A stretch of DNA of 64,000 bases, from assembly GCA_965372795.1 (NCBI GenBank), contig CBDVDR010000007.1:94838-158837 (forward strand), written 5' to 3'. Below the pieces are notes generated by a model, which saw nothing but the letters and a program-made list of their open reading frames with translations, did no database searches and was not told the origin of the DNA. Below are positions 1 through 64,000 of the stretch, piece after piece. This stretch comes from an uncultured bacterium (GTDB taxonomy: Bacteria; Zixibacteria; MSB-5A5; GN15; FEB-12). Position numbers and translations under genes: made by a program. Positions within the stretch are counted from its first letter, which is position 1. Each line of letters opens with the position of its first letter.

Positions 1-306
1 AAGATATCGGGTAATAATTCCACTTCTTCTTCCCGAGCGACAGAACAGATAAATTTCGGTTTCTTTATCTTTAGGGAGCCTATCGAGATTTTCTTCAATT
101 TTATCGTGAGAAATTAAATCATCTGTAAAAGACAGATGCCCTTCAATGAATTCCGGTTCAGTGCGAACATCAATCACATAAATTTCTCGTCCGGATTCAG
201 ATATTTCTTTTAACTGGGTGACAGAGATCGATGATGAAGTGTCACTTTCTGAACATCCAAAGGTTAAAATTCCTATGGTTGCCAAAAAACTTGCAAATTT
301 TCTCAT
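1..306 (-). CDS. Rhodanese-like domain lipoprotein (partial, runs off window start)
   Basis: Manual translation from ATG at 306: MRKFASFLATIGILTFGC (lipobox)...YVIDVRTEPEFIEGHL...IYLFCRSGRRS, the rhodanese DVR..EF..GH and CRSGxRS motifs. Confidence 0.85.
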   Translation of the reverse strand, partial: MRKFASFLATIGILTFGCSESDTSSSISVTQLKEISESGREIYVIDVRTEPEFIEGHLSFTDDLISHDKIEENLDRLPKDKETEIYLFCRSGRRSGIITRYL

Positions 307-319
307 ATTCGACTTTTTC

Positions 320-790
320 CTAATTTTCATTTGGTATTGCTTTAAATGTGTAAATTTTCCATTTCCCGTTCAATTTGTGGAGACCAAATTTGGATAAATA
401 GCCTTTTGAACTTTTTTTATCTATAAATGACACTTCAACGGTCGCTGTTTCACCGAAATTCTCAACATTACCGATAATTCTCTGGTATGAGAACCATCTG
501 GTTTTAGTTAAGCCATCCTCGGTTAAATCTTCAAGGAGTTGTTGAGGAGAGGTAAATACCCTCGGTTCATCATCGCTATGAAAGGCATAGTCCTCGGTAA
601 TATTTTTCATTAATTCGGCTAGATCTAAAAAGTGCGTTAAAGCAGCTTTATCATCCTTTTCCATCGCTCCAAAGAAACTGATAACTGTTTTTTTGGGATC
701 ATCAGATCCAGAGTCAGAACAACCCGGTGCAAAAATCAACAAACAGAGCATCAGAGTAATTGCGCCTAACAATGATTGTTTAGTAAACAT
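320..790 (-). CDS. Hypothetical lipoprotein (NTF2-like/DUF4878-like)
   Basis: Lipobox-like FAPGC; C-terminal L.K.NGKWKI pattern. Confidence 0.6.
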   Translation of the reverse strand: MFTKQSLLGAITLMLCLLIFAPGCSDSGSDDPKKTVISFFGAMEKDDKAALTHFLDLAELMKNITEDYAFHSDDEPRVFTSPQQLLEDLTEDGLTKTRWFSYQRIIGNVENFGETATVEVSFIDKKSSKGYLSKFGLHKLNGKWKIYTFKAIPNEN

Positions 791-791
791 T

Positions 792-1757
792 TTACATACT
801 ACCTGTTAAAGTTATTCGGTGGCTGTCACCAAGATCGGCTCCGGGTGAAAATGAATAAGAAACTTGCATATTTCTAACATCGAATCCAAACCCTAATGAA
901 AGTCCGGCAAGATTATCTTCTGAACCTTCAGCCACATAATTCGATCCGAAACTATTCCATCCCAGCCTGAAATAAATCGGTTCCAATTCATAATATTCAG
1001 CTCCAATTGCAAAGACAATATCATTATCAACCGGGATAATCAGATCAGATGAAAGCTGAACCGGCAGACCTCGCGGCTTAATGGCAATTCCCGTTCTAAC
1101 CGTAAGAGGCATCCGATATTTTTCATCTCCAAAGCCAGATAATTGTTTGCCAAGGTTTTGAATCATGATACCGGCAGTAAATTTTTCACGGTCACCAATA
1201 TATTTAGCACCCAGATCAATAGCAAATCCGGCAGCTGAATATTTTTGAATTTTTTCATAGATAGCTTTTATTGTAATACCGCCAGCATAGTTATAATTAA
1301 ACCGGTAAGCTAACGTTGCGGCTCCCATTAAGTCGCCACCTGAGAAATCACCGGTGACTTCTCCGAAACGATTAGCCTCGGTAAATTTTCCGTAATTTAA
1401 ATAAGAAAGATATCCGCCAAACGTCATTTTCTCATTAATAGTTCTTATGTACCCTGCAAACCCTGATTGTATATCAGTAAAATAATTATGATAACCAATA
1501 ATATAACGGCTTTCCTGTTCAAAAGTAACAATCCCGGCGGGATTGTAGTACAGAGAAGCTTCATCATCAGCTAATCCCGTAAACGCCCCACCCATAGCTA
1601 CCGCACGGGCACTAATATTAATTTTTAAAAATGGAAAAGCACTGGTGCCAGCTTTTTCGTGGATATCGTCACCATCTTGAGCAGAAATATTTGATATGCC
1701 AATAAATGAAATCAGAAATAAGCATATAAAAATCGAGAACATCAAATTTCGTATCAT
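792..1757 (-). CDS. PorV/PorQ family outer-membrane beta-barrel protein
   Basis: Signal peptide, then FLKI..SARAVAMGGAFTGLADD...YYNPAG; likely ATG start at 1757. Confidence 0.85.
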   Translation of the reverse strand: MIRNLMFSIFICLFLISFIGISNISAQDGDDIHEKAGTSAFPFLKINISARAVAMGGAFTGLADDEASLYYNPAGIVTFEQESRYIIGYHNYFTDIQSGFAGYIRTINEKMTFGGYLSYLNYGKFTEANRFGEVTGDFSGGDLMGAATLAYRFNYNYAGGITIKAIYEKIQKYSAAGFAIDLGAKYIGDREKFTAGIMIQNLGKQLSGFGDEKYRMPLTVRTGIAIKPRGLPVQLSSDLIIPVDNDIVFAIGAEYYELEPIYFRLGWNSFGSNYVAEGSEDNLAGLSLGFGFDVRNMQVSYSFSPGADLGDSHRITLTGSM

Positions 1758-1843
1758 ACAGTTTCCTTTAAAATTATGATGACCAATATCACCATCAAAT
1801 ATCAATTTAATCTAAAAAAATAAATATTAGTTACAAATAAAAA

Positions 1844-2338
1844 TTACCAGCTTTTAGTCGTTTTATTTATAATATTTTCAATTAACAAAAATATTACTTT
1901 TTCCTGGCCATCTTCTTCGGTCTCACTGATCACATCATAAATTCCGACATGGTTCATTTTTTCCCGCCAGATTTCACTATCATCAGACGGTTTTTTTAGG
2001 ACAATTTCAAAATCCATTTCTAGTTTGTATTCCTGTACCTGATCATTCTGGTCAAATGAATGAGGTTTTCGGGCATATCGGATTAAATCTCCGATCAAAA
2101 TCCCTTCGGCATCATCAATAGGCAGAATTTTGAAAGTTCCGTCAGATATAAAGGCATCGATGATTTCATCAGTTATTCGGTCAGTCAATCCATACTCGGA
2201 GGTTTTATTTTCAAATCTTTGAATCGCAATAGATGTGATGGTTGCTTTACCTTTTGGATTAAAAGTATATACACTACATCCCAGCGTTAAGATAATTATT
2301 CCTGCCAGAATCAGATTTATAAAAGAATATTTTTTCAT
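1844..2338 (-). CDS. lptE: LptE family LPS-assembly lipoprotein
   Basis: Lipobox LGC-SVYTF, SIAIQRFENKT...L...IT, ends TTKSW; typical of FCB-type LptE. Confidence 0.7.
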   Translation of the reverse strand: MKKYSFINLILAGIIILTLGCSVYTFNPKGKATITSIAIQRFENKTSEYGLTDRITDEIIDAFISDGTFKILPIDDAEGILIGDLIRYARKPHSFDQNDQVQEYKLEMDFEIVLKKPSDDSEIWREKMNHVGIYDVISETEEDGQEKVIFLLIENIINKTTKSW

Positions 2339-2378
2339 TACATATTAAACCACAATATCGGACTGTCGTTCCAGAATA

Positions 2379-3650
2379 TTAATTACTCAGAATCTCTTTG
2401 CCCTTTTTAACAACCGTTCTTACTAAATTGACCGCATAATGATACGGCAACTCTCGGTAATCTTCCATATCCCAGATAACCAGATCAGCCTGCAAGCCTT
2501 CCTCAAGCTGTCCGATTTTCCCCTGTCGATCAATTGCATAGGCAGCATTAACCGTCACTGCGCTAATAGCTTCTGCGGCTGTCATCTTAAGTTGTAACGA
2601 GGCGATTGAGATTATAAATGGCAGTGATTCAGTATAACTTGAGCCGGGATTACAATCGGTTGACAAGGCAACAATAACACCCTCTTCGATCATTTTACGA
2701 GCCCGGGCATATCGGTTGGATCCAAGCGAGAAAGTTGTGCCCGGAAGAAGAACCGCGGCTGTCTTTGATTTTGCCATTGCTTTGATTCCGGCATCCGAGG
2801 CGTAAACAACATGATCGGCCGACCGAGCGCTCATTGAGGCGGCAAGTTCGGCGGCTCCGAATCCATCTACAAGCTCATCAGCATGAAATTTTAGTTTCAA
2901 ACCGGCATCTTTGGCAACTTGTTGAATTTTTCTGGATTCCTCAATTTCAAAAACGCCTTTATCACAGAATATATCAGAGAATTCAGCCAGCTTTTCGCTG
3001 ACAACTTTTGGAATCATTTCATTTATAATGAGATCGATATATTCAGAACGCTTGTCCCGATATTCATCAGGGACTTCATGAGCCCCTAAAAAAGTCGGAA
3101 TCAAATCAATTGGATGAATCAGATCGAGATTACGGATTACTTCAAGCTGTTTTATTTCTGACTCGGTAGATAAACCATATCCGGATTTTGCCTCAATTGT
3201 TGTAATTCCATAAGAGAGCAACCGATCAAGGCGATCTTTGGTTTTATCTTGAAGAGTTTGGATGTCGGTTTTCCTAAGGTCTCTGACAGATGCGCGAATT
3301 CCTCCGCCTGAATCGGCAATCTCCATATAGGATTTGCCTTGATTTCGCATTTCAAATTCATTTTCACGGGTCATGGAAAAAACCGGATGAGTATGAGGGT
3401 CTATTAAGCCGGGAGTAACGACTCCGCCTTTGGCATCAATAACAATACAGCCTTCCGCAAGATTAACTTTACCTTCAACTTCATCAGAACTGCCGACGGC
3501 AAGAATTTCTTCACCGGCAGCCGCGACACCACCATTTTTAATTAACCCAAGTTCGTTCATTGCTGAACCGATACGGGGTGAAGGACCTGCCAGAGTCAGC
3601 AGTTGTCCTATATTTTTAATAAGAAGGGTAGCGTTTTTATTTATGGACAT
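2379..3650 (-). CDS. hutI: Imidazolonepropionase
   Basis: PGLIDPHTH, TTIEAKSGYGL, FLGAH, HADE, STDCNPGS motifs; adjacent to hutU. Confidence 0.97.
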   Translation of the reverse strand: MSINKNATLLIKNIGQLLTLAGPSPRIGSAMNELGLIKNGGVAAAGEEILAVGSSDEVEGKVNLAEGCIVIDAKGGVVTPGLIDPHTHPVFSMTRENEFEMRNQGKSYMEIADSGGGIRASVRDLRKTDIQTLQDKTKDRLDRLLSYGITTIEAKSGYGLSTESEIKQLEVIRNLDLIHPIDLIPTFLGAHEVPDEYRDKRSEYIDLIINEMIPKVVSEKLAEFSDIFCDKGVFEIEESRKIQQVAKDAGLKLKFHADELVDGFGAAELAASMSARSADHVVYASDAGIKAMAKSKTAAVLLPGTTFSLGSNRYARARKMIEEGVIVALSTDCNPGSSYTESLPFIISIASLQLKMTAAEAISAVTVNAAYAIDRQGKIGQLEEGLQADLVIWDMEDYRELPYHYAVNLVRTVVKKGKEILSN

Positions 3651-3671
3651 ACAATTAATTTCAATTCAATA

Positions 3672-5324
3672 TTATTTCATCATTGGAATTTTAATTTTAT
3701 TCTTCTTGGCAAATTTCTTTGCTTCCGGATATCCGGCGTCTACATGTCTCATCACTCCGGTTCCAGGATCATTGGTTAAAACACGATTGATTCGTTTGCC
3801 CATTTCTTCGGTGCCATCGGCAACAACAACCATCCCGGCATGGATCGAATTACCGATACCAACTCCGCCGCCATGATGAATGGAAACCCAACTTGCCCCG
3901 GAAATAGCATTCAGCATACCATTTAATAATGGCCAATCAGCAATAGCATCCGAGCCATCGAGCATATTTTCAGTTTCACGGTTTGGAGAAGCAACCGAAC
4001 CGCAATCGAGATGGTCACGTCCTATCACGATTGGGGCAGATAATTTACCTTTTTTAACATAGTCGTTAATAATTTCACCGAACTTTGCGCGTTCACCGTA
4101 TCCAAGCCAGCAGATTCTTGAGGGAAGTCCCTGAAATGGAATTTTTTCCGCGGCTAAATCCATCCAGCGCATCAGTAATTTATTATATGAAAATTGTTCT
4201 TTAACAATCTTGTCAGTAATATAAATATCTTTGGGATCGCCTGATAAGGCTGCCCAGCGGAAAGGACCTTTTCCTTCGCAGAAGAGCGGCCGGATATATT
4301 CCGGTACAAATCCGGGATAATCAAACGCATTTTTCAAACCTCCGGTTTTAGCCTGACCGCGAAGATTATTGCCATAGTCAAAAACAACCGAACCGGCTTT
4401 TTTAAATTTGATCATAGCATCACAATGCTTGACCATCGATTCATATGATCGAGTAATATATTCACGAGGATTTTTCTTGCGCAATTTTTTTGCTTCAATA
4501 ACAGTAAAGCCTTCGGGGATATAACCATTAAGTTCATCATGGGCAGAAGTTTGATCGGTGACAATATCAGGAATAATACCCCGTCTGAAAATTTCAAGAA
4601 ATATTTCAGCACAATTGCCAACTAAACCGATAGAAATAGGTTCGCCTGATTTGGTATGTTCTTTTATAAGTTTAAGAGCCTTATCAAGTGTCTTAACTTT
4701 GACATCCACAAAGCCCTGTTTTATTCTTCTTGAAATGCGAGTTTCGTCAACTTCTACAACTAAAATCGAAGCCCCGGACATTGTTCCGGCAAGCGGTTGA
4801 GCGGCGCCCATCCCTCCCATGCCACCGGTGAGAATCCAGCGACCGGTTAAGTCACCTTTGAAATGTTTTTTAGCTAAAGAGGCAAAAGTTTCAAAAGTAC
4901 CCTGAATAATTCCCTGAGTTCCAATATAAATCCAGCTTCCGGCGGTCATCTGACCATACATTATTAAACCCATTTTTTCATACTGACGGAATTTATCCCA
5001 GGTTGCCCATGCGGGCACAAGATGAGAATTGGCAATTATTACGCGGGGAGTGTATTCGTGAGTTTGGAAAATGCCGACTGGTTTACCTGATTGTACCAGA
5101 AGAGTTTCATCATTTTTCAAAGATTTGAGAGATTTGACAATTGCGTTATAAGATTCCCAGTTACGGGCAGCTTTTCCAGAACCTCCGTAAATAATAAGTT
5201 CTTTAGGATTTTCGGCAACTTCAGGATCGAGATTATTATTCAACATGCGCAGGGCAGCCTCTTGATGCCAACCTTGACAAGAAAGCTTTAAACCATGAGC
5301 AGCTTTGACGACTTTAGGCTTCAT
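3672..5324 (-). CDS. hutU: Urocanate hydratase
   Basis: [51 protein letters not shown] motifs. Confidence 0.98.
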
Positions 5325-5352
5325 GTACGAACTCCTTCATTATAATTGTCCA

Positions 5353-5381
5353 AATATATGCAGGTTGTTCAGTTATGTCAA
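5353..5381 (-). promoter_or_regulatory. sigma70-type promoter for hutU
   Basis: TTGACA-N17-TATATT on the minus strand about 30 nt upstream of the hutU ATG. Confidence 0.6.
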
Positions 5382-5522
5382 TCAGTGAGTTTTAGACTTG
5401 AAAGAAACAGTCAAATTCAACAGATATAGTCTAATATCTGATTTAAGTTGATAAGATATGAATAATCCAATATGATGAAGCGAAACGGGATTTTCCGTAT
5501 TATTTAGATTTTTGGGGCAAAG

Positions 5523-6083
5523 ATGAATAAAAGCATGAACATCAGTATCAACTTAAGGCCACTCAAAAATTCCGATGCAGAACAAATCGCCCAAAACTTA
5601 AAAGACCGCAATGTAACCCGTTATACATTTATCCCTCACCCATACACAATAGATGATGCTTACAGTTTTTTAAAAAGAGTCAAAAAAGAGAGTAAAAAAC
5701 AAACTTCGGCCGTTTTGGCAATCGCCTTAAAAGAGAATAATGAAATTATCGGTGCGGTTGGTTTTCATAACATCAATTTTAAAGATAAAAACGCCGAAAT
5801 GGGTTACTGGCTTTCAAAAAAATACTGGGGTAAAGGAGTAGTTTCAAAAGCTGTTCAAATGGCGCTTGATTACGGGTTCAAAGAGTTAAAACTTCGTCGT
5901 ATTTATGCCTTTGTCTTTGAAATAAATTTAGCCTCGTCAAAGGTTCTTTTAAAAAACGGTTTTATCCATGAAGGTACGATGAGAAAATCTGATTTTCATG
6001 GTAATCGCTGGCATAACAAACTTGCCTATGGGATTCTCAAAGAGGAATACCAAACTCAAACTAAAAAGAATCTAAGAAAATAA
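5523..6083 (+). CDS. RimJ/RimL-like GNAT N-acetyltransferase
   Basis: LRPL, NAEMGYWLSKKYWGKG, N.AS..VL.K.GF..EG. Confidence 0.9.
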   Translation: MNKSMNISINLRPLKNSDAEQIAQNLKDRNVTRYTFIPHPYTIDDAYSFLKRVKKESKKQTSAVLAIALKENNEIIGAVGFHNINFKDKNAEMGYWLSKKYWGKGVVSKAVQMALDYGFKELKLRRIYAFVFEINLASSKVLLKNGFIHEGTMRKSDFHGNRWHNKLAYGILKEEYQTQTKKNLRK

Positions 6084-6087
6084 TTTT

Positions 6088-6645
6088 ATGGATTGTCCCA
6101 AACAGATAATTGGCAACCGAATTTTATTACGGATTCCTAAAAGATCTGATGCTGAGTTTATCTATGAATATTGTACCGATAATTTAATGGGAAGATATGC
6201 TTTTTTAAAGTTTGATAGAACTCCGAAGGGTGCAGCAGGAATTATCAATCACAACCACAACGCTATTCGCAAGTCACAAGGATTCTTTTATACTATTGTT
6301 GATAAAAAAACAAAAGAGTTTATGGGCATGATCAATCTGCGTGATTTTGCTAAAACTCAAACCAATGCTGAGATTGGTTACTGGTTGGGGAGAAAATTCT
6401 GGGGGAAAAGTTATACTTCCGAAGCGGTGGGGTTGTTGCTTGATTTTGGATTTCGTAAAGCAAAACTAAAAAGAATCTTTGCCACCTGTTTTGAAAAGAA
6501 TATGGGATCAAGAATAATCCTTGAAAAATTTAATTTTACTCATGAATCAACAGCCCGCAAACATTGTTTCCACAGAGGTCGATGGCACAATATTCGGTTT
6601 TATGGATTATTAAAAGAGGAGTATCAAACTTTCGATTTTAATTAA
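6088..6645 (+). CDS. RimJ/RimL-like GNAT N-acetyltransferase (tandem paralog)
   Basis: NAEIGYWLGRKFWGK, YGLLKEEYQT shared with the upstream gene. Confidence 0.9.
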   Translation: MDCPKQIIGNRILLRIPKRSDAEFIYEYCTDNLMGRYAFLKFDRTPKGAAGIINHNHNAIRKSQGFFYTIVDKKTKEFMGMINLRDFAKTQTNAEIGYWLGRKFWGKSYTSEAVGLLLDFGFRKAKLKRIFATCFEKNMGSRIILEKFNFTHESTARKHCFHRGRWHNIRFYGLLKEEYQTFDFN

Positions 6646-6895
6646 TACTTTCAAGAATAAAACCACCAACAATACCTATTAGAATTAGCCAGGTTGAAAC
6701 TTTTAAATATCTTAATCCTGATGGTGTGTATCTATCGCTTGTAGAAGATTGCCCCAGAAACCAAAATTTATAATTATACCATTTAATTGATGATCCATAT
6801 TCGGTTAAATGACAGTTTGCCAATATTCGAAAAACAAGTCCTCCGATAATCAGTCCAATTACTAATAATTTTAATACTAATAGAAACAAAAACAT
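6638..6895 (-). CDS. Small two-TM hypothetical membrane protein
   Basis: 85 aa with two hydrophobic segments; resembles ORF 47172..47420. Confidence 0.6.
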   Translation of the reverse strand: MFLFLLVLKLLVIGLIIGGLVFRILANCHLTEYGSSIKWYNYKFWFLGQSSTSDRYTPSGLRYLKVSTWLILIGIVGGFILESIN

Positions 6896-7164
6896 ACCCT
6901 ATTAATTTGCTACAAATTTCAATAAAAATTATTTTTAAAAACAATAATTGATAGTTATTCTAAATTACTTTTCATGTGTATTTCCGCTAACAATCTAACT
7001 ATAAATAGGTTATCGTCAAGTATAAATTCCTGAGGTTAAGCCACATTCATTTGTCATTAAAAGAAAAAATTTACTCCTTGTATCTGAATGTAAATTATTC
7101 TATCTTCCGGCGCTGTAAATTTGCAGTAGATTAATTTTTTATTTGATTGCGAAGCACTTATTTT

Positions 7165-9666
7165 ATGAAACAACTTCTTGAACGAAAATTTTTCCCTTTT
7201 GTAATAAAACCGGGTAGATACTCAGGTTTCGAGCTTGGTCAGATAGTTAAAGACCCTGAAGGCAGAACCAAATACCTTCATGCTTTTCCAGAAAAATATG
7301 AAATCGGACAGGCTTATTTAGGGCTTCAAACAATCTATCATATCATTAACACCGATGACCGTTTTTTATGTGAACGGGTTTTTGCAATGGACAAAGACGC
7401 CGAAGAGGTGATGCGAAAAAATAATATCCCTCTTTTTTCTCTGGAGTCATATCGCGCTGCAAAAGATTTTGATGTTATCGGCTTTACATTATCATACGAA
7501 CTTGTCGCAACCAATATGCTCCAGATGCTTGACCTTGCGGGCATACCCCTTCATTCGAAAGACCGCGATGAATCTGACCCGATAATTATGGCTGGCGGAC
7601 CGACCGTATACAATCCTGAACCATTTGCAGATTTTATTGATATCTTTTTTATTGGCGACGCAGAAGAAGGTCTTCTGGAAATGCTTTCCATTATTCATGA
7701 AATGAAAGGGAAGCCAAGAGAATTAATTATTGAAACAATTGTCCGACAGGTCAAATCGGTTTACGCCCCCCGATTCTATGATGCGGATAATAAACCTATT
7801 GTTGATTTTGCTCCCGAACAGGTTGAAGCTCGTATTATACGGGATTTAAAAAAGGAATTTTATCCCACTCAGCCGATTGTTCCTTTTATAGATGTCGCAC
7901 ATAATTTCCTTAGTGTTGAAATTATGCGTGGGTGTCCTCAAGGATGCAGATTTTGTCAGGCAGGTCCGATCTATCGTCCGGTAAGATTCCGTAAACAAGA
8001 AGATATCATCGAACAAGTCGAGACGCAACTTGCCCATACCGGTTATCAAGAAGTCACCCTGCTTTCACTATCTACTTCAGATTATCCTGAGATTGAGAAA
8101 CTGGCAACAACCATATCAAGACGTCTGGCTCCAAAACGAGCCTCAATCGCACTGCCATCATTAAGACCGGAAACAATTAGCTCCGGTTTACTTGATGCGA
8201 TAACAAGGGTTCGTAAAGTAGGATTAACGCTGGCACCCGAAGCCGGCACCGAACGACTTCGATTATTTCTGCGTAAAGATTTCCCTGATGAAGCAATTTA
8301 TGATACAATTCGGCTGGCGTATGAAAAGGGCTGGACGACAATTAAGCTCTATTTTATGCTGGGTTTGCCTACTGAAACCAAAGAAGACCTGATCGGAATT
8401 TGTAATATTATCCGAAAAATTTATGAGATGGGCAGACGCTATCAAGGAAGAAAAACGATCAACGTCACTCTATCACCTTTTTCTGCAAAACCTCATACTC
8501 CGTTTCAATGGGATGAAATTAGCAATGTTGAACCGATTTTGAAAAAAATATATTTCATTAAAAACAATTGTCGTTTTAATAATGTGAATTTCAAATATAA
8601 CAGTGCTGAAATGAATATCCTTCAAGGCGTAATCGGACGCGGTAGTCGAGCCTTTGGCAAAGTCATTTATGAAGCCTTCCAAAAGGGCTGTCGTTTTGAC
8701 GGGTGGACGGAAGATTTTAACTGGGAAGTTTGGAAAAGTTCTTTTGAAGAAAATGGAATTGCCATAGAAGATATGCTTAAACCTATTCCCTTTTCACAGA
8801 AACTTCCCTGGTCAATAATTAAAAAAGGGGTTTCAACCGAACATCTCAAAAATGAACGACAAAGAACTTCAGTCCAGCTTAAAGAATATGTCCCCCGAGT
8901 GAATACTAAGTCTGAAGATGACAACGATGAATCGTCCTCTATTCAATACGGGCGTTCAAATAAGAAAGTTGCTTCTCGAAATCTGGCTGCCCCAACAAAA
9001 AATATGGTTAGGATTCAATGGGGTCGAACTAAAAAACTAAAATATCTTTCCCATCTTGATAATCTTCGTTTAATCGAGCGATCTTTAAGGCTTTCAAATG
9101 TTCCGGTCGCTTACAGTCAGGGGTTTAATCCCTCCATGAAACTTTCTTTTGGACCGCCGTTGTCGCTTGGGTTTACTTCGGAAACAGAATTTATTGATAT
9201 TACTTTTGATACCAGTGTGATGCCGTACATGATTGAAGATCTTCAAAAAACATTGCCTGATGGAATGATGTTGATTAACTCTAAGATCATTCTTGCCAAA
9301 ATTAAAACTCTTGGAGCTTTTTTGAATCGGGCAAAATATACACTCCCTTATAACGAATGTTTCACAACCGAAGAAATTCAATCAAAAATTGATGAGATTA
9401 TGAGCCGTGAGAGTATTTTATTTAACCGTAAGGGTAAAGATAAAATAAAAGAAGTTGATATCAGGGGTGGAATATTTGATTTATCTTTAGAAAATAATAA
9501 TTTAGTTATGACGCTTGGTTTGGGTGAAGGAATTTATGTGCGTCCCACAGAAGTTGTAAAGCTTCTTGAAAACGATAATCAATTTGAGTACCTGTCTTTC
9601 AAACTTCACCGTAAAGAACTTTTCAGAGTTGAAGAAGATGGCGAAATAAAAAACCCAATGGATTGA
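7165..9666 (+). CDS. B12-binding radical SAM protein (TIGR03960-like) fused to a C-terminal DUF2344/TIGR03936-like domain
   Basis: KPGRY N-terminus, EIMRGCPQGCRFCQAG CxxxCxxC, GCRFDGW; C-terminal YLSHLD...YSQGFNP..K.SFGPPL. Confidence 0.9.
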   Translation: MKQLLERKFFPFVIKPGRYSGFELGQIVKDPEGRTKYLHAFPEKYEIGQAYLGLQTIYHIINTDDRFLCERVFAMDKDAEEVMRKNNIPLFSLESYRAAKDFDVIGFTLSYELVATNMLQMLDLAGIPLHSKDRDESDPIIMAGGPTVYNPEPFADFIDIFFIGDAEEGLLEMLSIIHEMKGKPRELIIETIVRQVKSVYAPRFYDADNKPIVDFAPEQVEARIIRDLKKEFYPTQPIVPFIDVAHNFLSVEIMRGCPQGCRFCQAGPIYRPVRFRKQEDIIEQVETQLAHTGYQEVTLLSLSTSDYPEIEKLATTISRRLAPKRASIALPSLRPETISSGLLDAITRVRKVGLTLAPEAGTERLRLFLRKDFPDEAIYDTIRLAYEKGWTTIKLYFMLGLPTETKEDLIGICNIIRKIYEMGRRYQGRKTINVTLSPFSAKPHTPFQWDEISNVEPILKKIYFIKNNCRFNNVNFKYNSAEMNILQGVIGRGSRAFGKVIYEAFQKGCRFDGWTEDFNWEVWKSSFEENGIAIEDMLKPIPFSQKLPWSIIKKGVSTEHLKNERQRTSVQLKEYVPRVNTKSEDDNDESSSIQYGRSNKKVASRNLAAPTKNMVRIQWGRTKKLKYLSHLDNLRLIERSLRLSNVPVAYSQGFNPSMKLSFGPPLSLGFTSETEFIDITFDTSVMPYMIEDLQKTLPDGMMLINSKIILAKIKTLGAFLNRAKYTLPYNECFTTEEIQSKIDEIMSRESILFNRKGKDKIKEVDIRGGIFDLSLENNNLVMTLGLGEGIYVRPTEVVKLLENDNQFEYLSFKLHRKELFRVEEDGEIKNPMD

Positions 9667-9670
9667 TAAA

Positions 9671-11035
9671 ATGAATCAATATTCAAGTAGAAAAAATTTC
9701 AGCTACGATCCTGTCAGAGCAGCTGCGGTTGAAGCTTTGGCACAGATAGAACAAGGTGATCAATCTGATATTGCGGTCTCAAATGTAAGTAATGGGAAAA
9801 ATTTCCGTCCAATTGACCGGCGTTTTTTGATGCAGCTTGTCAATGGTACTATCAAAATGCGACGTCGGATTGATCATGAAATGAAATTTTACCTTGCCCG
9901 ACCTTCTCAGGAACTTCCAATTATTCTGGCAAATATAATGCGGCTTGGATTTTTCCAGCTTAGGTTTACTGATCGTATTCCTGATGCGGCGGCTGTCAGT
10001 GAATCTGTAAATCTTGCCCTCCATATGCTAAACCGCCCCCAGGCAAATATGGTAAATGCGGTGTTGCGTTCAGCTATTCGTGAACCTGAAAAAGTACAAT
10101 TTGTTGATAAAAATGATGACCCTGAAAAATATCTGGGTGATTATCATAGCTATCCTGAATTTTTCGTTAAGTATTGTTTAAGAGAATTCGGTTTTGAAAA
10201 TGCTGAGAAACTGCTCGCACAGTATAACAAGGCACCCCATGTAACTTACCGTGTGAATTTCCTGAAAGCGAAACCTGAAGAGGTCCTTGCTTTATTAGAT
10301 GAAAATGAAATTGAATATACCATCGGAGAACATTTACCGGAATTTATTCATATAGTAAAAGGCGGACTGCCTTTGGAAAATGAACTGGTAGATACCGGTA
10401 AAGTTTTTATTCAAGATGAATCAGCCGGGTTACCGGTACGTCTTTTAAATCCTCGACCGGGAAGTTCAGTAATTGATCTTGCTGCCGCTCCGGGAGGAAA
10501 GGCTACTTATTGCGCCGTAAGAATGCGCAACAAAGGACGAGTTACGGCTCTTGATAAATCACATCGACGTCTTAAACTATTGGTAGATAACACAAAAAAA
10601 CTTGGAATCTCTATAATTTCACCGGTTGTATGTGATATTGGTGATTTTGATGGGGGACAGTTTGACCGGGTTCTACTCGATCCACCTTGTACAGGATGGG
10701 GAACAGCCGGCAAACATTCCGATCTTCGCTGGGCAAAAAAGGAAATTGATATAAGAAATTTAGCCCGGATTCAGAAAGCCCTTCTTGATAAAGCTTCATT
10801 TATGGTCAAACCGGGCGGAGTATTGGTTTATTCCACCTGCACCATAATTCGGGATGAAAACGATCAGGTTGTGGAAGAATTTTTAATCAGACACCCTGAG
10901 TTTCAGTTAGAATCCGGCGTAGAATTTGTTAATGAAAAGCTGGTGAATTCTCGCGGTTTTGTTAAAACTTACCCGTTGCAGGATAAAATTGACGGTGCTT
11001 TTTGTGCCAGATTGAAAAAAAATGTCAAGGCATAG
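9671..11035 (+). CDS. rsmB: 16S rRNA m5C967 methyltransferase RsmB/Sun
   Basis: NusB-like N-terminus; DLAAAPGGKA, VLLDPPCTG, LVYSTCT motifs. Confidence 0.92.
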   Translation: MNQYSSRKNFSYDPVRAAAVEALAQIEQGDQSDIAVSNVSNGKNFRPIDRRFLMQLVNGTIKMRRRIDHEMKFYLARPSQELPIILANIMRLGFFQLRFTDRIPDAAAVSESVNLALHMLNRPQANMVNAVLRSAIREPEKVQFVDKNDDPEKYLGDYHSYPEFFVKYCLREFGFENAEKLLAQYNKAPHVTYRVNFLKAKPEEVLALLDENEIEYTIGEHLPEFIHIVKGGLPLENELVDTGKVFIQDESAGLPVRLLNPRPGSSVIDLAAAPGGKATYCAVRMRNKGRVTALDKSHRRLKLLVDNTKKLGISIISPVVCDIGDFDGGQFDRVLLDPPCTGWGTAGKHSDLRWAKKEIDIRNLARIQKALLDKASFMVKPGGVLVYSTCTIIRDENDQVVEEFLIRHPEFQLESGVEFVNEKLVNSRGFVKTYPLQDKIDGAFCARLKKNVKA

Positions 11036-11134
11036 AGGCTAACAATATTTTATCTTGATTTCATTGCTTAATTTCCAAAAATTGAAGCATTAAACTGAGT
11101 TGGAACTTTTAAAGACAGTAAGAATAAAATTAAT

Positions 11135-11944
11135 ATGGCAAATGTTAGAGCTTCAAGATTAAATAATCGGCGTCCCAGTCGTAGCGGATGGCTGACATCA
11201 TATCTTCCAATTGGTTCCTGGCAGAGAATAGTTGTATTCTACATTGGTATTCCTATTATATTTTTGTTTTTAATGTTACTTATGATAGATCAATTGATTA
11301 TGCCCCAATTAACCCGTCATAACAGCGAGTTTCCTCTGCCCGATTTTACAACTCTAAGAATAGTAGAAGTCCAGTTTAATATTGAAGAGCTTGATTTAAA
11401 ACATGAGGTTTCATCACAAGAATATTCCCCCGGAATAGAAAAGGGTGTTATTTTAAGCCAGTTCCCTGTTTCAGGAACCAAAGTTAAACCGGGCCGACTG
11501 GTTAAATTTGTGGTCTCAATGGGACAAAAATTGGTTCCTATTCCAAATATCTCAGGAAAATCTGTGCGACAGGCAATGTTGGATTTGGAAGCTTCAGGAC
11601 TTGTTTTAGGCGAGATAGCGTGGGCATTTTCTGATACACTTCCTGAAAAAGTTGTCGTATTCTCATATCCCTCGGCTGATACTGAAATCCCGCTTGGGTC
11701 TCCTGTCAATTTAATGGTTAATCATGGCAGGGCGTCAAATTTCACATTTATGCCCAAAGTGCTCGGTCTAACAATAACCGAAGCAATTAAACGCCTTGAA
11801 GATAAATCTCTCAAGGCAGGCATTATCACACCTCGCACCGATGAAAATTATCTCCCTGAAACTGTTTTGGAACAGTCTGAACCGATTGGTGCCGAATTAG
11901 ACGTAGGCACTGAAATTGATCTGGTTATCAGCACTACTGAGTAA
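11135..11944 (+). CDS. PASTA domain-containing membrane protein
   Basis: One N-terminal TM then three repeats (LPDF.., IPNISGK.., MPKVLGL..) with V..Q.P..G. Confidence 0.88.
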   Translation: MANVRASRLNNRRPSRSGWLTSYLPIGSWQRIVVFYIGIPIIFLFLMLLMIDQLIMPQLTRHNSEFPLPDFTTLRIVEVQFNIEELDLKHEVSSQEYSPGIEKGVILSQFPVSGTKVKPGRLVKFVVSMGQKLVPIPNISGKSVRQAMLDLEASGLVLGEIAWAFSDTLPEKVVVFSYPSADTEIPLGSPVNLMVNHGRASNFTFMPKVLGLTITEAIKRLEDKSLKAGIITPRTDENYLPETVLEQSEPIGAELDVGTEIDLVISTTE

Positions 11945-12149
11945 TCAATTCTTATAGCCGATTGGTTTTATCCTGATTTTATTTTCTCATATCTTACGTT
12001 AACGATGTTAACATCTCAATGAATTTGTAATTATTCACCTATACAGTCTTTTATTTTCAGGAACTTCTTGAAAGATTCATCCGTTTTATTATATTTGACC
12101 GGAAGATGTTAGTCTGTTTTGTTGATGGTAAATATTATAAGAATTGGAT

Positions 12150-14570
12150 ATGGCAAAAGAGAAAACTACAACCAAAACATCCTGCTATCATTGCGGAGAA
12201 CCATGCGAAGCCAATGCTATTGCAATTGATGAAAAATCATTTTGCTGTCAGGGTTGTAAAGCGGTGTATCAATTATTGAACAGTCATGATCTTGATACTT
12301 ATTACACTATTGAACAAAATCCCGGAATAAAAACCAGCGATCAATCATTTAACCATGATCGTTTTGCATACCTTGATGATTTATCAATCAAAAGCAAATT
12401 ATATGAATTCTCAGATGATAGTGTGAATCGGATAACTTTTTATATCCCCCAAATGCATTGCAGCTCATGTTTGTGGCTCTTGGAAAATTTGTATAGGCTA
12501 AACGATGGCGTTCATTCATCGCGAGTTGTGTTTCTTGAAAAAAAACTTACTGTTGTATTTGATGAAACCAAATTGACGTTGTCAAAGTTAGCAGCCTTGC
12601 TTGCCTCACTCGGATATGAACCAACTATCAATCTCGATAATCTAAAAGATAAATCAGATCCCAAAACAAATCGTTCGCTTTCATACAAACTTGCCGTTGC
12701 CGGATTTAGTTTTGCGAATATCATGCTTTTCAGTTTTCCCGAATATCTTGATTCCACCGGAGAAGTTGCCAGCGATTTAAAAGAACTGTTTTGGTATTTG
12801 AATATATTTCTGTCTCTTCCGGTGCTATTTTACAGCAGCAATGAATTTCTGATCTCGGCGTACAAAGGCTTGAAACAAAAAGTCATCAATATGGATGTCC
12901 CAATTTCTATGGGCATAATAATATTATTTCTCCGTTCACTTTATGAGGTTTTGATAGCTAATCAAGCCGGTTACTTTGATTCATTCGCCGGATTAGTGTT
13001 CTTTCTATTAATAGGCAGAGCCTTTCAGAAAAAAACTTATGACACTCTGTCGTTTGATCGGGATTACAAATCATTTTTCCCTCTTTCAGTTACCTGTCTT
13101 AAAAACAAAATCGAAGAAACTATTCCAATAACCAAACTTGAGATTGGCGACAAAATAATTATCCGCAATCAAGAGTTGATTCCCGCTGATTCTATTCTGA
13201 TGGATGCTCAAGGCATGATTGACTATTCTTTCGTTACCGGAGAGGCTAATCCGGTACAAAAGAAAAATGGTGATCTTCTATACGCCGGAGGTCGGTTGAT
13301 CGGAAAATCAATAATTGCAGAAATAGTCAAGGAAGTTTCTCAAAGTTATCTGACTCAATTGTGGAATGAAAAAATCCCCAATTCAAAGGAATCAAAATCA
13401 TTAACAACCCTTGCCAATCGAATTGCCAAACAATTTACAATAGTAATTATATCAATCGCAATTGCCACTGCTCTGGTGTGGTATTTTATTGATCCGGTTA
13501 AAGCGATTACTTCGGCAACAGCAGTATTAATTATAGCCTGTCCCTGTGCGCTGGCATTATCGACGCCATTTACATTGGGAACAGTCTTAAGAATTTTCGG
13601 ACGCAATAAATTTTACTTAAAAAATATCGAGACCATTGAATCGTTGGCATCTGTTGATACCATTGTTTTTGATAAAACAGGAACCCTGACAACCTCAAGC
13701 GGATCAGAGATTACATTTCACGGCGATGAACTTAATGAGTATGAACAACGAATTATAAAATCAGTTGTCAGGCAATCGGCTCATCCGCTAAGTTTACGAA
13801 TTTATAATAAGCTAACTTCTAAATATGACCTTTTTGAAATTTCAAACTTTGAAGAGAAAACCGGAAAAGGAATTATAGCCGAAGCCGATGGACAAGTTAT
13901 CCAAATCGGGTCAATCAGCTGGCTTGGAATTTCTGATAAGTTTTCCAATGATATCAATAACCAAACAGCCGTTGGGGTTTTGATCAACGACAAAGTCAGA
14001 GGCTTATTTAAATTTTCCAATGTTTATCGCAATGGTGTTGATAAAGTTGTTAAAATGTTAAAAGAAAAGTATAAATTAGCCTTGTTGTCGGGCGATAATG
14101 AATCAGAACAAGCCCAGATAGAAAAAATACTCGGAGAAAATGCAGATATTCATTTTAACTGTTCACCCCATGATAAATTTGACTATATAAATAAATTAGA
14201 AAATGACAACCACCGAGTGCTCATGCTTGGCGATGGGTTAAATGATGCCGGGGCATTATATAAAAGCAATGTTGGGGTTGCAATAAGTGACGATACGGCT
14301 TTGTTCACGCCTGCAAGTGATGGGATTTTGGATGCGGAAAGTTTTAATAAATTACATAGCTTTATTGAAATATCTCAAAAAAGTTTGACAATTATCAAAG
14401 CGAGTTTTGTAATTTCTTTTTTATATAATATTGTTGGATTAAGTTTCGCAACAGCGGGGATGTTGTCTCCTCTGTTTTCGGCTGTTTTGATGCCGCTTAG
14501 TTCGATTTCGGTCGTTTTATTTACGACTTTGACAACCACTTATTTCGCCAGGAAAATAGGATTGAAATAA
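12150..14570 (+). CDS. ccoI: Heavy-metal (Cu) P-type ATPase for cbb3 oxidase assembly (CcoI/FixI)
   Basis: CYHCG/FCCQGC N-terminus, HMA CSSC, CPCALAL, DKTGT, GDGLND; first gene of the cco cluster. Confidence 0.93.
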   Translation: MAKEKTTTKTSCYHCGEPCEANAIAIDEKSFCCQGCKAVYQLLNSHDLDTYYTIEQNPGIKTSDQSFNHDRFAYLDDLSIKSKLYEFSDDSVNRITFYIPQMHCSSCLWLLENLYRLNDGVHSSRVVFLEKKLTVVFDETKLTLSKLAALLASLGYEPTINLDNLKDKSDPKTNRSLSYKLAVAGFSFANIMLFSFPEYLDSTGEVASDLKELFWYLNIFLSLPVLFYSSNEFLISAYKGLKQKVINMDVPISMGIIILFLRSLYEVLIANQAGYFDSFAGLVFFLLIGRAFQKKTYDTLSFDRDYKSFFPLSVTCLKNKIEETIPITKLEIGDKIIIRNQELIPADSILMDAQGMIDYSFVTGEANPVQKKNGDLLYAGGRLIGKSIIAEIVKEVSQSYLTQLWNEKIPNSKESKSLTTLANRIAKQFTIVIISIAIATALVWYFIDPVKAITSATAVLIIACPCALALSTPFTLGTVLRIFGRNKFYLKNIETIESLASVDTIVFDKTGTLTTSSGSEITFHGDELNEYEQRIIKSVVRQSAHPLSLRIYNKLTSKYDLFEISNFEEKTGKGIIAEADGQVIQIGSISWLGISDKFSNDINNQTAVGVLINDKVRGLFKFSNVYRNGVDKVVKMLKEKYKLALLSGDNESEQAQIEKILGENADIHFNCSPHDKFDYINKLENDNHRVLMLGDGLNDAGALYKSNVGVAISDDTALFTPASDGILDAESFNKLHSFIEISQKSLTIIKASFVISFLYNIVGLSFATAGMLSPLFSAVLMPLSSISVVLFTTLTTTYFARKIGLK

Positions 14571-14571
14571 T

Positions 14572-14739
14572 ATGAAAGTTATGTTTGTTCTAATAGGAGC
14601 TTCATTATTTATTGCTCTTGGATTTTTGCTCGCTTTTTTATGGGCTAATAGAAAAGGGCAGTTTGATGATGATTATACTCCCTCTATCAGAATGCTCATT
14701 GATGAGGAAACTCAACATGATAAAAAAAATAAACAATAA
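14572..14739 (+). CDS. ccoS: cbb3-type oxidase assembly protein CcoS (55 aa, not in ORF track)
   Basis: Manual translation MKVMFVLIGASLFIALGFLLAFLWANRKGQFDDDYTPSIRMLIDEETQHDKKNKQ; W....GQFDD signature; lies between ccoI and ccoN. Confidence 0.93.
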   Translation: MKVMFVLIGASLFIALGFLLAFLWANRKGQFDDDYTPSIRMLIDEETQHDKKNKQ

Positions 14740-14768
14740 TTGGTACATCACCATTTCGGAGAAAATAG

Positions 14769-16901
14769 ATGGCAATTGAAACTTATTATTATGACAACAA
14801 AATTGTAAAGAACTTTGCTTTAGCAACAATGCTGTGGGGTATTGTTGGAATGCTGGTGGGGCTGCTTGCGGCAATTCAATTATTTGCACCTAGTTTTAAT
14901 TTTGGCATAGCCTATACAACTTTTAGTCACATTCGACCATTACATACTAATGCTGTTATATTTGCTTTTGTAGGAAACGCCATTTTTATGTCGATTTACT
15001 ACTCCTTACAAAGACTTTGTAAAGCTCGTATGTATAACGATTTCCTGAGTAAATTTAATTTCTGGGGTTGGCAGGCAATAATTGTTTCAGCAGTAATTAC
15101 AATTCCAATGGGTTTTGTGACCGGTAAAGAATATGCTGAACTTGAATGGCCGATTGATATTGCGATTGCAGTTGTCTGGCTGGCCTTTGGCTATAATATG
15201 TTTGGAACCATTGCAAAACGGCGCGAGAAACATATGTATGTTGCGATCTGGTTTTATATCGCCACTTTTGCAACTGTGACAATTCTCCATGTTGTAAATT
15301 CAATTGAAATTCCTGTTTCATTTTTAAAAAGTTATCCGGTTTATGCCGGTGTACAGGATGCTTTAGTTCAATGGTGGTATGGGCATAATGCCGTAGCATT
15401 CTTTTTGACCACCCCTTATCTCGGCATGATGTATTATTTTCTTCCCAAAGCAGCTAACCGTCCTATTTTTTCATATCGATTATCGATCATTCATTTTTGG
15501 GCATTAATTTTTATCTATATCTGGGCAGGTCCCCATCATCTGCTATATACTTCGCTTCCCGATTGGGCTCAATCACTTGGCACAACTTTTTCGATCATGC
15601 TCCTGGCGCCATCATGGGGCGGAATGTTAAACGGTCTTTTAACCTTGAGGGGTGCCTGGGATAAGTTAAGAGAAAGTGTCGTACTCAAATTCCTTGTTGT
15701 CGCAATCACTGCTTATGGAATGGCAACCTTTGAAGGTCCGATGCTTGCAATAAAAGGAGTTAATGCTCTTTCCCATTACACCGATTGGACGATTGCTCAT
15801 GTTCATGTTGGAGCCTTGGGCTGGAACGGGTTCATGACTTTTGGGGTGCTTTATTGGCTGATACCAAAAATATTCAATACAAAACTGTACTCTGAAAAAC
15901 TTGCAAATGCTCATTTTTGGATAGCCTTTCTGGGTATTTTAGTTTATGCCTTGCCGTTGTATTTTGCCGGTATCACTCAGGGACTTATGTGGAAACAATT
16001 TTCCCCCGAAGGATTTTTGGTTTATCCTAACTTCCTTGAAACAGTAATCCAAATTATTCCGATGTATGCCATTCGAGCTATCGGAGGAGCACTATTCATA
16101 ACCGGTTCAATAATGATGACCTATAACCTGTTAAAGACTATGAGAATCGGTAATTTAATTGCTGATGAAAAAGCGGAAGCTCCAGCTTTGGTTAAAGAGA
16201 TAACTTCAAAAGAAAAATCAGAAGGCTGGCATAGAGTCCTCGAAGGCAAACCGCTCAAATTTACGTTTCTTTCAGTAGTAGCAGTTTTGATCGGTGGAGC
16301 GATTGAAATTATCCCTACCTATATAATTAAGTCAAATATCCCGACAATCAGCTCGGTTAAACCATACACCCCGCTTGAACTTGAAGGTCGTGATATATAT
16401 GTAGCCGAAGGGTGCAACACCTGCCATTCACAAATGATTCGTCCTTTCCGCTCAGAGACAGAGCGTTATGGTGAGTATTCTAAAGCCGGTGAATTTGTAT
16501 ATGACCATCCTTTCTTGTGGGGCTCAAAACGTACCGGACCGGATCTTCATCGTATTGGTGGAAAATATCCCGATGCCTGGCATTATAACCATATGATAGA
16601 TCCCGAGTCTATGTCACCCGGATCGATCATGCCGCCGTTCCCATGGCTGGCAACTGATCTGGTTGACCTTGAGATGATTCCTCCAAAAATTAGGGCGATG
16701 CAGACATTGGGAGTTCCGTATCCTAATAATTATGACGAACAAGCAGTCAGAGATTATTCTATTCAAGCAATAAAAGTAGCTGAGAATCTCAATGAGAGTG
16801 GGATAACCGTTGATGTAAAATCAAAGATGGTTGCTTTGATTGCATATCTACAAAGAATGGGTACTGATATCAAAGCTAAACCAACTCCTTCGGGAAATTA
16901 A
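14769..16901 (+). CDS. ccoNO: cbb3-type cytochrome c oxidase fused subunits I/II
   Basis: RPLHTNAVIFAF, QWWYGHNAV, WAGPHHL, HVH; C-terminal EGCNTCHSQMIRP, WGSKRTGPDL. Confidence 0.97.
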   Translation: MAIETYYYDNKIVKNFALATMLWGIVGMLVGLLAAIQLFAPSFNFGIAYTTFSHIRPLHTNAVIFAFVGNAIFMSIYYSLQRLCKARMYNDFLSKFNFWGWQAIIVSAVITIPMGFVTGKEYAELEWPIDIAIAVVWLAFGYNMFGTIAKRREKHMYVAIWFYIATFATVTILHVVNSIEIPVSFLKSYPVYAGVQDALVQWWYGHNAVAFFLTTPYLGMMYYFLPKAANRPIFSYRLSIIHFWALIFIYIWAGPHHLLYTSLPDWAQSLGTTFSIMLLAPSWGGMLNGLLTLRGAWDKLRESVVLKFLVVAITAYGMATFEGPMLAIKGVNALSHYTDWTIAHVHVGALGWNGFMTFGVLYWLIPKIFNTKLYSEKLANAHFWIAFLGILVYALPLYFAGITQGLMWKQFSPEGFLVYPNFLETVIQIIPMYAIRAIGGALFITGSIMMTYNLLKTMRIGNLIADEKAEAPALVKEITSKEKSEGWHRVLEGKPLKFTFLSVVAVLIGGAIEIIPTYIIKSNIPTISSVKPYTPLELEGRDIYVAEGCNTCHSQMIRPFRSETERYGEYSKAGEFVYDHPFLWGSKRTGPDLHRIGGKYPDAWHYNHMIDPESMSPGSIMPPFPWLATDLVDLEMIPPKIRAMQTLGVPYPNNYDEQAVRDYSIQAIKVAENLNESGITVDVKSKMVALIAYLQRMGTDIKAKPTPSGN

Positions 16902-16912
16902 GGAGGTATCTG

Positions 16913-17098
16913 ATGATAAAAGATGTACTTCAGTCTATAGAAGGTATTGAGATTTATCCAATTATCTCATTATTACTTTTCTTTATAACATTTGTTTTAA
17001 TGCTTATTAAAGTATTCAACCTTGATAAAAAATACCTTCAGAAGATGGGAAAACTTCCGCTCGACAATAATATTGAACAGGATAAGAGGAATATATAG
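16913..17098 (+). CDS. ccoQ: cbb3-type oxidase subunit IV (CcoQ/FixQ)
   Basis: GIEIYPIISLLLFF single TM, LPL motif; strong AGGAGG RBS; position in the operon. Confidence 0.88.
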   Translation: MIKDVLQSIEGIEIYPIISLLLFFITFVLMLIKVFNLDKKYLQKMGKLPLDNNIEQDKRNI

Positions 17099-17099
17099 A

Positions 17100-17771
17100 A
17101 TGTCCGATCTAAACGATAAACTGCTCGATCATGATTACGATGGAATTAAAGAACTTGATAATGATCTCCCTCGCTGGTGGGTGTGGCTATTTATTCTAAC
17201 AATAATTTGGTCTTTTGCTTATATGATTTATTATCATGTTGCTGATATTGGATATCTTTCAACTGATGAATATAGACTTGAAATGAATCCAAACTATATA
17301 CGGATTCAGGAATCAGATGCAAAGTTAATGGGTGTACTCAACGAGTATCGTTCACCATATTTTAATTCCAAAGGTGAAATGACTCCGCGTATGAGATTGC
17401 TTGGACAAGTTCAGGAAGCTTACATTGAAGAAAGCCGCGAATCTGATACAATCAGTTATTTTGCATTAACCGAACCAGAGCAAATCGCATCCGGAGTAGA
17501 AACCTACAAGAAAAACTGTGTTTCCTGTCATGGTAATTTTGGAGAAGGCGGCATTGGACCAAACCTGACCGATAATTACTGGATGCATAAATCAAGTATG
17601 ACTGATGTTGTTAAAAGTATTAAATACGGTTATCCCGCCAAAGGGATGATTTCCTGGCGTGGTTTCTTGAAAGAAGATCAGATTTTGGAGGTTGCAAGTT
17701 TTGTCTTAACCCTTAAAGGCACCAATCCCCCTAATGCCAAATCACCACAAGGGGATCTGGTCGAAGACTGA
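17100..17771 (+). CDS. ccoP: cbb3-type oxidase subunit III (monoheme CcoP)
   Basis: DHDYDGIKELDNDLPRWW, one CVSCH, GPNLTD; ATG at 17100. Confidence 0.93.
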   Translation: MSDLNDKLLDHDYDGIKELDNDLPRWWVWLFILTIIWSFAYMIYYHVADIGYLSTDEYRLEMNPNYIRIQESDAKLMGVLNEYRSPYFNSKGEMTPRMRLLGQVQEAYIEESRESDTISYFALTEPEQIASGVETYKKNCVSCHGNFGEGGIGPNLTDNYWMHKSSMTDVVKSIKYGYPAKGMISWRGFLKEDQILEVASFVLTLKGTNPPNAKSPQGDLVED

Positions 17772-17778
17772 TTGAATT

Positions 17779-19191
17779 ATGAACTCCAACTCGAAAAATA
17801 GAAACGACTTTAGAAATACTTTAGCAACAGCCGATAAACAGGGAAAAAGAATTTGGGTTTACCCAACCCGTCCCAAAGGTAAATTTCATTCTGCCCGACA
17901 ATGGGTAAGTTATTTATTGCTGGCTCTTTTATTCGGTGGCCCGTTTATAAAAATCAGCGGTAAACCGATATTGATGCTTAATATTATTGAGCGTCAATTT
18001 GTAATTTTCGGAGAAACGTTTTATCCTCAGGATTTCTTTCTGTTCGCACTGTTTTCAATTTCTATAATTGTAATTGTATTTTTATTTACAGCTATCTATG
18101 GCAGGCTTTTTTGCGGATGGATCTGCCCGCAGACGATTTTTATGGAAATGGTATTCCGCAAAATTGAATACTTTATAGAAGGCAGCGCCCAGCGTCAGCG
18201 CGATTTAAACAATGCCCCCTGGACAGCTTCGAAGTTTTTCAAAAAAACTTCCAAACATGTCATTTTTTATGGTATATCATTTTTGATCGGGAATACCTTC
18301 CTCGCTTACATCATCGGAATTGATAGCCTGATTGAAATCATCACTGACCCGCCTTCACAACATGTTACCGGTTTAAGCGTCATGATAATTTTCAGTCTTA
18401 TTTTCTACTGGGTTTTTGCCTGGTTCAGAGAGCAGGTCTGTACCCTTGTTTGTCCGTATGGAAGACTACAATCGGTTCTATTGGATTCTAATACAATCGT
18501 GGTTGCTTATGATAATAAACGGGGTGAACCGCGGGAACCGATGAATAGAAATCAGTCCCGGGAGAATCAGGGTGATTGCATTGATTGTGATGCTTGTGTA
18601 AAAGTGTGCCCGACCGGAATAGATATCAGAAACGGCACCCAACTCGAATGTATCAACTGTACGGCATGCATTGATGCCTGCGATTTTGTCATGGAAAAAG
18701 TAAATTTGCCAACCGGCCTTATCAGATACTCATCGCTGAATAATATAGAGTACGGCAGAAAATTTCAATATACTCCTCGAATTATCGGATATTCGCTGGT
18801 GTTATTCTTCATTGTTGTTTTGACCACGACTTTGTTATTCGCCCGTTCAGACGTTGATATATCTATTCTCAGAACTCCCGGTTCATTGTATCAGGAATCA
18901 CAAAATGGAATTATTCAAAATATTTATAATCTTCGAGTAATTAATAAAACTTCAGACAAAATGCCAATCGTGTTGAAGTTAAAAAATATTGAAGGACAAA
19001 TAAAAGTCGTTAGCGGAGATATTGTCGTAGAAGAAAACGGCACCTCCGAAACCGTTATTGTCATAGAGCTGAATAAAAAACATCTCTTTACGGCAATCCG
19101 TTTAATTGAGATACAAATTCTATCAAACGGTGAATTGATTGATGAAATACGAACTAATTTCTTAGGACCTAAACCTGTGACAGGAAGATAA
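17779..19191 (+). CDS. ccoG: Cytochrome c oxidase accessory protein CcoG/FixG
   Basis: GRLFCGWICPQT, CPYGRLQ, CIDCDACVKVCPTGIDIR, CINCTACIDAC. Confidence 0.96.
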   Translation: MNSNSKNRNDFRNTLATADKQGKRIWVYPTRPKGKFHSARQWVSYLLLALLFGGPFIKISGKPILMLNIIERQFVIFGETFYPQDFFLFALFSISIIVIVFLFTAIYGRLFCGWICPQTIFMEMVFRKIEYFIEGSAQRQRDLNNAPWTASKFFKKTSKHVIFYGISFLIGNTFLAYIIGIDSLIEIITDPPSQHVTGLSVMIIFSLIFYWVFAWFREQVCTLVCPYGRLQSVLLDSNTIVVAYDNKRGEPREPMNRNQSRENQGDCIDCDACVKVCPTGIDIRNGTQLECINCTACIDACDFVMEKVNLPTGLIRYSSLNNIEYGRKFQYTPRIIGYSLVLFFIVVLTTTLLFARSDVDISILRTPGSLYQESQNGIIQNIYNLRVINKTSDKMPIVLKLKNIEGQIKVVSGDIVVEENGTSETVIVIELNKKHLFTAIRLIEIQILSNGELIDEIRTNFLGPKPVTGR

Positions 19192-19192
19192 A

Positions 19193-19645
19193 ATGATTTT
19201 CAAAATTTCATGGGGAACCGGGATTACACTCTTATATAGTGGTTTTGTTATTTTTATTCTTGCAATGGTATTCTTTGCCGCAACCAGAACTCATGAATTG
19301 GTTGAAAAAGATTATTACACTCAGGAAATACAATACCAAAAAAGGATCGACAAACAAACTAACTCGGCGATGCTGGAAACTAATTTGAACATTAATTATA
19401 TCAATGAATCAAAAAAGCTTGTGTTCACATTCCCCCAAATGGAAACTAATAATTTTGGTGGTAAAATTAAATTTTACCGTCCATCTGATGAATCATTGGA
19501 TTTTTATTTACTGGTTGAGGTTGATTCATTATTCTCTCAAGCCGTTGACTGCTCTGATTTGAAAACCGGCTTATGGTGGGTAAAAGTTGATTGGAGCAAC
19601 GAAACCTCGAAATATTATTTTGAAGATAAATTTTTTATAAATTGA
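19193..19645 (+). CDS. ccoH: FixH/CcoH family protein
   Basis: SWGTGI TM, LVEKDYY..E..YQ, FYRPSD...D. Confidence 0.85.
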   Translation: MIFKISWGTGITLLYSGFVIFILAMVFFAATRTHELVEKDYYTQEIQYQKRIDKQTNSAMLETNLNINYINESKKLVFTFPQMETNNFGGKIKFYRPSDESLDFYLLVEVDSLFSQAVDCSDLKTGLWWVKVDWSNETSKYYFEDKFFIN

Positions 19646-19676
19646 TTTATAAAAAAAGAAAAGGCAAACTAAGTTC

Positions 19677-20438
19677 ATGGAAATATGGACAGCATTTATA
19701 ATCGGAATAGCCGGGAGTTTTCATTGTATCGGTATGTGCGGACCAATCGCATTAGCCCTGCCGGGTAATTTTGATAAAAAAACCAGCCTTCTAATCAGCA
19801 GAATCCTCTACAATACCGGCCGGATTATAACTTATTCTTTGCTCGGGGGAGTATGCGGTTTTATCGGTCAGACAATCGCTTTGGGCGGGTACCAGCAATC
19901 GCTCTCGTTAGTATTAGGTATTTTTATTTTAATAATGATATTTCTTCCTTCCAGGTACGCATCGAAAATTTTACCGGCGTCATTCCACAGCCGGATTATT
20001 GCTCGAATAAAATCGTTGTGGTTTAAACATTTTCAAAAAAGCACCTACTCTTCCCTTCTCGTTATTGGAATTCTAAATGGGTTCCTTCCCTGCGGACTGG
20101 TTTATGTGGCTCTTGCCGGAGCCGCAACTACGAGTACATTATCAAATGGTGCTTTATATATGATGATGTTTGGTGTTGGCACTTTTCCTATTATGCTGGC
20201 AACTTCTCTGGCGGGAAATTTGATCGGGGTCAAAGTAAAATCTGCTATCAATCGCCTGCTTCCGATTGGAGGAATTATTCTGGCATCGCTTTTGATTTTA
20301 CGGGGGATGTCACTGGGAATACCTTACATCAGTCCTGAAATTATAATTGATGATGGCGAACAGATAATTAATTGCTGTCCTAAAAAAGTTGAACAAGTGG
20401 ATGATTCAATTTTTTCAGACAGTCTTAAAACAAAGTAA
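19677..20438 (+). CDS. DsbD_2/TauE-SafE-like membrane protein of cco clusters
   Basis: GSFHCIGMCGPIA, YNTGRI, NGFLPCGLVY. Confidence 0.9.
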   Translation: MEIWTAFIIGIAGSFHCIGMCGPIALALPGNFDKKTSLLISRILYNTGRIITYSLLGGVCGFIGQTIALGGYQQSLSLVLGIFILIMIFLPSRYASKILPASFHSRIIARIKSLWFKHFQKSTYSSLLVIGILNGFLPCGLVYVALAGAATTSTLSNGALYMMMFGVGTFPIMLATSLAGNLIGVKVKSAINRLLPIGGIILASLLILRGMSLGIPYISPEIIIDDGEQIINCCPKKVEQVDDSIFSDSLKTK

Positions 20439-20441
20439 TCA

Positions 20442-20990
20442 TTAATTAATTCTTGTATATTTCAATTCCCATAACAAAACCCAGGTTGCACCGTTGTCTT
20501 TCGAGGTTTCCCAATTCCAGGTCAGACTGCTATCGGTTATATCATGGAATACCATTCGTTGGATTTTGCTCACGCCATTAGTTTCTGTTTCTCTTAAAAA
20601 AATCATCTTACCTTCTTTGAACTCTCCGACAAAATCAAGATAACCGCCATAATTATCAACCCAGGTCTGCTGCCATTTTTCAGCCTTTTGATTGTAGGTT
20701 GATAAAGATTTTCCTTTATAATTTGCCGCCGGATTGCCATCAAAGTGTTCCATTATAACACAACTGTCTAAAACTAATTCGATGCTGTTCGTACAGGTCG
20801 ATTCCTGCCATTCATCCTTTTCAAAGGAAGTTCGCATTCGCGAATCAAGCGCCCATTCTCCAAGCCAAAAATCGAATTGTCTAAATTCGGGAGTACTGCA
20901 AGGTTGGGGGGGTAGTTGTTTGGTTGTGTCCTGAGCAAAAGAAGAAAGGCTTAAAAGTGAAACCAATAATAGCATTGACAATAATTTCAT
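20442..20990 (-). CDS. Secreted hypothetical protein (DUF1579-like)
   Basis: Signal peptide; QFDFWLGEW, WQQTWVDN, SKDNGATW motifs. Confidence 0.7.
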   Translation of the reverse strand: MKLLSMLLLVSLLSLSSFAQDTTKQLPPQPCSTPEFRQFDFWLGEWALDSRMRTSFEKDEWQESTCTNSIELVLDSCVIMEHFDGNPAANYKGKSLSTYNQKAEKWQQTWVDNYGGYLDFVGEFKEGKMIFLRETETNGVSKIQRMVFHDITDSSLTWNWETSKDNGATWVLLWELKYTRIN

Positions 20991-21100
20991 TTTATCAATC
21001 CTTTTAAAAAATTACTCTATTAATTTAACAGAATAACAATGAGAATTGTTCACTATGAATTAATTTTTGAATTATCATTTTATGATTGGTTTATTTTAAT

Positions 21101-21132
21101 AAAAAAAGGCAGGAAATTTACATTTCCTGCCT
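21101..21132 (-). terminator. Rho-independent terminator after prpD
   Basis: AGGCAGGAAAT-N4-ATTTCCTGCCT hairpin followed by a U-run on the minus strand. Confidence 0.8.
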
Positions 21133-21164
21133 AAAAACTATTTATATCGTAACGAAGTTACTAC

Positions 21165-22538
21165 TTACTTATTAACAACCAATTCCGACATAAATTTCTC
21201 AGCTGACATCTTTTCACAGCTAAAAATGACCTTCTTTACATTTTCCATCTCTGTCTCAGAAAGCAATCCTTCAGCCAGAGAATTAAATTTAACGGTCAAA
21301 TCATCATCGGTCATCGGTTCTCTTGGATCACCTTTGGGATATTCAAGATATTCTTCATATGAATTTCCATCATTGGTTGTAATCACAACTTTAGATGGCT
21401 GTTTGGCGGGGAACATCTGTTCAAATTCCTGAGAGGCTTCCCCTTTGATTTTGTCAATAACTTCCCAAATCCGGGCATCTTTCATCTTTTCATCAGAGAA
21501 GGACTGGGTTGTAATCTGTTTGTCAACTATGGCAGCGGCCAGACAATACGGCAGAGAGTGATCGGCGGTCTCTCTTGATTCCGGACGATATTTGTGCTGA
21601 TCAAAAAGAATATCACAAGCACGGGCAATCGTAGTAACGACTACTTCTTTGATATCATCATAGTTAATATCATTATCGCGGATAACTTTCAGTGTACAAC
21701 TTAAATGAGTATGGGTTAAGGCTTCGGTTGGGAATGCTTTCATACTGCATTCTAAAATTTTATATTTTTCTCCCAAACCGCCAATCAGTTTATCTTCGTC
21801 CCATTTTGGTCCGAAAACATCCATCAATCCTTCTTTGCCTTCAAACACCGCTTCGGTTCCGCTGTAACCCTTTTGTGCCATCAGAGCCGCAAAGACTCCG
21901 CTCTGCACAGCCATCGGATCAACCGTATTTTTCATCATCGTCAATTTCCCGGCAGTAGGACACCCGATAGTATGATTATGCGAACCATTGATACCGATAG
22001 CATTAACCATTTGATCAACAGTGAGACCGAGAATTTTACCGGCAACAATTGGAGACACAAATTGAGTCAAAGTTGCATGGTGCCATTTTCTTTCTCTTAC
22101 TCCGGGTACGGCAAATTCACAAAGACGCATCTCAAATTCATAAGCTAAAACAATAGCCGTGATGACTTCTTTCATGGACGCACCAACCATCTCAGCCATA
22201 GAGAGGGCAGCCGGGATGATATCTGATGGATGCGAAGGATCTTCTTTCCAATAGATGTCGTTGTAATCAAGCGCCCGAAACATCAGCGAATTCACCAGCG
22301 TAGCATTGACTGCCGGTATCCGATCACCAAATCCGATAACGGTAGCTTCTTCTTTACCAGCCATATTGATATAAATATCACGCAGAATATTAACATCTTT
22401 CGTATGATATCCGCCATAGGCGCATCCGACCGAATCATAAAGATAGCGTTTAACTTCTTCAATGACATCCGGCGGAAGATCGTTGTAGTTTAAGTTGACT
22501 GCAAATTCAGAAATTTTTCTTGAGATTGTCTTTTTCAT
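21165..22538 (-). CDS. prpD: MmgE/PrpD family protein (2-methylcitrate dehydratase-like)
   Basis: RALDYND, SHPSD, SRETADHSLPY, YPKGDPREPM. Confidence 0.85.
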   Translation of the reverse strand: MKKTISRKISEFAVNLNYNDLPPDVIEEVKRYLYDSVGCAYGGYHTKDVNILRDIYINMAGKEEATVIGFGDRIPAVNATLVNSLMFRALDYNDIYWKEDPSHPSDIIPAALSMAEMVGASMKEVITAIVLAYEFEMRLCEFAVPGVRERKWHHATLTQFVSPIVAGKILGLTVDQMVNAIGINGSHNHTIGCPTAGKLTMMKNTVDPMAVQSGVFAALMAQKGYSGTEAVFEGKEGLMDVFGPKWDEDKLIGGLGEKYKILECSMKAFPTEALTHTHLSCTLKVIRDNDINYDDIKEVVVTTIARACDILFDQHKYRPESRETADHSLPYCLAAAIVDKQITTQSFSDEKMKDARIWEVIDKIKGEASQEFEQMFPAKQPSKVVITTNDGNSYEEYLEYPKGDPREPMTDDDLTVKFNSLAEGLLSETEMENVKKVIFSCEKMSAEKFMSELVVNK

Positions 22539-22565
22539 TTTCTTTAAACTCTCTATTCAATAGAT

Positions 22566-24533
22566 TTATAAATTCTTTTTTACCCAGTTTTCAAGACCTT
22601 CAACAACTACCAGTTCCTGTGCAGCGGCACCGACCGGACTGATAGAATAAGTTTTCCCATTGTATTCAATGATAGAGTTCTGGAAATCTACAACAACTTC
22701 CCCTCCGGATGCAACAGTTAGTTTTTCAATCCCGAGTTCTTTTTTTAAATCATCAACCAGTTCCGGACATTCGATAGTAAGAAACCCATTATTGAGCGCA
22801 TTCCGTTTATATGTTTCGCTGAACGAACCGGCAATGACTAATTTTATCCCGCGATATTTTAAAGCCGTAGCCGCCTGTTCACGTGAAGAACCGGTTCCAA
22901 AATTGTACCCGCCGATTAAAATATCACCCTCATTAACAAGTTTTCCGAATTCGGAATCATAGTTTTCCATTACTACTTCAGCTTGTTGCTTTGGAGTAAA
23001 ATCATCGACATAGGTATATTTTCCGGGATAAATACCATCGGTATTTAAATTATCCTGATGGCAGAAAATAAGCCTGCCTTCCAATCCTATTGAGAATCCA
23101 TCAATAATCGGAACCGAGCCTGATGCTGTTGATTTTTGGGTCTTTATATTAATATCACCTTTGATAGAAGCATCTTCGATTTCAAACGGCATGTCAACAT
23201 GTCCAGCTATTGCCGAAGCGGCAACCACAGCCGGAGAGGCAAGGTACGCTTTGGCATCACGGGAGCCCATGCGTCCTTTGAAATTTCTATTTGTAGCCGA
23301 AATGCCAACTTCACCGTCTTTTAACAGTCCGGCACCAAGACCGATACAAGGTCCGCATCCGGGAGACAGCTCAATCGCACCCGAATCAAGCAGCGTCTGC
23401 CAATCACCGCGGCGTTCGCTTTCTTTTTGTACTTCACTTGAGGCAGCCGCAATATAGAACTCAACACCATCAGCCACCTGTTTGCCTTTGACAACCTCTG
23501 CTGCTTCGGCAAGATCCTCAACCCGGCTATTAACGCAAGAGACCAGATATGCTTTATGAATCTTCATCTGTTTCTCTTTCATCTCAGTTGCGGGAGTCAT
23601 AATTTTGACATGGTCCGGACCGGACAGATAAGGAGTTACTGAATCCAAGTCCAAAGTTAGTTCTTTAGCGTAAAAAGCGTCAGGATCCGGCTGAACAATA
23701 TTAGCTTTTAATTCATCCAGGCGTTGTTTATTTAAACGGGGATGAGTTCCATTCCCATCAGAATCAGATGGCACTCCTTCTAGCCCTCTTTTCTCAACAA
23801 AGGATATTCTCTGCTTGAGCCAATTGAGTGTAACTTCATCTATTGGGAAAACACCGGCAAGCGCTCCCCACTCGGTAGTCATATTTGAAATTGTTAATCT
23901 TTCATCAACCGAAAGATTAGCAATCCCATCACCAGAAAATTCTATGGCATGGTTCAGTACTTCATCTTTATTGAAAAAACCACATAATGCAATAATGACA
24001 TCTTTCCCGGTTACTCCTTTGCGAAGTTTCCCATTCAAATTAACTTTTGCTACCGGCGGAACCTGCCACCAGGTTCTTCCCGTTGCCCATATCGCCGCCG
24101 CATCCGTTCTAACAATCGGAGTTCCCAAACATCCCAATCCTCCATGCATATTGGAGTGACTGTCCGAGGCTACAATCATTCTTCCCGGCCAGGAATATCC
24201 TTCTTCACATAAAATCTGATGACCGATACCTCTTCCAGCCGGGTAAAAATCAACACCCATCTCTTTGGCAAAGGCTTCGATCCGGGCATACTTGGCAAGG
24301 TTTTCATCGCTTCTATTTTGAACATTATGATCAAGAGTAAAAACGACCTGACGAGGGTTGGCTATTTTGGTAGCACCTATTGATTTAAATTTTGGTATAA
24401 CTGCCCCGGTGTTATCATGGGTCATAACATGTGCCGGTTGTATCGACAGATAATCTCCGCTTTGGACAATCTGATTTTCTGCTAATCCAACAGCATACTT
24501 TTGAGCAATTTTTTCAACTATATTTTGAGCCAT
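22566..24533 (-). CDS. lysF: Single-chain aconitase-family hydratase, most like fungal-type homoaconitase (LysF/Lys4)
   Basis: MTHDNT, GRGIGHQI, VASDSHSN..GG.G.LGTPIVRTDAAAIWATG.TWWQ, VSCVNSR, CGPCIG; fused swivel domain GTGSSREQA. Confidence 0.75.
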   Translation of the reverse strand: MAQNIVEKIAQKYAVGLAENQIVQSGDYLSIQPAHVMTHDNTGAVIPKFKSIGATKIANPRQVVFTLDHNVQNRSDENLAKYARIEAFAKEMGVDFYPAGRGIGHQILCEEGYSWPGRMIVASDSHSNMHGGLGCLGTPIVRTDAAAIWATGRTWWQVPPVAKVNLNGKLRKGVTGKDVIIALCGFFNKDEVLNHAIEFSGDGIANLSVDERLTISNMTTEWGALAGVFPIDEVTLNWLKQRISFVEKRGLEGVPSDSDGNGTHPRLNKQRLDELKANIVQPDPDAFYAKELTLDLDSVTPYLSGPDHVKIMTPATEMKEKQMKIHKAYLVSCVNSRVEDLAEAAEVVKGKQVADGVEFYIAAASSEVQKESERRGDWQTLLDSGAIELSPGCGPCIGLGAGLLKDGEVGISATNRNFKGRMGSRDAKAYLASPAVVAASAIAGHVDMPFEIEDASIKGDINIKTQKSTASGSVPIIDGFSIGLEGRLIFCHQDNLNTDGIYPGKYTYVDDFTPKQQAEVVMENYDSEFGKLVNEGDILIGGYNFGTGSSREQAATALKYRGIKLVIAGSFSETYKRNALNNGFLTIECPELVDDLKKELGIEKLTVASGGEVVVDFQNSIIEYNGKTYSISPVGAAAQELVVVEGLENWVKKNL

Positions 24534-24554
24534 TATTAATTTCCTTTAAGATAT

Positions 24555-25103
24555 CTATGCATCCTTAACGAGATCAAAATCAATAAAATCACAATGATGA
24601 AAAATAATACTTTCTGCTAATCTTTTTTCTCCGGCACCCTCTTTTGAATGAGTAGCAATTACATGCATTACCTCTGAAGGGACACCATGTTTGAAGGCAA
24701 GTCCGACACCACTGAAAGGATGACGGATATGTTTACCATAGTCGGATTTTTGGGGAGCACCGTCAACAATTTCAAATTCTAAAAGTTTGCCGACATCAGC
24801 AAGCAATGCTCCGGAAATCAGGTAGTCACGATTTACTTTTGTTTTATTGGCACCATGTACTTCATCCAAAACTTCATCACAAGCAATACACATACGACAA
24901 ACTGCGCGGACATGATCAATAAAAGTAATATTTACATTCTCAGCTAACAGAGTAAAGGGAATGTTGCGAAGTAATTCTTCAGACCAACCCCGAAACTCAA
25001 TTGCTTCAATCCAGCAATCAATAGTTTGACCGCGAAGTTTTTCATCATTTATCAATTCTACTTCAGGTAATAATCTTTTTACTAATTCTATTTTCTCTGA
25101 CAT
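24555..25103 (-). CDS. HD/HDIG domain metal-dependent phosphohydrolase-like protein
   Basis: DHVRAV, GALLADVGK (HD His replaced by Ala), RHPFSGV, IATHS, HHCDFIDF. Confidence 0.8.
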   Translation of the reverse strand: MSEKIELVKRLLPEVELINDEKLRGQTIDCWIEAIEFRGWSEELLRNIPFTLLAENVNITFIDHVRAVCRMCIACDEVLDEVHGANKTKVNRDYLISGALLADVGKLLEFEIVDGAPQKSDYGKHIRHPFSGVGLAFKHGVPSEVMHVIATHSKEGAGEKRLAESIIFHHCDFIDFDLVKDA

Positions 25104-25391
25104 AATCAGCCCTTTCACACGATTCAATAATTTGGGGCAATCTACATAATTTGATCAGTCCTTGCAATACAACTTTTAAAGGAATCATGGATTTATTGAA
25201 ATTATTTATATTAAATATATCTATTGATCATTAAAACTATAAATATTTTTATAACATCATCAGCATACCATAAAGCGCTGTATAACAGCGTTATAACATT
25301 ATTATACATAACTAATCATTGATTTCTTAGTGATTAATGTCACAAAAGTATCAATTTTGTATTGACTCGGTCGATAAAACTACTTACTTGG

Positions 25392-25409
25392 TTAGTTAAT
25401 GATAACTAT
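25392..25409. promoter_or_regulatory. Putative TetR operator 1
   Basis: TTAGTTA-ATGA-TAACTAT inverted repeat between a TTGACT -35-like hexamer (25362) and the tetR start. Confidence 0.65.
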
Positions 25410-25423
25410 ATGGAGATTCTCTT

Positions 25424-26026
25424 ATGAGAAAAAAAATTGATAGAAAAAAACAGATACTTGAAGAAGCTACAAAATTGTTCAGCGCCCATGGTTATGACAA
25501 AGTAACTGTTAAAGATTTATCAATGGCAGTTGGAATTTCTGAACCGGCATTATACCGTCACTATCAATCTAAAGCAGCAATATATGACACTGTTCTTCTC
25601 TCAATAGAATCACGTCTCGATTGCACTGATTTATTTATTGAGTTAGAAAAAATAGATGATTTAGATAAAATTCTAAAAACACTAGCTAGTCATATTCTTG
25701 TGTTCTTTACCGCTAATGAAGATCTGTACCGCCTACTCCTTTATTCAGCCTTAAAAGGACACGAAAAAGCCAATCAGATTTATCAAATTATCAGAGGATC
25801 ATATATCAAATTTCTTATCAAAAAATTTGATGAGCTCTATCAAAAGGGCACAATAATCGAAAAGAAAAATGATATTACTGCCCGATGTTTTGTAGGAATG
25901 GTATTTGACTGTTCCTTAGGCACTACTCTTTGGAAAAATTTCCAGGGCAAAGTGTACAAACCACACGAAGTTATAGCCAATAATATTCCAATCTATGTAA
26001 AAGGTTTATCAACAAAAGCTGAATAA
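25424..26026 (+). CDS. TetR/AcrR family transcriptional regulator
   Basis: ILEEATKLFSAHGYDKVTVKDLSMAVGISEPALYRHYQSK helix-turn-helix. Confidence 0.95.
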   Translation: MRKKIDRKKQILEEATKLFSAHGYDKVTVKDLSMAVGISEPALYRHYQSKAAIYDTVLLSIESRLDCTDLFIELEKIDDLDKILKTLASHILVFFTANEDLYRLLLYSALKGHEKANQIYQIIRGSYIKFLIKKFDELYQKGTIIEKKNDITARCFVGMVFDCSLGTTLWKNFQGKVYKPHEVIANNIPIYVKGLSTKAE

Positions 26027-26068
26027 AGAATTATTTGAAATCAATGTATTTTTACACTTACACGTAAG

Positions 26069-26086
26069 TTAGTTAACGCTAACTAA
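26069..26086. promoter_or_regulatory. Putative TetR operator 2
   Basis: Perfect inverted repeat TTAGTTA-ACGC-TAACTAA just before the RBS of the decaheme cytochrome gene. Confidence 0.7.
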
Positions 26087-26103
26087 TGCACCAAGGAGGT
26101 ATC

Positions 26104-27039
26104 ATGTTTCAACACAACAAAGATGGTTCCCGATATCGCAAGTTTCTTGTGATAGGTATGGGATTACTTGCCATCTTGCTTGTTGCTCCCGCAAGTTTTG
26201 CAGGAGTTGCAAACGATGTGTGTGCCGGTTGCCATGATGAAGTTAGTGAATCATTTCACAAAACTTCTCACAGCAGCTATTTAGTGCAGGAGCAGTTCAG
26301 TTGTGAAAGCTGTCATGGATCAGCTATTGATCATATCAATAGTGGCGATCCGGAACAGATTATCAACCCTGCTCGTCATGATCAGATTGGCGGAAAAGAA
26401 CTCTGCTTGAGCTGTCACGACAATCATCGTTTTGATGAATGGAGTATTTCATCCCACAACACAGCCGGTCTTACTTGTGCCGATTGCCACAAGGTTCATG
26501 AAGACGGCGGCAATGTGGCGAAGAAATCTGCTCCGGAACTTTGCTATAGTTGTCATAGTAATGTTCGAGCTGCAATGTCTATGCCATCACACCACCCAAT
26601 CATGGAAGGTCATATGACCTGTCAGGATTGTCATGGCGTTCATGGCGAAAAACCAGTAATGGCAATGAACGACGGAAGCAAAGAATTATGCTATAGTTGT
26701 CATGCAGAAAAAGAAGGACCTTTTGTTCACGAACATGCCCCGGTGAATGAAGATTGTATGATTTGTCATTCTCCTCATGGCACGGTTGCCAAAAGTCTTC
26801 TTAAACAGAGCGAGCCATCGTTATGTTTGAGCTGTCATCCAATGCATTTCCATGCTACAGTTGTCAGTATTGATGGAGATTTTACAACTCCGCTTGCACC
26901 TGAAAGAGCCGGAACATCAACTTCCGATTCCTTCAAATCAGGCATGTTGACCAAATGTACTCAGTGTCATACTGAAGTTCATGGTTCCGATATGCCTTCA
27001 CAAACAATTTCAACCGGCGCCGCCGGATTAACCAGGTAG
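26104..27039 (+). CDS. DmsE/MtrA/MtoA-family periplasmic decaheme c-type cytochrome
   Basis: 10 CXXCH, signal peptide, GPFVHEHAPV and CTQCHTEVHGSD motifs; ATG 26104 after AGGAGG. Confidence 0.92.
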   Translation: MFQHNKDGSRYRKFLVIGMGLLAILLVAPASFAGVANDVCAGCHDEVSESFHKTSHSSYLVQEQFSCESCHGSAIDHINSGDPEQIINPARHDQIGGKELCLSCHDNHRFDEWSISSHNTAGLTCADCHKVHEDGGNVAKKSAPELCYSCHSNVRAAMSMPSHHPIMEGHMTCQDCHGVHGEKPVMAMNDGSKELCYSCHAEKEGPFVHEHAPVNEDCMICHSPHGTVAKSLLKQSEPSLCLSCHPMHFHATVVSIDGDFTTPLAPERAGTSTSDSFKSGMLTKCTQCHTEVHGSDMPSQTISTGAAGLTR

Positions 27040-27048
27040 GAGAATTAA

Positions 27049-29229
27049 ATGAACAAATACAAAATGATTTTTGTTGGTTTGCTCGTTCTTCTGCTGGCAG
27101 GATCTGTACTCTCAGCCGTAGAAAACGATGCTACAATCGAAAAGTATTCACTTTGGATCGGTACTCATTACACCGAATTTTCTGATTATACTAAAAAAGT
27201 CGGAAAATATAATCTTGGTAATAATGAAATGTTACCTGAATTCATGGTGAATTACATTTCCAAATCATCAAACGGAATGTTTTCACTTGATGGACATTAC
27301 TTCGATGATCAAAATATTTTAGGTAAAGTAAAAACCACTATTAGTGATAAATTTAAAGCCAAATTCCAATATCGTTCAATGACTTTACAGGAAGGTCAGG
27401 ACCTTCTTGAAAATATTGAAGCCAGAGAATGGTTGGAATCAGCAGGTAAACCTGGTGGAAAGATGTTAACCCACGAAATTCTTGATGTTGATGCTGATTA
27501 CAAAACTCATCGTCAGGAAATTTTGGGCGAACTTGAAGTTCTACTATCAAAGAAAAACAATGTTCGTTTGATAGCTGCTCATCGTTCGGTCTTAAAAAAA
27601 GGTACCGAACAGAAGATTGCTTCCAACCATTGTTTTAGCTGTCACTTAACTTCGCAAAGTGCGAAGGTTGATCAACGGCAACACCAGTTTGAAACCGGTA
27701 TTGATGCTGAAGTCATAAATTTCGATCTTGGATACCGTTTTGGGTATCGCTTGTTCGAAAGTAATGCTACACCATCAACTGCCTTTTATGATGATGCTGT
27801 TCATCCTGTAAATGGAGGTTCCGGTGGAGAATTCGGAGCACGGGTGATCTATGATGACACAATCACAACTTTCAGCCGGTATCCGAAAACCGAAAAAATA
27901 TCACATAAAGTTCGCTTAAAAGGTGACGTTGGCACTGGTTATTTAACCGGTACAGTCGGATATAGCAAAACCGAGAATAAGTATACTCAGCTTGCAAATC
28001 AAGCCTGGGTTGGAGCCGGAAGTTATTCTTTATTAATGAACGATAAAACACGTTTAATTGCTAAAGTTTCGGCAACTAAAGTAAAATCTGATAATGTCTT
28101 TATCGATTTACCGACTTATCGCGATGGTTTAGCTGATGGCAATTCATATGATTTTGATTATATGCGATATTCATCACTTGATCGGATGGAATCAAAATTC
28201 ATTGCTGAAATTATCACAAAACTAAACCCAAAATTGACTTTGTCAGTTTTAGTTGGATATAACTTCACTAACCGTGATTATTATCCGGTTCGTAATGATG
28301 GAATTCAAACAAAAAAACTTATCGGTCAGTTTAAACTGAGATTTAGAAAAGGGCTTCGTTATAACAACTCGTTCAAATACCGGTTTGAGAAAATTACTGA
28401 TCCATTTGTTTCCTCAAGAGGATTGTTTGAAGAAGTTGGACATGGTAATGATATTCTGACTCCTTTGGTTCCAACTTCAAGTTGGGTCTTCTATTTCCAA
28501 AGAGAAGAACTTCGTTATCAGGATATTACTACGATGCCTACTCAGATCCACAAGTTTGAATGGCGTTCAACTTATTCACCTAACTCGAAGTACAGCATTA
28601 ATATGGGTGTTAATGGCAAACTTGATAAAAACAGTGAATTGGGTCAGTTGGATGTGAAACATGTATCATACCAGCCAAACTTTTACATGAACTACACTCC
28701 AGATGCGAAATGGGCAATGACAACCGGCTATACTTATAGCTATGACAAGTCACAATTACCGATTACGGTAGCCCTTTTCGATGGCTGAGGTGGCCATATT
28801 TTCCGCGACGCCGGTGGCGACGCTCGACACTATGGTTCTATGTACACCATGGCTGATTATGAAAACAAAGTTCACAATATTTATTTTACAACCAACTTCT
28901 TACCAACCGAAAAACTCCGTATTTTCGCTACTTTGGCTTACAACAAAGCTGAAGGATCGTTAGAAGAAGTCATTATGCCCGATATTGAAGCCCAATTAAA
29001 TGGCGATCTTGAGGATCAGGATTTTACATTCGAAGAAATGCACACTTATAGTGATCTCGATTATAAATATCTAAATCTCAATATTGGGCTTTCTTATGCT
29101 CTCACCCCAACTGTTTCCTGGACAGCTGATGGTGATTTTATTGATTTAACTGATAATACAGGGTATGTCTACGGAAATGAATCCGGATCATATTTCTTAA
29201 TTCGGACCGGATTTAAGATAGATTTCTAA
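27049..29229 (+). CDS. Outer-membrane beta-barrel (MtrB/PioB-position porin) with one CXXCH and a probable selenocysteine at codon 580 (726 aa read-through)
   Basis: ORFs 27049..28788 and 28840..29229 are in the same frame and separated only by TGA (FDG-U-GGHIFRDAGGDARHYGSMY); signal peptide, CFSCH, C-terminal beta-signal TGFKIDF, SECIS-like hairpin. Confidence 0.8.
28789..28837 (+). promoter_or_regulatory. Putative bacterial SECIS element
   Basis: Upper stem GCG-A-CGCC/GGU loop/GGCG-A-CGC with the loop 24 nt after UGA; lower stem GGCCAUA/UAUGGUU. Confidence 0.7.
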
Positions 29230-29257
29230 AAATCCTCTTTTTCTTAACTCCAATCTT

Positions 29258-29293
29258 CAAGGTTGTGTTATTTTCCAAAATAACGCAACCTTG
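29258..29293 (+). terminator. Long hairpin after the porin gene (terminator or mRNA stabiliser)
   Basis: CAAGGTTGTGTTATTTT-CC-AAAATAACGCAACCTTG; no clear U-tract. Confidence 0.5.
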
Positions 29294-29450
29294 TGAAAAA
29301 TAGCACTTGCGGTAATCAAGATAATATATATATTAGGCTATTAAAGATAGATTTTGGAGAGAATAGCAGAAGGTTAACTTTTTATTATACAACGGCTTTT
29401 TAATAATAAGATAGTTTAGATTGTTTTAAAAAATACAAAAAAGACCGGAA

Positions 29451-30647
29451 ATGAACATGATGAAATACTTAAGTTATATACTAATCATTCTTTTAGCAGG
29501 CTCATTATCAGCCAATGAGAAATGCATCGAATGTCATCAAGCAAACCCTCCCCAGGGAATGGAAGCTGCCAAATATGATATTCGGACGCTGGATCTTTCT
29601 GTGCATAAAGATGCAGACTGTATTGATTGCCATAAAATTGATCCGGAAAAAAAACATGCCGGCGAAAAAGGTGTTCTTTGTGGCAATTGTCATGAAGATA
29701 TTGAAGAGACCTATTGCAGATCTCCTCATCAAAATGGTCAACAAGATAATATTGACTTACTCCCAAACTGTGTGAAATGTCATGGCGGTCATGACATTCT
29801 TCGAAGTGATGATACAAACTCCATAACCAACCGCAAAAAGATTATAAAAATATGCATTAGCTGTCATGAAGACGAAAAATTAACCAGTGAAGTTAATCAG
29901 ATTCCAGAAGCGGCAATGATTAAATCTTATGAAAATTCAGTTCATGGAAAAGCCTTGCTGATCGATGGCAACGAAGAAGCTCCTTCTTGTATTGATTGTC
30001 ATGGAAGTCATTCTAATTTACCATCTGATAATCCCGATAGTCCGATTTATAAAACTCATATAGCCGAAACCTGTGGTAAATGCCACTTAGAAGAAGCTAA
30101 ACATTTTCAGGAATCGATACATGGAGAAACTCTTTCCAAAGGTGTCCTGGAGTCACCAACCTGTACAAATTGTCACGGTGAACATAACATAAAGGCTCAT
30201 CTTGATCCTGAATCAAAAGTTTATGCAACTAATGTTGTAAAAACCTGCAGTGGGTGCCATACCTCTGAGGTTATAGTAGGAAAGTATGGTCTTAAAGCTG
30301 ACCGCATTGAAACATTCAAAGAATCTTTCCATGGAGTAGCAATAGAATTTGGTGAGACTAAAGCCGCTAATTGTGCATCCTGTCATGGGGTTCACGATAT
30401 TTATCAACAATCCCATCCAAAGTCTTTGATAAATAAAGATAATATTCAGGCAACTTGCGGAAAATGTCATGATGATCTTCCGGCTGATTTTTCACAAGGC
30501 ACATTTCATAAATCTGCCAGCGATAAAGAATCCGGCGCAGAATATTATGTTAGAAATTTCTATGTTTGGTTTATTACCATTTTAATCTTTGGTTTCATTA
30601 TATATCGTGTTCTTGAATATAAGCGTCGTGTAAAACGTGTGGAGTAG
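29451..30647 (+). CDS. Membrane-anchored multiheme cytochrome c (11 CXXCH, CbcA-like)
   Basis: Signal peptide, 11 CXXCH, repeated SVHG/SIHG/SFHG His ligands, C-terminal TM. Confidence 0.9.
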   Translation: MNMMKYLSYILIILLAGSLSANEKCIECHQANPPQGMEAAKYDIRTLDLSVHKDADCIDCHKIDPEKKHAGEKGVLCGNCHEDIEETYCRSPHQNGQQDNIDLLPNCVKCHGGHDILRSDDTNSITNRKKIIKICISCHEDEKLTSEVNQIPEAAMIKSYENSVHGKALLIDGNEEAPSCIDCHGSHSNLPSDNPDSPIYKTHIAETCGKCHLEEAKHFQESIHGETLSKGVLESPTCTNCHGEHNIKAHLDPESKVYATNVVKTCSGCHTSEVIVGKYGLKADRIETFKESFHGVAIEFGETKAANCASCHGVHDIYQQSHPKSLINKDNIQATCGKCHDDLPADFSQGTFHKSASDKESGAEYYVRNFYVWFITILIFGFIIYRVLEYKRRVKRVE

Positions 30648-30655
30648 TTATAGAG

Positions 30656-31720
30656 ATGTTTAATAAAAAAATAAAATTGACCTTCTTCATGAGTGCTTTC
30701 CTATTGCTTCTTTTTGCATCAGATATTTTTGCATTAGAAAAATGCCTTCTTTGTCATAGGAAACATGATCTGGTTAAAACTGAAGAGACCGGTCGAAAAG
30801 TATCACTTTTTGTAGACGAAGAGTTACTCGCACAATCTGTACATTCCACCAGAATCTGTACCGATTGTCACGTGGACATAGTTGACATTCCACATGAAAA
30901 GGGTGTAAAAAAAGTTAATTGTCGTCGGTGTCATTATTCCGGTAACCCGATTGGAGCTCCTGAAGGGGCTTTATATGATCAATATGAACATAGCGTTCAT
31001 GGTCTTGAAGTTGCAGCTGGAAATCAAAAAGCACCTGTTTGCCAAAATTGTCATGGATCCCATGATATTTTTGCACCTGATTCTACAGCATCATCAATAA
31101 ACAAAGCAAATATTCCTGCAACATGCGGGAGCTGTCATATCGATATTTACGCAACTTATCAGGAATCAGTTCATGGAGTTGCTTTAAAAAATGGTAACTT
31201 AGATTCACCTGTCTGTTCTGATTGTCATGGCGAACATAGCATTGCCAGACCAGAGGACCCAACCTCGTCTGTTTATGGTACAAATCTTACAGCAACCTGT
31301 TCTGATTGTCATGGTCCTAAAGGAGTCGTATCAAAATATGGCATTAAAACCGACCGGGCAGCTACATTTGAAGATTCATTTCATGGCGTAGCTCAAAAAA
31401 TGGAAAGCCGGTTTGTTGCCAATTGTTCATCATGTCACGGTTTTCATGATATCCGATCAGATAATGATCCAAAATCGATGATTCATCCTGACAATATTCC
31501 ACAAACTTGCGGACAAACAAACTGTCACCCTGAAGCAAGTTCCACTTTTGCCACAGGACAGATTCACATTGATCCAACCAGTGAGGAATCCGGTATACTT
31601 TATTATATTTCAAAGTTTTTCCTGATTCTAACAGTTGCGACATTAATAGGTTTATTATTATTTATATTTCTTGATCTCTTCCGCCGGGCAAGATCATCTA
31701 GAGAAAAGAGTGGTCATTAA
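30656..31720 (+). CDS. Membrane-anchored multiheme cytochrome c (8 CXXCH + CX4CH, CbcA-like)
   Basis: Signal peptide, 8 CXXCH plus CGQTNCH, C-terminal TM; stop overlaps the next start. Confidence 0.9.
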   Translation: MFNKKIKLTFFMSAFLLLLFASDIFALEKCLLCHRKHDLVKTEETGRKVSLFVDEELLAQSVHSTRICTDCHVDIVDIPHEKGVKKVNCRRCHYSGNPIGAPEGALYDQYEHSVHGLEVAAGNQKAPVCQNCHGSHDIFAPDSTASSINKANIPATCGSCHIDIYATYQESVHGVALKNGNLDSPVCSDCHGEHSIARPEDPTSSVYGTNLTATCSDCHGPKGVVSKYGIKTDRAATFEDSFHGVAQKMESRFVANCSSCHGFHDIRSDNDPKSMIHPDNIPQTCGQTNCHPEASSTFATGQIHIDPTSEESGILYYISKFFLILTVATLIGLLLFIFLDLFRRARSSREKSGH

Positions 31721-32670
31721 TGGACAAAAACGCTAACAACTTTAACAAAAACAGACAATCTCTGATTAGTCAATTATCGGATAATATTGTTAATTCTTTT
31801 GTCTCATTATTCAAAGAAAGAACTGACCAAAAAACCAGAGATAAAATTGTAAAAGAAGTAAATGAACGGCTTAATTTTGAAATTAATGTTACTCTGAATG
31901 AATTGGTAACAAAATATGCTCCTGAAAAGAGAGTCGATGTAAAAGAAGAAGCCCCCCCTCGTACTTTTGAAAGATTTGGTAAGAACTTCCGGGCTCAACA
32001 TATGCTTATGTTCGTGTCGGTCATCATTCTGGTTATTACCGGAATGCCATTAAAATTTCCCGAATTTGATTTTGCCAAGTTCATCATCATTGACCTGCTG
32101 GGAGGATTAGAAAATTCCACCTTCCTTCATCGGGTAGGTGCGGTTGGATTGATCATTGTTGGTCTCTGGCATTTGATCTATACCGTTGCTTCCCGTTTAG
32201 GGCGGCGTGATTTTATTTTAATGATACCATATCCACAGGATATAAAAGATTTCTTCACTACTATTTTTTACTATATCGGAAGAAGAAAAACAGGAGCCAA
32301 ATTCGGACGTTTTAGTTTCATTGAAAAATTTGATTATTGGGCTGTATACTGGGGCATGATCATTATGATTGGTTCCGGCAGCATTATGTGGTATAAGGAA
32401 ATTTTTCCAAAATATATATTTGATATTGCACGTGAGGCTCATTCTGATGAAGGATTACTGGCAACATTAGCAATTGTTGTTTGGCATTTCTATAATGTTC
32501 ATTTCAATCCTGAAGTCTTCCCTATGAGCTGGGCGTGGTGGCATGGTCAACTAACAGAAAAAGAGATGAAACATCATCATCCCCTTGAATATGCGCAAAT
32601 CATGGAAGCTGAGAGTAATGAAATTATCTCTAAACAGACACAGGATAACAATAGCAAGGAGCCTGAATAA
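31720..32670 (+). CDS. Diheme cytochrome b (FdnI/CbcB-like) membrane subunit
   Basis: RAQH..., LHRVGA, FGRFSFIEKFDYWAVYWG, HSDEGLLA..WHFYNVH, HHHPLEY. Confidence 0.88.
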   Translation: MDKNANNFNKNRQSLISQLSDNIVNSFVSLFKERTDQKTRDKIVKEVNERLNFEINVTLNELVTKYAPEKRVDVKEEAPPRTFERFGKNFRAQHMLMFVSVIILVITGMPLKFPEFDFAKFIIIDLLGGLENSTFLHRVGAVGLIIVGLWHLIYTVASRLGRRDFILMIPYPQDIKDFFTTIFYYIGRRKTGAKFGRFSFIEKFDYWAVYWGMIIMIGSGSIMWYKEIFPKYIFDIAREAHSDEGLLATLAIVVWHFYNVHFNPEVFPMSWAWWHGQLTEKEMKHHHPLEYAQIMEAESNEIISKQTQDNNSKEPE

Positions 32671-34238
32671 TGCTTTCTTTATTTTCTGATTTATTTCAGG
32701 TCTTAAAAACACATAAAAAACAACTTGGAATTTTATTATTGATAGTTGTGACCATATCTATCATGGGTGGACTAATTCTCAAATACGAAACAACTCAATC
32801 TGAATTTTGTGATTCGTGCCATTATATGGCTCCGTATGTCAGACATTGGGAAGCTTCTTCTCACGCAGATGTAGATTGTCGCCAATGCCATGATTATGGC
32901 GTAACAGATTTAATTGGTTCTGCTATCAAATATGGTACAAATTCTTATAATAACCGACCAAAAGCAATCGTAAATGATGAAAGCTGTCTTGCTTCTGGAT
33001 GTCATGAAAATCAAAATCTTGAAGGTGCTATAGAATACAAAAACAATGTGTTTTTTGATCACTCCAAACATCTTGAAAAAGCATTACGTGGCGAAAAATT
33101 ACGCTGTACATCATGCCATAACCAAATTGTTCAATATGATGACGACAGTCAAGGGCATATGAGTGTTAATGACAAAAGCTGTTTTATCTGTCACTTTAAA
33201 GATGCCGGTGTAGGCGAAGCAATTACCGGTTGTAACTCCTGTCATGGAATGCCGGAAAAAGAAGTAGAACATGCCGGATTTATGTTCAATCACAAACCTT
33301 ATTTGGAGTTAAATGTTGAATGTAAACAGTGTCATACAAATATTGTAAAAGGTGACGGGGCAGTTCCTGAATCAAGATGTCATTCTTGTCATGTAGAACG
33401 TTCTCGCACTGATTTAGGACGCGAACAAGTTCACAATATTCATATTACAGAAAATGGTATAGATTGTTATAAATGCCACACTGATATTGAACATGGCAAT
33501 TTCTCGATGGTTAGCGCTTTGGAAGTTGAATGTGAAAGCTGCCATTTAAGACAACATAATCAGCCTAAACAACTTTATATGGGAATTGGCGGCAAAGACA
33601 ATATTGATATGCCAAGTGAAATGTTTACAGCTCAGGTTTCTTGCACCGGCTGTCATACTCATATTTCTCCCGAAGGCGAAATATTGGCACGCCAGGAAAA
33701 AAAGGAAGCTGCCAAAAATTCCTGTGTTACCTGTCATGGTGAAGATTACGATCTGATGTTTGACAATTGGATTTCGGGATCTAAAAAAGTATTGGGTGAT
33801 TATAAAAAATTCATAAGTGCTGCCAAAACAGATTTGAGAAGTATTGGCGGAAACAAAAAAAGTCGCCGCGATGCTCAATCTGCTCTAAGTAAAGCTGAAT
33901 ATCATTATAACTTTACCAAAGAAGGACACTTTGCACATAATATCAAATATGCATCCTTCCTTCTTAATTATAGTGCCGATGAGTTTGAGGTTGCTATGAA
34001 AAAGATTAAAAAATCATATAAGGCTCCGAACCGTGGCAATGGTCTGAAACCTGATAATTCATGTGAAACTTTCTGTCATGGAAATGCCTTCAGACCTGAA
34101 ACAGTAATGCATGAAGGGGAAGAACTACCCCATTTGTTGCATATTGAAGATATGGAAGTCAGCTGTAGCAGCTGTCATTCAACAAGTGAACATGGCAAAA
34201 CAAATATCCAACAAGATGTTTGTTCTGAATGCCATTAA
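32670..34238 (+). CDS. NapC/NirT-like N-terminally anchored multiheme cytochrome c (13 CXXCH + CX4CH + CX3CH)
   Basis: N-terminal TM, T...FCDSCHYM..Y...W..SSH..V.C..CH NapC-type start. Confidence 0.85.
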   Translation: MLSLFSDLFQVLKTHKKQLGILLLIVVTISIMGGLILKYETTQSEFCDSCHYMAPYVRHWEASSHADVDCRQCHDYGVTDLIGSAIKYGTNSYNNRPKAIVNDESCLASGCHENQNLEGAIEYKNNVFFDHSKHLEKALRGEKLRCTSCHNQIVQYDDDSQGHMSVNDKSCFICHFKDAGVGEAITGCNSCHGMPEKEVEHAGFMFNHKPYLELNVECKQCHTNIVKGDGAVPESRCHSCHVERSRTDLGREQVHNIHITENGIDCYKCHTDIEHGNFSMVSALEVECESCHLRQHNQPKQLYMGIGGKDNIDMPSEMFTAQVSCTGCHTHISPEGEILARQEKKEAAKNSCVTCHGEDYDLMFDNWISGSKKVLGDYKKFISAAKTDLRSIGGNKKSRRDAQSALSKAEYHYNFTKEGHFAHNIKYASFLLNYSADEFEVAMKKIKKSYKAPNRGNGLKPDNSCETFCHGNAFRPETVMHEGEELPHLLHIEDMEVSCSSCHSTSEHGKTNIQQDVCSECH

Positions 34239-34250
34239 TAGATATGAATT

Positions 34251-34277
34251 GAGATCGATTTGAAAGAAATCGGTCTC
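34251..34277 (+). terminator. Intergenic hairpin
   Basis: GAGATCGATTT-GAAAG-AAATCGGTCTC. Confidence 0.4.
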
Positions 34278-34402
34278 TAACAAAAAAGGTTTTAATTGTA
34301 TACAATGCGAAAAAAGGTTTTTTTTGTGAACAAAGTGGATATTATTGTCAATAATGAGACAAATAATGTCCTGTTAATTTTATTTTACTATTGAGAGGTA
34401 TA

Positions 34403-36376
34403 ATGATGAAAAAGGTATGCGCATTTGCGTTACTTCTTCTGTTGAGTCTTTATCTGCCTGTGTTTGCACAGGATGACAATGAAACTTGTTTATCATGCCA
34501 TGGTGAAGACTCTGATTTAGAGGGCTTAAACATACACGGCGAAATGATTTCAATGTATGTAACATCTGCTTCGTTGGATTCGTCAATTCATTCTGAAATG
34601 GATTGTATTGAGTGTCATACAGATTTGGAAGGGTTTGATGATTATCCACACGATGAAGATCTTATAAGTGTTGATTGTTCTTCATGTCATGATGATATAA
34701 ATGAAATATTTATGTCTTCTGCTCACGGATTAGCTTTAGATAATCCAAATTCAGCAACATGTGCATCTTGCCATGGAACCCATAACATTCTTCCTGAGGA
34801 TAATCCATTAGCATGGACTTCAGCAAAAAATCTTCCTTACACCTGTTCCAATTGCCATCATCGAAAATCACTTAAAGATGATCCTGACATCAAAATAATT
34901 GATTCATTTGACAGGTATATGCGTGGTATTCATGCTGAGGGTATAACAAAAGGAATCGGTTCAGCTGCATCATGTAATGATTGTCATGGAATCCATGATT
35001 TGAAAAAGGCTTCCGACCCAAACTCTTTGGTTAACAAAGTAAATGTTCCAAAGACTTGTGCAAAGTGCCACAATGATATTTTCATTAAATATAGTCAGGG
35101 AATTCATGGTAAAGCACTAAATGCGGGTATTTTAGATAGCCCAAATTGTTCAGATTGTCATGGCGAACACGAAATTCTTGGAGTCGACGATCCTTCATCG
35201 CCGGTGAATATTTCCAATGCGTCTGATTATGTTTGTGGAAAATGCCATAATGACCCTCAATTGATTGAAAAATACGGTTTAGGTAAAGAACATTTTTCTT
35301 CCTATCAGGACTCTTATCATGGTTTAGCTGTTAAAGGCGGATCTCTTAAAGCTGCTAACTGTATATCATGCCACAAAGCTCATGACATCCTTCCTCAATC
35401 AAATATTGCATCTTCGATCCACCCTGACAACTTAACCAAAACCTGTCAAAAATGTCATCCGATGGCTAATGATGCTTTTGCAGCAAGTTATTCTCACAAT
35501 ATAGCAGAAGAGCAATTTGCTACAATGAACCGCTATATTGAAGTCATTTACATTATTGCGATTGTCTTAATTATCGGCGGAATGCTTCTTCATAATGGAA
35601 TTATCTTATTTAGATTTCTTCTTGATAAACATCGAGCTTCAAAAGGCGTTCCAACTATTCAAAGGTTTACCGGTAATATGGTTTACCAACATATGATATT
35701 ATCTATAACATTCATTGTACTGGCGATAACAGGATTTGCATTAAAATATCCTGATGCCTGGTGGGTTTCAATAATTAATTTCTTTGGAATCTTTGAATCA
35801 GCAAGATCTGTTATCCACCGTATTTCAGCAGTACTATTGATTTATATTTCAATCCATCATGCTCTTTATCTTCTTTTCACCCGCCGTGGAAGAGAAGAAG
35901 TAATAGCCATCTGGTTTACCAAAAGTGATATGATGCTGGTTATTAATAATGTGAAGTATCATCTTGGACTAATTGATGAAAAACCAAAATTTGATCGTTA
36001 TGATTATACTGAAAAGGCCGAGTATTGGGCATTGGTATGGGGAACACTGGTAATGGTTGCCACAGGTTTTGTGCTCTGGTTCCCTACTTTCTATACTTCA
36101 TTTTTACCACCATGGATAATAAAAGTATCAGAAATCGTTCATCTCTATGAAGCCTGGCTTGCTTCGCTTGCTATTATTGTTTTCCACTTCTTCTTTGTAA
36201 TTTTCCATCCCGAGCAATATCCTATGTCATTTACATGGATAACCGGAAGGATGAGTGTTTCCGAAGTCAAACACCATCATCCGATCTGGTATGAGAAAGT
36301 AAAAGCAGAGCAGGAAGAAGCAGATAAAAAAGCTAATGAGAAAATCGAAAACAAACTTCCCAAGGAATCAAAATAG
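34403..36376 (+). CDS. CbcL-like fused multiheme cytochrome c (11 CXXCH) / cytochrome b inner-membrane protein
   Basis: Signal peptide, 11 CXXCH, then a cyt b domain (YQH, IHR, FDRYDYTEKAEYWALVWG, VHLYEAWLA, HHHPIWY). Confidence 0.88.
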   Translation: MMKKVCAFALLLLLSLYLPVFAQDDNETCLSCHGEDSDLEGLNIHGEMISMYVTSASLDSSIHSEMDCIECHTDLEGFDDYPHDEDLISVDCSSCHDDINEIFMSSAHGLALDNPNSATCASCHGTHNILPEDNPLAWTSAKNLPYTCSNCHHRKSLKDDPDIKIIDSFDRYMRGIHAEGITKGIGSAASCNDCHGIHDLKKASDPNSLVNKVNVPKTCAKCHNDIFIKYSQGIHGKALNAGILDSPNCSDCHGEHEILGVDDPSSPVNISNASDYVCGKCHNDPQLIEKYGLGKEHFSSYQDSYHGLAVKGGSLKAANCISCHKAHDILPQSNIASSIHPDNLTKTCQKCHPMANDAFAASYSHNIAEEQFATMNRYIEVIYIIAIVLIIGGMLLHNGIILFRFLLDKHRASKGVPTIQRFTGNMVYQHMILSITFIVLAITGFALKYPDAWWVSIINFFGIFESARSVIHRISAVLLIYISIHHALYLLFTRRGREEVIAIWFTKSDMMLVINNVKYHLGLIDEKPKFDRYDYTEKAEYWALVWGTLVMVATGFVLWFPTFYTSFLPPWIIKVSEIVHLYEAWLASLAIIVFHFFFVIFHPEQYPMSFTWITGRMSVSEVKHHHPIWYEKVKAEQEEADKKANEKIENKLPKESK

Positions 36377-36400
36377 GAAATAGAAGTATTAGAAAGAATG

Positions 36401-36438
36401 AAAAGCCCCCTTTGTTTATCAAAGGGGGCTTTATTTTT
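36401..36438. terminator. Bidirectional Rho-independent terminator
   Basis: AAAGCCCCCTTTG-TTTAT-CAAAGGGGGCTTT between convergent operons. Confidence 0.85.
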
Positions 36439-37595
36439 TACTTAATGTAAGTACCTGGAGGATTTTCTTTTACTTTGCGATTATCATCATGACAATTATC
36501 ACATAATGGTTTGTTGTGATATTTGTAATCAATATGACAATCTTCGCAGTCAAAACTCTGATGAATCTCGTCAAGATGTAATCCAGTTACATCGTGTCTG
36601 AAGTTATCCTGACTCCAACCGGCATGACAAGAATTACAATTGCCATTCATAGATGTAATTCTTTTACCCGTAGGATGACAATTACGACACTCGAGATATT
36701 GATGATATTTACTTAATTTCCATCCTGTTGAATTATGATTAAAAGGAGGTTTCTCCTGTGTATCATGACATTTGTTACACTTATCGTTTAAATGGCAATC
36801 ATTACAAATTGCATGAACCTCTTCTTCAGACTTTTTAATATGGATTGTTTTTTCAAGATAATGGCAATACCCGCAATTCTCTCGTTTGTGGCAATCAACA
36901 CATTTTAAATCGAATCTATCAATATGTTCATTATGATAAAAGGTTACTTTTTCACCTTTATCGTAATGAGTGCGATACAATTTTTTTGCCGGAATGGTTA
37001 TGACAGGATGCGATATACCAATAATATCAGTTGAGTCTTGATGTGACAAATTTAATTGGAGATCATCGCATAATTCATGACAAACAGCACATTTTGTATC
37101 ATGACTCCATTCACGGTGACATCCCATACACTGACGATGATAGGCTCCTTTAAGTCCCGGTTTTTGTAAATTCTGGTTGGAAGGTACTTTCTCGTGACAT
37201 TCTCGACAGGGAGGAATTTTATCTACTGGGCTATAGTGATGACAGGTTGGGCAACCATTTCCCATGCCAACCATCTCAGCATGTAATTTATGATTAAAAC
37301 TAACCGGTTTATACATATCTTCCAGTTGATCAAGAATTCTTAATTCCGGTCCATGATTTTTACCATTTTTTTTTAATTTTTTTTCAGTTCGTAAACAAGA
37401 TTTAAGACAAGGTTCTTTTGTTGTGGGTGACTCACATAAATGACAATCAACACAAGGTGCAATAATAGTAGATTGCTCAGATACATCAGCCTCTTGACTA
37501 AAAGCTGAAAAAGTAAAAAGTAAACACAAGGGAACTATGAGCCAGATAATCATACTAAGATTTTTTGGCTTAACCATTTTTTTCTCCATTAACAT
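36438..37595 (-). CDS. Class III (c3/HmcA-like) multiheme cytochrome c, 13 CXXCH
   Basis: PVSFNHKLHA..CPTCHH, PGLKGAYHRQCMGCHREW c3-type motifs; signal peptide; exact start uncertain (37595/37589/37577). Confidence 0.88.
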   Translation of the reverse strand: MLMEKKMVKPKNLSMIIWLIVPLCLLFTFSAFSQEADVSEQSTIIAPCVDCHLCESPTTKEPCLKSCLRTEKKLKKNGKNHGPELRILDQLEDMYKPVSFNHKLHAEMVGMGNGCPTCHHYSPVDKIPPCRECHEKVPSNQNLQKPGLKGAYHRQCMGCHREWSHDTKCAVCHELCDDLQLNLSHQDSTDIIGISHPVITIPAKKLYRTHYDKGEKVTFYHNEHIDRFDLKCVDCHKRENCGYCHYLEKTIHIKKSEEEVHAICNDCHLNDKCNKCHDTQEKPPFNHNSTGWKLSKYHQYLECRNCHPTGKRITSMNGNCNSCHAGWSQDNFRHDVTGLHLDEIHQSFDCEDCHIDYKYHNKPLCDNCHDDNRKVKENPPGTYIK

Positions 37596-37599
37596 ATAG

Positions 37600-37722
37600 T
37601 TATTTCTTCTTTTCTTTGTATTCAAAAATCAGCCAGAAGACAGCAAACAAAACCATAGATCCAAGGGCGACCAAATATTCCTGTCCCTTTGTCATTGTTA
37701 AAAAATCCTGTAAAGTATGCAT
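37600..37722 (-). CDS. hmcD: HmcD-like small membrane protein (40 aa, not in ORF track)
   Basis: MHTLQDFLTMTKGQEYLVALGSMVLFAVFWLIFEYKEKKK with AGGAGG RBS; HTLQDF.T.TKG..Y pattern recalled from Desulfovibrio HmcD; directly after the hmcC-like gene. Confidence 0.75.
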   Translation of the reverse strand: MHTLQDFLTMTKGQEYLVALGSMVLFAVFWLIFEYKEKKK

Positions 37723-37732
37723 ATATACCTCC

Positions 37733-38974
37733 TTATTGATCTGGCTCGCCAATATAGTCTGGATGTCTATAAAGAATTGGAGCTCGATTAACTATAAATC
37801 TAAAAGTTATAAGCCCAAGTGTTATTACTGTTATTGTAATCGCAACTTCATTCCAATGAGGAACATATCGATCCGCTTCCTGCCAATTTAGAGCAACCAT
37901 TGAAACATTAACTCTATTTAAGATTAACCCTAGAATTGTCCATATTGCCCCAAAACGAACTAACCCGACACTTTTTCGTTGAACACCTCGAAATAATACA
38001 AAGCAAGGCAACAGAATAAAACAGAAGACTTCAAACAGGAACCAGTGACCATACGGTGTATTTAAATATTCCCAACGATAATCATGCGCTACCCCGACCC
38101 ATTTCATACAGAAATAGGTAAATAATAAAGCTGAGGCTCCTTTGCCTAAACCAATTGTAATTTCCTCTAAGGTTGCATCGTTCTTCGGGTCGACCTGATG
38201 ATGAAAGACCCTATGGGTCATCATACTTTCAAAAATTACCATTGTCATTCCACCGATTATTGCAGAGACAAAGAAGAAGATTGGTAAATAGGGTGTATAC
38301 CACAATGGGTGCAATTTTCCGGGAGCCATCAAAAACAATCCACCAAGAGCCGATTGATGAAGGGTTGATAAAATCACTCCAAATATTGTAGCTCCGATTG
38401 TTATTTTAACAGCCCATTTTCGAAATTTTTTCCATCCTAATGTTTCAAAAAGAGCTGGAGAAAATTCAACAAATTGAACCGATAGATATGTTGCAACATG
38501 CCACCCAACTAAAAACATAACTGAGGTTACACCATAAGATACAAACATTGGGTAAGGTAAACGCCACGGACGACCTAAATCGAAGCTAAGTCCGATCACA
38601 ACAAATAAATATCCTAAGAAGCCAGTCAGAACTGCCGGACGAACAAGCATATGATATTTTTTCATCCCAAACAGATAAACAGCAGTCCCAATAGTGAATC
38701 CGCCGGCTGCTAAAGCAACCCCGCATAAGACATCAACGCCGATCCAAAATCCCCATGGATTTGTATCATTAAGATTGGATACTGCCCCTATACCCTGTGT
38801 AAACCTAATGAATGTTAGAGGGATTCCAATGGCGAGTATTATTGAAACAATTATATTAAAAGGCGTAATCAAACTTTTAAGATATTCTTTCCAGGTCATG
38901 CCAAGAAGTAGTTTATCAATTAAACCATTCGAATTGACTGGCCCTACAGCTGGTTTTTCATATGTTGTAGCCAT
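37733..38974 (-). CDS. NrfD/HybB/HmcC-family integral membrane subunit
   Basis: PWGFWIGVDVLCGVALAAGGF, DLGRPWRL, LSTLHQSALG, KLHPLWY. Confidence 0.9.
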   Translation of the reverse strand: MATTYEKPAVGPVNSNGLIDKLLLGMTWKEYLKSLITPFNIIVSIILAIGIPLTFIRFTQGIGAVSNLNDTNPWGFWIGVDVLCGVALAAGGFTIGTAVYLFGMKKYHMLVRPAVLTGFLGYLFVVIGLSFDLGRPWRLPYPMFVSYGVTSVMFLVGWHVATYLSVQFVEFSPALFETLGWKKFRKWAVKITIGATIFGVILSTLHQSALGGLFLMAPGKLHPLWYTPYLPIFFFVSAIIGGMTMVIFESMMTHRVFHHQVDPKNDATLEEITIGLGKGASALLFTYFCMKWVGVAHDYRWEYLNTPYGHWFLFEVFCFILLPCFVLFRGVQRKSVGLVRFGAIWTILGLILNRVNVSMVALNWQEADRYVPHWNEVAITITVITLGLITFRFIVNRAPILYRHPDYIGEPDQ

Positions 38975-39882
38975 TATTCAATCTCCCTTGCAGATTCAAT
39001 TTTTACAGATTCTTTTTCACGAGCTTTTGTGAATTTGTAAAAACCTACTAAGAGAACCGGCCAAATAGTCAACACCAAAGGTACCGTACTTAAAAATCCT
39101 CGAGTTAACATTGGATAAGGGGTAGTTCCCAGATCTGTTGACATATCTAAATTTTTAAAATCCGTACCAGCCAGATATAACCAATTAGTCCCGCCAACTT
39201 CATTTTCCCCATATATTTGTGAATTATAACGGTCAGGATGGTTTCGTATTTTTTCACGTGCAAGCAGAATTAAATCTTCTCTTTTACCAAAAGTAATCGC
39301 TTCTTTTGGACAAATTTCTGCACATGCCGGCTGCTTTCCTTCCTTAATGCGATCAAAACACATTGTACATTTTCGTATTTCCGGAGTGTATGCATCAAAA
39401 TAATCGTATGCAGGGACATTAAACGGACAGGCAACCATACAATACCGACAGCCAATACAGACATCTTTATTATAGGTAACTGCTCCTTCAGGAGTTTTAG
39501 TAAAAGCCTTTACAAGGCAAGCAGAGGCACAAGCCGGCTCTTTACAGTGCATACACTGCTTCTTAACATAAAATGGATTTTCCGAATCTTTAGGATTTTC
39601 AAAACGATTAACTATCGTAAAATTGTTTGAATCGGTTCTTCGTTTCTTATCAAAAACCGAATTATCTTTAAGATCAAGATCATCCACAGTACGATCATTA
39701 GTTTTTTTGCACGCCTCTTCGCATTTTCGACAGTTAGCTCCAATACATATGGTGGTATCAGTTAGCATACCATAACTATCAGGCCAGCCGGAAAAATGTT
39801 CATTCGCTGATGCATTTCCTCCAACTCCAACACAAGTTGCCAGTGAAGACAGTTGAAGAAACTTTCTTCGATCTATTGTCAT
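38974..39882 (-). CDS. Tat-exported 4Fe-4S dicluster protein (HybA/HmcB family)
   Basis: DRRKFL Tat motif, CIG..C..C...C, CMHCKEPACASAC, CIGCRYCMVACP, KCTMCFDR; C-terminal TM. Confidence 0.9.
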   Translation of the reverse strand: MTIDRRKFLQLSSLATCVGVGGNASANEHFSGWPDSYGMLTDTTICIGANCRKCEEACKKTNDRTVDDLDLKDNSVFDKKRRTDSNNFTIVNRFENPKDSENPFYVKKQCMHCKEPACASACLVKAFTKTPEGAVTYNKDVCIGCRYCMVACPFNVPAYDYFDAYTPEIRKCTMCFDRIKEGKQPACAEICPKEAITFGKREDLILLAREKIRNHPDRYNSQIYGENEVGGTNWLYLAGTDFKNLDMSTDLGTTPYPMLTRGFLSTVPLVLTIWPVLLVGFYKFTKAREKESVKIESAREIE

Positions 39883-39920
39883 AAAACCTCCACAACTAAT
39901 AAGAGTCTCATTGTCCTATA

Positions 39921-39954
39921 TTGTGAATATATTCACATAAATTAGGATTGTCAA
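39921..39954 (-). promoter_or_regulatory. sigma70 promoter overlapped by a Rex-like operator
   Basis: TTGACA-N17-TATATT on the minus strand; TTGTGAA-TATA-TTCACAT (39921-39938) covers the -10. Confidence 0.7.
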
Positions 39955-40131
39955 TACCTTTTATAGATATTTTTCTCTTTTTTATTAATGCTATCTGAGT
40001 GTTATGTCAGCAGTTACGATTTTGAATTATGACAAAATATGTCCTTAATAGGCGTATTACGATTATTGATAAATAATGATGGTAATTATATTGTGAAATA
40101 AATAATTATATCAAACAGGGACGAAGAGAGA

Positions 40132-41328
40132 TTAATTCTCATCTTCATAATAAAGAGAATCTTCTTCATTCAAATAGAGACTATCATTCTCCATATATTC
40201 ATTTTCATAATCTTCAAACGAATAGTCATCCTCCCATGAAGGGAGCAAAAGCGGTTGGATGATAATATCCATACGTTGACCGTCGCGAATAATTTGAAGG
40301 GTGCTGCCGCCGTCATTGAAGGTTAGAAATATTTTTTCAATAAGATTTTTATGATGGCGGACTCTTTTACTATCTATTCTTCTGAGTTTATCGCCAACTC
40401 TTAAGCCACAGGCAAAAGCCAAGCGGTATTGATCAATTTCATCAACGGCAAGATAATTATCAGCACCCAGTTTCAACGAAAAACCAAACTCTCCTTTAAT
40501 CGGCAACCCTTCAACGTATGATTTTTGTAATAAAGGGTTATCAAGTTTTGGTTTCCGTGGTGGACGGGTGGCTCTGACTAAGGTTGAGTTCCATGGTTCA
40601 CCTGAAATCCAATTATGCAAAGAGTATTCCGGAGACAATATCCATTTATTCAGCAGATACTCTTCGAAAATTGATCTTCCTCTGAAATTATTTCTCCAGA
40701 AGCCTGATTTATAAGCCTCGGTAGTTGAGTCGATCCCCATAACATTTTCTGCTGCTGCCATAGCCAATAACATAGCCAGATTATCCCGCCTGAAGGGAGT
40801 CTGCTTCATTAATGGATGTGATGTGAATTTATCATAGAAAGAATCTTCCGGTAGAGATGCCTGGTCAAGCATTCGTTTTGATAATTGGTAAATCAGATTT
40901 AGTTTTATTCTATTTCCCTCCGGTGGAGCTTCAATAAATTTGTTTTGACTTAATCCGCCAATTGGAATTATTAACGGATTGCCAGAACCGGGAGAAGGAT
41001 AGAATCTGATCAGATAGATTTCAAATTCTGTTTCATACCATTCCAAACCTGATAATTCACTTAAAATATGAAGCAGGGTATCGCCCTGTTCTGACCAAAA
41101 ATCTGATATCAAATTGTCATTTTCGGAGACCCATTTCATATCAAGGTCTGCCGATCGATGGTTATACATTCCCGGTAGAACTGAACTTTGTAATGAAGCG
41201 GAACGATTATTTATTTTAACAATCGGGATAAAACCATCATACTCAAAAATGCTGTATTGCACAGATTGACTGTTGGCTGAGACAGAAACGAATATCAATA
41301 AAATAATTATGTAAATTGCTTTTTTCAT
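40132..41328 (-). CDS. Secreted hypothetical protein with a C-terminal PDZ-like domain and acidic tail
   Basis: Signal peptide; FGFSL...A..CGLRVGDKL..ID...IIRDG PDZ-like pattern. Confidence 0.6.
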   Translation of the reverse strand: MKKAIYIIILLIFVSVSANSQSVQYSIFEYDGFIPIVKINNRSASLQSSVLPGMYNHRSADLDMKWVSENDNLISDFWSEQGDTLLHILSELSGLEWYETEFEIYLIRFYPSPGSGNPLIIPIGGLSQNKFIEAPPEGNRIKLNLIYQLSKRMLDQASLPEDSFYDKFTSHPLMKQTPFRRDNLAMLLAMAAAENVMGIDSTTEAYKSGFWRNNFRGRSIFEEYLLNKWILSPEYSLHNWISGEPWNSTLVRATRPPRKPKLDNPLLQKSYVEGLPIKGEFGFSLKLGADNYLAVDEIDQYRLAFACGLRVGDKLRRIDSKRVRHHKNLIEKIFLTFNDGGSTLQIIRDGQRMDIIIQPLLLPSWEDDYSFEDYENEYMENDSLYLNEEDSLYYEDEN

Positions 41329-41379
41329 AGGAGTAATAAAGTTTGCAGAATTAAAATTGGCAAGTAAAACTAATAATAT

Positions 41380-42252
41380 CTAAGCAGCGGGAGATTGGAC
41401 AATTGATTGTTGCTCAAGCAGATCAAAGTAAAATATAGTGTACATACTGCTTAAAATTGAACCAATAAAACCGCTGACAACCATCAGAAACAGAATAAAA
41501 ACCGGTAACGCTGTAATGAGTGCAAAAACTATTCCCCCGCTTGCATAAGCGGCAATTGCTAAAGGAATTACAAAAACAGCGCCAAGCATCAAAGCCAGTA
41601 TCACTGAGAAAAATGATACTAAAATATAAATTAGAAAAATTGCGAGATTTTTGCCTTTATAATATTTTAGCAGTTGATATCCTTCGTGAATGGCATCCCC
41701 GATGGAACAATTTCTTGTAACCAATGCTCTCGAGGCTAATTCGAAAGTATTAAAAAAGCCGAAAAATAATATCAGGGCAATGGGGATAATTATAAAAACA
41801 CCAAATATTCCTAACGCAACATGAATGGCAAACATTATAAATAAAGGAATCCCTAAGACAATCAATATACCGAGTATAGCTACGAGTCCAGCAAGGACCA
41901 AGCCAAACATTTTCCAAAAATAATCCAGTCCAATAGAAAAAGATTTCCCGAATTTGTAACTTCCACCGCGAGTTATATTATTAACTGCGTCAATCAGAGC
42001 AGTTTTAGAAATTATATGCATCACCAGAAAAGCGAGCATCAAAATCGACACCGCAAATATCATCGCTATCATAAATTCATCAAAGAAATGTTCTAACTCA
42101 CCAAAATCAATTCCATATTGATTACGGTCTTCTTTCCAAAAATTAGAAATTTCACCAATCGTGCCCGAACCGGCAAACATCCCAAAAACCCAAAGAGTTT
42201 TATTCCTCCAGGCAATTCCAAGGGATTGTTTGACAATTTTGTTATAATCCAT
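41380..42252 (-). CDS. Multi-pass hypothetical membrane protein
   Basis: Several long hydrophobic segments; W.NK.LW.FG.FAG N-terminus. Confidence 0.7.
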   Translation of the reverse strand: MDYNKIVKQSLGIAWRNKTLWVFGMFAGSGTIGEISNFWKEDRNQYGIDFGELEHFFDEFMIAMIFAVSILMLAFLVMHIISKTALIDAVNNITRGGSYKFGKSFSIGLDYFWKMFGLVLAGLVAILGILIVLGIPLFIMFAIHVALGIFGVFIIIPIALILFFGFFNTFELASRALVTRNCSIGDAIHEGYQLLKYYKGKNLAIFLIYILVSFFSVILALMLGAVFVIPLAIAAYASGGIVFALITALPVFILFLMVVSGFIGSILSSMYTIFYFDLLEQQSIVQSPAA

Positions 42253-42342
42253 ATAATTACTACTTGAAACAGTTACGATTATTCAATAATATAATTTGAA
42301 TGCTAAAAACCCATTTTGCAACAAAAATTTGGAGTCACCTTT

Positions 42343-42714
42343 ATGATTCGTATACGAAAAAATATAATAAGAGTTTCCATATTAACATTAATATTTTCAT
42401 TTGGATGTAATAAATCAAATACTGATAAAACTAATCCCACTGATCTGAGTAACAGCCCTCAAGATAGTCTTGTTATCACTTTGGAGGGAATAGACTCGGT
42501 ATCTGTTTTTGATATTCTTGAAAGTGAACATGAGCTTGACTATAAAAGTTCGGCAGTTGGTAATTTTGTTTACGGAATTGATTCAGTACAAAATACAAGT
42601 GGGTATTATTGGATATATACGGTAAATGATTCATCAGCTAAAATCGCCTGTGATAAATATATTACAAATAATGCGGACATTATTAAATGGCATTTTCGTA
42701 ATATTAATCCCTGA
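42343..42714 (+). CDS. DUF4430 (transcobalamin C-terminal-like) lipoprotein
   Basis: Lipobox FSFGC; SVFDIL, G.FV.GID, YWIYTVN, D.IKW.F. Confidence 0.7.
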   Translation: MIRIRKNIIRVSILTLIFSFGCNKSNTDKTNPTDLSNSPQDSLVITLEGIDSVSVFDILESEHELDYKSSAVGNFVYGIDSVQNTSGYYWIYTVNDSSAKIACDKYITNNADIIKWHFRNINP

Positions 42715-42787
42715 TATTCGTATCTTCAAAGTTCGAAAAAATAAAAAACATTGCTATTACACTGTTGTATAACCTATATATAACATT

Positions 42788-44113
42788 ATGAAACTGCTAA
42801 GCCGCTATGTATTAAAAGAGCATCTGGCTCCATTTCTCTTCTCATTTTTTACCATTACCTTTCTATTAATTATTGAGTATATCCCTAAAATCGTAAGTCA
42901 TGTTATCGACAAAGATCTTTCAATCTGGATCGCTTTAGAACTGGTTGTTTTGAATCTTGCCTGGATGCTGGCTTTATCGGTACCAATGTCAGCTTTGGTT
43001 GCAACCCTGATGGCTTTTGGTCGAATGACCTCTGACTTTGAAATAATAGCCGCCAAATCATCGGGAGTGAATATAATCCGTCTGATTCTGCCAGTTTTAG
43101 GAGCCGGACTGATTATAACTTTTGGAATGATTCAGTTTAACGATAAAGTCCTGCCGGATATTAATAAACAGGCCCGGGAATTATGGGGAAATATTTCAAA
43201 AATGCGTCCCACGCTTATCTTCCGTTCGGGCATTCTGATTACCGATATTCCCGGCTACTTAGTTCAGATTGATAAAATCAATCACACGACTTCCGAAGTT
43301 GAAGGGATTACGATTTCGAAAATCCATAACACAGCCACCCCTCAATATATAGTTGCCGAACATGGTATCTTAAAAATGACTAACAATGGTACGAATATGA
43401 AATTTACTCTTTTCAACGGGGAGATTCATTCGCTTGATATTGAAGACCCGAGCAATTACCGCAAAATAGATTTTGAAGAGCAGGTTATTAATATCACCGA
43501 TGCCAATACTGAGTTAAAGCGAACAGATTCCAATTATCGCGGCGATAGAGAGATGAACATAGAAGCTATGCAGCATAAAGTTGATACTGCCCTAAAAGCA
43601 ATTCCGCCCCATCGGGAAAAGATATTCCTTAATGTTATGAGTAAGTTCAATTATTTGTTCAGTGATAGTTTTAAATATCATCATGCCGATTCATTGAGCG
43701 ATTCAACAGCACTGGTCTCGGTTAAACAGGATGCGGCAACTTTGAACAATTATGTTAGTCATAACAAGAATCAAATTGCTGTTCATAAAAAAACAATGGT
43801 GACTTTTAATATAGAAATCTATAAAAAATATTCTATCCCGGCTGCGACCCTGGCTTTTATTTTAATCGGCGCACCGCTCGGCGTTATTTCCCGGCGGGGA
43901 GGCATGGGTGTTTCAACCGGAATATCAATCGGTTTGTTTATGATGTATTGGTTGTTTTTAATAGGCGGTGAGGACCTTGCCGAAGGAGGCATGATGTCAC
44001 CATTTGTTGCGATGTGGAGTGCTAATATATTATTGACTGTGATTGGTCTTTATTTATTGTACATTGTTATTTCTGAAAAACAATTTTTTTCATATTTCAG
44101 AAGTAATAAATAG
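42788..44113 (+). CDS. lptF: LPS export permease LptF
   Basis: LSRYVLKE, FGRM.SD.E..A.KSSG, IGAPLG....RGG. Confidence 0.88.
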   Translation: MKLLSRYVLKEHLAPFLFSFFTITFLLIIEYIPKIVSHVIDKDLSIWIALELVVLNLAWMLALSVPMSALVATLMAFGRMTSDFEIIAAKSSGVNIIRLILPVLGAGLIITFGMIQFNDKVLPDINKQARELWGNISKMRPTLIFRSGILITDIPGYLVQIDKINHTTSEVEGITISKIHNTATPQYIVAEHGILKMTNNGTNMKFTLFNGEIHSLDIEDPSNYRKIDFEEQVINITDANTELKRTDSNYRGDREMNIEAMQHKVDTALKAIPPHREKIFLNVMSKFNYLFSDSFKYHHADSLSDSTALVSVKQDAATLNNYVSHNKNQIAVHKKTMVTFNIEIYKKYSIPAATLAFILIGAPLGVISRRGGMGVSTGISIGLFMMYWLFLIGGEDLAEGGMMSPFVAMWSANILLTVIGLYLLYIVISEKQFFSYFRSNK

Positions 44114-44122
44114 GAAGCAATA

Positions 44123-45205
44123 ATGATAAAAAAAATTGATTTATACTTACTTAAGCATTTTTTCTATTCCCTTTTGGTTGTTACAATTGCCTTAGGAACC
44201 ACCTTTATCATAATTAATGCCATTGAAGAACTCCGTTATATTATGAAAAATAATGTTCCGGTGTTGACTGTTATAGAGTATTATTTTTATTTTGCCGGCT
44301 GGATCCTAAAATCATTCCTGCCGATGTTTATTCTTCTAGCGGTACTGTTTTCAATTTCGTTTCTCGCCCGTAGAAATGAATTGCTGGCAATGAAAGCCTC
44401 GGGAATCTCGCTCTACCGAATTAGCGCGCCATTTCTTATTGTTGTGCTGATGCTTGCCGGGGGACATTTTTATTACAACGAATATATTTATCCGCATTGG
44501 AATAAACAGCGTCTCGAAATTAAAAATTTCACTATCAAGGGGAAATCCAAAAGGAATTTTAACCGGATGTCTGATATCTATCGTCAGATTACACCCGGAC
44601 ATTTTTATTCTTTAAAAAGTTTTAATGTTGAACGAAAAGAGGGTCGGCATCTTAGAATTTATAAACGGGTAAATAATGAACTTAAGCATATTATCACTGC
44701 TGATTTAATAAAGTACGAAGAATTTGTCTGGATAGCTCATAAAGGTACAATCCGAGTTTTTGATGAAACAGAGAATGAAACTTATTCTGAGTTTGATACG
44801 ATGACCATTGCATCTATCAAAGAAAAACCGGAGGATTTTGCTAAAAGAGTCGGTAAACCTGAAGACATGGGACTGGATGAACTTCAGGAGTATATTGATC
44901 TGATGAAACGAACCGGGGGACCTTATACTCGCGAAGCAGTTGATCTTGATTTGAAATACTCCTATCCACTGGCATCGTTTATAGTGGTGCTGATTTGTAT
45001 CCCCTATGCTGCTAACCCCAGACGAGGGGGTATTGCAGTCTCGATTGCGGTGGGGGCTTTGATATCATTAATATATTTTATTCTGTTTCGGATTATGCAG
45101 TCTGCCGGGTATAGTGATAAGATTCCAAAGTTGGCTGCTGTCTGGGGAGTTAATGCCCTATTTTTAGTAATCGGTTTGATAACATTATTAAAAGCGAGAA
45201 AATAA
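44123..45205 (+). CDS. lptG: LPS export permease LptG
   Basis: KKIDLYL, RRNELLAMKASGISLYR, PEDM...EL; second of the LptF/G pair. Confidence 0.88.
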   Translation: MIKKIDLYLLKHFFYSLLVVTIALGTTFIIINAIEELRYIMKNNVPVLTVIEYYFYFAGWILKSFLPMFILLAVLFSISFLARRNELLAMKASGISLYRISAPFLIVVLMLAGGHFYYNEYIYPHWNKQRLEIKNFTIKGKSKRNFNRMSDIYRQITPGHFYSLKSFNVERKEGRHLRIYKRVNNELKHIITADLIKYEEFVWIAHKGTIRVFDETENETYSEFDTMTIASIKEKPEDFAKRVGKPEDMGLDELQEYIDLMKRTGGPYTREAVDLDLKYSYPLASFIVVLICIPYAANPRRGGIAVSIAVGALISLIYFILFRIMQSAGYSDKIPKLAAVWGVNALFLVIGLITLLKARK

Positions 45206-45991
45206 ATGTCACATCCGGATCATGAAAAAAACCGTACCGCCTGGAATGAAATGGTTGAAGTTCATATTGATCATCCTTCCTATAAAATGAATGAATTTCT
45301 CGAGGGATGGAATTCATTGAAAGAAATCGAACTGGAGGACCTTGGCGATGTAACCGGAAAAGAATTGCTGCATTTGATGTGTCAATTCGGGATGGATACT
45401 CTTTCATGGGCACGCAAGGGTGCCAATGTTACCGGGGTTGACATTTCTGATAACTCGATCATGCATGCCGATGAACTTAAAAAGAAAATTGGATTTGATG
45501 AGGCTAAATTTGTTCGTTCGGATATTTTAGAATTGATTGGCAAGCTCGATAAAAAATTTGATATTGTTTTTCAATCATACGGCACCCATTGCTGGCTGGC
45601 TGATCTAACCAAATGGGCAGAGGTTGTAGCGCACCACCTTAAACCTGGTGGAACATTTTATATAATCGACGATCATCCGATTCTAATATTGTATGAAACT
45701 GAGCATGAACGATATCTTCAAAAAGAACCGGAGCGATATTCAGGTCATCCTGACTATGCTGATTCAAGTTATATAATAAAAAATGAGCTGGTCGAATGGC
45801 AGCATCCGATTTCAGAATTTGTAAATTGTCTGGTTAAAGCCGGACTGGTTATTGATGAGATGCACGAGTATGACAAAGGTTATTATCAGATGTATGAAGA
45901 TTGGGTTCGTAAGGGTGATTTCTGGTATCCGCCTGATGGTTCACCGAGACATCCATTGATGTTTTCGTTGAAGGCGCATAAGCCGGAGTAG
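45206..45991 (+). CDS. Class I SAM-dependent methyltransferase
   Basis: LLHLMCQFGMDTLSWA..GA.VTGVDIS, LKPGGTFY. Confidence 0.9.
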   Translation: MSHPDHEKNRTAWNEMVEVHIDHPSYKMNEFLEGWNSLKEIELEDLGDVTGKELLHLMCQFGMDTLSWARKGANVTGVDISDNSIMHADELKKKIGFDEAKFVRSDILELIGKLDKKFDIVFQSYGTHCWLADLTKWAEVVAHHLKPGGTFYIIDDHPILILYETEHERYLQKEPERYSGHPDYADSSYIIKNELVEWQHPISEFVNCLVKAGLVIDEMHEYDKGYYQMYEDWVRKGDFWYPPDGSPRHPLMFSLKAHKPE

Positions 45992-46012
45992 TTTGTTTAT
46001 CAAATTTAAATG

Positions 46013-46966
46013 CTACTCTTTGCGGAGAGTCTTAATCATCTCAACTATTTCATATTGTTTTTCATAGCCTAATTTCTCATTAATTGCCAAAACCGGTATA
46101 TTGGTTAGAGAGTTGCAGGTCCAAAGAATTTTATAACCATTATCTTTGGAGTAATTAACCCCAAGTATTTTCAACATTGTTGCAATACCGTATCCGCGAA
46201 ATTCCTTTTTTACTCCGGTCATCCCGTTATGAATCAAATCTTTTTTCGAGCCACCCCAGAGATAACTGTAGCCGATATACTCGCCATCTTTAATCGCAAC
46301 ATGGTAAGCATCCTGAATTATTTCCGGATGGTTCAGGCTGTTTTTGTGCCATTCATCAAAAGTCTGTTTTACCAGCGTTTCTTTTAGATCGGGAATATCG
46401 CTGACCAGCTCCCATTCCAGTTCATATAACCTTTGCTCATAATCAGGATCGTTTTTTAATTCGTGAAGTTTTTTGAAAGTTATCGAATTACTCATAAGCT
46501 TTTTTTCTAAATCAGAATAATTTGTAAAATTAAAAGATTGAACATCAAGGTGTGCTATCCGTTCACGAGCAGTTTCTTTAAAATCATGTTTGGTTAAAAA
46601 TTTAATTCCTTGTGGAAGATTTTCCCGGGCATACACATGATAATGGATCGGATCGAATTGAGTTAAGGCTTCAGTTACGGCTTTATATAATGCTGAACCG
46701 ATACCTTTGTTCTGATGCTCGGGTAAGACGACAGCATCAATAACAAATTGATTCGGATGATAAATCACTAACGGCTGATTGTAATATATTTCGCCGACAA
46801 TTTTAGAATCAACTTCCGCCACCCAGCGGCAGAATTTAATTTTCTTCTCCCTCAACTTATCAGATTCTATCATCTTTTCAGATGTCTCATGAAAATCAGG
46901 AATCAATAGATTTCTGATTTTGGCAATCTGATGGTAGTCCTGGGTTGTAGCTAATCTAATGTTCAT
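46013..46966 (-). CDS. Tandem-domain GNAT N-acetyltransferase
   Basis: Two acetyl-CoA motifs (VLPEHQNKGIGSALY; TGVKKEFRGYGIA), N..VLAINEKLGY. Confidence 0.88.
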   Translation of the reverse strand: MNIRLATTQDYHQIAKIRNLLIPDFHETSEKMIESDKLREKKIKFCRWVAEVDSKIVGEIYYNQPLVIYHPNQFVIDAVVLPEHQNKGIGSALYKAVTEALTQFDPIHYHVYARENLPQGIKFLTKHDFKETARERIAHLDVQSFNFTNYSDLEKKLMSNSITFKKLHELKNDPDYEQRLYELEWELVSDIPDLKETLVKQTFDEWHKNSLNHPEIIQDAYHVAIKDGEYIGYSYLWGGSKKDLIHNGMTGVKKEFRGYGIATMLKILGVNYSKDNGYKILWTCNSLTNIPVLAINEKLGYEKQYEIVEMIKTLRKE

Positions 46967-47171
46967 AATCTATCCTTAAATAATATAAATCATATTATAT
47001 CAATAATCTTACGTAATCAACTGTCTTTGTTGTAATAATCTTTATTGACAAAATTGTCATTTATTTCTTTATTGTATCAGGGGTAAAACAATGGGATGGT
47101 TTGAATAATTATAATCGAATAGAGTATATATATCATGCAGAGTTATGTTTCTTAGAATTTAAGGAGATAAA

Positions 47172-47420
47172 ATGAATATTAATATGACATTATTGATTTT
47201 GTTGTTATTTGTTGGTGGGTTTATTTTTGCATTTCTTGCTTCCAGACATAAATCAACTGAACATCCAAAAACTAATGGTTTTAATCCGAAGTATTGGATT
47301 CCGGTATGGAAACAAAAAAAGTGGTTTGATAAAGTTGGCTATGGTTACCAGTGTCTTTCTGTAGCTCTGATAATGTTAGGTGCGACACTGGGTATTGTAT
47401 TAGATGTTTTTATAAATTAA
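47172..47420 (+). CDS. Small two-TM hypothetical membrane protein
   Basis: AAGGAG RBS, 82 aa, two TM segments; resembles 6638..6895. Confidence 0.7.
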   Translation: MNINMTLLILLLFVGGFIFAFLASRHKSTEHPKTNGFNPKYWIPVWKQKKWFDKVGYGYQCLSVALIMLGATLGIVLDVFIN

Positions 47421-47422
47421 AT

Positions 47423-47449
47423 AAAGGCAGGTCACATGACCTGCCTTTT
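47423..47449. terminator. Bidirectional terminator
   Basis: AAAGGCAGGTCA-CA-TGACCTGCCTTTT between convergent genes. Confidence 0.8.
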
Positions 47450-47484
47450 GAAAATTCACATAATGTGAAATATTTCTATATTAC

Positions 47485-49910
<2,426 letters not shown>

Positions 49911-49950
49911 ATATATACTCCTTCAATAAAATTATCTATATAATTAAAAA

Positions 49951-50925
49951 TTATTTAAAATCTAATTTTTCCAAATCACCAACATTTAATATTTTCGTTG
50001 AATTTTTTATTGTAGCATCTCTTCCAATCAATGAATCTTTCACCGTCGAGTTTTCTATAACAGATTTTTCACTAACAATCGAGTTTTCCAAAACAGAATC
50101 TCTGATTGTTACGTTGTCAGAAATTGATACGTTTGGTCCAATCGTTGAATTAACAATTTCTGCCGAAGAAGAAATGTAGACCGGGGGAATTATAACAGAA
50201 CCTTCGATCTGTTCGGGCGGATCAAGTTTTTCAAGAAAATGCGAATTAGTTGCCAGCAAGGTTTCTTTTTTCCCACAATCATACCAATGTTTGACTTCAT
50301 ACGGTTTAAATTTGATCCCCCCCGATATCATATCTTGAAGAGCATCGGTAAATTGAATTTCACCGCTGGTCAGTTTTCCCGAGTCAACATGTTTTTTCAT
50401 TGCCTGTCTTAGGAAGCTTGAGTCTTTGAAATAATAAAGACCAATAAGCGCCAGATTTGTTTTTGGGTTTTCGGGTTTTTCTTCCAAACCGACAATCAGA
50501 TCATTTTCAATTTCCGCAATTCCAAACCGATTAGGATCTTCAACCTGTCTTAGTCCTAAAGAATAATCTCCGGCGGAAGTAAATTTGGCTAAATCACACT
50601 CGACAATAGTATCGCCTAAAACAATCAACAATTCGGAATCATCAATTTCCTGAAGCGCCAGATTTAAAGCATAGCCAAGGCCGAGAAGTTTTTCCTGATA
50701 GACATATTTAGTATTAAATGAGTAATTTTTTTTCAGATATTCTTTAATTTGATCACCCATAAAGCCAACTACAAAAACAACCTCTTCAACCTGAATCTTT
50801 TCAAACGGTTTGAGAACATAGTCCAGAATAGTCATCCCGGCAACATCCAAAAGCGGTTTTGGTCGATGTAAGGTATGGGGTCTTAGTCTGGTGCCTATTC
50901 CGGCAACAGGAATAATTACTTTCAT
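49951..50925 (-). CDS. Sugar-phosphate nucleotidyltransferase (long-form glucose-1-phosphate thymidylyltransferase-like)
   Basis: IIPVAGIGTRLRPHT...PKPL, EEKP, WYDCG; C-terminal left-handed beta-helix repeats. Confidence 0.9.
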   Translation of the reverse strand: MKVIIPVAGIGTRLRPHTLHRPKPLLDVAGMTILDYVLKPFEKIQVEEVVFVVGFMGDQIKEYLKKNYSFNTKYVYQEKLLGLGYALNLALQEIDDSELLIVLGDTIVECDLAKFTSAGDYSLGLRQVEDPNRFGIAEIENDLIVGLEEKPENPKTNLALIGLYYFKDSSFLRQAMKKHVDSGKLTSGEIQFTDALQDMISGGIKFKPYEVKHWYDCGKKETLLATNSHFLEKLDPPEQIEGSVIIPPVYISSSAEIVNSTIGPNVSISDNVTIRDSVLENSIVSEKSVIENSTVKDSLIGRDATIKNSTKILNVGDLEKLDFK

Positions 50926-51014
50926 CTCTTCCTCAATATAATTTTTGGTATGGTAGGCAAAAGGACTGGTTTTGACAAGAATAAACTATAATTGTAATAA
51001 GAAAATTAAGCTGT

Positions 51015-52079
51015 TTATCGATTGGAATCTGAAATCGGCAAAGTAACCAGATTGGCGCCGGTCTCGGCAAGCTGGATATATTTAACCTGATTATCTTCAT
51101 TTGAATAAAAACCAACAGAAATAGACTTAGAAACCCCATGATAGGTTAAGGTTCGACTGGCTAAGGCAACTCTGTTTGATTCCCATTCGGTTGTTTTTAT
51201 GACCGGTGAAAAATCATAAGGGATATAGCCGCTCTGGGAAGAATCAGAACTGTCGGCATGAACCCATAAGGCGATATCATAATCAATTTCGAATTTCTGT
51301 TTTGGGAAAAAATATAATTCAGCCCGATAAGTTTGGCTGTCAATCGGTATCAGATCATAAGCTAAAAGTCTGATCTCGGGATTAACGAATTGTGCGACTG
51401 ATTTTTCATCATTGAAGGGGATAATCTTAATATAAATCAGGAAGATTTTGTCACTTAAAGATAGAGAATCGAGATATTCCTTATAGTTGGAATTAGTCTT
51501 TAAAGCATCGTTTAATAGTTGATCAACAAGAAATCTCTCACTGAAAATCCGATGGAGAGAATCAGTGAAATAAAATGATTTGAACAAGCTGATTTGTTTA
51601 TTTATTCCTGCCAAGCTTAAACCCTCTTCACTCAACAGATTTCGCTGCATCAAAAGAGAATCAACAAGATTACCGTTCCAGCTTGAGAAAAGCTTTTGTT
51701 TTGCCTGAAGTTTTATATCTTTTGGGCGGGCAAATGAAGCAAGGGAATAGTAACTTGCCGCCTTTGAATAAGAGCTCACTCCCTCTTTTACCATCTGGTC
51801 AGCCTGATATCTGAATTTAATTCCAAGAGTTGCAACCACTTCTTTCCAGGCTTTATTATCAAGAAGGGTCTGTTCAGTAAGATAGAGATTTGAAAATAGA
51901 TCAATAATTTCATTGGTATTATTGAATTTTCCCTGTTCAATTGAATTGACTAATTCTAAGGCTGCTTTTGGGAAGTTGTCAGGATTTTTTATTGTATCAT
52001 ATACCGGATTTTCAGGATTATAGCCACATCCGGTTATAAATAAGAAAGAGATTAAAATAATTATAGAATAAATTTTCAT
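51015..52079 (-). CDS. Hypothetical lipoprotein
   Basis: Start MKIYSIIILISFLFITGC lipobox at 52079. Confidence 0.7.
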   Translation of the reverse strand: MKIYSIIILISFLFITGCGYNPENPVYDTIKNPDNFPKAALELVNSIEQGKFNNTNEIIDLFSNLYLTEQTLLDNKAWKEVVATLGIKFRYQADQMVKEGVSSYSKAASYYSLASFARPKDIKLQAKQKLFSSWNGNLVDSLLMQRNLLSEEGLSLAGINKQISLFKSFYFTDSLHRIFSERFLVDQLLNDALKTNSNYKEYLDSLSLSDKIFLIYIKIIPFNDEKSVAQFVNPEIRLLAYDLIPIDSQTYRAELYFFPKQKFEIDYDIALWVHADSSDSSQSGYIPYDFSPVIKTTEWESNRVALASRTLTYHGVSKSISVGFYSNEDNQVKYIQLAETGANLVTLPISDSNR

Positions 52080-52101
52080 ACTAATAAAAGGCACTTTGAG
52101 C

Positions 52102-52737
52102 TTAGAAAATTTGCGAAAACGATCCCAGCCAGTCATTATATAAAAATGACACTCTTCCGATGAGTAAGGATACACGACCCATTACGGTAAATCCAAAATG
52201 AGCTCCAAATGAAATCATTATAAACCAGATACCAACTTTGGCAGTAACACCAAATACACCGGTATGTTCTTTTGAAAAGTAAAAGTAAATCAGAGTTGAA
52301 ATAACACCTACTACTACTACCAAGGCTCGCAGGGAAGATACAAAACCATCGTCTGCGAAAAGTGAAATCATTGTCGATTGCATTTGAGGAAGCACCAGTC
52401 CGTGAAGCTGTGAGATCAGGAAAATACCGGAGGTGGTTCCCATCACAAAAGCAAGTGAAACTCTTGATACCCAGCTATATTTGGGGAAGAAACGGGTAAA
52501 CATCAGGAAGCCAAGAATACCGGGGACAAACAACCACCATTTACCGCCAATCATAGGATTCCACAATTGTTGAACGATGACCGTATCCCAGATTAAACCG
52601 ACATAATAACCGGCAGACAGACCGGCAAAAATATGTTCTGCCAGTTTATAAATTGGATTGTCCTTATATAAAAAGGAGAATAATGCCACAGTAAAAAAGG
52701 CGATAATCCAAATCTGAAATATTTCAATACCGCTCAT
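52102..52737 (-). CDS. Conserved hypothetical integral membrane protein (gene 4 of membrane module)
   Basis: About 6 TM; SFLYKDNP.Y..AEH.F.G, FGAHFGFTVMGRVSLLIGR; start overlaps the upstream stop. Confidence 0.8.
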   Translation of the reverse strand: MSGIEIFQIWIIAFFTVALFSFLYKDNPIYKLAEHIFAGLSAGYYVGLIWDTVIVQQLWNPMIGGKWWLFVPGILGFLMFTRFFPKYSWVSRVSLAFVMGTTSGIFLISQLHGLVLPQMQSTMISLFADDGFVSSLRALVVVVGVISTLIYFYFSKEHTGVFGVTAKVGIWFIMISFGAHFGFTVMGRVSLLIGRVSFLYNDWLGSFSQIF

Positions 52738-53567
52738 CAGGTAGTCTCACTTTTTTTACGACCAAAGAAAAATCCAACGTTACCAATTATCACGAGGATA
52801 ATTATTAAAAGATGCACTAACGACTGAGCACTCATACCTTGAACCGCATTAGCAGGCTTACCAACCAGTATTTCATATTCAGCAGCACCTTTCATACCTC
52901 CCAATAGTCCAACAAACTGCCCGGCATCTACAAAAGCATAATATTTTGGAGCCGAGACCGCTGTAGTTCCACATCCCATCGGAGTACCATATTGTGCATT
53001 TACTATTGAGACCCAGTAATCAGCGGTTGCATTATCAGCAACCTCATAGATAAAAGCCACATCATCATAATTTTTAACATTATGCATCAAGGGTAATTCC
53101 GACAATGGTGTTCCGGAGTTATCTGTCGGGAAAATACCTTCTATCGAAGTACCCATTCCGGAAAGAACCGCAACATAGTTGGCTTTGTACCCCAGATTAA
53201 CAAAATCAATGCCATACACTTTATTATATAGCGGAGCTATTGATCTGGTAACCGACTCAGCCATTGAAGGACCACCAAGCGGAATATTGCTTAGTGTTAC
53301 AACTTTGCAATCCTTTCGGAAAAAATGATGCAAGGCTGCGATCGTCATCGGTTCACATTCGGCGATAGTCGAAGGATAGTAATCAAAAACCAGCATCACA
53401 TTTGAAGAATCCGGTAAGGCTTCGACGGCATCATATAATTTTTGTGCTTCGGGTGTAATGCTTATTGGAAAACTGGTCGGTATTAAAAAGGGTATAAATA
53501 CGGCTATCCCAACCATAAGGTAAACCCAGCGACGATCCATCTGTTCCATTTTTTGCCAGATATTCAT
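52737..53567 (-). CDS. Conserved hypothetical membrane-anchored protein (gene 3 of module)
   Basis: TM, alpha/beta domain (YGIDFVNLGY, GQFVGLLGGMKGAAEYE), TM. Confidence 0.8.
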   Translation of the reverse strand: MNIWQKMEQMDRRWVYLMVGIAVFIPFLIPTSFPISITPEAQKLYDAVEALPDSSNVMLVFDYYPSTIAECEPMTIAALHHFFRKDCKVVTLSNIPLGGPSMAESVTRSIAPLYNKVYGIDFVNLGYKANYVAVLSGMGTSIEGIFPTDNSGTPLSELPLMHNVKNYDDVAFIYEVADNATADYWVSIVNAQYGTPMGCGTTAVSAPKYYAFVDAGQFVGLLGGMKGAAEYEILVGKPANAVQGMSAQSLVHLLIIILVIIGNVGFFFGRKKSETT

Positions 53568-53570
53568 CGC

Positions 53571-54230
53571 TTAACCTTTCCCCATATAGGTGCGTTCGAT
53601 CCCGAGAATAATTCGAAGAGACATTGAGGCGGCACCTAATGCGGCACCAATGATAATTCCCCGTTGTACAGCCATATTAGCACCGTTCATAATGAATGTG
53701 TTCAAAAATTCAGAAATATTGCCCGGAATTAGATTCAAAAGAGCTTCACCCATCGGAACCCGCCAAAGCATAACCATACAGGCTGTTATCAAAAGAATTG
53801 TCGATTCCGCAGAACGCGCTCTAAACGCACGATATGCTGCTGAAGCGATATAAAAGGCTAAAGTTGCAAACATGGTTGCCATCATCGGTGCATCAAGATA
53901 TACAAATAACCAATCGTATATAGACCCTTCCGCCCGTCCAAAAAGAGACGACAATGAAGATGGAAGAACCGATGGAATTGCCATGGCAAAGATTGAAATC
54001 AAAGTAATTAGTTTATAGATCCATCCCTCTTGGCGTTTTTTTACAGCCGCCCAGTTTACCCGCGTAATCGAAACAACACCAAGTAACAGGGTAAACCCGC
54101 CAACAATAGTCAGCCATATTTTTATTTCCTGTGATAAACCGCCAATAAATGACTGTTCATTAAAGAAAAATGAAACAACCATTATAAGTCCGGCAAGAAA
54201 TGCAACTGCAACAGGAATTGATGTTCTCAT
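53571..54230 (-). CDS. Conserved hypothetical integral membrane protein (gene 2 of module)
   Basis: About 6 TM; ATMFATLAFYIASAAYRAFR, QRGIIIGAALG...SLRIILGIER. Confidence 0.8.
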   Translation of the reverse strand: MRTSIPVAVAFLAGLIMVVSFFFNEQSFIGGLSQEIKIWLTIVGGFTLLLGVVSITRVNWAAVKKRQEGWIYKLITLISIFAMAIPSVLPSSLSSLFGRAEGSIYDWLFVYLDAPMMATMFATLAFYIASAAYRAFRARSAESTILLITACMVMLWRVPMGEALLNLIPGNISEFLNTFIMNGANMAVQRGIIIGAALGAASMSLRIILGIERTYMGKG

Positions 54231-54236
54231 AATATT

Positions 54237-55103
54237 TTAAGATACCTCAAACAGATTTAAATATAATTCACTATATCCGAGTGAAGCGAGAATAACTCCC
54301 AATAAAATTAAAAATACAATAATCATTTTAACAAAGTCCTGCCCTTTTAATCCGCCAAGCATTAACGGTTCATGGGAAAGATAAGCCGAAGCAGCGTATA
54401 GTTCTTCACCCATAAGAGTATAGTCACAGGCAGCAATAAAGAAAGGTAGTTGTTCAGGGCGGGCGGTACCGGCAATCTGAATCGAACCGGCAGCATTACC
54501 GGTCTCAGCCAGTAAGAGCGATTCGGCAAAAAAGGCACCCATGTAAATATTGGTAGCCGGACGTTCACGCATCATATATCCATTCACATTAGCTGTAAAT
54601 GCAAATTGCTCTCCGGCAACATACCGAACGATATCTTTGTCGTACGAATCCCCTTTGCCCATTTCAATATATGCCTGCTCGACCACTTCCTGACCGGCAG
54701 CCAAAACCAGAGGATAGCGAACGGGAACCATGAGCGGAGTATCATATTGAGCTGTAATTTTAGCAACTCGTCCTAAAATTGAAATTCCTGCAATAGTTTC
54801 GATTTCATCAAGCTCAGCAATTCCGGGAATAAAAAGTACCGGACGACCCATTTCGGTTGCCCGTCCAACAGCTTCTTCAACAGCATCCAAGCCGGGAATT
54901 TTTCTCAAAAACAGTTTTTTCCCTTTTTTAGCCCAATTCGTATAAAGTAAAACTGCTGCCGAAAAGATTAAGACCAAGACCAAAGCATTGATGCGATCAA
55001 AACGGAATAAATCATCGGAAGTCTGGGCAGATACTGAGTCGGAAATCAGTAGAACTGATGATGTGACTGTGAAAAGGAAATATTTAATAGACTGTTTATT
55101 CAT
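54237..55103 (-). CDS. DUF6754-like membrane protein (gene 1 of module)
   Basis: RKIPGLDAVEEAVGRATEMGRP, FFAESLLLAETG, QIAGT, CDYTLMGEELYAASAY; DUF assignment from memory. Confidence 0.75.
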   Translation of the reverse strand: MNKQSIKYFLFTVTSSVLLISDSVSAQTSDDLFRFDRINALVLVLIFSAAVLLYTNWAKKGKKLFLRKIPGLDAVEEAVGRATEMGRPVLFIPGIAELDEIETIAGISILGRVAKITAQYDTPLMVPVRYPLVLAAGQEVVEQAYIEMGKGDSYDKDIVRYVAGEQFAFTANVNGYMMRERPATNIYMGAFFAESLLLAETGNAAGSIQIAGTARPEQLPFFIAACDYTLMGEELYAASAYLSHEPLMLGGLKGQDFVKMIIVFLILLGVILASLGYSELYLNLFEVS

Positions 55104-55203
55104 TGAATGTCAATATACTGTTTAGACCTGTTTTGTCAAACTTAATATCAGTTATTTACTATTCTATTTGACGCATTGCGGCTTTAACTGTTTATTCATA
55201 TTT

Positions 55204-55737
55204 ATGCAGCGAATACTAATTTTAGGAAATTGCGGAGCCGGTAAATCGACGCTGGCAGTGAAATTAGGTAAAGTAACAAAATTACCGGTTTTCCATCTGG
55301 ATCGATATTTTTGGAAACCTAATTGGGTTGAACCTGATCAGGACAGCTGGAGGAAAGTGCTTAAAGAGTTGCTTAAAAGTGATTTCTGGATCATGGATGG
55401 TAATCACAGTAATAGTCTTGATATGAGAATCCCTCGTTCCGACCTAATTATTCTATTAGACTTTCCAACAATGGTTTGTTTATGGAGAGTTCTTAAAAGA
55501 AGAATTAAAGCTTTTTATACTGATCAAACTGATGTTGCAGAAGGTTGCCCTGAGAAATTTGATTTTGAATTTTATAAATGGGTCTGGGATTATAAATCAA
55601 AAAGGTTTGATATAACAACCAAATTTATAGAAAAACATAATGCCTCTCACAAAGTTGTCGTATTAAATTCACAAGATGAAATTGAATGCTTTTTAATAAA
55701 AATGGATGAACAATTTGTTAAAACAGCTGGTCAATAA
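55204..55737 (+). CDS. Adenylate kinase-like P-loop protein (FlaR/topology modulation protein family)
   Basis: RILILGNCGAGKSTLA, HLD..FWKPNW, WIMDGN, GCPEKFD. Confidence 0.85.
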   Translation: MQRILILGNCGAGKSTLAVKLGKVTKLPVFHLDRYFWKPNWVEPDQDSWRKVLKELLKSDFWIMDGNHSNSLDMRIPRSDLIILLDFPTMVCLWRVLKRRIKAFYTDQTDVAEGCPEKFDFEFYKWVWDYKSKRFDITTKFIEKHNASHKVVVLNSQDEIECFLIKMDEQFVKTAGQ

Positions 55738-58681
55738 GCAATACTAAATCAATGACCGATATTTTACGATCTTCGTTCAGATCAAATGAAGTTGAATAGT
55801 TTTGTGCATCCCCTTCCCAGTACAAATAATTAACTAATTCGACCAGCATAGAGATATCAGTTTTATTTTCAGCAGATTTTTTACTGCCAACCTGCCAATA
55901 TAAATTATCAATCAAAGTACGGGATTGCTCGGGCTCCATTGTCCAGAGATGGAATCCGAATAAATATGTTTCAGTATCATCTTTAAAAGATCTAAGCCCT
56001 ACCGGTTGTTGGTGCTGAATCGATTTATCCGGGTCAATAGCTCCAAACTCGTAGATGACATCCGCATCATTGCTTGCCGCAAAAGATACAACAACCGGAT
56101 TTGTTTCTTCGGGCCAGAATGTTTTCATAGATTCTGTAAATAGATAGCGACTTATTTCAAAATTAATATCACTAAAAGATTGGTTTATACTTTTTGCCTG
56201 TACAAATCCAAAAAGGGTATCAATAAAATCGGGTTGGTTTAGAATAAAAAATGTTAAACCCACATTGTAAATAGAATCAATCGCAAAATACTTATTTATG
56301 AATGAATTTACCGGTGTGATATATCCCGTATCGGTAAATAGCATAGTTTCTGTCAGCCCGCGTAAAGCTCCAAAATATGCCAATCTTCCGCCGGAAAGTA
56401 AATATTTTTCAAAACTTTCAATTCGTAACGGTTTACTGATTGTTAATGTCTGACGTTCATCAAACCCCTCATCAATAATTATCATTCGATAATTTGCAAA
56501 ATCCAGCCAGTTTACTGTTAAACTATCGGTGATGCTATAAAATTCATAATCAAAGGCGGGAGTAATCCCCCCCAATAATGAATCGTAGAAATAAGTGACT
56601 GAATCGTAAGTCACAAAATTATTACTGATGTTCCCCCGGCTGGTGATAACAAGAATGTCTCGAGTTTTTTCAGGAACATAAAGGGCTAAGACAGCAATAG
56701 AAAAATCTGATTCATAACCTATTTTGTTAACAGCTGAAACTATATATATTTCTCCCTCGACAAAGTCAATATCCTCGAACCGATAAAGCCCTGAATCGAC
56801 TTTTGCAAATGGTGTCATAGCATAGTAGTAGTAAATTTGATTTTCAATATCAAATGAGTCAACCGGCGTTATAAATTCTTTTGATTCCCCTTTGTCATAA
56901 AAAGGATTATACAAAAGTTGTGATGAAATTGAATCAGGAAATTTATAAATATTATAATGGTCAATGTTTTCTATCGATTGTTCCTGCCATTTCAAAACAA
57001 CAGCAGTTCCGTTTTCTGCAAAGACTTTATCATGTGCTATATATGGCGCAGAAAAATTGTGTTCAATATTGATAATAAGCGGTTCAGAAATTTGCCCGGA
57101 ACTATCCTTAGTTTGATGAGCGACATTAACCATATATACTTTATCATTTAAAAGAGTATCAAAAACATATTTATGATTTAAACCGACATTTTTATAGAAA
57201 GTCGGGTTATCAATTTCAAGCCATGGTGGTGCCAGACCGGGATAGGGAAGCAACTCTGGTGGAATTTCGGTCAAGTATAAATCGTATCCGATTACTTCAT
57301 CATAAACCCATGGATCCCACTCAACAATAAATGAGTCGCGATCAAGATATAGCTGTTTGAGCCCAATCGGTTGAAAATATGGATTATGAAGCGAATCAGC
57401 CATATAGTCAGCCCAGTAGGCAATATTTTGCAAATCTGAAAAATTTATATTTTCAAGATAGAAATCCGGGATATAGTCATCATTAATATATCGATCATAA
57501 TTATATGGATCCCAGTGGACAAATTCACCGGTAAAAGTTGTGTATGCTATTCGTGCAGAGGAATCCGGTTCAAGATCAAACGGTCCAATTGAAATCATAA
57601 TCTTGATATCAGCCCCATCTGAGAATGACATTGCATAAGTTTGATCAGGATAATTCCAGTAAGGGTCTGTAGAATCTATTGTGGCAGCATATACTTGATT
57701 ATAGTCCCATTCAGGAAAGCTCATCATCAAATATCTATCAACTGCAGATGAAAATGCAAATACACTTGAATAAGGTGTTACATAATCAGGGGCTAATGTA
57801 TCTTTTGAATGAGGACCAACTTCATCTAAAGAGAATAGATCTCTGGTATACCAATTAAAGCTGGTATCTTTTGAAGCAAATGAAGATTCCAAAAACTTAA
57901 AGGCAAATGCCTGGGTAGGGCTTTCCACTGTAAATTGACCCTGAGAAGGGTCACCATCATTGTCTATAACGTAAAAAATACCATCATCCCTTAATGAGCC
58001 GGCAAGATCATCGTCGTAACCGATATTATTTGCCCCTCCTTCATGGAAAATATCAACATCAAAAAAGAATCCAATAAATCCTTTTTCAATTTTATTATCA
58101 CCAATATTTGTAATAACCATATCATAGAATATTGCTTTACTAAAAGGTGTATCATAAAAAGCATGAGAACGATTAGATATGCTCACACCCAATGGTCTAA
58201 TAAAGTTAGTATTGCTATCAGAGAATTCAGCCCGAAGTGAAAAATCAGCCGGATAATTGAAACTTGTAACAGATGGTTCCTGATTGGGAGGATTAAAATA
58301 ACTTGATGCATACATATCAGTTAAACTATAACTTACAAGGGTGTCATTTCCAACGATACCTCCAACCATCATTCCCCCCATCCAGAGATATTCATTATTA
58401 CTTCCGGAAGGTATTTCAAATGACGCGACGGGCCAGCCGACATAGTCGGGTGTCGACCTTAGCCCAAACCTGCCATAGCAATCAAATGATGCAGAAATTT
58501 TGCCAGTTTGATTAACTCCATTAAATAATGGGAACGGAATTTCATCTTCTAAAGGAGGTGTAAATTCTGTCGCAATCGAATTTTTTTGATGTGAATAATC
58601 AAATATATCTCTACTGCTTAATGAAATATAGATCAGCAAAAGAGCAAAAATCAAAATCAATATATATTTATTATTATTCAC
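55718..58681 (-). CDS. Large secreted protein with FN3-like segments and a C-terminal dockerin-like repeat
   Basis: N-terminal hydrophobic signal, FEIPSGSNNEYLW.GG...GGIVG.DTLVS, C-terminal DLNEDRKISVIDLVLLIDQLF. Confidence 0.65.
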   Translation of the reverse strand: MNNNKYILILIFALLLIYISLSSRDIFDYSHQKNSIATEFTPPLEDEIPFPLFNGVNQTGKISASFDCYGRFGLRSTPDYVGWPVASFEIPSGSNNEYLWMGGMMVGGIVGNDTLVSYSLTDMYASSYFNPPNQEPSVTSFNYPADFSLRAEFSDSNTNFIRPLGVSISNRSHAFYDTPFSKAIFYDMVITNIGDNKIEKGFIGFFFDVDIFHEGGANNIGYDDDLAGSLRDDGIFYVIDNDGDPSQGQFTVESPTQAFAFKFLESSFASKDTSFNWYTRDLFSLDEVGPHSKDTLAPDYVTPYSSVFAFSSAVDRYLMMSFPEWDYNQVYAATIDSTDPYWNYPDQTYAMSFSDGADIKIMISIGPFDLEPDSSARIAYTTFTGEFVHWDPYNYDRYINDDYIPDFYLENINFSDLQNIAYWADYMADSLHNPYFQPIGLKQLYLDRDSFIVEWDPWVYDEVIGYDLYLTEIPPELLPYPGLAPPWLEIDNPTFYKNVGLNHKYVFDTLLNDKVYMVNVAHQTKDSSGQISEPLIINIEHNFSAPYIAHDKVFAENGTAVVLKWQEQSIENIDHYNIYKFPDSISSQLLYNPFYDKGESKEFITPVDSFDIENQIYYYYAMTPFAKVDSGLYRFEDIDFVEGEIYIVSAVNKIGYESDFSIAVLALYVPEKTRDILVITSRGNISNNFVTYDSVTYFYDSLLGGITPAFDYEFYSITDSLTVNWLDFANYRMIIIDEGFDERQTLTISKPLRIESFEKYLLSGGRLAYFGALRGLTETMLFTDTGYITPVNSFINKYFAIDSIYNVGLTFFILNQPDFIDTLFGFVQAKSINQSFSDINFEISRYLFTESMKTFWPEETNPVVVSFAASNDADVIYEFGAIDPDKSIQHQQPVGLRSFKDDTETYLFGFHLWTMEPEQSRTLIDNLYWQVGSKKSAENKTDISMLVELVNYLYWEGDAQNYSTSFDLNEDRKISVIDLVLLIDQLF

Positions 58682-58810
58682 TTTATACCCATTGAGAGAT
58701 TTCCGTTATGGTTAAATATAACCCGTTAATTACTTTAACGCAAAAGATGATCTTATTGTTTAGTAAAATAAAGGGTCGTAAATATGTATGATTTTATGAG
58801 TTTACAAATT

Positions 58811-59761
58811 TCATTTATTTAAAAATGAAGCTATAATAACCCAGAATACAATAGCAACGAGGGTTACTAAGGTTATTAGAAGATATGATCTTTGAGAAAA
58901 TCGGCTTTTTATGGCGTCATCGGCTTGCGGGAGTTGATGGTTAAATTTCTCCATCTCCTTTAATGTAACCAGCATTTCGGTTGCATCCGAAAACCTGTCA
59001 GCAGGATTTTTTTTGAGAAATTTTTTCAGGCACAACAGAGTATCTCCGGGGAATTTTTTATCATGGATTAGACTTAAATCAGGTTCATTATGAGTTATTT
59101 TTTTTAATAACTCCTTATTTTCCTCAGCATCAAATGGCAATTTTTGGCAAATTATTTCGTAAAAAATTACACCAAGAGCATATAGATCAGAGCTGCGACT
59201 TGCAACCTCGCCATGAATAATTTCAGGAGCCAGGTATTGAAATTCATCATCGGCTATATTATTGTAATCAATCTTTTCAATATCAAAGTTGTGCGGAAAC
59301 CCATTGTCAAGGAGTCTGACCTCGCCTATATGATTTATTAATATATTAGATGGCTTCAAATTGCCATGGGCAGTCGTTGTTTCATGAATAAACTGAAGTC
59401 CTTTGATGATCTTATTCAGATAGTATAGAAGCTCATCATTGGTAATAATTCTATCTTTAAAATATTCATTGATTGGAATACCATCAAAATATTCTTCAAT
59501 AAACAATATTCTGTTACCGACTTCTTTGATTTCTGAGACAGTAGTCAAAATCGGACTATCTATTAATGATATGGATTTTATGGAGGTTAAGGCCGGACCT
59601 CTAAACGCCGGGTCAGAGGATAGTTTTTCATTCAACCATTTAAGGGCGACTGTTCTTTTTTGGATTGGGTCCCAGGCTTTGAACACTTCCCCATTGGGAC
59701 CATCCCCAATTTTTTCAAGAATTTCAAAACCTTCGATATGGCTGACAATATTTTGTTCCAT
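58811..59761 (-). CDS. Hanks-type Ser/Thr kinase-like membrane protein (probable pseudokinase)
   Basis: G.G..GEV, VALK, HGNLKPSNILI, DNG, YLAPE, SDLYALG; C-terminal TM. Confidence 0.85.
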   Translation of the reverse strand: MEQNIVSHIEGFEILEKIGDGPNGEVFKAWDPIQKRTVALKWLNEKLSSDPAFRGPALTSIKSISLIDSPILTTVSEIKEVGNRILFIEEYFDGIPINEYFKDRIITNDELLYYLNKIIKGLQFIHETTTAHGNLKPSNILINHIGEVRLLDNGFPHNFDIEKIDYNNIADDEFQYLAPEIIHGEVASRSSDLYALGVIFYEIICQKLPFDAEENKELLKKITHNEPDLSLIHDKKFPGDTLLCLKKFLKKNPADRFSDATEMLVTLKEMEKFNHQLPQADDAIKSRFSQRSYLLITLVTLVAIVFWVIIASFLNK

Positions 59762-59867
59762 AATAATATTAACGGAATTTAATGAAGAAACTTAATATAT
59801 CTTTATTATTCACTTTAATGATACATGAAAGCACTGTACACCAACAGGATACGCCTAATAAAGCTTA

Positions 59868-59900
59868 TTAAAAAAGCCCTCAGATAATTCTGAGAGCTTT
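59868..59900 (-). terminator. Terminator after pruA
   Basis: AAAGCCCTCAGA-TAAT-TCTGAGAGCTTT hairpin with a U-run on the minus strand. Confidence 0.7.
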
Positions 59901-59922
59901 AATTATATAATAGAATTACAAT

Positions 59923-61542
59923 TTAACCCATAAACGGGTATCTGTAATCCGTTGGAGTAACAAAAGTTTCTTTAATAGAACGTGGTGAAGTCCAGCGTAA
60001 CATGTTCTGAATTCCACCTGCTTTATCATTCGTACCCGAGGCGCGACCTCCGCCAAACGGTTGTTGACCAACAACAGCACCGGTTGGTTTGTCATTGATG
60101 TAAAAATTACCGGCGGCATTGCGAAGAGTTCGTTCGGCAAGTATGATTGCATTACGGTCAACTGCAAAAACTGCACCGGTTAATGCATACGGAGAGGTTC
60201 CGTCAACCAGGTGAAGAGTTTTTGCGAATTCTTCATCTTCATAAACATAGACAGTAAGTACCGGTCCGAATATTTCTTCTTCAATCAGTTTACAATGAGG
60301 ATCAGTTGTCAAAACCAGAGTCGGTGTGATATAGTATCCTTTGGATTTATCATAATCACCACCGGCAAGAATTTCACAACTATCGTCTGATTTTGCATGA
60401 TCAATATATGAAGTAATTGTGTCGAAGGCTGATTCATCAATGATAGCATTTACAAAATTAGTATGATCTTCCGGATCACCCATTTTTAGACCTGATACCT
60501 GTTTGACTATTTCATCCTTAATTTGTCCCCAGATAGTTTTAGGGATATAACAACGTGAGGCAGCAGAACATTTTTGTCCCTGGAATTCATAGGCACCACG
60601 AACCATAGCCGTTACAAGCTGATCCGGATTTGCTGATTTGTGAGCAATGATAAAATCTTTACCACCGGTCTCTCCAACGATTCTTGGATAGGTGCGATAG
60701 TTGGCAATATTGCCACCGACCGTATTCCACATTTTATGGAAGGTCGGAGTTGAGCCGGTGAAATGAATTCCGGCAAGGTTTTTATTGAGAAGAACCGTTT
60801 CACCGATATCGGCTCCACGGGCAAAAATCATATTGATTACTCCTGCCGGAAGGCCAGCTTCACGGAGAATTTTCATCAGGAAATGAGATGTATAAGCAGC
60901 CGTCGATGCCGGTTTCCAAACGACAACATTACCAAGCATTGCCGGAGCAGTCGGAAGGTTACCATTGATCGAAACAAAGTTAAACGGAGTAACCGCAAAA
61001 ACAAATCCTTCTAAAGGACGATGATCCAAACGATCCCAAATTGTCGGAGCGTTTAACGGTTGATTGGAGTAAATTTCCTGCATATAGTAGGCGTTGAATT
61101 TGAAGAAATCAACCAGTTCACAAACAGCATCAATCTCAGCCTGATAAATATTTTTTGAATGAGCCAGCATTGTAGCGGCATTGACTGTGGCACGATATGG
61201 ACCGGCGAGAAGGTCGGCAGCTTTTAAAAATATAGCAGCCCGATGTTCCCAGGGAACCATCGACCAGGCTTTATATGCCTCAAGCGAGGATTCGACAGCT
61301 GTCTTAACTTCAGCTTCGCTGCCTTGATAGTAAAAGCCAAGCTTAAGCTGGTGGTTATGAGGAGATGTTATTTCAATCTTTTTATCAGTTTTAACATCTT
61401 TACCATCGATCACCATTGGTATTTCGAGTTGCATTGATTTTAATTCGGCAAGGGCTTTTTCAAGCTCAATTTTCTCCGGTGAACCGGGGATATAGCTTTT
61501 GATCGGTTCGTTGACCGGTGTGGGAACTCTAAACAAACTCAT
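59923..61542 (-). CDS. pruA: L-glutamate gamma-semialdehyde (P5C) dehydrogenase
   Basis: AEIDA.CEL.DF, RPLEGFVFA.TPFNF, FTGST, GETGGKDF, EFQGQKCSA, QPFGGGRASGTNDKAG. Confidence 0.96.
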   Translation of the reverse strand: MSLFRVPTPVNEPIKSYIPGSPEKIELEKALAELKSMQLEIPMVIDGKDVKTDKKIEITSPHNHQLKLGFYYQGSEAEVKTAVESSLEAYKAWSMVPWEHRAAIFLKAADLLAGPYRATVNAATMLAHSKNIYQAEIDAVCELVDFFKFNAYYMQEIYSNQPLNAPTIWDRLDHRPLEGFVFAVTPFNFVSINGNLPTAPAMLGNVVVWKPASTAAYTSHFLMKILREAGLPAGVINMIFARGADIGETVLLNKNLAGIHFTGSTPTFHKMWNTVGGNIANYRTYPRIVGETGGKDFIIAHKSANPDQLVTAMVRGAYEFQGQKCSAASRCYIPKTIWGQIKDEIVKQVSGLKMGDPEDHTNFVNAIIDESAFDTITSYIDHAKSDDSCEILAGGDYDKSKGYYITPTLVLTTDPHCKLIEEEIFGPVLTVYVYEDEEFAKTLHLVDGTSPYALTGAVFAVDRNAIILAERTLRNAAGNFYINDKPTGAVVGQQPFGGGRASGTNDKAGGIQNMLRWTSPRSIKETFVTPTDYRYPFMG

Positions 61543-61721
61543 GATTTCCTCCCAGACCAAAAAGATCTGTTTATAAAAAAATATTAATTCTCATTTAGCT
61601 AAAAGTCAGCTTAATTTATTGAACGGGAAAATAATTATAAAGAGCTTCTTGAGCAAGCAGATTGGTAAGTATTTCACAAATTGATTTGAAATTCGGACAT
61701 AAAAAAACTGCTTTAACATAA

Positions 61722-61793
61722 TGACCCCAACGGGAGTCGAACCCGTGTTAACGCCGTGAAAGGGCGCCGTCCTAACCACTAGACGATGGGGCC
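61722..61793 (-). tRNA. tRNA-Glu(TTC), CCA not encoded
   Basis: GGCCCCATCGTCTAGTGGTTAGGACGGCGCCCTTTCACGGCGTTAACACGGGTTCGACTCCCGTTGGGGTCA cloverleaf; upstream TTGACA-N16-TATAAT. Confidence 0.97.
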
Positions 61794-62162
61794 ATTGCCT
61801 TAACGCAGAGACCTATTATACATTTTTTCTCAATTCTGTCAAGGATTTAAAAGCCTCTGATAAAAAATTAGCTATTTTCGTAGCACAAAGGCTCAAATAC
61901 CTGTTTAAACTCAAAAAACAGGGTTAATTACAAAATTTGACTTTATAAATAAAATCACAAAATAAGAGTTATTGTACTTTTAATTGAAATAATCATCTTA
62001 ACTAATCTTCTACTCTTTATATTTTTGGGTTTTTTTCAATATTTTGTTTCTGAGATTCTATCTAATCAGTAAAAAATAATTTAATTCTCCGTTTAATATT
62101 AGAATGGATTAATCCTATAAGTCATAAAAGCTGTCTTATATAAAAAGAGGAGTTTTTGAATT

Positions 62163-62966
62163 TTGAAAAAAATAATATCCATTTTTACGATGATTATCCT
62201 TTTCAGTCTAGGGGGCTGTAATGAAATAAATATGGAATGTAATTGGACCGATTCGCCAATTGAAGTTGATGGCATCAGATCAGACTGGTCAAATATACCT
62301 TTTCACTATTTTGAAGAAGATAAAATTTCAATCGGAATCTGTAATGACGATGATTATTTGTATCTCCTGATGCTTACCCGCGATATGAGCCTTAACAGGA
62401 ATATCAACAGAGGCGGTTTAAAATTATGGCTTGATTTGGAAGCAGGGAAAGATAAAAACAACGGTCTTCTGATAGTAGGTACAAAAGAAATGTCCGAGGA
62501 TCCAAGGATGAAAAGAGAAAATTTGAGAGATTTGTCAGCTGAGGAGCGAGAAGAACAAATACGGGAAATGGCAGCAAAACCAAAAAACGTAATTATTCTT
62601 AACGGTAAACAAAGAGCTGATATAACTAATAATAATTCAATTAATATCAATTTTGCTTCTGGCTATGATGCTGGATTTATTTTTTACGAATACCGAATCC
62701 CTTTAAGAAATTCTCCCCTGTTTGTTGATAACAGCAGTATCAAAAATGATATAAATTTCAGTATCGGTCTGGAAGTGTCCGGATTGGATAACAAAGCTAT
62801 GAAAGAAAAACGACAACAGATGGCTGATCAAGGAAGCGGTTTTGGTGGTCGGGGCGGTGGAAATAGAGGCGGCGGCAAAAGTGGTGGGATGCGCCAACAG
62901 ATGCAGCAAAATAACCGGCCAAGAGAAATATGGCTAAAAACTAAATTGGCAATAGCCTCCGATTAA
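62163..62966 (+). CDS. Hypothetical lipoprotein with Gly-rich C-terminal segment
   Basis: Lipobox LGGC, VDG...DW, ND...LYL, FYEYRIPL, GGRGGGNRGGG. Confidence 0.75.
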   Translation: MKKIISIFTMIILFSLGGCNEINMECNWTDSPIEVDGIRSDWSNIPFHYFEEDKISIGICNDDDYLYLLMLTRDMSLNRNINRGGLKLWLDLEAGKDKNNGLLIVGTKEMSEDPRMKRENLRDLSAEEREEQIREMAAKPKNVIILNGKQRADITNNNSININFASGYDAGFIFYEYRIPLRNSPLFVDNSSIKNDINFSIGLEVSGLDNKAMKEKRQQMADQGSGFGGRGGGNRGGGKSGGMRQQMQQNNRPREIWLKTKLAIASD

Positions 62967-63162
62967 AATTAAATTGTTCGAGCTGATTATTTTTAGAATT
63001 TGATAGAGCACTCAACCATGCAAAGTTTTTCACAGTAATCGAGAACTTTCTTAATTTGAGTTAGAATAATTATAAGTTTGGCGAGTCCAATATTGGTCCC
63101 TGCGTAGAGAATTTTCATCGTTAGATTGATGTTGGTGTTATTTCAAATCAGAGCGAGTTAAA

Positions 63163-63197
63163 TAAAAAATCCCGGCTGCCTCAGATGTTGCCGGGGT
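63163..63197 (-). terminator. Terminator-like hairpin
   Basis: CCCGGC...GCCGGG stem followed by ATTTTTT on the minus strand. Confidence 0.45.
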
Positions 63198-63509
63198 TGA
63201 TTTATCGACATTAAATAATTTATACAGCCTTATAAATAACTCTAAATTTAATGATTTAAATTGAAATTTAAAATTCGGAATTAATAATCTGAAGCTTCTG
63301 GCTGAAAAGTTGATTACCCGAAATAGTAATATTTTTGATAACTAATCTAAAATTGAGAATTCGAAATGATAAAAATAATGGGAGTTTTTAAGTTTCAATA
63401 ATTATTAAATATGGATTCAGCAGACAAATAATATTTCGTAAACGACTGTTCTTGGTATCAAGAAATTAATAATATTAACACTGCTTAGATATTAATTTCT
63501 GATTTATCA

Positions 63510-63723
63510 TGTGATTATATTCACATATATATCGCTTCTATATTATTATTTTTATGGGTTGTATTTTCTCCCTTAACATATTCTCAGCAAATCATTTTGT
63601 GATTGTTTTCACATATTGCGTCGTATTTAATCTTTTACACTATCTCAGTTTTACTCCATTTTAATAGTTCATTTATTTAATGATTTAATCAGAACGGCAC
63701 CACGCTATGTGATATTTTTCACA
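63510..63723. promoter_or_regulatory. Cluster of three TGTGA-N6-TCACA boxes (Rex/CRP-like)
   Basis: 63510-63525 TGTGATTATATTCACA; 63598-63613 TGTGATTGTTTTCACA; 63708-63723 TGTGATATTTTTCACA. Confidence 0.7.
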
Positions 63724-64000
63724 TATCGGTTTTTTGCCTTGTCTCATTTTTAGAATAAAGTAACCTTATTTTATAAATTATATTTTAGATTTATTTAATC
63801 CCAAATTAGGATATTGCAGCTCAAACCTGAGAGTTATATTGAATTTTATATTTAGTGGTACATTTACAATTGATAGAGTTTTGGTATTTCATAATCATGA
63901 CAATTAATCACATTATTTAACTAAATATACCTATTAATTATCCCTCTTATTTTCTCTTATATTGTAACTACTTGTTGTCGTATTTGCGGTTTTATTGATT

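Follow-up and report, generated by a model that had tools for sequence, protein, structure and literature searches.

Two open reading frames (ORFs) that share a frame and are separated by a single TGA raise the question of whether that codon ends one protein or encodes selenocysteine (Sec) within a longer one, and, in the latter case, what the longer protein would do. The question arises here in a window of 64,000 nucleotides (the whole stretch of DNA that was analyzed) from an uncultured bacterium, in which a 579-codon ORF (27049–28788) lies in the same frame as a 129-residue ORF (28840–29229), with TGA 28786–28788 as the sole intervening stop. A preliminary description of this DNA had read the pair as a hidden selenoprotein, an outer-membrane porin with a heme motif. 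We examined the coding frame, the conservation of the TGA and of a hairpin downstream of it, the Sec machinery of the genome, the predicted fold of the read-through product, and the surrounding genes.

Results

Positions 27049–28785 and 28789–29226 form a single gene that is broken only by the TGA (Table 1), and read-through translation gives 726 residues (...ALFDG-U-GGHIFRD...). The preliminary description had pointed out the shared frame with its lone TGA, the CXXCH motif (CFSCH) of the barrel, the absence of a ribosome-binding site before the downstream ORF, and a terminal GFKIDF that only the read-through product possesses. Each of these observations holds: the motif spans residues 195–199, no ribosome-binding site was found ahead of ATG 28840 when the sequence was read, and the last five strands of the modeled barrel, together with the C-terminal Phe, need read-through. 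The C-terminal residue is aromatic in most of the relatives inspected. At the other end of the protein, the signal peptide would be cleaved after ...VLSA, as judged by eye. Nowhere else in the 64-kb window does a lone TGA link one open stretch of 150 or more codons to another of 60 or more. A genome-wide sense reading of TGA was rejected, given this one TGA-joined long pair in 64 kb and the presence of a dedicated tRNA-Sec.

Table 1. Features of the selenoprotein locus and its neighborhood, in window coordinates.
Feature	Position	Strand	Basis or detail
TetR-family regulator gene, heads the cluster	25424..26026	+	Pfam TetR_N, E 4.5e-14
MtrA-like periplasmic decaheme cytochrome gene	26086..27039	+	317 aa, 10 CXXCH; 9 nt upstream of the barrel gene
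Shine-Dalgarno-like AGGAG	27038..27042	+	6 nt ahead of the barrel-gene ATG 27049; read from sequence
Whole predicted selenoprotein gene, GSU2204 family	27049..29229	+	726 codons + TAA; MtrB-like 26-strand barrel (model)
Signal peptide, residues 1–23	27049..27117	+	hydrophobic N-terminus; modeled helix, residues 2–22
CXXCH, C195-F-S-C198-H199, preceded by H194	27631..27645	+	tip of the hairpin between strands 7 (172–192) and 8 (199–222)
UGA codon 580, predicted to be read as selenocysteine	28786..28788	+	same-column TGA in relatives
Possible lower stem, weakly supported	28792..28837 (28792–28798 with 28831–28837)	+	minimum-energy fold
SECIS upper hairpin, GCG-A-CGCC[GGU]GGCG-A-CGC	28805..28823	+	covariation across 49 sequences
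GFKIDF, end of the C-terminal strand; beta-signal-like, with terminal Phe	29209..29226	+	strand 26 of the model, residues 713–725
Downstream electron-transfer genes	29451..36376	+	Pfam/NCBIfam matches, motif counts
11-CXXCH gene	29451–30647	+	motif count
8-9-CXXCH gene	30656–31720	+	motif count
Cytochrome b gene	31720–32670	+	Pfam/NCBIfam
Membrane-anchored 13-15-CXXCH gene	32670–34238	+	motif count
11-CXXCH + cytochrome b fusion gene	34391–36376	+	motif count, Pfam/NCBIfam

To assess the TGA in other genomes, we extracted and aligned 49 relatives (33–66% identity), the comparison at codon 580 that the preliminary description had proposed as a check. All 49 carry TGA in the same column, and among match rows from 285 genomes of the phylum, TGA is found in 110 of the 111 that span residue 580 (hand count). 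Conservation extends to both sides of the codon, with identities by codon position downstream of the TGA (0.573, 0.639, and 0.361) equal to those upstream (0.556, 0.631, and 0.338). The 146 codons past the TGA share 29–72% identity with relatives, and H594, G596, and S597, all encoded past the TGA yet ahead of the next ATG (M598), are invariant. Among the best 150 representatives from 1.84 billion scanned, about 77 stop at query residue 579, at identities down to 22%, and about 27 are C-terminal pieces called as separate proteins (hand counts). N-part representatives end in xG in 74 of 75 cases, and all 19 database homologs returned by one search are 568–586 residues long and end at the UGA. 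Stop-free relatives also exist; the Sec column holds Cys in two of eight (P0091 and P0122) and Gly, Leu, or Lys in the other six, and all lack the SECIS-encoding insert but keep the CXXCH.

The 50 nt that follow the TGA are 62% GC in a gene of 37.4% GC, and the GC-richest 50-nt stretch of the gene (66%) begins at 28779. The hairpin in this region places its loop 24 nt past the UGA, as had been seen in the preliminary description, to which our comparison adds compensatory changes. Across the 49 sequences, 81.4% of cells are paired versus 66.6% after shuffling, double-change cells number 59 versus 17.6 (none of 500 shuffles reaches 59), and the covariation value is 0.356 versus 0.120 (0/500), whereas controls at slid positions pair at 28–60%. 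The spacing from UGA to loop is 24 nt in 43 of the 49 relatives, and the loop starts with G in 46/48 (triplets GGU in 22, GUG in 14, and GUU in 9). The folding energy of the region is ordinary (z = −1.02; 27 of 200 shuffles fold equally well), and hence the support for the hairpin comes from covariation, not from folding energy. Rfam gave no match at the locus at gathering thresholds. The lower stem that had also been described stands as far as the minimum-energy fold of the window is concerned, in which GGCCAUA pairs with UAUGGUU, but does not stand as a conserved element: it is 65.6% paired, with 1–3 double changes per pair, in the 49 sequences, and we rejected it as such. Both of its arms code conserved residues (G-G-H and H-Y-G).

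The preliminary description had also suggested searching the genome for selA, selB, selC, and selD, and all four are present. The proteins score 513.6 bits (selA), 323.6 bits (selB), and 389.3 bits (selD), and a tRNA-Sec with anticodon UCA scores 68.9 bits, all above curated cut-offs. As a separate observation, the genome's selD itself contains one in-frame TGA.

The conserved UGA, the covarying hairpin, and the complete Sec machinery together support the original reading of 27049–29229 as a selenoprotein gene. The product scores 537.1 bits with the NCBIfam model NF041027 (“GSU2204 family CXXCH-containing (seleno)protein”), whose cut-off is 350, and its residues 13–579 align to positions 2–580 of 580 (538.2 bits in the genome search); the model ends exactly at the Sec position. 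The preliminary description had named a GSU2204-like CXXCH (seleno)protein beside a decaheme gene, and this match bears it out exactly. The word “hidden” does not survive: besides the curated model, NCBI has already given the family name to relatives, including those from Geothermobacteraceae and from other metagenome genomes, and the family appears in tables of two reviews on selenoproteins. One of these, from 2026, refers for the family to Zhang and Gladyshev 2008; the words “cytochrome,” “outer membrane,” and “CXXCH” do not occur in that paper's main text. The gene is therefore a member of a family already catalogued as a selenoprotein, neither hidden nor new, and its identification is not a discovery. 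Members are spread over the FCB group, Gemmatimonadota, and Geothermobacteraceae, and one close homolog is labeled “FCB group bacterium.” The window protein shares with the family the single CXXCH, the Sec after D-G, and the upstream decaheme gene; nothing essential differs, and the window lineage has His before the CXXCH. No experiments on a GSU2204-family protein were found in the literature searched. What the present analysis contributes is the placement of the CXXCH and Sec in a predicted barrel, where each caps one of its two tallest hairpins, and a characterization of the stop-free relatives.

An AlphaFold model of the 726-residue product had been proposed as a further check. The AlphaFold2 model (pLDDT 79.8, pTM 0.74) is a barrel of 26 strands, and its best match among solved structures is MtrB of Shewanella MtrCAB (6R2Q chain B, 6r2q_B; E 5.3e-22, TM 0.66/0.73), with 12% identity in the structural alignment. 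This match leads the next ones (∼1e-9) by about 13 orders of magnitude. Pfam returned no family for the 726-residue product at E ≤ 0.01, MtrB_PioB (PF11854) included. In the model, the tight turns (2–5 residues) all lie on one face and the long loops all on the other, an arrangement that MtrB shares along with its 26 strands; the CXXCH and Sec occupy the tips of hairpins 7/8 and 21/22, respectively, both on the long-loop face. The published description of MtrB places its tight turns in the periplasm, and has its extracellular loops cover MtrA except for heme A10 (PMC7198977). By strand topology, as in MtrB, the long-loop face that bears the CXXCH and Sec is probably extracellular. The Sec loop (residues 578–592) has pLDDT values below 50, and the block 190–199 averages 61. 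The preliminary description had proposed that Sec and heme could make up a surface catalytic site at the end of the decaheme wire. Hairpins 7/8 and 21/22 are 12–14 strands apart of 26 and so stand on opposite walls, which argues against direct contact between Sec and a heme unless the loops bend across the lumen; we regard such contact as unlikely. The model and the motif counts given below support an MtrB-like barrel for the product, with a single conserved CXXCH. MtrB itself has neither CXXCH nor Sec but an N-terminal CXXC.

As in the MtrB system, an MtrA-like decaheme gene lies directly upstream of the barrel gene. Its product matches TIGR03508 (DmsE-family) at 216.9 bits (cut-off 192.2) and falls just below the cut-off of NF041028 (GSU2203 family; 317.5 bits versus 325). 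Of 30 loci, the window's own included, 26 have a ten-CXXCH ORF that ends 7–54 nt ahead of the barrel gene, and in the remaining four the upstream ORF runs off a contig end or is divided between frames. Downstream, 10/30 loci have no multiheme ORF within the available sequence (only 4 nt at one locus), and another arrangement, a 3-4-CXXCH ORF, follows instead in 10/30; the five of these ORFs with inspected N-termini look membrane-anchored, and both of the two tested match NapC/NirT. The 30 loci thus share no conserved neighbor gene for an MtrC-like surface cytochrome, and in this the window locus differs from Shewanella MtrCAB. In Geobacter, GSU2203 and GSU2204 are listed as up 2.7- and 2.4-fold with hematite (PMC4070692, Table 2). 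Beyond the last of the downstream electron-transfer genes in the window, a hairpin with T-runs on both strands lies at 36402–36432.

The motif itself is strongly conserved. H194, C195, C198, and H199 are invariant in 49/49 relatives, exactly one CXXCH is present in 75/75 N-part representatives and in 8/8 stop-free relatives (down to 22% identity), and in 45/49 relatives the mature protein has exactly two Cys, both within the CXXCH. Of 74 Sec-type representatives in the whole library, 49 have His and 25 have Lys just before the motif, and in many of the Lys-type ones a Cys also lies seven residues ahead of Sec. A link between H194 and Sec was considered, with His present in 49/49 Sec forms versus 0/9 stop-free relatives, but was rejected because the His is lineage-specific, as the 25 Sec-type representatives with Lys indicate.

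On balance we lean toward a barrel with one covalently bound heme c at its outer mouth, since C-x-x-C-H is the signature of covalent heme c and is retained, with its invariant His, in every set of relatives counted above, and since the operon holds many c-type cytochrome genes. Outer-membrane barrels with a single heme motif do exist: Cyc2, like the window protein, combines a barrel and one CXXCH in one polypeptide. The Cyc2 motif is N-terminal, and its barrel is much smaller. Cyc2 is not known to have Sec or a decaheme partner, and the window barrel does not fit its layout, with the motif at residue 195 in a barrel-wall hairpin between strands 7 and 8 of 26. A Sec barrel in which the CXXCH carries no heme, and in which C195, C198, and H199 (possibly joined by H194 or H178) make up a thiol-disulfide or metal site where Sec serves as a redox or metal ligand, appears to us unlikely, though it accommodates several observations. 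The extracellular-face position predicted by the model topology is awkward for periplasmic heme ligation; a heme on an extracellular loop would need the heme-bearing segment to cross barrel assembly, and we know of no shown example. The same alternative is favored by the two-Cys composition of most mature proteins, by the NCBI family name, which says “CXXCH-containing” and not “cytochrome,” and by its nearest analogy, the functional N-terminal CXXC of Shewanella MtrB, in which Fe(III) reduction requires C42 (PMC12175506).

Discussion

The locus very probably encodes one 726-residue Sec barrel of the GSU2204 family that acts as the sheath of a decaheme conduit. We favor this MtrB-like, Sec-containing sheath because of the UGA, the SECIS hairpin, the Sec machinery, the barrel model, and the adjoining ten-CXXCH gene. 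In the mechanism that we propose, UGA 28786–28788 would not act as a stop, the hairpin at 28805–28823, with its G-G-U loop 24 nt downstream, would recruit SelB with Sec-tRNA(UCA), and Sec would be inserted at position 580, as the comparative evidence suggests. The chain would be exported, lose its signal peptide, and, according to the model, fold into the 26-strand MtrB-like barrel. The decaheme cytochrome encoded 9 nt upstream may then thread the barrel as MtrA does MtrB, the two together forming a wire across the outer membrane, which the products of the downstream cytochrome b and multiheme genes could feed from the inner membrane.

We see even grounds for and against the idea that Sec is the redox-active residue of an outer-face site and not a structural one. 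Retention of costly Sec is typical of catalytic, not structural, residues, and here Sec is kept over Cys across several phyla: the best 150 representatives include about 77 truncated forms and 2 with Cys. Both points weigh against a non-catalytic Sec that makes a selenenyl-sulfide or similar link to the decaheme or a surface cytochrome and so locks or regulates the complex, and no partner Cys was identified in this analysis. Such a link, which we judge improbable, would suit the position of Sec in a flexible, glycine-rich loop (D-G-U-G-G) of low model confidence and the existence of stop-free relatives with Gly, Leu, or Lys, which imply that the barrel can work without Sec; a heterologous disulfide has likewise been proposed for C42 of MtrB, according to a paper that cites the proposal (PMC12175506). 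It is scarcely credible that the TGA is a true stop, a sequencing error, or a nonsense mutation that leaves 579- and 129-residue proteins or a dead gene: gene callers do read it so, as the lengths of the 19 homologs and the C-terminal pieces among the best 150 attest, and an ATG is available at 28840, but TGA is retained in all 49 relatives, the coding constraint is the same before and after it, the three invariant residues precede that ATG, no ribosome-binding site stands before it, the hairpin covaries, the Sec machinery is present, and a 579-residue product would, in the model, be a 21-strand open sheet without its C-terminal strand.

For a Sec barrel that does bind heme c, the two redox groups may make the MtrAB-type pair a self-contained electron outlet, which would account for the lack of a conserved MtrC-like neighbor gene. 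A more specific arrangement, which we hold to be quite improbable, has heme c at the outer mouth with Sec580 as its distal ligand or as an adjacent nucleophile, brought there by the opposite tall hairpin reaching over the lumen. If true, this would be the first selenocysteine-heme site in nature, as well as the first MtrB-type sheath to bear a cofactor, and the MtrAB pair, with no MtrC-type cytochrome, would be a complete surface reductase (of minerals, or of sulfur, selenium, or tellurium species). Like the window gene, ExtKL of Geobacter (GSU2937-2936) has been described, as an in silico proposal, as a selenoprotein within an extracellular-electron-transfer cluster (PMC5877670); ExtKL is a multiheme cytochrome of another family (NF040886), whereas the window protein is a barrel.

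Ordinary gene callers split this gene into two ORFs, and the 19 database homologs are cut at the UGA. As a result, surveys of extracellular electron transfer would count a broken porin and miss its dependence on selenium. Read through, the gene would give an outer-membrane, probably surface-facing selenoprotein that is part of a respiratory wire and is found in several phyla, and GSU2204 of Geobacter sulfurreducens offers a tractable system in which to study it.

The barrel gene is a selenoprotein gene of a catalogued family

The MtrB-like barrel gene at 27049–29229 is genuinely a selenoprotein gene and belongs to the catalogued GSU2204 family. Its two open reading frames share a frame and are separated by a single stop, a TGA, whose read-through gives a 726-residue product with the junction ...ALFDG-U-GGHIFRD..., CFSCH at residues 195–199 and the C-terminal end GFKIDF. 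The ATG at 27049 is preceded by AGGAG, and no AGGAG-like site was seen in the sequence ahead of 28840. GC content reaches 62% over the 50 nt 3′ of the TGA versus 37.4% for the whole gene, the highest-GC 50-nt stretch of which begins at 28779. No other pair of long open stretches joined by TGA occurs in the 64-kb window. The preliminary description, which had proposed read-through from the sequence alone, was correct on re-inspection in all that it stated of the sequence, including frame, TGA, hairpin, GC-rich stretch and motifs.

Positions of the features discussed (window coordinates unless a contig, C, is named; G000 is the bacterium's own genome).
Feature	Position	Strand	Remarks
PrpD/MmgE-family and aconitase-family genes	21165-24533	-	just upstream of cluster
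TetR regulator	25424		head of cluster
Barrel gene, ORF 1	27049-28788	+	579 codons
In-frame TGA (Sec, codon 580)	28786-28788	+
SECIS upper hairpin	28805-28823	+	GCG-A-CGCC[GGU]GGCG-A-CGC; loop 24 nt 3′ of UGA
Barrel gene, ORF 2	28840-29229	+	129 codons, frame shared with ORF 1
Palindrome	29259-29294		17-nt arms
Cytochrome b gene	31720-32670
Multihaem–cytochrome b fusion	34391-36376		11 CXXCH; Ni_hydr_CYTB
Hairpin with T-runs on both strands	36402-36432		cluster end
selB	C19:4128-7348 region, with selA	-	323.6 bits
selA	C19, adjoining selB	-	513.6 bits
tRNA-Sec	C19:18167-18257		68.9 bits; ARAGORN call tRNA-SeC, anticodon tca
selD (L011)	G000:C4:204174-205094		389.3 bits; one in-frame TGA
Stop-free relative L070	G044:C59:8584-11205

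Conservation spans the UGA

A six-frame search over 285 genomes of the same phylum gave matches to the barrel protein in 116. By hand count, TGA was present in 110 of the 111 match rows covering residue 580 (two of the 110 also carry TAG), the sole exception being a relative at 21% identity. Alignment of homologues at codon 580 had been suggested as a check on read-through; among 49 extracted genes (the window's own, 29 close and 19 distant relatives, at 33–66% identity), TGA occupies the same column in all 49, following an invariant D-G, with conservation on both sides. Pairwise identities at the three codon positions of these genes are nearly equal before (0.556, 0.631, 0.338) and after (0.573, 0.639, 0.361) the TGA; thus, one protein-coding constraint spans it. 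Furthermore, the residues H594, G596 and S597 vary little or not at all, even though they lie upstream of M598, the earliest possible downstream start.

Scanning 1.84 billion representative proteins with the barrel protein returned 250 matches. Among the best 150 of these, counted by hand, about 77 have their own C-terminus at query residue 579 (the most divergent at 22% identity), about 27 correspond to a C-terminal part alone, and 8 run the full length with no stop. Nearly all representatives of the N-terminal part (74/75, 500–670 residues) terminate in xG. In the eight stop-free relatives, the Sec column holds Cys in two and Gly, Leu or Lys in six. Three stop-free proteins at about 21–24% identity (L070, P0113 and P0148), one of them a Thermotomaculum hydrothermale protein annotated as MtrB/PioB family, keep the CXXCH and an H-x-G-S motif after the loop; their Sec column holds Leu or Lys, and they lack the SECIS-encoding insert. 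In the branch of Sec forms with Lys in place of His before the CXXCH (P0058, P0126, P0127, P0130, P0134, P0145, P0147, P0152, P0168 and others), many proteins also have a Cys seven residues upstream of Sec (for example, F-C-Q-G-F-Y-D-G), which may be a selenenyl-sulfide partner; this Cys is not present in the window's lineage.

The SECIS upper hairpin covaries

We measured covariation on the 49-sequence DNA alignment, from 6 nt upstream of the TGA to 54 nt downstream. In the upper stem, 81.4% of cells are paired versus 66.6% in shuffled alignments (28–60% at slid control positions), the covariation score is 0.356 versus 0.120, and 59 cells show double-sided changes versus 17.6 in shuffles, a value reached by 0 of 500; one pair by itself occurs as AU 22, GC 11, UA 9 and CG 2 times. 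Loop triplets are GGU (22), GUG (14) and GUU (9), and 43 of 49 sequences have a UGA-to-loop distance of 24 nt, the remainder 21 or 27 nt. The SECIS-like fold of the preliminary description is thus upheld in its upper hairpin, whereas the relatives give no support to its lower stem (65.6% paired). Folding energy of the hairpin by itself was not unusual (z = −1.02). The 10–25 residues encoding the hairpin are missing from stop-free relatives, and therefore the SECIS belongs to an insert that only the Sec forms have.

The genome encodes the selenocysteine machinery

Selenocysteine machinery had been named as a further check, and selA, selB, selD and tRNA-Sec were all found in the 3.35-Mb genome (98.65% complete). 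The selA/selB pair and tRNA-Sec lie about 11 kb apart on one contig (loci L001, L009 and L013). Because the in-frame TGA of selD falls within the family match, selenophosphate synthetase is itself probably a selenoprotein here.

The barrel model resembles MtrB

A Pfam search of the barrel protein found no family. NCBIfam NF041027, “GSU2204 family CXXCH-containing (seleno)protein,” covers residues 13–579 with 537.1 bits (cut-off 350), its model terminating at the Sec position; the preliminary description had named this family rightly. An AlphaFold2 model built on a 29-row alignment is a 26-strand barrel (pLDDT 79.8, pTM 0.74), and among solved structures the Mtr-complex protein MtrB matches it best (6r2q_B; E 5.3e-22, TM 0.66/0.73, 12% identity), followed by TonB-dependent receptors and LptD at about 1e-9. 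The 579-residue product would be devoid of strands 22–26 and the C-terminal Phe.

In the model's strand list, alternate connections are tight turns of 2–5 residues, and the others are loops, the longest having 48 residues. MtrB has its tight turns on the periplasmic side, and its long loops reach about 45 Å outward, covering MtrA save for the last haem (PMC7198977). The modeled CXXCH is at the tip between strands 172–192 and 199–222, and Sec580 is in the loop joining strands 555–575 and 597–617 (loop pLDDT below 50); by analogy with MtrB, both would be on the extracellular face. The four flanking strands are the longest in the model (21–24 residues versus 10–17), and the two hairpins, 12–14 strands apart, are predicted to stand on opposite barrel walls.

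The decahaem gene is the steady neighbor

Nine nucleotides upstream of the barrel gene lies a gene with ten CXXCH motifs, which scores above the cut-off of the DmsE/MtrA-type decahaem model (216.9 versus 192.2 bits) and slightly below that of the GSU2203-family model (317.5 versus 325). Of 30 loci, 26 have a ten-CXXCH ORF 7–54 nt upstream, and the remaining four are contig-cut or frame-split. The downstream side is variable, with a multihaem ORF in 20 loci and none within the downstream DNA examined in 10. Therefore, the decahaem and the barrel make up the conserved core, and no MtrC-like partner is fixed. In 10 of the 20 loci with a multihaem ORF (L023, L024, L027–L032, L034, L035), the next gene encodes a 3–4-CXXCH protein of about 370–450 residues; the five whose N-termini were inspected look membrane-anchored, and both of the two tested match the NapC/NirT N-terminal family. 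Together with the decahaem and the barrel, this gene would make a compact unit that includes a quinol oxidase.

The window's cluster opens with the TetR regulator, comprises four multihaem genes and two cytochrome b modules, and closes at the end hairpin. One module is a single ORF fusing multihaem and cytochrome b parts and the other a separate gene; both are quinol-linked modules of the inner membrane. A near-perfect palindrome lies 30 nt past the barrel stop, within the 222 nt that separate the barrel gene from the next cytochrome gene. It is not followed by a T-run and could be an RNA hairpin or, given the TetR gene at the head of the cluster, an operator. The PrpD/MmgE and aconitase-family genes nearby look like methylcitrate-cycle genes.

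Relation to previous work

The gene had been described as a “hidden” selenoprotein, which does not hold, since the family is catalogued in NF041027 and in review tables and its name is already in use at NCBI for relatives. A 2022 review table gives the family as an MtrB/PioB family selenoprotein (PMC9312934), and a 2026 review table attributes the family to Zhang and Gladyshev 2008, in the main text of which “cytochrome,” “outer membrane” and “CXXCH” do not occur. The sole result on GSU2203/GSU2204 function found in the literature searched is that they rise 2.7-fold and 2.4-fold, respectively, with haematite (PMC4070692, Table 2); GSU2203 is also listed in a mutation table (PMC13194489). An electrode-community survey reports an MtrB-like porin in Ignavibacteria, with no mention of selenocysteine in the text excerpted (PMC7399161).

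Our additions are modest: a formal demonstration that the SECIS covaries, predicted placement of CXXCH and Sec on the extracellular face in the two tallest hairpins, stop-free relatives without the SECIS-encoding insert, and the lack of conservation of an MtrC-type neighbor.
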